A stretch of DNA of 49,127 bases, filler included, from Streblomastix strix (lineage: Eukaryota): NCBI GenBank assembly GCA_008636045.1. It is 3 parts of 3 records of this genome, joined end to end, with 100 filler letters (N's around TTAATTAATTAA, not from the genome) between each part and the next. Parts side by side here need not be neighbours in the genome. Positions count along the whole stretch, not along the records: positions 32,824 to 49,127 come from SNRW01000840.1; 2 more parts are not named here. One strand, 5' to 3'. The notes under the pieces were generated by a model. That model had not been told where the DNA came from, did not search any database, and worked only from the letters and a program-made list of their open reading frames with translations. Shown one piece after another: positions 1 to 49,127 of the stretch; positions within the stretch are counted from its first letter, which is position 1, and each line of letters starts with the position of its first letter. The position numbers and the translations under genes were made by a program.

Positions 1-410
1 ACCACAGTTATTCTTTGGCTAATTTAAGGTACAAGTAGTAATGTAACAAGATCGGCTGCTTCTGAAGAAATATGCTCATCAATATGGAATAAAGGAACTT
101 AATCAAAGAATTATTTGACTTAACTATAATATATTTATTTAACGAAAATAGAAAACACAAATTAAAATAAGAAAAAAATTAATAATTTTTAGTACGAATT
201 ATTTTTATTATAATTTTTTAATTATTAAAATTATACCGAGAGTACTCAGCTAAAGTTAACCCAATTAATGGATGACTAGAAATATTATAGAAAATTAAAC
301 AAAAATATAAAATAAAATAAAAAATCATTTATAATAATATATAATGAGTAGTAATAATCAATATCAAACTTCCTTGTCAACATAATGTACAGAACAAGTC
401 CAAAAGAGAA
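1..410 (-). repeat. Diverged duplicate of 11882-12291 (exons and introns of the second kinase-like domain)
   Basis: 1-410 aligns with 11882-12291 (starts ACCACAGTTATTCTTTGGC, ends CCAAAAGAGAA). Nearly identical over the first ~200 nt, with scattered substitutions afterwards. Confidence 0.95.
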
Positions 411-1664
411 TCCTTTCCCAGCGAGGATGTGAGAATTAATAATTATTGCAAATTGATATTTTTTCTTCATTTTATAGTAAATATGGAATCTTCTTACATA
501 AATGGTGGAAGCGCTTCACAGTCTTCATGAGATGGACATAATCCACTGAGATCTTAAGCCAGGAAATGTATTCCTGACTGGTAATAATCATGTGAAGATT
601 GGTATTCAAAAGAAAAATATGTTTATTAATTAATTAATTTATTTATTTATTTATAAACATTTAAGGTGATTTTGGATTGGCACGAATTGCATAGTAGACA
701 TAGCAATACTACACAAAAGTTGGAGGAACATCGTATTAATATTATTTATTTTATCAATTATATTCATATCATTGTTTAATGATATTATTTCACTTTCTTA
801 TATTTTTCAGAGTTTAATTTTCCCCTGAATTACTTGAAGAAGAGGAAGATGAATCAGACAGTGGAAGTGACAACGATTTTAATAAAATCCATAAAAGATC
901 AGCAACGTATTTAATTTATTTTTAGAATAAGTCATCATAGAATTATTTTACATTTTATTATTATTTTATTATTATCTAATTATTTTCAATTTCTCTCTTC
1001 AACAATATTAATATCCATTTATTATATAATCAATGAAGCTTCGTTATACAAACTTAAGAATCGGATATATTTGCACTTGGCGAGATTTGCTACGAGCTCA
1101 TTGTACTCAAACATCCTTTTACTGGTATGATAATAAATATAATATAAAATAAAAAAAATTTATTATTTGCATTTATTTTTTTATATTATTATTAGGCAAA
1201 CAAGGAAGGATTACAAATAAAAGAATAAAGAAATGTACTCCTAAATAACTTCCTTCTCGCATATCCGAATAATTGAAGTAAATTGTGATGGCGATGCTTA
1301 ACAAAGTATGATATATTATATTCATATAAAAAAATAATTATTATTTAAACTTATTTGTTATATTTCTTTATATTTTTTAATAATTATGACTATAATATTA
1401 TCTCTTTACATCATCATTATATTATCAATTAGGATCATGTTCGAAGATCAACTACTGGACAACTTATATCACAAAACTCAATGCTAACTTTTGCTATTAA
1501 CTTTTTTGAAAATGGTATAGTGCATTATATATAATGAAATAAATAATAAATAGAATCGTTGGAAAAAATTTTATAAATAAATTTCAAAAAATTAGATAAT
1601 AAATACCTACAGGTAAAAATCAGAGGTAGTTGCAAAAATATTCAATCTTCCAGAAGAAAAATGA
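402..1664 (+). pseudogene. 5'-truncated NEK-like Ser/Thr kinase, multi-exon, with in-frame TGA in the HRD motif
   Basis: Spliced code-6 translation: KRESFPSED|QIWNLLTQMVEALHSLHEMDIIH*DLKPGNVFLTGNNHVKIG|DFGLARIA..GGTS|VQFSPELL..|SDIFALGEICYELIVLKHPF..AMLNK|DHVRRST. GT-AG introns e.g. 429-477, 602-665, 733-810. TGA at 547-549. N-lobe is absent. Confidence 0.85.
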
Positions 1665-1949
1665 GCTCTTAGTTTGTTTATTGACTCATAGGGCACCCGC
1701 CAATGTGCCCAGCACGGGAAAATTGTGACATGGTCAAAAATAAATAGCAAATATAATAAAATATACTATTTTTCATGAACTGGAACATACGAGAACATTT
1801 GTAGTTCATGAATCATCTGTTTCTTTTTCTCTTATCATTGGCGCTTCGTGCTATTCATCAGCACTGTTTAATGTCTAGACTTCAGAGCTCTCCGTTTGCC
1901 CCAAATTCCCAAGGGTGGGAACATCTTAATGTGGTGGGACAAACGAAGA

Positions 1950-3350
1950 GCTCATAACTCTTCCGGAGGATTGTTTATATCCTTCCGAGTTATAAACTAC
2001 CTCTTACTGAGATAGTAAATTCTTCGATTGTTTGTTGACTCTCCCAATATTGAAAGGATCTAAGAGTCGGGCTACTTCTTCAGCATTCGCAGCATATTTT
2101 TGAGCCTTTTAGTCATCCACTACTTCAGTTGGAGTCCTAGAATATTATAAAAATGGTTAAAAAGTGTCCTCGGTCTCAATGGAGGACTGCGTTTGGGTGA
2201 TGTGGATTCCACTGAGGGGTTAAGAAAACTCCAGGTGGCTCAATCCTGCAGAAAGAACCACAATAGGGCTTTATATTCTCTATTCAACATTGAGTATCTA
2301 ATATTTAATCTCTTCTAGAAGTGTTCTTTTTTGATATTCATTTTCTTCGTTATCGAGTTCTTCTTCCGTCTAGCCAAGCACTTCTCTGGCTTCAAAATTA
2401 TTGTTCTTATCATAATACTGCCATACTGAGGAGGCAGTGTCAGAATGGTGAGTGAATCTATCAACTTTCACACTGCTGACATTATGTTTTAGGAGTTTGG
2501 TAATCGCCGCAGCTCTAATGGAGGTAACTGAGTATGTCTTGCTAATGCCGGCAGATTGCATTACTGCTCTTATGGCTTTATTAAGATCATCAGCCTAGAT
2601 GTATTTCTCTGCATGGCTGATCCTTCAGAGTTCTTGGGCTTTGTTCAGGATGTTTGGTTCTCTGTCACCGAACCAGGATTTGAACCAACGCAGTGGGCAG
2701 ATTCTCACATCAGGAATCTTGCAAATCTTGAATTTAGCTAATATTTGGGGGCACTTTAGGATCGTTGTTTAGATTATGTACTCATCATCCGATGTGCTAA
2801 GTAGTTCAGCTCTATGCAATTCAGCTATTCTCGCTACTATTAACACCATTACTAGTGTTGCAGCTATTGCTCTCCTTTGCTGAACTGAGAGGAGACCTTG
2901 TTCTAATAACGGGACTTATTATTTGATGTAATTTAATAAAATGTCTAGATCCAAGATCTGTTTTTCTTAATCTGTTAATCTATGTCGCGTTCTAATCTTT
3001 CGCATAAGCTGCTTGACTAGCTCGGAATGGATCTATTGTTCTGGGTATCCCATGAACTTGAGCAATATTGCTAATGCACATCGTTGATTCTTGATGGAGT
3101 TGTCAGAACACTTTTGATTTATCGTATTTTTCAAATAGTTTACCACGAAGATCTATAGCTGTTCTAGGTTTAGAAGATAGTCAGGCAGTTGGTGGATTCT
3201 CTTTAGATATCCTGCCAGCAATGTTAGCCCTACAATAAGTGTTCTCCTTTAGCAGGACCAGTTGGAAATGACTCGGTCTACTGCTTTAGCACTCAGTCCT
3301 CTAGCCTACAACAATTGTCTAAAAAGTTTCTCTCCGTCTTTACTCACACT
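1950..3350 (-). pseudogene. DIRS tyrosine recombinase (YR)
   Basis: QILDLDILLNYI..ATLVMVLIVARIAELHR..TILK..ICPLRWF..EL*RI..MQSAGISKTYSVTSIRAAAITKL..RFTHHS..VWQYYDK gives the R-K-(H)xxR-H-Y pattern. One internal TGA at a Trp-like position. 3' boundary approximate. Confidence 0.85.
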
Positions 3351-3399
3351 AAAAAAAGGTAGATCAATCCAGGTGGCAGTGCCCAACCTTTGTTTCTAT

Positions 3400-5300
3400 G
3401 CTTCGTTCACATTAGTAAGACTTGCGTTCTCTCTCCTAAGCATATCTTCTGTGTTGTATGCTCTCTCAGCTCTTTGAACCTCATCTGATTGGGCTAATCT
3501 GACGCTATCAAGATTGCTATTGGAAATTGCTCTTTCTTTTCTATCCTAAAAGTTTTTATTAGTTAGGAGATTGGCGGATGTAGAAGCGGAACTATCTTAG
3601 ACCATTCTGGACTAAATCCATTTCACTTGACAGCACACTTGTCTTTAGAGATACAACAATACCTCGTGCATAGTCGGTTCGCGCGTGATTCAAATATATC
3701 TATAGAGATCTAGATCCCAAGTTCCTTGAGCGTCTTCTAGAGGACTTCTTTCTTGATTGCTCAATCTCCGCATCTGGATAACCTTGACAAGCTGTCCGGT
3801 ATAGTGTTCGAAAAACCAGAAATATGGCTAGCTTCTATTATCCAATTGTATTGTTCTGCTAACTTGAAGATTTTGTCTACTAGAGGCGCGATCGTGATTG
3901 ATCCTTTGCCCTTGTTAAGGCAGTACATTGTAACTGTGTTGTCTGTGAGTAATCGAATTCCAATATACTGTTATCAGGTCAATTCTTGACGGAATTCTAG
4001 AAGCGCTTTCAGAATTGATGTCATTTCTCGTTTATTGGAGCTCTTGAGGTTAATACCCTTCCACTCACCGTGCGCAAAGACTTTTTCCTGATTCTCTCTG
4101 ATCAATATTGCTCCACATCCTGAGCTCGACGCATATGTTTGTACCGTAATCCATCTATTAGGCTTTGTGAAGCACAGTGGTTGGTTCTGGGCAAGCTTAT
4201 TGATCCACCAAGTTATGTCTGGTATCGCACTCTTGTTGAGTTGAGCCTACTTTTTCCGGCCTCTGCTAGCTACTTCCTTGTCTTTCAGCTTTTGGAGCAT
4301 CTTAGTGTGAAGCACGCCTCGTTTAAATTGTGCTTTTGTGTATTGGATCTCTCCAATTACAGATGCCAAGTTCCTTGTTCTAGAGTGTTTTTTTTGGTTA
4401 GTTCCATCAGATGCTCTAGTTACTTTAATACTTCCCTGCATCCGGATGTTGTTGTTTGCATTGTCATTGTTCCTATGTTCCGCTGCTAATACTAAAACTC
4501 AACTATCTGCGTGAGATTGACTTGGTTCTTGTCCATTGCGATCATCCGACGAAACTGCTGTAGAATCCTCATAATTTGTTGTATTTCGAGCTGCAATATT
4601 GTGGGAACCCAATTTAGAATCAGAATATCGTCTATATTGACGAAGATTCACGAGCTGCGTTGCTTCCTGGCTTCTGCAATCTCTTATTTAAAGCATTTTA
4701 TAAAGGTTATCGAGGCCGTTGAAACCCAAAACGGCATTCCTTTGTAGCAATAAGAGTGCCAATTAAAGCTAAAGCACAGATATGGTCGCATTTCCTCTGC
4801 TACTTAAATATGATGGAAGGTTTAATGCAGGTCTATCGTTGTTGCCCAATCGTTGGGCATTATTATTTTCTGAATGAATGTAATCCCCTCTAGCTTGAAT
4901 TACTCTGTTTTCAACTCGTAATTCAGAATTCAACAGTCCAGGATCTTGCGCCAGCCTCCTTTCTTCTTTGGGATCGCGAATATTGGATTCCAGCACTTTA
5001 CGAAAGAGTCCGGGACCTGGGTTATAACATCGTCTTCCAGTTCTTACTAGATAATCTTAGATAAGCTGGAATGCGCATCTGAATCTCCCTTGAATGCGAT
5101 CTTGTGTTTCAGGACTTCTAGGTTGTGCGTACTTTCTTGGCTTTTCCAGGTAAGCGCTATACCACTTTGTATTCTATCGTTCTGGCCTATCAATCTCTAA
5201 TGCGGCAAGAAGTTCAATAATCTGGCACCCACTTTGTACTGGACTTAAGTTGAAATCGCACTGGTATCCACCGCTGGTTGCGGTATAATAATTGTTGCTC
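3400..5300 (-). pseudogene. DIRS pol: reverse transcriptase, RNase H and adenine-methyltransferase-like domain
   Basis: RT: YKGMPFWVSTAS..*IFVNIDDILIL (YxDD decayed to NIDD, ~4620-4650). RNase H: TYASSSGCGA, SSNKREM, LTDNTVTMYCLNKGKG, HISGFSNTIPDSLSR. MT: IDIFESRANRLCTRYC..W..LLHPPIS (~3560-3710). Stops and substitutions indicate decay. Confidence 0.88.
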
Positions 5301-6682
5301 GATGGCAACTCGCAATCGATTAGATCTGAGTGTTTATTGTTAACGGTCATCCCAACATGTCGTCATCATCTTCTAGTACTTCGACTTTCTCCATGCGATT
5401 CTATGCTCACTTCTGTTCTCCTTCTGCTCCTTCCATCGATATCAATCATTGAGGATTCTCCTCAGCGCATCTCTCGCAATTCTATGCTCGCTAGTTATTA
5501 TTCGGTTGCCTGTGTCCTCTCTCTCTGTAGTTATTGCACCTTCCGGAGTACTGGCTATTATCGTGAGCAGGTAGGAATTGCGCTGGGGCTGATCTTAAGT
5601 TGCTCGAGACTTAATTCCTACTTTATCCTTAAGAGGAATGTGCAAAATGAATTATTCTTAGTCGCGCTCCTGCAGTCAGACACAAGAGGTATGCATCAAT
5701 CAGGTATCTGGAAGGTGGTTGGTTAGGTACAATATGGTGGATCTGCTCTATTAATGCGCTCTCTGCGAGTGCAACTGCTCTGGCACAGTCCGCATACACA
5801 TGTGATGTTTCGTTTGGCTGTATTTCTGCTGGTTCCGAAGTAGACCATAAGTTCTCGTATCGCCATCTATTCTGTTCTGCTGACCTTCTCCAAGAGTCTC
5901 TCGGTTCCATCTTGTTCGGATCGAACTAGGAAGCTCTATGAACTCACACTATCTTGACCATTTCTTTCAGAAATTCGCCGTCTCTGTGGTAATACTTGTA
6001 GTGTTGTCGATTGTAGTGTCTGTCTCTTTGTGGTGATCATTAACGATTAGATTTGCTTGAATTCGAAGTTGATGCATTATATCCCCAGCGCTTACGTATT
6101 CTTGAATATGTTTCGTAATGTATACTGGATCATGAGCCGCTAGTACTGCTAGAAGACTCAGAAAAGGATTTCTCTGTTCGTTTGTTCTTCTTTTTCTACT
6201 GTGCGGGAAGATCCTAATCCGAATCATCGATATTTGATGCTGAGCTCGATAACGGTGCGCTGGGACGCGGTAATAACGCTACAGGCTGTCCAGACTTGCT
6301 GTTCGCGATAAGCTATGCTCCAGGGCCATGCACCATAAAGAATCTGAGCTGCTTCTCCTAACTATTGGCCGCATGTGCGTATGTCATCTTCTGTTGTGTT
6401 TCAGTCTTCGAAAATGTGTTGTTAATCGCCGGAAATCTCTAGATTCGGTCCTCATACGCCATTTACTTGCTCAGAATGTACAGTTTATGAGCATTTAGCC
6501 TTTCCATAAACCTGGTAGTCATCCTTATCAAATGTCGGCAGGACAAAACTTTAATCCGCTAAAAAGACATCTATTTCGGGACTAGGCATGAATGCCAGAA
6601 CTAAAAGTGCTCTCCTATCTTTATCATAAACTGAGGGACCTTGCTCTTACGATGAACTTGACTATTACTCCTTTTCTGCCAT
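5300..6682 (-). pseudogene. DIRS ORF1 (gag-like), disrupted
   Basis: ATG at 6682 (MAEKEQQSSSSQEQGPSVYDKDRRALLVLAFM...). Same GC-richer composition, directly upstream of RT. Called from position, not from a motif. Confidence 0.55.
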
Positions 6683-6707
6683 GCAAAGACTTTTTCGGGC
6701 TGGACCC

Positions 6708-7480
6708 ATTGGCAGGTGCTCTAAAATCCAATAAATAATCGAAGAACTCACTATCTCTGTAGGAGGTAGCTTATTACCAGGAGGAATAAGTGCGATGGAT
6801 CGTTTTTAGAAAAACGAGAAATATTTTCTGAGACATGAAAGAGAGATATGATGAAGAAAATATGATAATTTTTGGGATTCAAAGCTCCTTGAGGACGAAT
6901 TTATTAGACTTGGACATGATGAATAATTATCTACTAAAATCCTTTAAGCGAAAGTAGCTACATAGTTGTTTATTATTCAAGCATTTCGCTTTAGCGCGAT
7001 GACTCGTATCTAAATTGGTTACATAAAATTCTTGATTAGAGGATTTAATAAGATAACTGATTAACAGACTGAGGCAGATCCGCGAGTAGTGAACTTCTCC
7101 CAGAAGAACTTTCAGAATAAGTTCAACTCAACTGTATTATCATTAGCAGAACTACAGAAAAGAGTATATTAATAACTAGCAGGATATGAATTTGCACCAC
7201 AATTTATAAATTTGATTAACTAGGGCGGATTTTCTGCTGAATGACTTGTTGATATGGCGCATAGCTTGATGTCTGAGGCTGGAATCGATACTTCATCTTT
7301 TGTAGCTTATTCTGCTAAAGTAATAGGGCCCTCTAAGTTGAAAAGAATAGAATTACCGAAGACGAAATTACTAAACATGCACGGCTATCTACCAAGAGCA
7401 TAATTTTATAAAATCTTAATTTGAAACTTATCATTCGCTCAATAGTATCCCAAGTTTCTCATTCTGCTCGTTGCCTTGTT
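6708..7480 (+). pseudogene. Second, divergent DIRS-type tyrosine recombinase relic
   Basis: RKYDNFWDSKLLEDEFIRLGHDEQLSTKILQAKVATQLFIIQAFRFSAMTRI...AE*LVDMAHSLMSEAGIDTSSFVAYSAKVIGPSKL, then frameshifted ITEDEITKHARLS. Matches the DIRS YR pattern Y..WD..L..K..R..AGID..F..HS.R. Confidence 0.75.
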
Positions 7481-8180
7481 CTTTGTTTCAACTCCTGAAA
7501 AAATATTAAGTTCATAATCAGTAAAAATTGAAAAAGAAATAGCTCGAATTTTGAAAGGGCAAATAATTTATTATATTTATGTTTACTAACAAGTTAAATC
7601 TTGAATAAATATAATGAAGCATTAATAAATAGTTTCGTTAAATTTTATAGGTTATCATGCAATTTTTTTCATTTATGTCCAATTCATCAATTACTATTAA
7701 TTAAAAATATATCATTTTATAATAGAATCCAATTAAGAATTTTGTTTATTATATTAACTAAGTTTTAATAGTGCTTGGTTGAATAGGTAAAATAAATCAT
7801 GCGTTTTATTCTTGAATTTTCTCATTATTTATTTAACACTTTAAATTATTTTAATTAAAATAGAGATATGAAGCGAAATAATAGTGAAAATAATTTAAAA
7901 TTTTAGTTTCAAAATGTAAGAATTTAAATCTAAATATTATCATGTTTCTTATTATTACTTATTAATTTTTAAAACATAAAATAAATTAAATATTTTGAAT
8001 AATTTAATTATAAATTAAAAATTTTAATTTTTAAAATTTATATTTTAAAAAAATTAAATAAAATTTTATTTTTATTTTTAAATATAATTTTATAATATAA
8101 ATTTTTATAATTTTGAATATAAATTATAATACTTATAATCTACAATTTTAGCAATCGTTCTAAAAGTTGCACATTACAAT

Positions 8181-9970
8181 ATGGAAACTTGGACATAATT
8201 TTAATAATACCCGCATATATTCGATATAATAATTGATACGGTAAACAAATCTTCCGATTTTCTAACTTAGATCAAATTAGTTTTAATTAACGATTGGAAA
8301 TAAAATTAAATTAATAAATCATGGACATAAATTTAAACGAGTCTTTTAATATAATAAAAAGAATTTTCATAATAATTAGAAGGAAAAGAAAACGAATTAA
8401 CTAATTTAATTACTCAAGTCACATAGTCCTATTAGTTAATTTTAAATTTCACTCTTCTTTAAATCTAAAATATTCTATAATTAATACTTTAAAATTAAGA
8501 TAGTTCATTATCATTTATAAATCTAATAATAAATCTCGATGAATTAGTTTCAATTCCAACCAATAACCTACCTGCAAAGAAAAGATTAACAATTGAAATT
8601 CAAATTATCCAAAAAAACATGAAAATTTGATAAATTTTAATTAATGAAATAAAAATTTATGGCAGAAATGTAACAAGATATCGATTATCTGCAATTGAAC
8701 CTTCAATTTAATTTGATAAATAGACTTATTTGAAGTAATTATTAAGAGCAGGAATTTAAGAAAAATACTCAGGATTTTCTAGATTTGAATTTTACAAAAA
8801 GAAATAAATAGAATGTAAAGTTGGATTGGAAGATGAATAAGAGAATGTTAAAGAAAATGAAAGAAAGATATCAAATGAAGAAGAAAAGATTGAACAAAAG
8901 AAGAAGAAGATATAAATATAGAAAAAGATGATGAAAATTAAGAAGATGATGATAAAGATGATTATTAGGAAGATGACACATTAAATAAAAATATTGAAAT
9001 TAACTTATAAGAAGAAAAAGAAGAAAATTTTATATTCAATCATTGTCATGATAGGTCACCAGCTATAATTGTTATGTTCATCTAAGACCCAATAGAATAA
9101 TCTCCTTAAATTCGGTAATTAGTTGATAATTTGAAAAGGAAATATATACCTGGAAGTCGAAAGATAAATGAATTTTAGAAAAAAATCGACAAATTTATTA
9201 GAAAAGTAATTATTCTAGATTTTATTCCAGATGAATATAAACTTTACTTATCTGATATGTAAGATCGCATAAACTCAATCTTAAAAGCTACGGAAATTAA
9301 TTAAACTGTATGAAATACTACTCTTCAAAACACTATTTATGCTTACTTTTAGTATTTAAAATTATGGTTGGGAAAGAGTAATTGTAAACCATAAAAGGAG
9401 AAATGGAAAAATAAATTGAAGTATCAAACATGTCAGATAATCATCATGTTGAAAAAAGAGAAATGGAAAAAGAAATTGATATATCAATCTTAGCAGACTA
9501 AAATCAGGTTGAAAATGAGGACGATTAATACTTTGTTGAAAAATTGAAAGTCATCAAAAGTAGAAACATTTAGGATGATGATCTAGCATGGTTCTTACTT
9601 CAATTTCAGCTGGAACACTTTCCTAGCCTATGCTTATCAAAAATTATTTTCATGTGGATTATAGAACATATGCTCCTGCATCTTTAAGAAAGCATAATAA
9701 TATTATATGGAATGAATCAATAAACGTAATTCCATCAAATGAATAGCTTTCTTTAAATACTTAGCATTTCAACTTAATGTAATAGAATTAAAGTGGCAAT
9801 ATCCCACTGGCTTCGAAGTGGGATCTGACTATTTATTTTCCACTATCTGATAAAAATAGCAAGAAAAAAATTGTTAAAATTTAAAACGATGATTATAATG
9901 ATAATGAAATAAAAGATAGGAAAAGTAATGAGAATAAGATATAATAAAATGGAAATGAAGAAAAATGATC
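8181..9970 (+). pseudogene. Intronless orphan ORF of unknown family with acidic tract, disrupted
   Basis: Code-6 frame from ATG 8181 (METWTQFQQYPHIFDII...). TGA at 8628, apparent frameshift in the E/D tract near 8900, further disruptions after 9300. Confidence 0.5.
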
Positions 9971-10406
9971 ATATGAGTTATTAATTTACTTTTGAATATT
10001 TGAAATTAATGTTCGTTTAATCTTAGTTCTTCAAATATTAATATTTTTTACCCATAATTTTAAATTTTTAATTCAAACTTGCAATCAAGTATTAATTATG
10101 TATTATTTATAAATTAGTTGAAAATTTTATATTTTATATTCACTTCAGAATCAATACGATATTAACAAAATTTTTTTAGTTTTCTTCAATAAATTCATAT
10201 TATTTCATTCAAATAAAGAATTAATAAATTTATTGGAAATATTAAGACTTAAAATATAAATGTGAAAGGAAAAAAAAAATTTTATCAATTGGGTGAAGAA
10301 CTTATGTGATATACTATTTATAAAATTGCATTGAGTAACATAGTGCACTTCCTGATGCACAGTTGTTGAAGAGTAAAATGAAATGGAGAAAAGATGGAGG
10401 AATTAC

Positions 10407-37118: not shown

Positions 37119-37980
37119 TACTTTTAAAGAACAAAAATACACATTTTGAATAAAATTACATTTTAGTCACGTATAAATTTATATAGAAGGATGAGTTACA
37201 CAAAATATAAATTTGAAATGAGAGTAATATTAAATCAAGATTAAACAGCATAAATAAATAAATATGTATACTTAACTGAAAGTTTAATATATTGAAGATA
37301 ATTCATGAGCTATACAATGGTTGCACGATTTAATTTTTTTGATTTTGTGCGCAAGGTTAGCGGAGTTTGGCGAGTTTTATTGTAAGAATATTTGAAGATA
37401 TTGAGAGTTCTATGTACATTTAACACATATATAAACCTCAATATGCTTCGACTTGCCCGTTTAAGACTGCCAATAAAATTCTGCGAATTTTCAACAGAAT
37501 TTTAATGCACATTTAAAATATTTTTTATTTAAATTAATGTTAATAATAAGAATTTAAATTCAATGAATAAAAGAAATTTGTTGAATATTCACAAAATCAT
37601 TTTATTTTGCTGTCGCTCTGCAAGCCGAAGCACGTTATAATTTCTATATATTTAATATTTGCAAAAAATGTACCGTATCTCCAAATATTCATGCAAACAT
37701 TTTTATAAAATACTACAAACCTTGTACACAAATTCATAAAAAAAACTTATTTGTACTGCCATAATACTACACATTAATTCAAAAAAACAATTTAATTTTA
37801 AATTTCCATAGATGTTATTTTATTTTTACAATTATTTACATTAAAATATATTCAGAGTTTTTAATTTTTTTTCAATTCAACATTTTTAATAAAATCACTT
37901 GCCAGTTTAACATTTAGACAATATTTTTACTTATTTCTGTTAATTTTTTGTTATTTTTAGTTTTGCTAATACATATAATA
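37119..37980. promoter_or_regulatory. Putative bidirectional promoter region between DYNC2H1 and IFT140
   Basis: 862-nt non-coding interval between two divergent ATGs. No specific element identified. Confidence 0.45.
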
Positions 37981-40900
37981 ATGAGTGAGCGTAAAACATT
38001 TCTGACAAAGTGGTCTGGCATTTCTTGTGGTTCTGTACACCGTCTTGCTCAGATTTTCGCAGTTGGACTTGTTCTTGAGAACAGAGTATCAATTTGCAAC
38101 GATGAAGTGTGATGGATGACCGCTTTTGGTTAATTACCTCTCAATTACTCTCTATTATTTCTAAATTATAGGGCCAATCAATCTTTGATTTTACAACTGA
38201 TTCTCCTCCCTCTATTTGTAGCTGGTATATCATTTGTTATTTAATAATACTTATTAATGTTATATTTATCTTCTTGTTCAGGGATCCTAATCACACTGTG
38301 TTGATTATTGGGTGTGAAAATGGAGCAATCAGACTATTCCATCACAAGAATATCAAGACGTATCATAAAGAAGACAACCATCATGGACGTATTACATGCA
38401 TATCTTGGGATTTATCTGGTTAGCGTGTACTTACAGGTGATTAGGTATATATTACTATATTATTATATATAATTACATATATTATTATATCTAAATACAT
38501 ATAGGTAGGAGAGATATTCCTGTGGTATATTGAAGATGCTGGAGGAAATAGAGAATTACATCCAATACTTAAATATGATCTACATAGTCCTGTTTCTGCT
38601 GCTGTATTTCGTTCCCCTGCGTTTGCTATATATTATATCTCTATATACTTATATATTATATCTCTATATACTTATATATTATATCTCTATATACTAATAT
38701 ATTCATATATACTTATATGTACTTATATATTATATCTCTATATTCATATATATTCATATATACTTATATATTCATATATATTATTGTGTAGACCTCCTTT
38801 GGATCCACATAAAGTACCTTCAACTCAATTTGCTGCACTTACTATTGAAGGAAGTGTATTCACTATTGATGAAGCTGCTGACTAATATGTACTTGTTGCT
38901 TAGTATGAAAGGAAATATATAATGTCAATATTAAGATATATATTATTTATTAATATACTTATTGTAAATAGGAATTTATAGGGTGGAGCATGCCAATTAT
39001 TATATTGCCCATTAACAGATTCATTAGTTGCTTTGATGGGGAATCTATCAATGCATATAATTGGCTTATCTATGATTGATAGAGAAGTCCAAACAGTTTA
39101 TATTCAATTGTTCTATTATTAATACAATTATATATTATCATTCATTTATTGTATCAAATAATAAAGACCAGAATAATGTCTACATCGCCCAATGCAGTGT
39201 TTGGAGATTCATGTTGGATATCAGCAGGACAAGGATTATTAGCCATATTAGCTGGAGAATAAAGGATAAGAATATTTGGATTGGATTAAGATAATGAAGA
39301 AAGTTATTCACTAGAACCTCCCTCTAATCTGAATATCCCATAAGATGATATATTTGTATCATTGGCATATGAATATCATACGAGATCATTAGCTGCTGTT
39401 ACATAAGGAGGAAGAGTATGTATATGGAGATATTACCCTGATGAAGGTGCTTCTCTTGCTGCTACTGGAGCTGGAATAGTATAGAGTATGATTATTATAT
39501 TATTGTTATATTATATTATATTATTGTTATATTATATTAGATGCATCTACAGAAGATGAAGATGGATAGAATTAACCAACAAGAGGTGAACAATGTTGGG
39601 AAATGTCCTTCTTTCATGAAACTGAATAAAAAGGAAAGACAATTCATTTTGGACCTGGACCCATGGGAAGAGTAATAACAGTTATGGCTGAGAGGAATAT
39701 AACAACAATTAAGAGGAATGAACCTAAAGCTGTATTAAGCAGTGATGGAACAGCTGCTGCTATATAGTTGAATAGCACTGAAATAGCATTGGAGAGAGAA
39801 GAATAAGAAAGTCAGATAATTAAATCTAATCTCAGAATATCAGGAATGTCAATAGATTCATAAAGATTAGTTGTATGGAGTGGGAAGAAGGTGGAAGTGT
39901 ATAGTATTGGTACTACACATTAATAGAAAGGAAGTAGCAATGATGAAGAAGAAGAATAAGATGATGAAGAGAATGCTCCTCATTTAGAAGCTAGTTTCAA
40001 TTTTGTATCATAATGTTTAGTAGTAAGAGGATCATCTCTATTTATATGTGCAGATAGTTTTGTGTATGTATGTAATATGGTTGGATCACCAAGATAGACT
40101 CTTCCTTTCTCTCCAGATGAAGGTGATCCTTGTTTATTAACAGTGTCCCCATAAGGGCATTTATCTGTTGGTACTAAACTTGGAGTAATCAAAGTATTGG
40201 ATGTTAGAGGATAGGAAGCTGTTTTAAAGGCTTCACCTTGGAGATTTAATAAAGGAGCTCCTGTTTCTATATCCATTAATTCAGATGGTACTGCAGTCGG
40301 CATTACTTGCTTAGTTCTTCCTGAAGAATTAAGAAATTAATTAAAAGAAAGTAATTAGAACATTAAAGGATAAAATTAGTAAGACAATGAAGATGATGAT
40401 GTAATCAATTTAGATATGTTATCTAGAGCATCTATACCTGATACAAGGATACATGTATACAGTGTAGAAAGAGGTACACTTCATTCATTTGATTTTGGAT
40501 AGCAGTAATTGTATCCTCTTTCAATATAATGGGATTCTTCTGATTCAAGATTCTTTGCTGTTTGTTTAAAGAGATTTATTAGAGATCCATCTGATGGGAA
40601 GTGGCATGATTCTAGAGATAGACATTTAGAGGTATAAACAATCAATATATAACAATATAATAATATATATATAATTCTTTTATTGTTATTATGATAATAG
40701 ATAGCAACATGCTTCTTCTCAAAAGATAAAGGAATTCTAATGTCAGATTCATTTCCAATGTAAGAAGATTATTAATCTCTTGTTGGATGCCATATTCCAT
40801 ATTTGTTCTTCAGCGTCAAATCAACTCCTTAGACAACACATTAGCCAAAAGTAGGATAGTAGATACTAAGAGAATATTAAGGATTAGATTCATCTGACCC

Positions 40901-43106
40901 ATAAACATTAGAAGCAATGAGGAACTTCACATATGCATTGACAATAGGCAATATGGATGAAGCCTACAGGAATGTTAAATATATTAAGAGTCAGAAGATG
41001 TGGGAGAATATGGCATAATTAGCTGTTAAAACAAGGAGAATGGATGTAATGGAGATCTGCTTGAGGAATATGGGTCATATGAGGGGGATGATCGCATTGA
41101 GAGAAGCTAGGAGGGAATAACAGCCTGAAGCTCAATTGGCTACAATTGCTGTTTAATTGGGATTATGCGATGAAGCAGAGAAATTGTTAAAAGAATCTAA
41201 GAGATGGGATTTATTAGTGAAATATTACATTAATTGTGGGAAATGGGGTTTGGCATTGAAGATATCAAAAGAAAGAGACCGAATCCATCTTCAATCTACA
41301 TATCATTAATATGCATAACATCTTGAGAGTTTAGGAGATCTTGCAGGAGCTATAAGATATTATGAAGAAGCAGGAACATCTGAAGTAGAAGTACCAAGGA
41401 TACTAATACACACAGGTAGAACACAATAATTCAAATAATATGCAGATAATAGTGAATCATAACCACTATAAATAATATGGGCACAATTATGTGAAGCCAA
41501 AGGATAAACAAAGGAGGCACTTGAATGCTACAAAGAATGCAAAGCTCTTCTTCCTGCAGTTAGATTACTATGTTCAGAAGGTAAATTAGAAGAAGCAAGA
41601 ATATTATTAGGGTCTTAGAATGATCCATTAGCATTGGAACATCTTGCAAGAGCATATGAATCAACAGGAGATGCAGAATAAGCAATTGCCTGCTATACAA
41701 GAGCAAGAAGATTTGGTCCAGCTATTCGCATAGCCATGAATAGTGAGAAAGAGAACAGTGTTATGATGCTAGCTCTTCATGCTGACCCAGTTGCTATGGT
41801 GGAGGCTGGCAGATACTTTGAATAGAAAGCACTATTTGAGAAAGCATTCACTTTATACAGAAAAGCTGGAGCACTTAACATGGCCATTGAAGTATGTTTT
41901 AAAGGAAACCTTAGAGAATCTTTGCATTAAATAGCTGACGACATATCAGCAGATGCAGATCCATCTTTATTGGCTTAATGTGCATCTTTCTTTGTTTCAA
42001 TTGGTAGATTTGATAAAGCATTTAATATGTTGATAGCAGCAGGTGAATATGATACTGCATTTGAACTATGTGAGTAGCATAATATTGTTATATCAGAATA
42101 GCTTGCAGAGAAAGTGATATAATCATTATAACCAAAAGAAACTAATAAGAAGACAAGTTTAATGGGATAACAAGGACCACAATAAGGATAAAGTATCAGA
42201 TTTGGAGTTACACCAGAAAGAAAGAATTAGATACTAACTTCATTAGCAAGAGTGCTTCATAATTAAGGATCTTTCTAAATAGCTGCAAAGATATTCTCAG
42301 ATGTTTCAGACTTTGTATCTGCAGTTAATTCACTCATTAGTAGTGGAGATATTGATAGAGTAATTGCATTTGCAAACCTCTGTCGAGATGCGAGAATATT
42401 CTTAATTGTAGCCAACTATCTACAAAGACTTGAGTGGAGAGCTAGACCTGAAATACTTAGACATATCATTACTATGTATTAAAAAGCCAAAGCAATGGAT
42501 GAATTAGTGTTATTCTATGAAGGATGCGCATAAGTTGAGATTGATGAGTATTTAGAATATGGGAAAGCATTAATGGCATTAAAAGAAGGACAGAGATATG
42601 CTCGTCTTTCAAAGACTGAAGGAGCTTCTGAGAGATTAGAAGCTCTTAGTAAACGTATTACTCTTGTAGAGTAATTCATTGCAGCTAAGAATATTGAAGT
42701 ATCAGATCCTGTTAATATGGTGCTTATTCTAAGAAAACTACTATCTGAGCCAGATATAGATGGATCAGTAAGAGCAGGAGATATATATGCTCAATTAATA
42801 CAACATTATCATTAGCTCAGAAGAATGGACGAAGCATGTGCAGCACTTAAATAGATGTCAGAAAGAGGAATTGCAGTAGGTCCTTATTTAGAAAGAGATG
42901 TAATAGAAGATATTTGTAATGCAAAAGGATTATCTCCATCTGACATTGGAATAGTTGAAGAGGTCGTTGATGAAGATGGATTAGAATAAGGAGATATTAG
43001 AGCATAGGGTCCACCAGGTGGAAATTAGAGCCAAGTAGCTAAATCAAGTAATAAAGGAAAAGTATAGGATGATGAAGAGAGATGGGAAGACGAAGATGAT
43101 GAATGA
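37981..43106 (+). CDS. IFT140: Intraflagellar transport protein 140 (IFT-A; WD40 + TPR), about eight introns
   Basis: N-terminal WD40s (HHGRITCISWDLSGQRVLTGD, LVVWSGKKVEVY), then NFTYALTIGNMDEAYRNVKYIKSQKMWENMAQLAVKTRRMDVMEICLRNM, RDRIHLQSTYHQYA, FYEGCAQVEIDEYLEYGKAL, VRAGDIYA. Stop TGA at 43104-43106. Confidence 0.95.
38627..38780 (+). repeat. Intronic minisatellite, 23-bp unit TATATATTATATCTCTATATACT (3 copies plus decayed copies)
   Basis: Direct repeats at 38627, 38650 and 38673 inside IFT140 intron 38621-38791. Confidence 0.85.
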
Positions 43107-43253
43107 CTTAGGAAGTTAATAGTATCTGTAGCCAATGCAATATAATTTATTAGCCTTACATAGTTTTTGACTTTTTAAAATATCATAATAAATATAAAAT
43201 CAACATATAAAATAATAAAAGTAAAAATTTTAAATAATGAATGATTTCTAATT

Positions 43254-44866
43254 TCAGAGTTTTGTTACAGATTCGCTTGCATTATTTCCCACACTTTCCG
43301 TATTTGTTTCTTATCTCAAAGGAAATGTTTGATTTGGCCTTCGAAGAACACTTGCTGATGAGGAAGAGTTTGAAGCAGAATATTCAGAACTGAATGAGAA
43401 ATTGTTTGTATTAGATTTGCTGTAGAAATTTGACGAATTTTGCGAAGCAGTCTTCGATTGAATCAATTTTTGAGATATGTGCTTTTATTAACTTTATTCT
43501 TATGATGCACTTTCCTATTGTGTATTTTTATAACTATGTGCTGCATTTAAATTGTTTGGAAGGATAATAATATTAAATTGTTAACTTGATTTTGATAAAT
43601 ATTAATTGAGATTTGTTCTAATACTTTTATTAATTGAGTTAATAGATGGAAGAAATTTACAATTGAGAGAATTATTATCTTTTTAATTTTATATACTTTT
43701 TCTTTCTGAATTTGTTGTTTATTCCTATTCTTCAATCAATACATTTTTATCTTATTATTAATTATATATGCTCCTATTCAATATTGCAGAATCTGATTGA
43801 TAACTATTTAAATTATTTATTATTGGTAATTTCTATTCATTTATTTATAAATTACTAATATTGCTATTAGAATTATATTTTTAATTAGAAGATAAATGAA
43901 ATGGAGATTAATGCGATTTAATTAAATATTGAAATGATTTTGTTGAGTTTGATTCACTATTGTTATTTTACAAATAAAAAGATTATGAAGATATAGATTT
44001 TAATTCTTAATTTGTTTTTTATTTATATAATATATTAGTATGAACTTTATTTTCTACTTATTCTTTTTCTTAAATTTATTGAATTTCAGGTTAATTAAGA
44101 GTATTATTAATTTATTGTTAATTACTAATGTTTTAATTGCAGATATCAGATGAAGATGAAATACTACGAGCTGTGGAAATATTTTCAGGGATTTATAATA
44201 TTTTCAAATTGTAAAAATTATTTTATTGTTTATCTTATTAGTTTATATTAATAAGTGAATGAGTTTAATGAGATAATTAAGGAGATTTGTTTAATTAAGA
44301 GAATATTGATTCTTATTAATAACATTATTAGATAAAATTATCATGTTTCTAATTTAAATTAGCGTTATTATCAGCAATGCAAAGATTAGAATTAGATGGT
44401 GATTATAACTAAAATAATTTATTCTCTGTATTTATATTTAATTTATCATCATTAAAATTTTAATTATTATCATAACTGTTACTATTAGTGTTATTATTAT
44501 TATAAGTGTTATTATTAGTGTTGTTATTATTATTATTATTATTACATTAAGGAGATAAGGATAAAGATTATTTTGGTGATTGAGTAACTGAATGGCTTCC
44601 TGGAGAATTTATTTCTATTATTCTTTTGGGTTTTGGAGAAAATAATTTAATTTATTCATTCTATAATAATTATTATTTAATATTGACTTTATTATTATTA
44701 TTATTAGTTATTTCAATATTTTTATTACTATTTGATTCATTCTAATGTATAAATTATTAAAATTAATTTTCACATGACTATGAGGATAATTATAAAATTG
44801 GTTATTATTTTAATTCAAACTATAATTAATTATCATCAGTGTTTTCTTCAGCATTTTCATCGTTAA

Positions 44867-44932
<66 letters not shown>

Positions 44933-47900
44933 TTATAATTTTAACAGGAAATTTAGAATGATTTGATTATAATGAAATTATTTAGCTATAAATTTCTAAT
45001 TTTAAATTTTATTCTTATTATTTTTCTTATTCTTGTTATAAATATTAATCAAAATATTTTTAATTTTCTTCTCCTTATTATTTTTCAAATTCATTTAAAT
45101 TATCAAAAGAGGTTTAATTTATATTTTATTTTTATTGGTTATTGAATTTTTGAAAATTATCAATTTCAAAATATTATTTCTTTACATCTCTTTTTATTAA
45201 ATCATCTTACTCTTCATTATTATTATAATCATAATTATTATCATTTTTAACTTTTTATTAAAATTATCTTATTCATTTTTATTCTGTTTCTTATTCATAT
45301 TGATTGCAATTCTTATTATTTTCATTATCAATATTTGAATTATTTTTATTTTTTTAGTCTATTGTATTTATATTAAGATTTGACTTTTCAATTTTTCTTC
45401 AATATTCATCTCCTATTGTTAGAATTTCATTTAACTGATATTATTTTTATTAATTTAAGTAGTTTAATCTAATTACATTTTAAATACTAAATTAATTTCT
45501 CTTCTCGTTTGTAAGAGTTGGAAGAGATGGAATAAATGGGCGTTACATTGTTTTTTTATTATAAATTGATTAGAGGTTATTTGATTGTTACTAAAAACTT
45601 GATTATTAAGAATTAGAATATAAATCAGTATTTGTTTTTGAAGATTAAATAATTGGTTGAGAATGAAATGTTGAAGTTTTATATTAATGATTAATAGCTG
45701 ATTAATTTCTAAATTATTAAGAGGATTGTTTTTTAGATAATAATTATGTAGAAGAAGATGATGATATATTAGTTGTTGAATGGTTAACTCTTTCATTAAA
45801 TTTTAGTTCGTCAAATAAAGGTTCTTTATCATTTATTAATGTTTCTTTAATTACATCTTCTTTCTTATCATTTTCATTTAATACATTACTTATTTTAAGA
45901 TTTTCATTTTCTTTTATTTAACTTGTTATTATTTTTTCATTCTTAGCATTAAACTAATATGTATTAAACAGTGTAGGAGGTAGTATGAACTATTCAAATT
46001 AAAGTGTATTTTATGTAGGATAAATTCTTTAATAACTTCCACAATGTTCATCCTCCCAATTTGAAAGAGCTTCTTCTATATGAGAAGGGAGAGTATATAA
46101 TTATTATGATTATTATTATTAAATTGGTTTAGATGTTTATTGAATTCGTGATGAAGATTACGATGTTAATATGCGAGATTATGATTAAGGTTTTTATTAA
46201 ATTGAAGAATTTGAATAAATGTTATTTAATTTAATATTTTATTTAAATGACATCATTCTTTTTAAATGTTTTTATTTCTCTTTTTTAATATATCTTAATC
46301 GCTATTATTCATTAATGTTCATAAGTTTTATAGCATCAGTAATTACACTTTTCTATAATATATTGTTTAATAATATTAAGATATTGATAATATAAAATAA
46401 AATATTATAAAATATTATAAAAATAACTAACTTTTACTCAAAAATCTGTCTTTGTATCCGTAAAAAATGAAGGGGTATGGTTTACTTCAAGAACATGAGG
46501 TCTAAATTAATTGTCAATAATGACATCAAATCCCAAAATTTCAAAACAAATTGAAGGCTGGATTTAGAGACAAATATGAAATATAAAACGTGTTATAATT
46601 AATATACGATAAATGATATAAATATCTTTAATATATTTTAATAATTAATTTTAAATATAGCCCAATAATTTTAATTTTGATAAATAGTCATAAATTGATT
46701 ATAATTCAACTATACCATTGGCAAGTAGTGTTCAGATCTATCTTTCACTCTCATATTTGGTTCATCTTCAATAATTTTAGTTGATTATAATTTATTTTTT
46801 TCTTGAGAATTTGATCTTGAATTGCTTTTTGTCTTTAATTCATTTTTATCATTTTATAATTGTTAATGAATTTTATCTACTTTTATTTTCAAGTTTTCAT
46901 TCACATCTTATTAATTCATATTTTCAGATTTATTCATCATATTTACTTACTATTTATCATCAACTTCAATAATATCTTCAATCTATTAATTTATTTTATT
47001 TTAAATTAAATTACTGGAATCATTTTATTATTTAATCTATTCCTCGAATTCATTGTTGTTGCACTCATTTGACTATATATATCTTTCATTATTTAATTTT
47101 TCTTCTAATTCCATTTTCATTTCATCAAAAGGTCTGCTTGAATAATATTAATGAGCTAAAACTTATTAAATGGGTAAAATAGTCTTTACACAACACAAAC
47201 TAATTTCATTCCATAATTAATTAATATCCACTCCTAATTTATCTTTCATATATTTCTTATATTTAGAATGACTCCATTTACTTGACCATTATTCATTATC
47301 AACTAATTAATCATTATATTATTTGCTTTCTTTATTCTATTAATTCATATTTTTATAATCTTCTTTTTGTACTTACTATTAGCCAACAACTAATTCATCA
47401 CGTTCTTATACTGTAATTTACTTAATTTCAACTTAACTTTCATCATCATCATCTTTTTCTTCTTCTTCTCCTTCTTCTTCTTCTCCTTCTTCTTCCTATT
47501 CATCTTCATCAATTGATCTAGCATTCTCATTTGCAGCAATAAATGAGATATTTTTTTTATTAATAGCGTAGTTAGTTAAATGCATAAATGAGTTTTTTAA
47601 ATTTTTTCAATTGAGTTTATATTTTTCAGTACAAAATCTAATTAATCCTTCATTGTGTAGAAATATTCTCATTGTTGGATGAACTGATGTAATAAGCACA
47701 TATAATCTTATGTCATATTTGTATCCATTAATGAGATGAGGTTTTTTAAGATAAGTTTATACAATGCAATCATCACTAATTGAAATTCGGTTAATATTTC
47801 TTGTTAAGAATATTCCTTTCCCTTAACAGCTAGCATCAGGTTTGACAATTAAAGTTGGTCTATTGTGCAATTAACAATATGTATGTAATTCATTATAACT

Positions 47901-48447
47901 ATATATTAAATAATAGTATAAAATAATAAAATAAAATAAAATAAAACAAAATAAAATAAAATAAAATAAAATAAAATAAAATAAAATAAAAAAATTATAT
48001 ATCTATTAATAAATAAACTTTTATGGTAAAATCCATGTGTTTGGGATGAATTTATAATCATTTTTAAATAATTTTTTCATTCTATTCATATTTTTAGCCA
48101 AGCAGTCCTTTCATGTTATCTCATTTGTACCTACAAAATGATTTATTCTCTCAAATTTCAAAAAAAAATATTCTTTCATTAAAATATTTAATAATTTTAG
48201 TATGGTAGATACTTGATATGGTTTCATTATCCTAAGTTTATCTGCAGAAATCGATTGATCGGACCAAAACAAAGACCATTCTCGTTCATCGTCTGTTTCT
48301 ATCCATCCTAGTTCTCTGATTACGTGACGCAAAACTGGATACTTACATTCTAATAGAAAAGCATTTATAAATTATAGAATCTAAATAATTTAGTTTCATA
48401 CATGATAGATTTACAGCAATTACACTTTAAATTTTTCGTTTTGACAT
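43254..48447 (-). CDS. TTLL6/TTLL13-like tubulin polyglutamylase with long N/Q-rich tail; five in-frame TGA codons
   Basis: [56 protein letters not shown]|..[60 protein letters not shown]..|[38 protein letters not shown] at 48447, four introns, final TGA at 43254-43256. Confidence 0.9.
44868..44930 (-). repeat. (TAA)21 coding microsatellite encoding poly-Gln in TTLL
   Basis: 21 consecutive in-frame TAA codons between ..FPVKIIN and LNDENAEE.. Confidence 0.9.
47925..47990 (+). repeat. (AAAAT)n microsatellite in a TTLL intron
   Basis: Pentanucleotide run between coding exons. Confidence 0.9.
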
Positions 48448-49127
48448 TTTTACTTAGAAAAAATAGTAATAGATAAAAAAATATAATCAATAAGTGAAAT
48501 TTTGTATAATATAGTTTCAAGCTTATATATTGATATATTAATTTATTTAAATGCATATAAAAATAATAAAATTTATATTTAAATTAATTAAATAATTTCT
48601 GTTTTTTCTAAAACATCTTGTAAATTTAAAACATTTAATAGTAGAAATAATTAATTGTATTTTTCAATTTAAAATGTATATTTAGATAATAAAAATAAAT
48701 ATATGCAATATTAAATCAATTAATTTAAATTAATACTATTTGGATAGAGAGAAAAAGATTTTGTTAGACAAATTTAAAAATATATAGAATAAATCGTACA
48801 ATTAAATTTAATTATTAACAATTATAATTGAATTAATTATTTGTAAAACCAAAACCTTACTGACTTTCAACAAATTTTTTACTAAATTTTAATTTTTTAT
48901 TTCAATTAAAAAATAATACACAAAATTTTTAGAGAAACTAGGCGAATTTAAAGCAAAAAAGATGAATGAGGAAACATTTTTATTATTTGAAGCTTTCAAT
49001 GGTAAAAATACAGAACAAATAACAGTTCTCAGATAAAAAATATCTGCATAAGAACCATATATTGTTTAAACATAAAAAGTAGTTTCAACCTAAGCCATAT
49101 ATTTTATTATCTTTAACATCGTTTATT

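What the first reader, a model, noticed from the sequence alone, without database searches (positions are those of the whole stretch)
43254..48447. Five in-frame TGA codons in an otherwise intact TTLL gene: candidate TGA=Arg recoding or U-to-C editing on top of TAA/TAG=Gln
Seen: TGA at 48111 (NEIT*KDCLAKN), 47607 (KYKLN*KNLK), 46438 (TDF*VK), 45399 (DEY*RKI) and 45273 (EQK*IRQ). Catalytic motifs and splice sites are intact, and I found no frameshift over ~1500 codons, including a ~3-kb microsatellite-rich exon whose triplet repeats keep frame. Established: the first site is the conserved Arg of TTLL6/13 EIxRKD; the other four are Arg-compatible but unanchored. Inference: TAA, TAG and TGA would all be read as their C-initial counterparts (CAA, CAG, CGA). 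That is what first-position U-to-C editing (as in hornwort/fern organelles) or a UCA-anticodon/near-cognate tRNA-Arg with position-dependent termination would give. The all-stops-reassigned nuclear codes I know (Blastocrithidia, Condylostoma) use UGA=Trp, not Arg. Alternative: a young pseudogene hit by methyl-CpG deamination. CGA codons persist in this gene, dynein has no TGA, and one ARM-gene TGA sits at a Cys site.
Basis: partly seen in the sequence, partly recalled or inferred. Interest (0 to 1): 0.92.

Follow-up and report, generated by a model that had tools for sequence, protein, structure and literature searches.

The report
Tubulin-enzyme gene with five internal stops
A single-copy tubulin-modifying gene of a termite-gut protist carries five real internal TGA stop codons; it is slightly more likely a recently dead gene than a sign that this organism, which already reads TAA and TAG as glutamine, also reads TGA as arginine, and RNA or protein data would settle it.

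Summary
The five in-frame TGAs are real: correct coordinates, no frameshift in 1,573 codons, and identical in separately assembled contigs of run X1. The gene is TTLL6/13-like; the organism is Streblomastix strix or a close relative (TAA/TAG = Gln). Only site 1 is firmly Arg (88 of 104 homologs). Site 3 is Arg in one Blattamonas homolog; sites 2, 4 and 5 are unanchored.

For UGA = Arg: none of 38 near-invariant columns is changed (3.6 expected if dead, P=0.07). There is no excess of CpG-type missense changes and no near-identical intact copy. A Gln/Gln/Arg code has been reported computationally in spirotrich ciliates.

Against: the neighbouring dynein and IFT140 genes have no internal TGA in 2,596 codons (0 of 138 Arg codons versus 5 of 48). 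A dead retroelement in the window shows that decay here gives TGAs, often at Arg, with few frameshifts (7 TGA, 1 frameshift).

Verdict: young pseudogene about 0.5, UGA read as Arg about 0.38, U-to-C editing about 0.05, artefact about 0.03. No RNA run was available. Editing of TAA/TAG is not needed to explain the data.

The parts
48402..48447 (-). TTLL exon 1 (ATG at 48447)
   Evidence: GT donor follows; joins in frame to a TTLL6-like N-terminus
48213..48349 (-). TTLL exon 2 (CKYPVLR...WSLFWSD...MKPYQ)
   Evidence: aligns to TTLL6 chain 6vzt_A 17-61
48150..48212 (-). intron 2, 63 nt, unusual GAG acceptor
   Evidence: must be removed to keep the YQRINHF motif
48019..48149 (-). TTLL exon 3 ([14 protein letters not shown]...)
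48111..48113 (-). internal TGA 1, codon 74, conserved Arg column
   Evidence: R in 88 of 104 homologs and 139 of 164; R in Blattamonas P0125 and in TTLL6 EICRKD
46716..47898 (-). TTLL exon 4: TTL domain core with two long low-complexity in-frame insertions
   Evidence: Pfam TTL PF03133, E=1e-39
47607..47609 (-). internal TGA 2, codon 202, variable loop beside a one-residue deletion
   Evidence: column has K20, S17, G17, R5 of 171; unanchored
46432..46557 (-). TTLL exon 5 (CFEILGFD...LEVNHTPSF)
   Evidence: motif columns match the family
46438..46440 (-). internal TGA 3, codon 539
   Evidence: column has K27, R23, Q15 of 151; R in Blattamonas P0124, D in P0125
43254..46352 (-). TTLL exon 6: 1,032 codons, [19 protein letters not shown] motif then a Gln/Asn/Ser-rich tail; terminal TGA at 43254-43256
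45399..45401 (-). internal TGA 4, codon 859, low-complexity tail
   Evidence: no homolog column
45273..45275 (-). internal TGA 5, codon 901, low-complexity tail
   Evidence: no homolog column
37981..43106 (+). IFT140-like neighbour, convergent, ends in TGA at 43104-43106; control gene
   Evidence: Pfam PF24762, PF24760; 0 internal TGA in 1,165 codons of the two large exons, CpG o/e 0.15; the seven small exons each have an open frame at approximate bounds
32826..37118 (-). dynein heavy chain, N-terminal 1,431 codons (cut by the piece end); control gene
   Evidence: Pfam DHC_N1, DHC_N2; 0 internal TGA, CpG o/e 0.13
2160..5274 (-). decayed retroelement copy (RT, RNase H-like and recombinase-like ORFs; the label DIRS is recalled), used to calibrate decay; on another piece of the window
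   Evidence: 7 TGA in 1,029 codons and one RT-to-RNase H frame change; 65 differences from other copies in 741 bp; relatives named S. strix

Best explanation
This TTLL6/13-like tubulin polyglutamylase gene has five genomic in-frame TGAs and is likely a young single-copy pseudogene in an organism where TGA is the only stop. Shown: the gene structure, the five TGAs, site 1 at a conserved Arg, TGA ending the neighbouring genes, and no internal TGA in them. Inferred: after selection lapsed, point mutations made TGA from CGA (site 1, perhaps site 3) and from CGA, TAA or other one-step codons (sites 2, 4, 5). This was probably sped by deamination of methylated CpG, since the adjoining gene bodies are strongly CpG-depleted and this one is partly depleted. 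Translation would stop after 73 residues, and a more distant TTLL paralogue would supply the activity.
For: No internal TGA in dynein (1,431 codons) or IFT140 (1,165 codons): 0 of 138 Arg codons versus 5 of 48 here, Fisher p=0.001. None in the PNPOx-like gene, ARM blocks or orfK either. P(0 in 2,596 codons) at this gene's rate is 3e-4. TAR fills 76-87% of Gln codons, yet TGA is absent beside 109 AGA codons in the neighbours, so TGA is not a free Arg synonym. Dead sequence in this genome looks similar: the retroelement copy has 7 TGA and 1 frameshift in 1,029 codons. Three of its 6 anchored TGAs are at Arg, the others at Gln, Tyr and Gly. Site 4932 is CGA in other copies, and there are 0 indels beside 65 substitutions. 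A truncated kinase fragment has TGA at the HRD Arg. Small lesions exist in the gene: a one-residue deletion, Pro>Leu and a GAG acceptor. A distant paralogue contig exists in X1 (11 differences in 60 nt). CpG o/e is 0.54 here versus 0.13-0.15 next door.
Against: Plain decay needs about 4.4% divergence (about 183 substitutions) and predicts 3.6 changes at the 38 columns that are at least 95% conserved; 0 are seen (P=0.066). At the 70% threshold the test is not significant. Conserved-column misses (16 of 100) resemble Blattamonas (14 of 100, 13 of 80). Plain decay makes only 12% of TGAs from Arg, and the site pattern favours Arg 25-fold. CpG-driven decay predicts about 4 extra CpG-type missense changes; only 2-3 of 59-70 opportunities are seen, which is background (likelihood ratio 3.5-9 against). 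The dead retroelement shows no CpG hypermutation (ratio 1.1, from 40 of 65 listed differences). No near-identical intact copy was seen in X1, so this would be outright loss of a single-copy gene. Methylation itself was not measured.
Confidence: 0.5

Rival explanations
1. UGA has two meanings in this organism: Arg inside a reading frame and stop near the 3' end. Internal UGA would be decoded by a tRNA-Arg, either near-cognate or with a UCA anticodon, while eRF1 would act efficiently only near the poly(A) tail. CGA>TGA changes would then be nearly silent and gather in AT-rich, weakly selected genes that still hold CGA codons. The gene is live.
For: Site likelihood ratio of 25 for Arg over neutral decay; Trp and Cys about 0, Gln 0.004. 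0 of 38 near-invariant columns changed. No CpG-type missense excess. All 8 TGG codons survive and no anchored TGA sits at Trp. The frame stays open for 673 codons after the last internal TGA. Counted only against CGA codons, the contrast with neighbours is not significant (5:6 versus 0:3, p=0.26). Gln/Gln/Arg was reported computationally in seven spirotrichs, and genes with internal stops were lower in GC (PMC10089648, sections 5 and 8); this gene is 21% GC versus 30-35% next door. Arg is a natural near-cognate product of UGA in yeast (PMC5866558, passages). Only 147 nt separate the convergent IFT140 and TTLL stops, so the 3' UTRs are probably short.
Against: Only one site is firmly anchored. 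There is no internal TGA in about 3,700 codons of other window genes. The base after TGA does not separate internal (A,A,G,A,A) from terminal (A,C,A,G) sites. Five sites in series need efficient decoding, which fits poorly with absence elsewhere. No RNA, tRNA or eRF1 evidence was obtained. In the sections read, the ciliate precedent rests on alignments and read mapping, with only about half of sites above 90% allele frequency, and could itself reflect CGA>TGA nonsense alleles (my inference).
Confidence: 0.38
2. The gene is live because U-to-C editing of the mRNA turns UGA into CGA, and perhaps restores Pro200 from CUC.
For: Site 1 needs Arg. T>C back-changes improve the family fit more often than A>G ones (10 of 135 versus 7 of 262), including Leu200>Pro.
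Against: Two control code-6 TTLL loci show T>C rates as high or higher (18 of 148, 16 of 166). Only 3 of 16 conserved-column mismatches could be fixed by U>C. Nuclear U-to-C mRNA editing is not known to me (recalled). TAR is handled as a code change in S. strix transcripts (PMC13002328, passages).
Confidence: 0.05
3. The TGAs are sequencing, assembly or amplification errors.
For: Only one DNA run holds the stretch, and it may be the source of the window.
Against: Separately assembled contigs agree at all five sites with 0 other letters at depth 42-89. The adjacent 2,596 codons have no such errors.
Confidence: 0.03

Closest known systems
TTLL6/TTLL13 tubulin polyglutamylases (TTLL6 6vzt; Blattamonas nauphoetae P0124, P0125)
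   Same: TTL domain with [33 protein letters not shown] and LEVNH motifs; best PDB match TTLL6, E=9e-50; SKWS shared with Blattamonas
   Different: five internal TGAs, two long low-complexity insertions inside the domain, a one-residue deletion, and a roughly 900-residue Gln/Asn/Ser tail
Genetic code 6 of Streblomastix strix (TAR=Gln, TGA=stop)
   Same: TAA/TAG fill 76-87% of Gln codons and TGA ends genes; the nearest retroelement proteins are named S. strix
   Different: this gene breaks five times under that code
Gln/Gln/Arg code reported for spirotrich ciliates such as Uronychia setigera (PMC10089648; passages and sections 5, 7, 8 read, supplements not read)
   Same: TAR=Gln with internal TGA aligning to Arg; their worked example is also a tubulin ligase with five TGAs
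   Different: theirs is a genome-wide computational call (987 TGA sites in U. setigera); here one gene, one firm anchor, and an oxymonad rather than a ciliate
All-stops-reassigned code of Amoebophrya sp. ex Karlodinium veneficum (PMC6394959, passages)
   Same: UAA/UAG=Gln with UGA as both sense and stop
   Different: UGA=Trp there; Trp does not fit these sites
Putative organellar UGA=Arg: Trentepohliales plastids (PMC8692980, passages), Craticula vanensis mitogenome (PMC13672107, passages)
   Same: in-frame UGA at Arg columns, also unconfirmed by protein data
   Different: organellar and spread over many genes; this is a nuclear, intron-containing gene

Membership tests
TTLL6/13 polyglutamylase | TTL domain with intact conserved motifs | tested here: met
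   Pfam PF03133; TTLL6 best in PDB; 38 of 38 near-invariant columns match
TTLL6/13 polyglutamylase | full-length active protein | not testable with these tools
   depends on how TGA is read
Code 6 (TAR=Gln) | TAA/TAG at Gln positions, TGA at gene ends | tested here: met
   QG motif and Gln columns; four terminal TGAs
Dual-meaning UGA=Arg/stop code | internal TGA at conserved Arg columns | tested here: inconclusive
   1 of 5 firm, 1 weak, 3 unanchored
Dual-meaning UGA=Arg/stop code | internal TGA in many intact genes | tested here: not met
   0 in 2,596 codons of dynein and IFT140 and 0 in about 1,140 further codons; only this window could be examined, as no whole genome is held
Dual-meaning UGA=Arg/stop code | UGA present in translated mRNA and decoded as Arg | not testable with these tools
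Dual-meaning UGA=Arg/stop code | a decoding tRNA-Arg and altered eRF1 | not testable with these tools
   no tRNA gene in the window; genome not held
Young pseudogene | premature stops fixed in genomic DNA | tested here: met
Young pseudogene | relaxed selection on amino acids | tested here: inconclusive
   0 of 38 near-invariant columns changed against 3.6 expected (P=0.066); compatible at looser thresholds; no close orthologue for dN/dS
Young pseudogene | symmetric CG>TG and CG>CA excess (methyl-CpG decay) | tested here: not met
   CpG-type back-changes 2 of 36 and 1 of 34; small numbers, and no outgroup DNA
Young pseudogene | intact near-identical parent copy | tested here: not met
   none among 585 X1 records laid at >=80% likeness; Logan contigs can drop variants. 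Not required for a single-copy loss
U-to-C RNA editing | C in RNA where DNA has T | not testable with these tools
   no RNA reads

The most novel reading that the evidence does not exclude
Streblomastix reads all three stop codons as sense (UAA/UAG=Gln, UGA=Arg) and ends translation at UGA by position. This would be the first nuclear UGA=Arg code outside ciliates that my searches found, arising by drift of CGA to TGA in AT-rich genes.
Probability: 0.38. Interest if true: 0.8.

Novelty: new member of a known kind. Interest (0 to 1): 0.47.

Why it matters
If the gene is live, an oxymonad has independently reached a code in which every stop codon also codes for an amino acid, with Arg rather than the usual Trp at UGA. 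S. strix gene models made with code 6 would then be cut short in AT-rich genes, and the computational Gln/Gln/Arg claim for ciliates would gain an independent case. If the gene is dead, it is a caution: in code-6 genomes, decay alone puts TGA at Arg columns with few frameshifts, which can mimic UGA=Arg in alignment-based code calls. Either outcome can be tested with transcriptomes that are already public.

Tried and rejected
Whole genome: none held, so no genome-wide TGA tally and no tRNA or eRF1 search. Sequencing runs: no RNA holder listed; this says nothing about expression. X2 and X3 barely cover the locus. Three protein searches (lengths 216-690, 691-2000 and 30-215; 130, 60 and 76 hits) gave no Streblomastix TTLL. 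The metagenome motif scan gave 3 loci, all distant code-6 TTLL genes at about 33-74% local identity, with no orthologue; two served as controls. Trp313 as an Arg>Trp CpG hit: rejected, because it is shared with both Blattamonas proteins. TGA=Trp, Cys or Gln: rejected by site fit; Lys was neutral. An alternative donor at 46437 does not remove site 3, and the alignment favours 46431. The kinase H*D site as independent support for recoding: rejected, because the fragment is cut at its 5' end near 409, differs from usual kinase motifs (recalled) and lies among decayed elements. The no-frameshift argument: largely rejected after calibration. The S. strix genome paper is not held. Earlier-findings look-ups gave nothing relevant. 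No paper on cytosine methylation in oxymonads surfaced (listings only). No structure prediction was run, as it would not separate the hypotheses.
Full report
Setting. The window is three pieces joined by N-flanked linkers (16314-16413, 32724-32823). The third piece holds a dynein heavy chain gene, an IFT140-like gene and the TTLL gene. The one run that holds the stretch is labelled termite gut metagenome. The nearest relatives of a retroelement on the first piece, at 69-74% identity, are proteins named Streblomastix strix (2 of the 4 looked up). With TAA/TAG read as Gln, the organism is S. strix or a close relative (inference; it assumes the pieces share a source). Its TAR=Gln code is known (PMC13002328 and PMC10120064, passages).

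Observation. A six-exon model gives 1,573 codons and a terminal TGA, with internal TGAs at codons 74, 202, 539, 859 and 901 and no frameshift. About 20 TGAs would be expected without selection, P=7e-5. Contigs of run X1 match all five sites with no other letter at depth 42-89, and show no near-identical second copy. One contig matches 60 nt with 11 differences and is probably a distant paralogue.

What the sites align to. Site 1 is Arg in 88 of 104 homologs, in Blattamonas P0125 and in TTLL6. Site 3 is variable (K27, R23, Q15 of 151), Arg in P0124 and Asp in P0125. Site 2 lies in a variable loop that is one residue short here (12 versus 13 in 158 of 237 homologs). Sites 4 and 5 lie in a tail without homologs, where Gln is 16% and Arg 2% of residues. 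Against neutral decay, the five positions fit Arg 25-fold better, Lys about equally, and Trp, Cys, Gln and Gly far worse. Most of that comes from sites 1 and 3, which were recognised before the test.

Other genes. Dynein (1,431 codons) and the two large IFT140 exons (1,165 codons) have no internal TGA: 0 of 138 Arg codons against 5 of 48 (p=0.001). They hold only 3 CGA codons, so counted against CGA the contrast vanishes (p=0.26). The PNPOx-like gene, three ARM blocks and orfK add about 1,140 codons without one. TGA ends IFT140, the PNPOx-like gene, orfK and TTLL, and the following base does not differ from that of internal sites. CpG o/e is 0.13-0.15 in dynein and IFT140, 0.54 in TTLL and 0.5-0.9 in most other ORFs. 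I read this as gene-body methylation, which was not measured.

Calibrating decay. The retroelement copy differs from other copies in X1 at 65 of 741 bases, with no indel there. Of the 40 differences listed, 29 are non-synonymous, and CpG sites are not hit more than other C or G (3 versus 12, ratio 1.1). It has 7 TGAs and one frameshift in 1,029 codons, with 4.6 TGAs expected from its spectrum. Three of 6 anchored TGAs are at Arg, the others at Gln, Tyr and Gly. A duplicated 410-nt stretch shows 18 substitutions and no gap. So dead sequence here collects TGAs, often at Arg, much faster than frameshifts, and the absence of a frameshift in TTLL says little. Among 55 of 150 related RT proteins from mixed sources that end inside a relative, the next residue is Arg in 12 and Trp in 10.

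Is the protein still under selection? With that spectrum, five TGAs need about 4.4% divergence. This predicts 3.6 changes at the 38 near-invariant columns; none is seen (P=0.066). At 70% conservation 7.6 are predicted and 8 are private to this gene, four of them needing more than one base change, so the looser test does not discriminate. If decay were driven by CpG deamination, fewer background changes are needed, but about 4 extra CpG-type missense changes are expected. Only 2-3 are seen, equal to background, a likelihood ratio of 3.5-9 against (the expectation is my hand estimate from surviving CpGs). A toy model shows that five TGAs without frameshift are easy only with a large CpG factor or a low indel rate; the calibration above points to a low indel rate.

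Weighing. A rough bookkeeping with hand-chosen factors gives recoding a share of 0.22-0.87, depending on the prior and on how likely CpG hypermutation is. This is a sensitivity range, not a measurement. I place the prior somewhat in favour of gene loss. TAR is fully equilibrated in this genome while TGA is absent beside 109 AGA codons next door, the gene carries small lesions, and the window is rich in decayed genes. Final odds: pseudogene 0.5, UGA=Arg 0.38, editing 0.05, artefact 0.03. If recoding holds, the likely mechanism (inferred) is decoding by a tRNA-Arg with termination near the poly(A) tail; Arg is a known near-cognate product of UGA in yeast (PMC5866558, passages).

Known cases. PMC10089648 (passages; sections 5, 7, 8; supplements not read) reports TAA/TAG/TGA = Gln/Gln/Arg in seven spirotrich ciliates from Codetta and read mapping. 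Its example is a tubulin ligase gene with five TGAs matching Arg, and about half of the sites had allele frequency above 90%; its supplementary figure S2 may bear on how firm that is. Putative UGA=Arg is also reported in Trentepohliales plastids (PMC8692980, passages) and a diatom mitogenome (PMC13672107, passages). Amoebophrya uses UGA as Trp and stop (PMC6394959, passages). PMC11687900 (passages) lists ciliate UGA meanings as Cys and Trp, with no mention of arginine. Searches listed no paper reporting UGA=Arg or editing in Streblomastix, judged from listings and the passages named; the genome paper was not held. Neither outcome is a new kind of system. Recoding would be a new nuclear instance, outside ciliates, of a thinly supported code.

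Noticed in passing
window 16314-16413 and 32724-32823: Linkers of 44 N, TTAATTAATTAA and 44 N split the window into three pieces of about 16.3 kb that need not be adjacent in the genome.
   Followed up: yes
window 32824-43106: Strong CpG depletion in the dynein and IFT140 bodies (o/e 0.13-0.15) with a CpG-rich stretch between their divergent 5' ends (36824-38800), suggesting gene-body methylation in an oxymonad.
   Followed up: partly
window 32826-48447: Dynein heavy chain, IFT140 and TTLL6-like genes sit side by side, all flagellum- or microtubule-related; whether the dynein is dynein-2 was not tested.
   Followed up: no
window 410-1515 (+): Kinase C-lobe fragment with TGA at 547 in place of the HRD Arg, joined near 409 to an opposite-strand fragment of another kinase (rearrangement or amplification chimera).
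   Followed up: partly
window 1700-6900 (-): Decayed retroelement with RT, RNase H-like and recombinase-like ORFs (DIRS-like, label recalled); many copies in run X1; no CpG hypermutation.
   Followed up: yes
window 19203-20102 (+): Intronless 299-residue gene matching pyridoxamine 5'-phosphate oxidase-like families in both halves (PF16242, PF01243); possibly of bacterial origin, not tested.
   Followed up: partly
window 10410-11519 (-): 370-codon ORF without Pfam match, ending in PISKPVSKQ-type repeats, with one internal TGA at 10919 and no frameshift; the site is unanchored.
   Followed up: partly
window 6640-7440 (+) and 8340-9830 (+): Unidentified ORF remnants with several TGAs; the second also changes frame (and frames printed).
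   Followed up: no
window 1-410 and 11882-12291: Duplicated kinase fragment, 95.6% identical, 18 substitutions and no gap.
   Followed up: yes
window 16800-18800 (-): Ubiquitin-specific-protease-like exons in which the usual catalytic Cys position reads Ser (NQGETSYLNS; motif recalled, seen in frames printed).
   Followed up: no
window 46716-47560 (-): Two low-complexity in-frame insertions of about 75 and 130 residues interrupt the TTL domain, much longer than in the Blattamonas homologs.
   Followed up: partly
L001-L003: AT-rich code-6 TTLL6-like genes from metagenomes, with no stop in the aligned parts of L001 and L003; probably ciliates (inference).
   Followed up: partly
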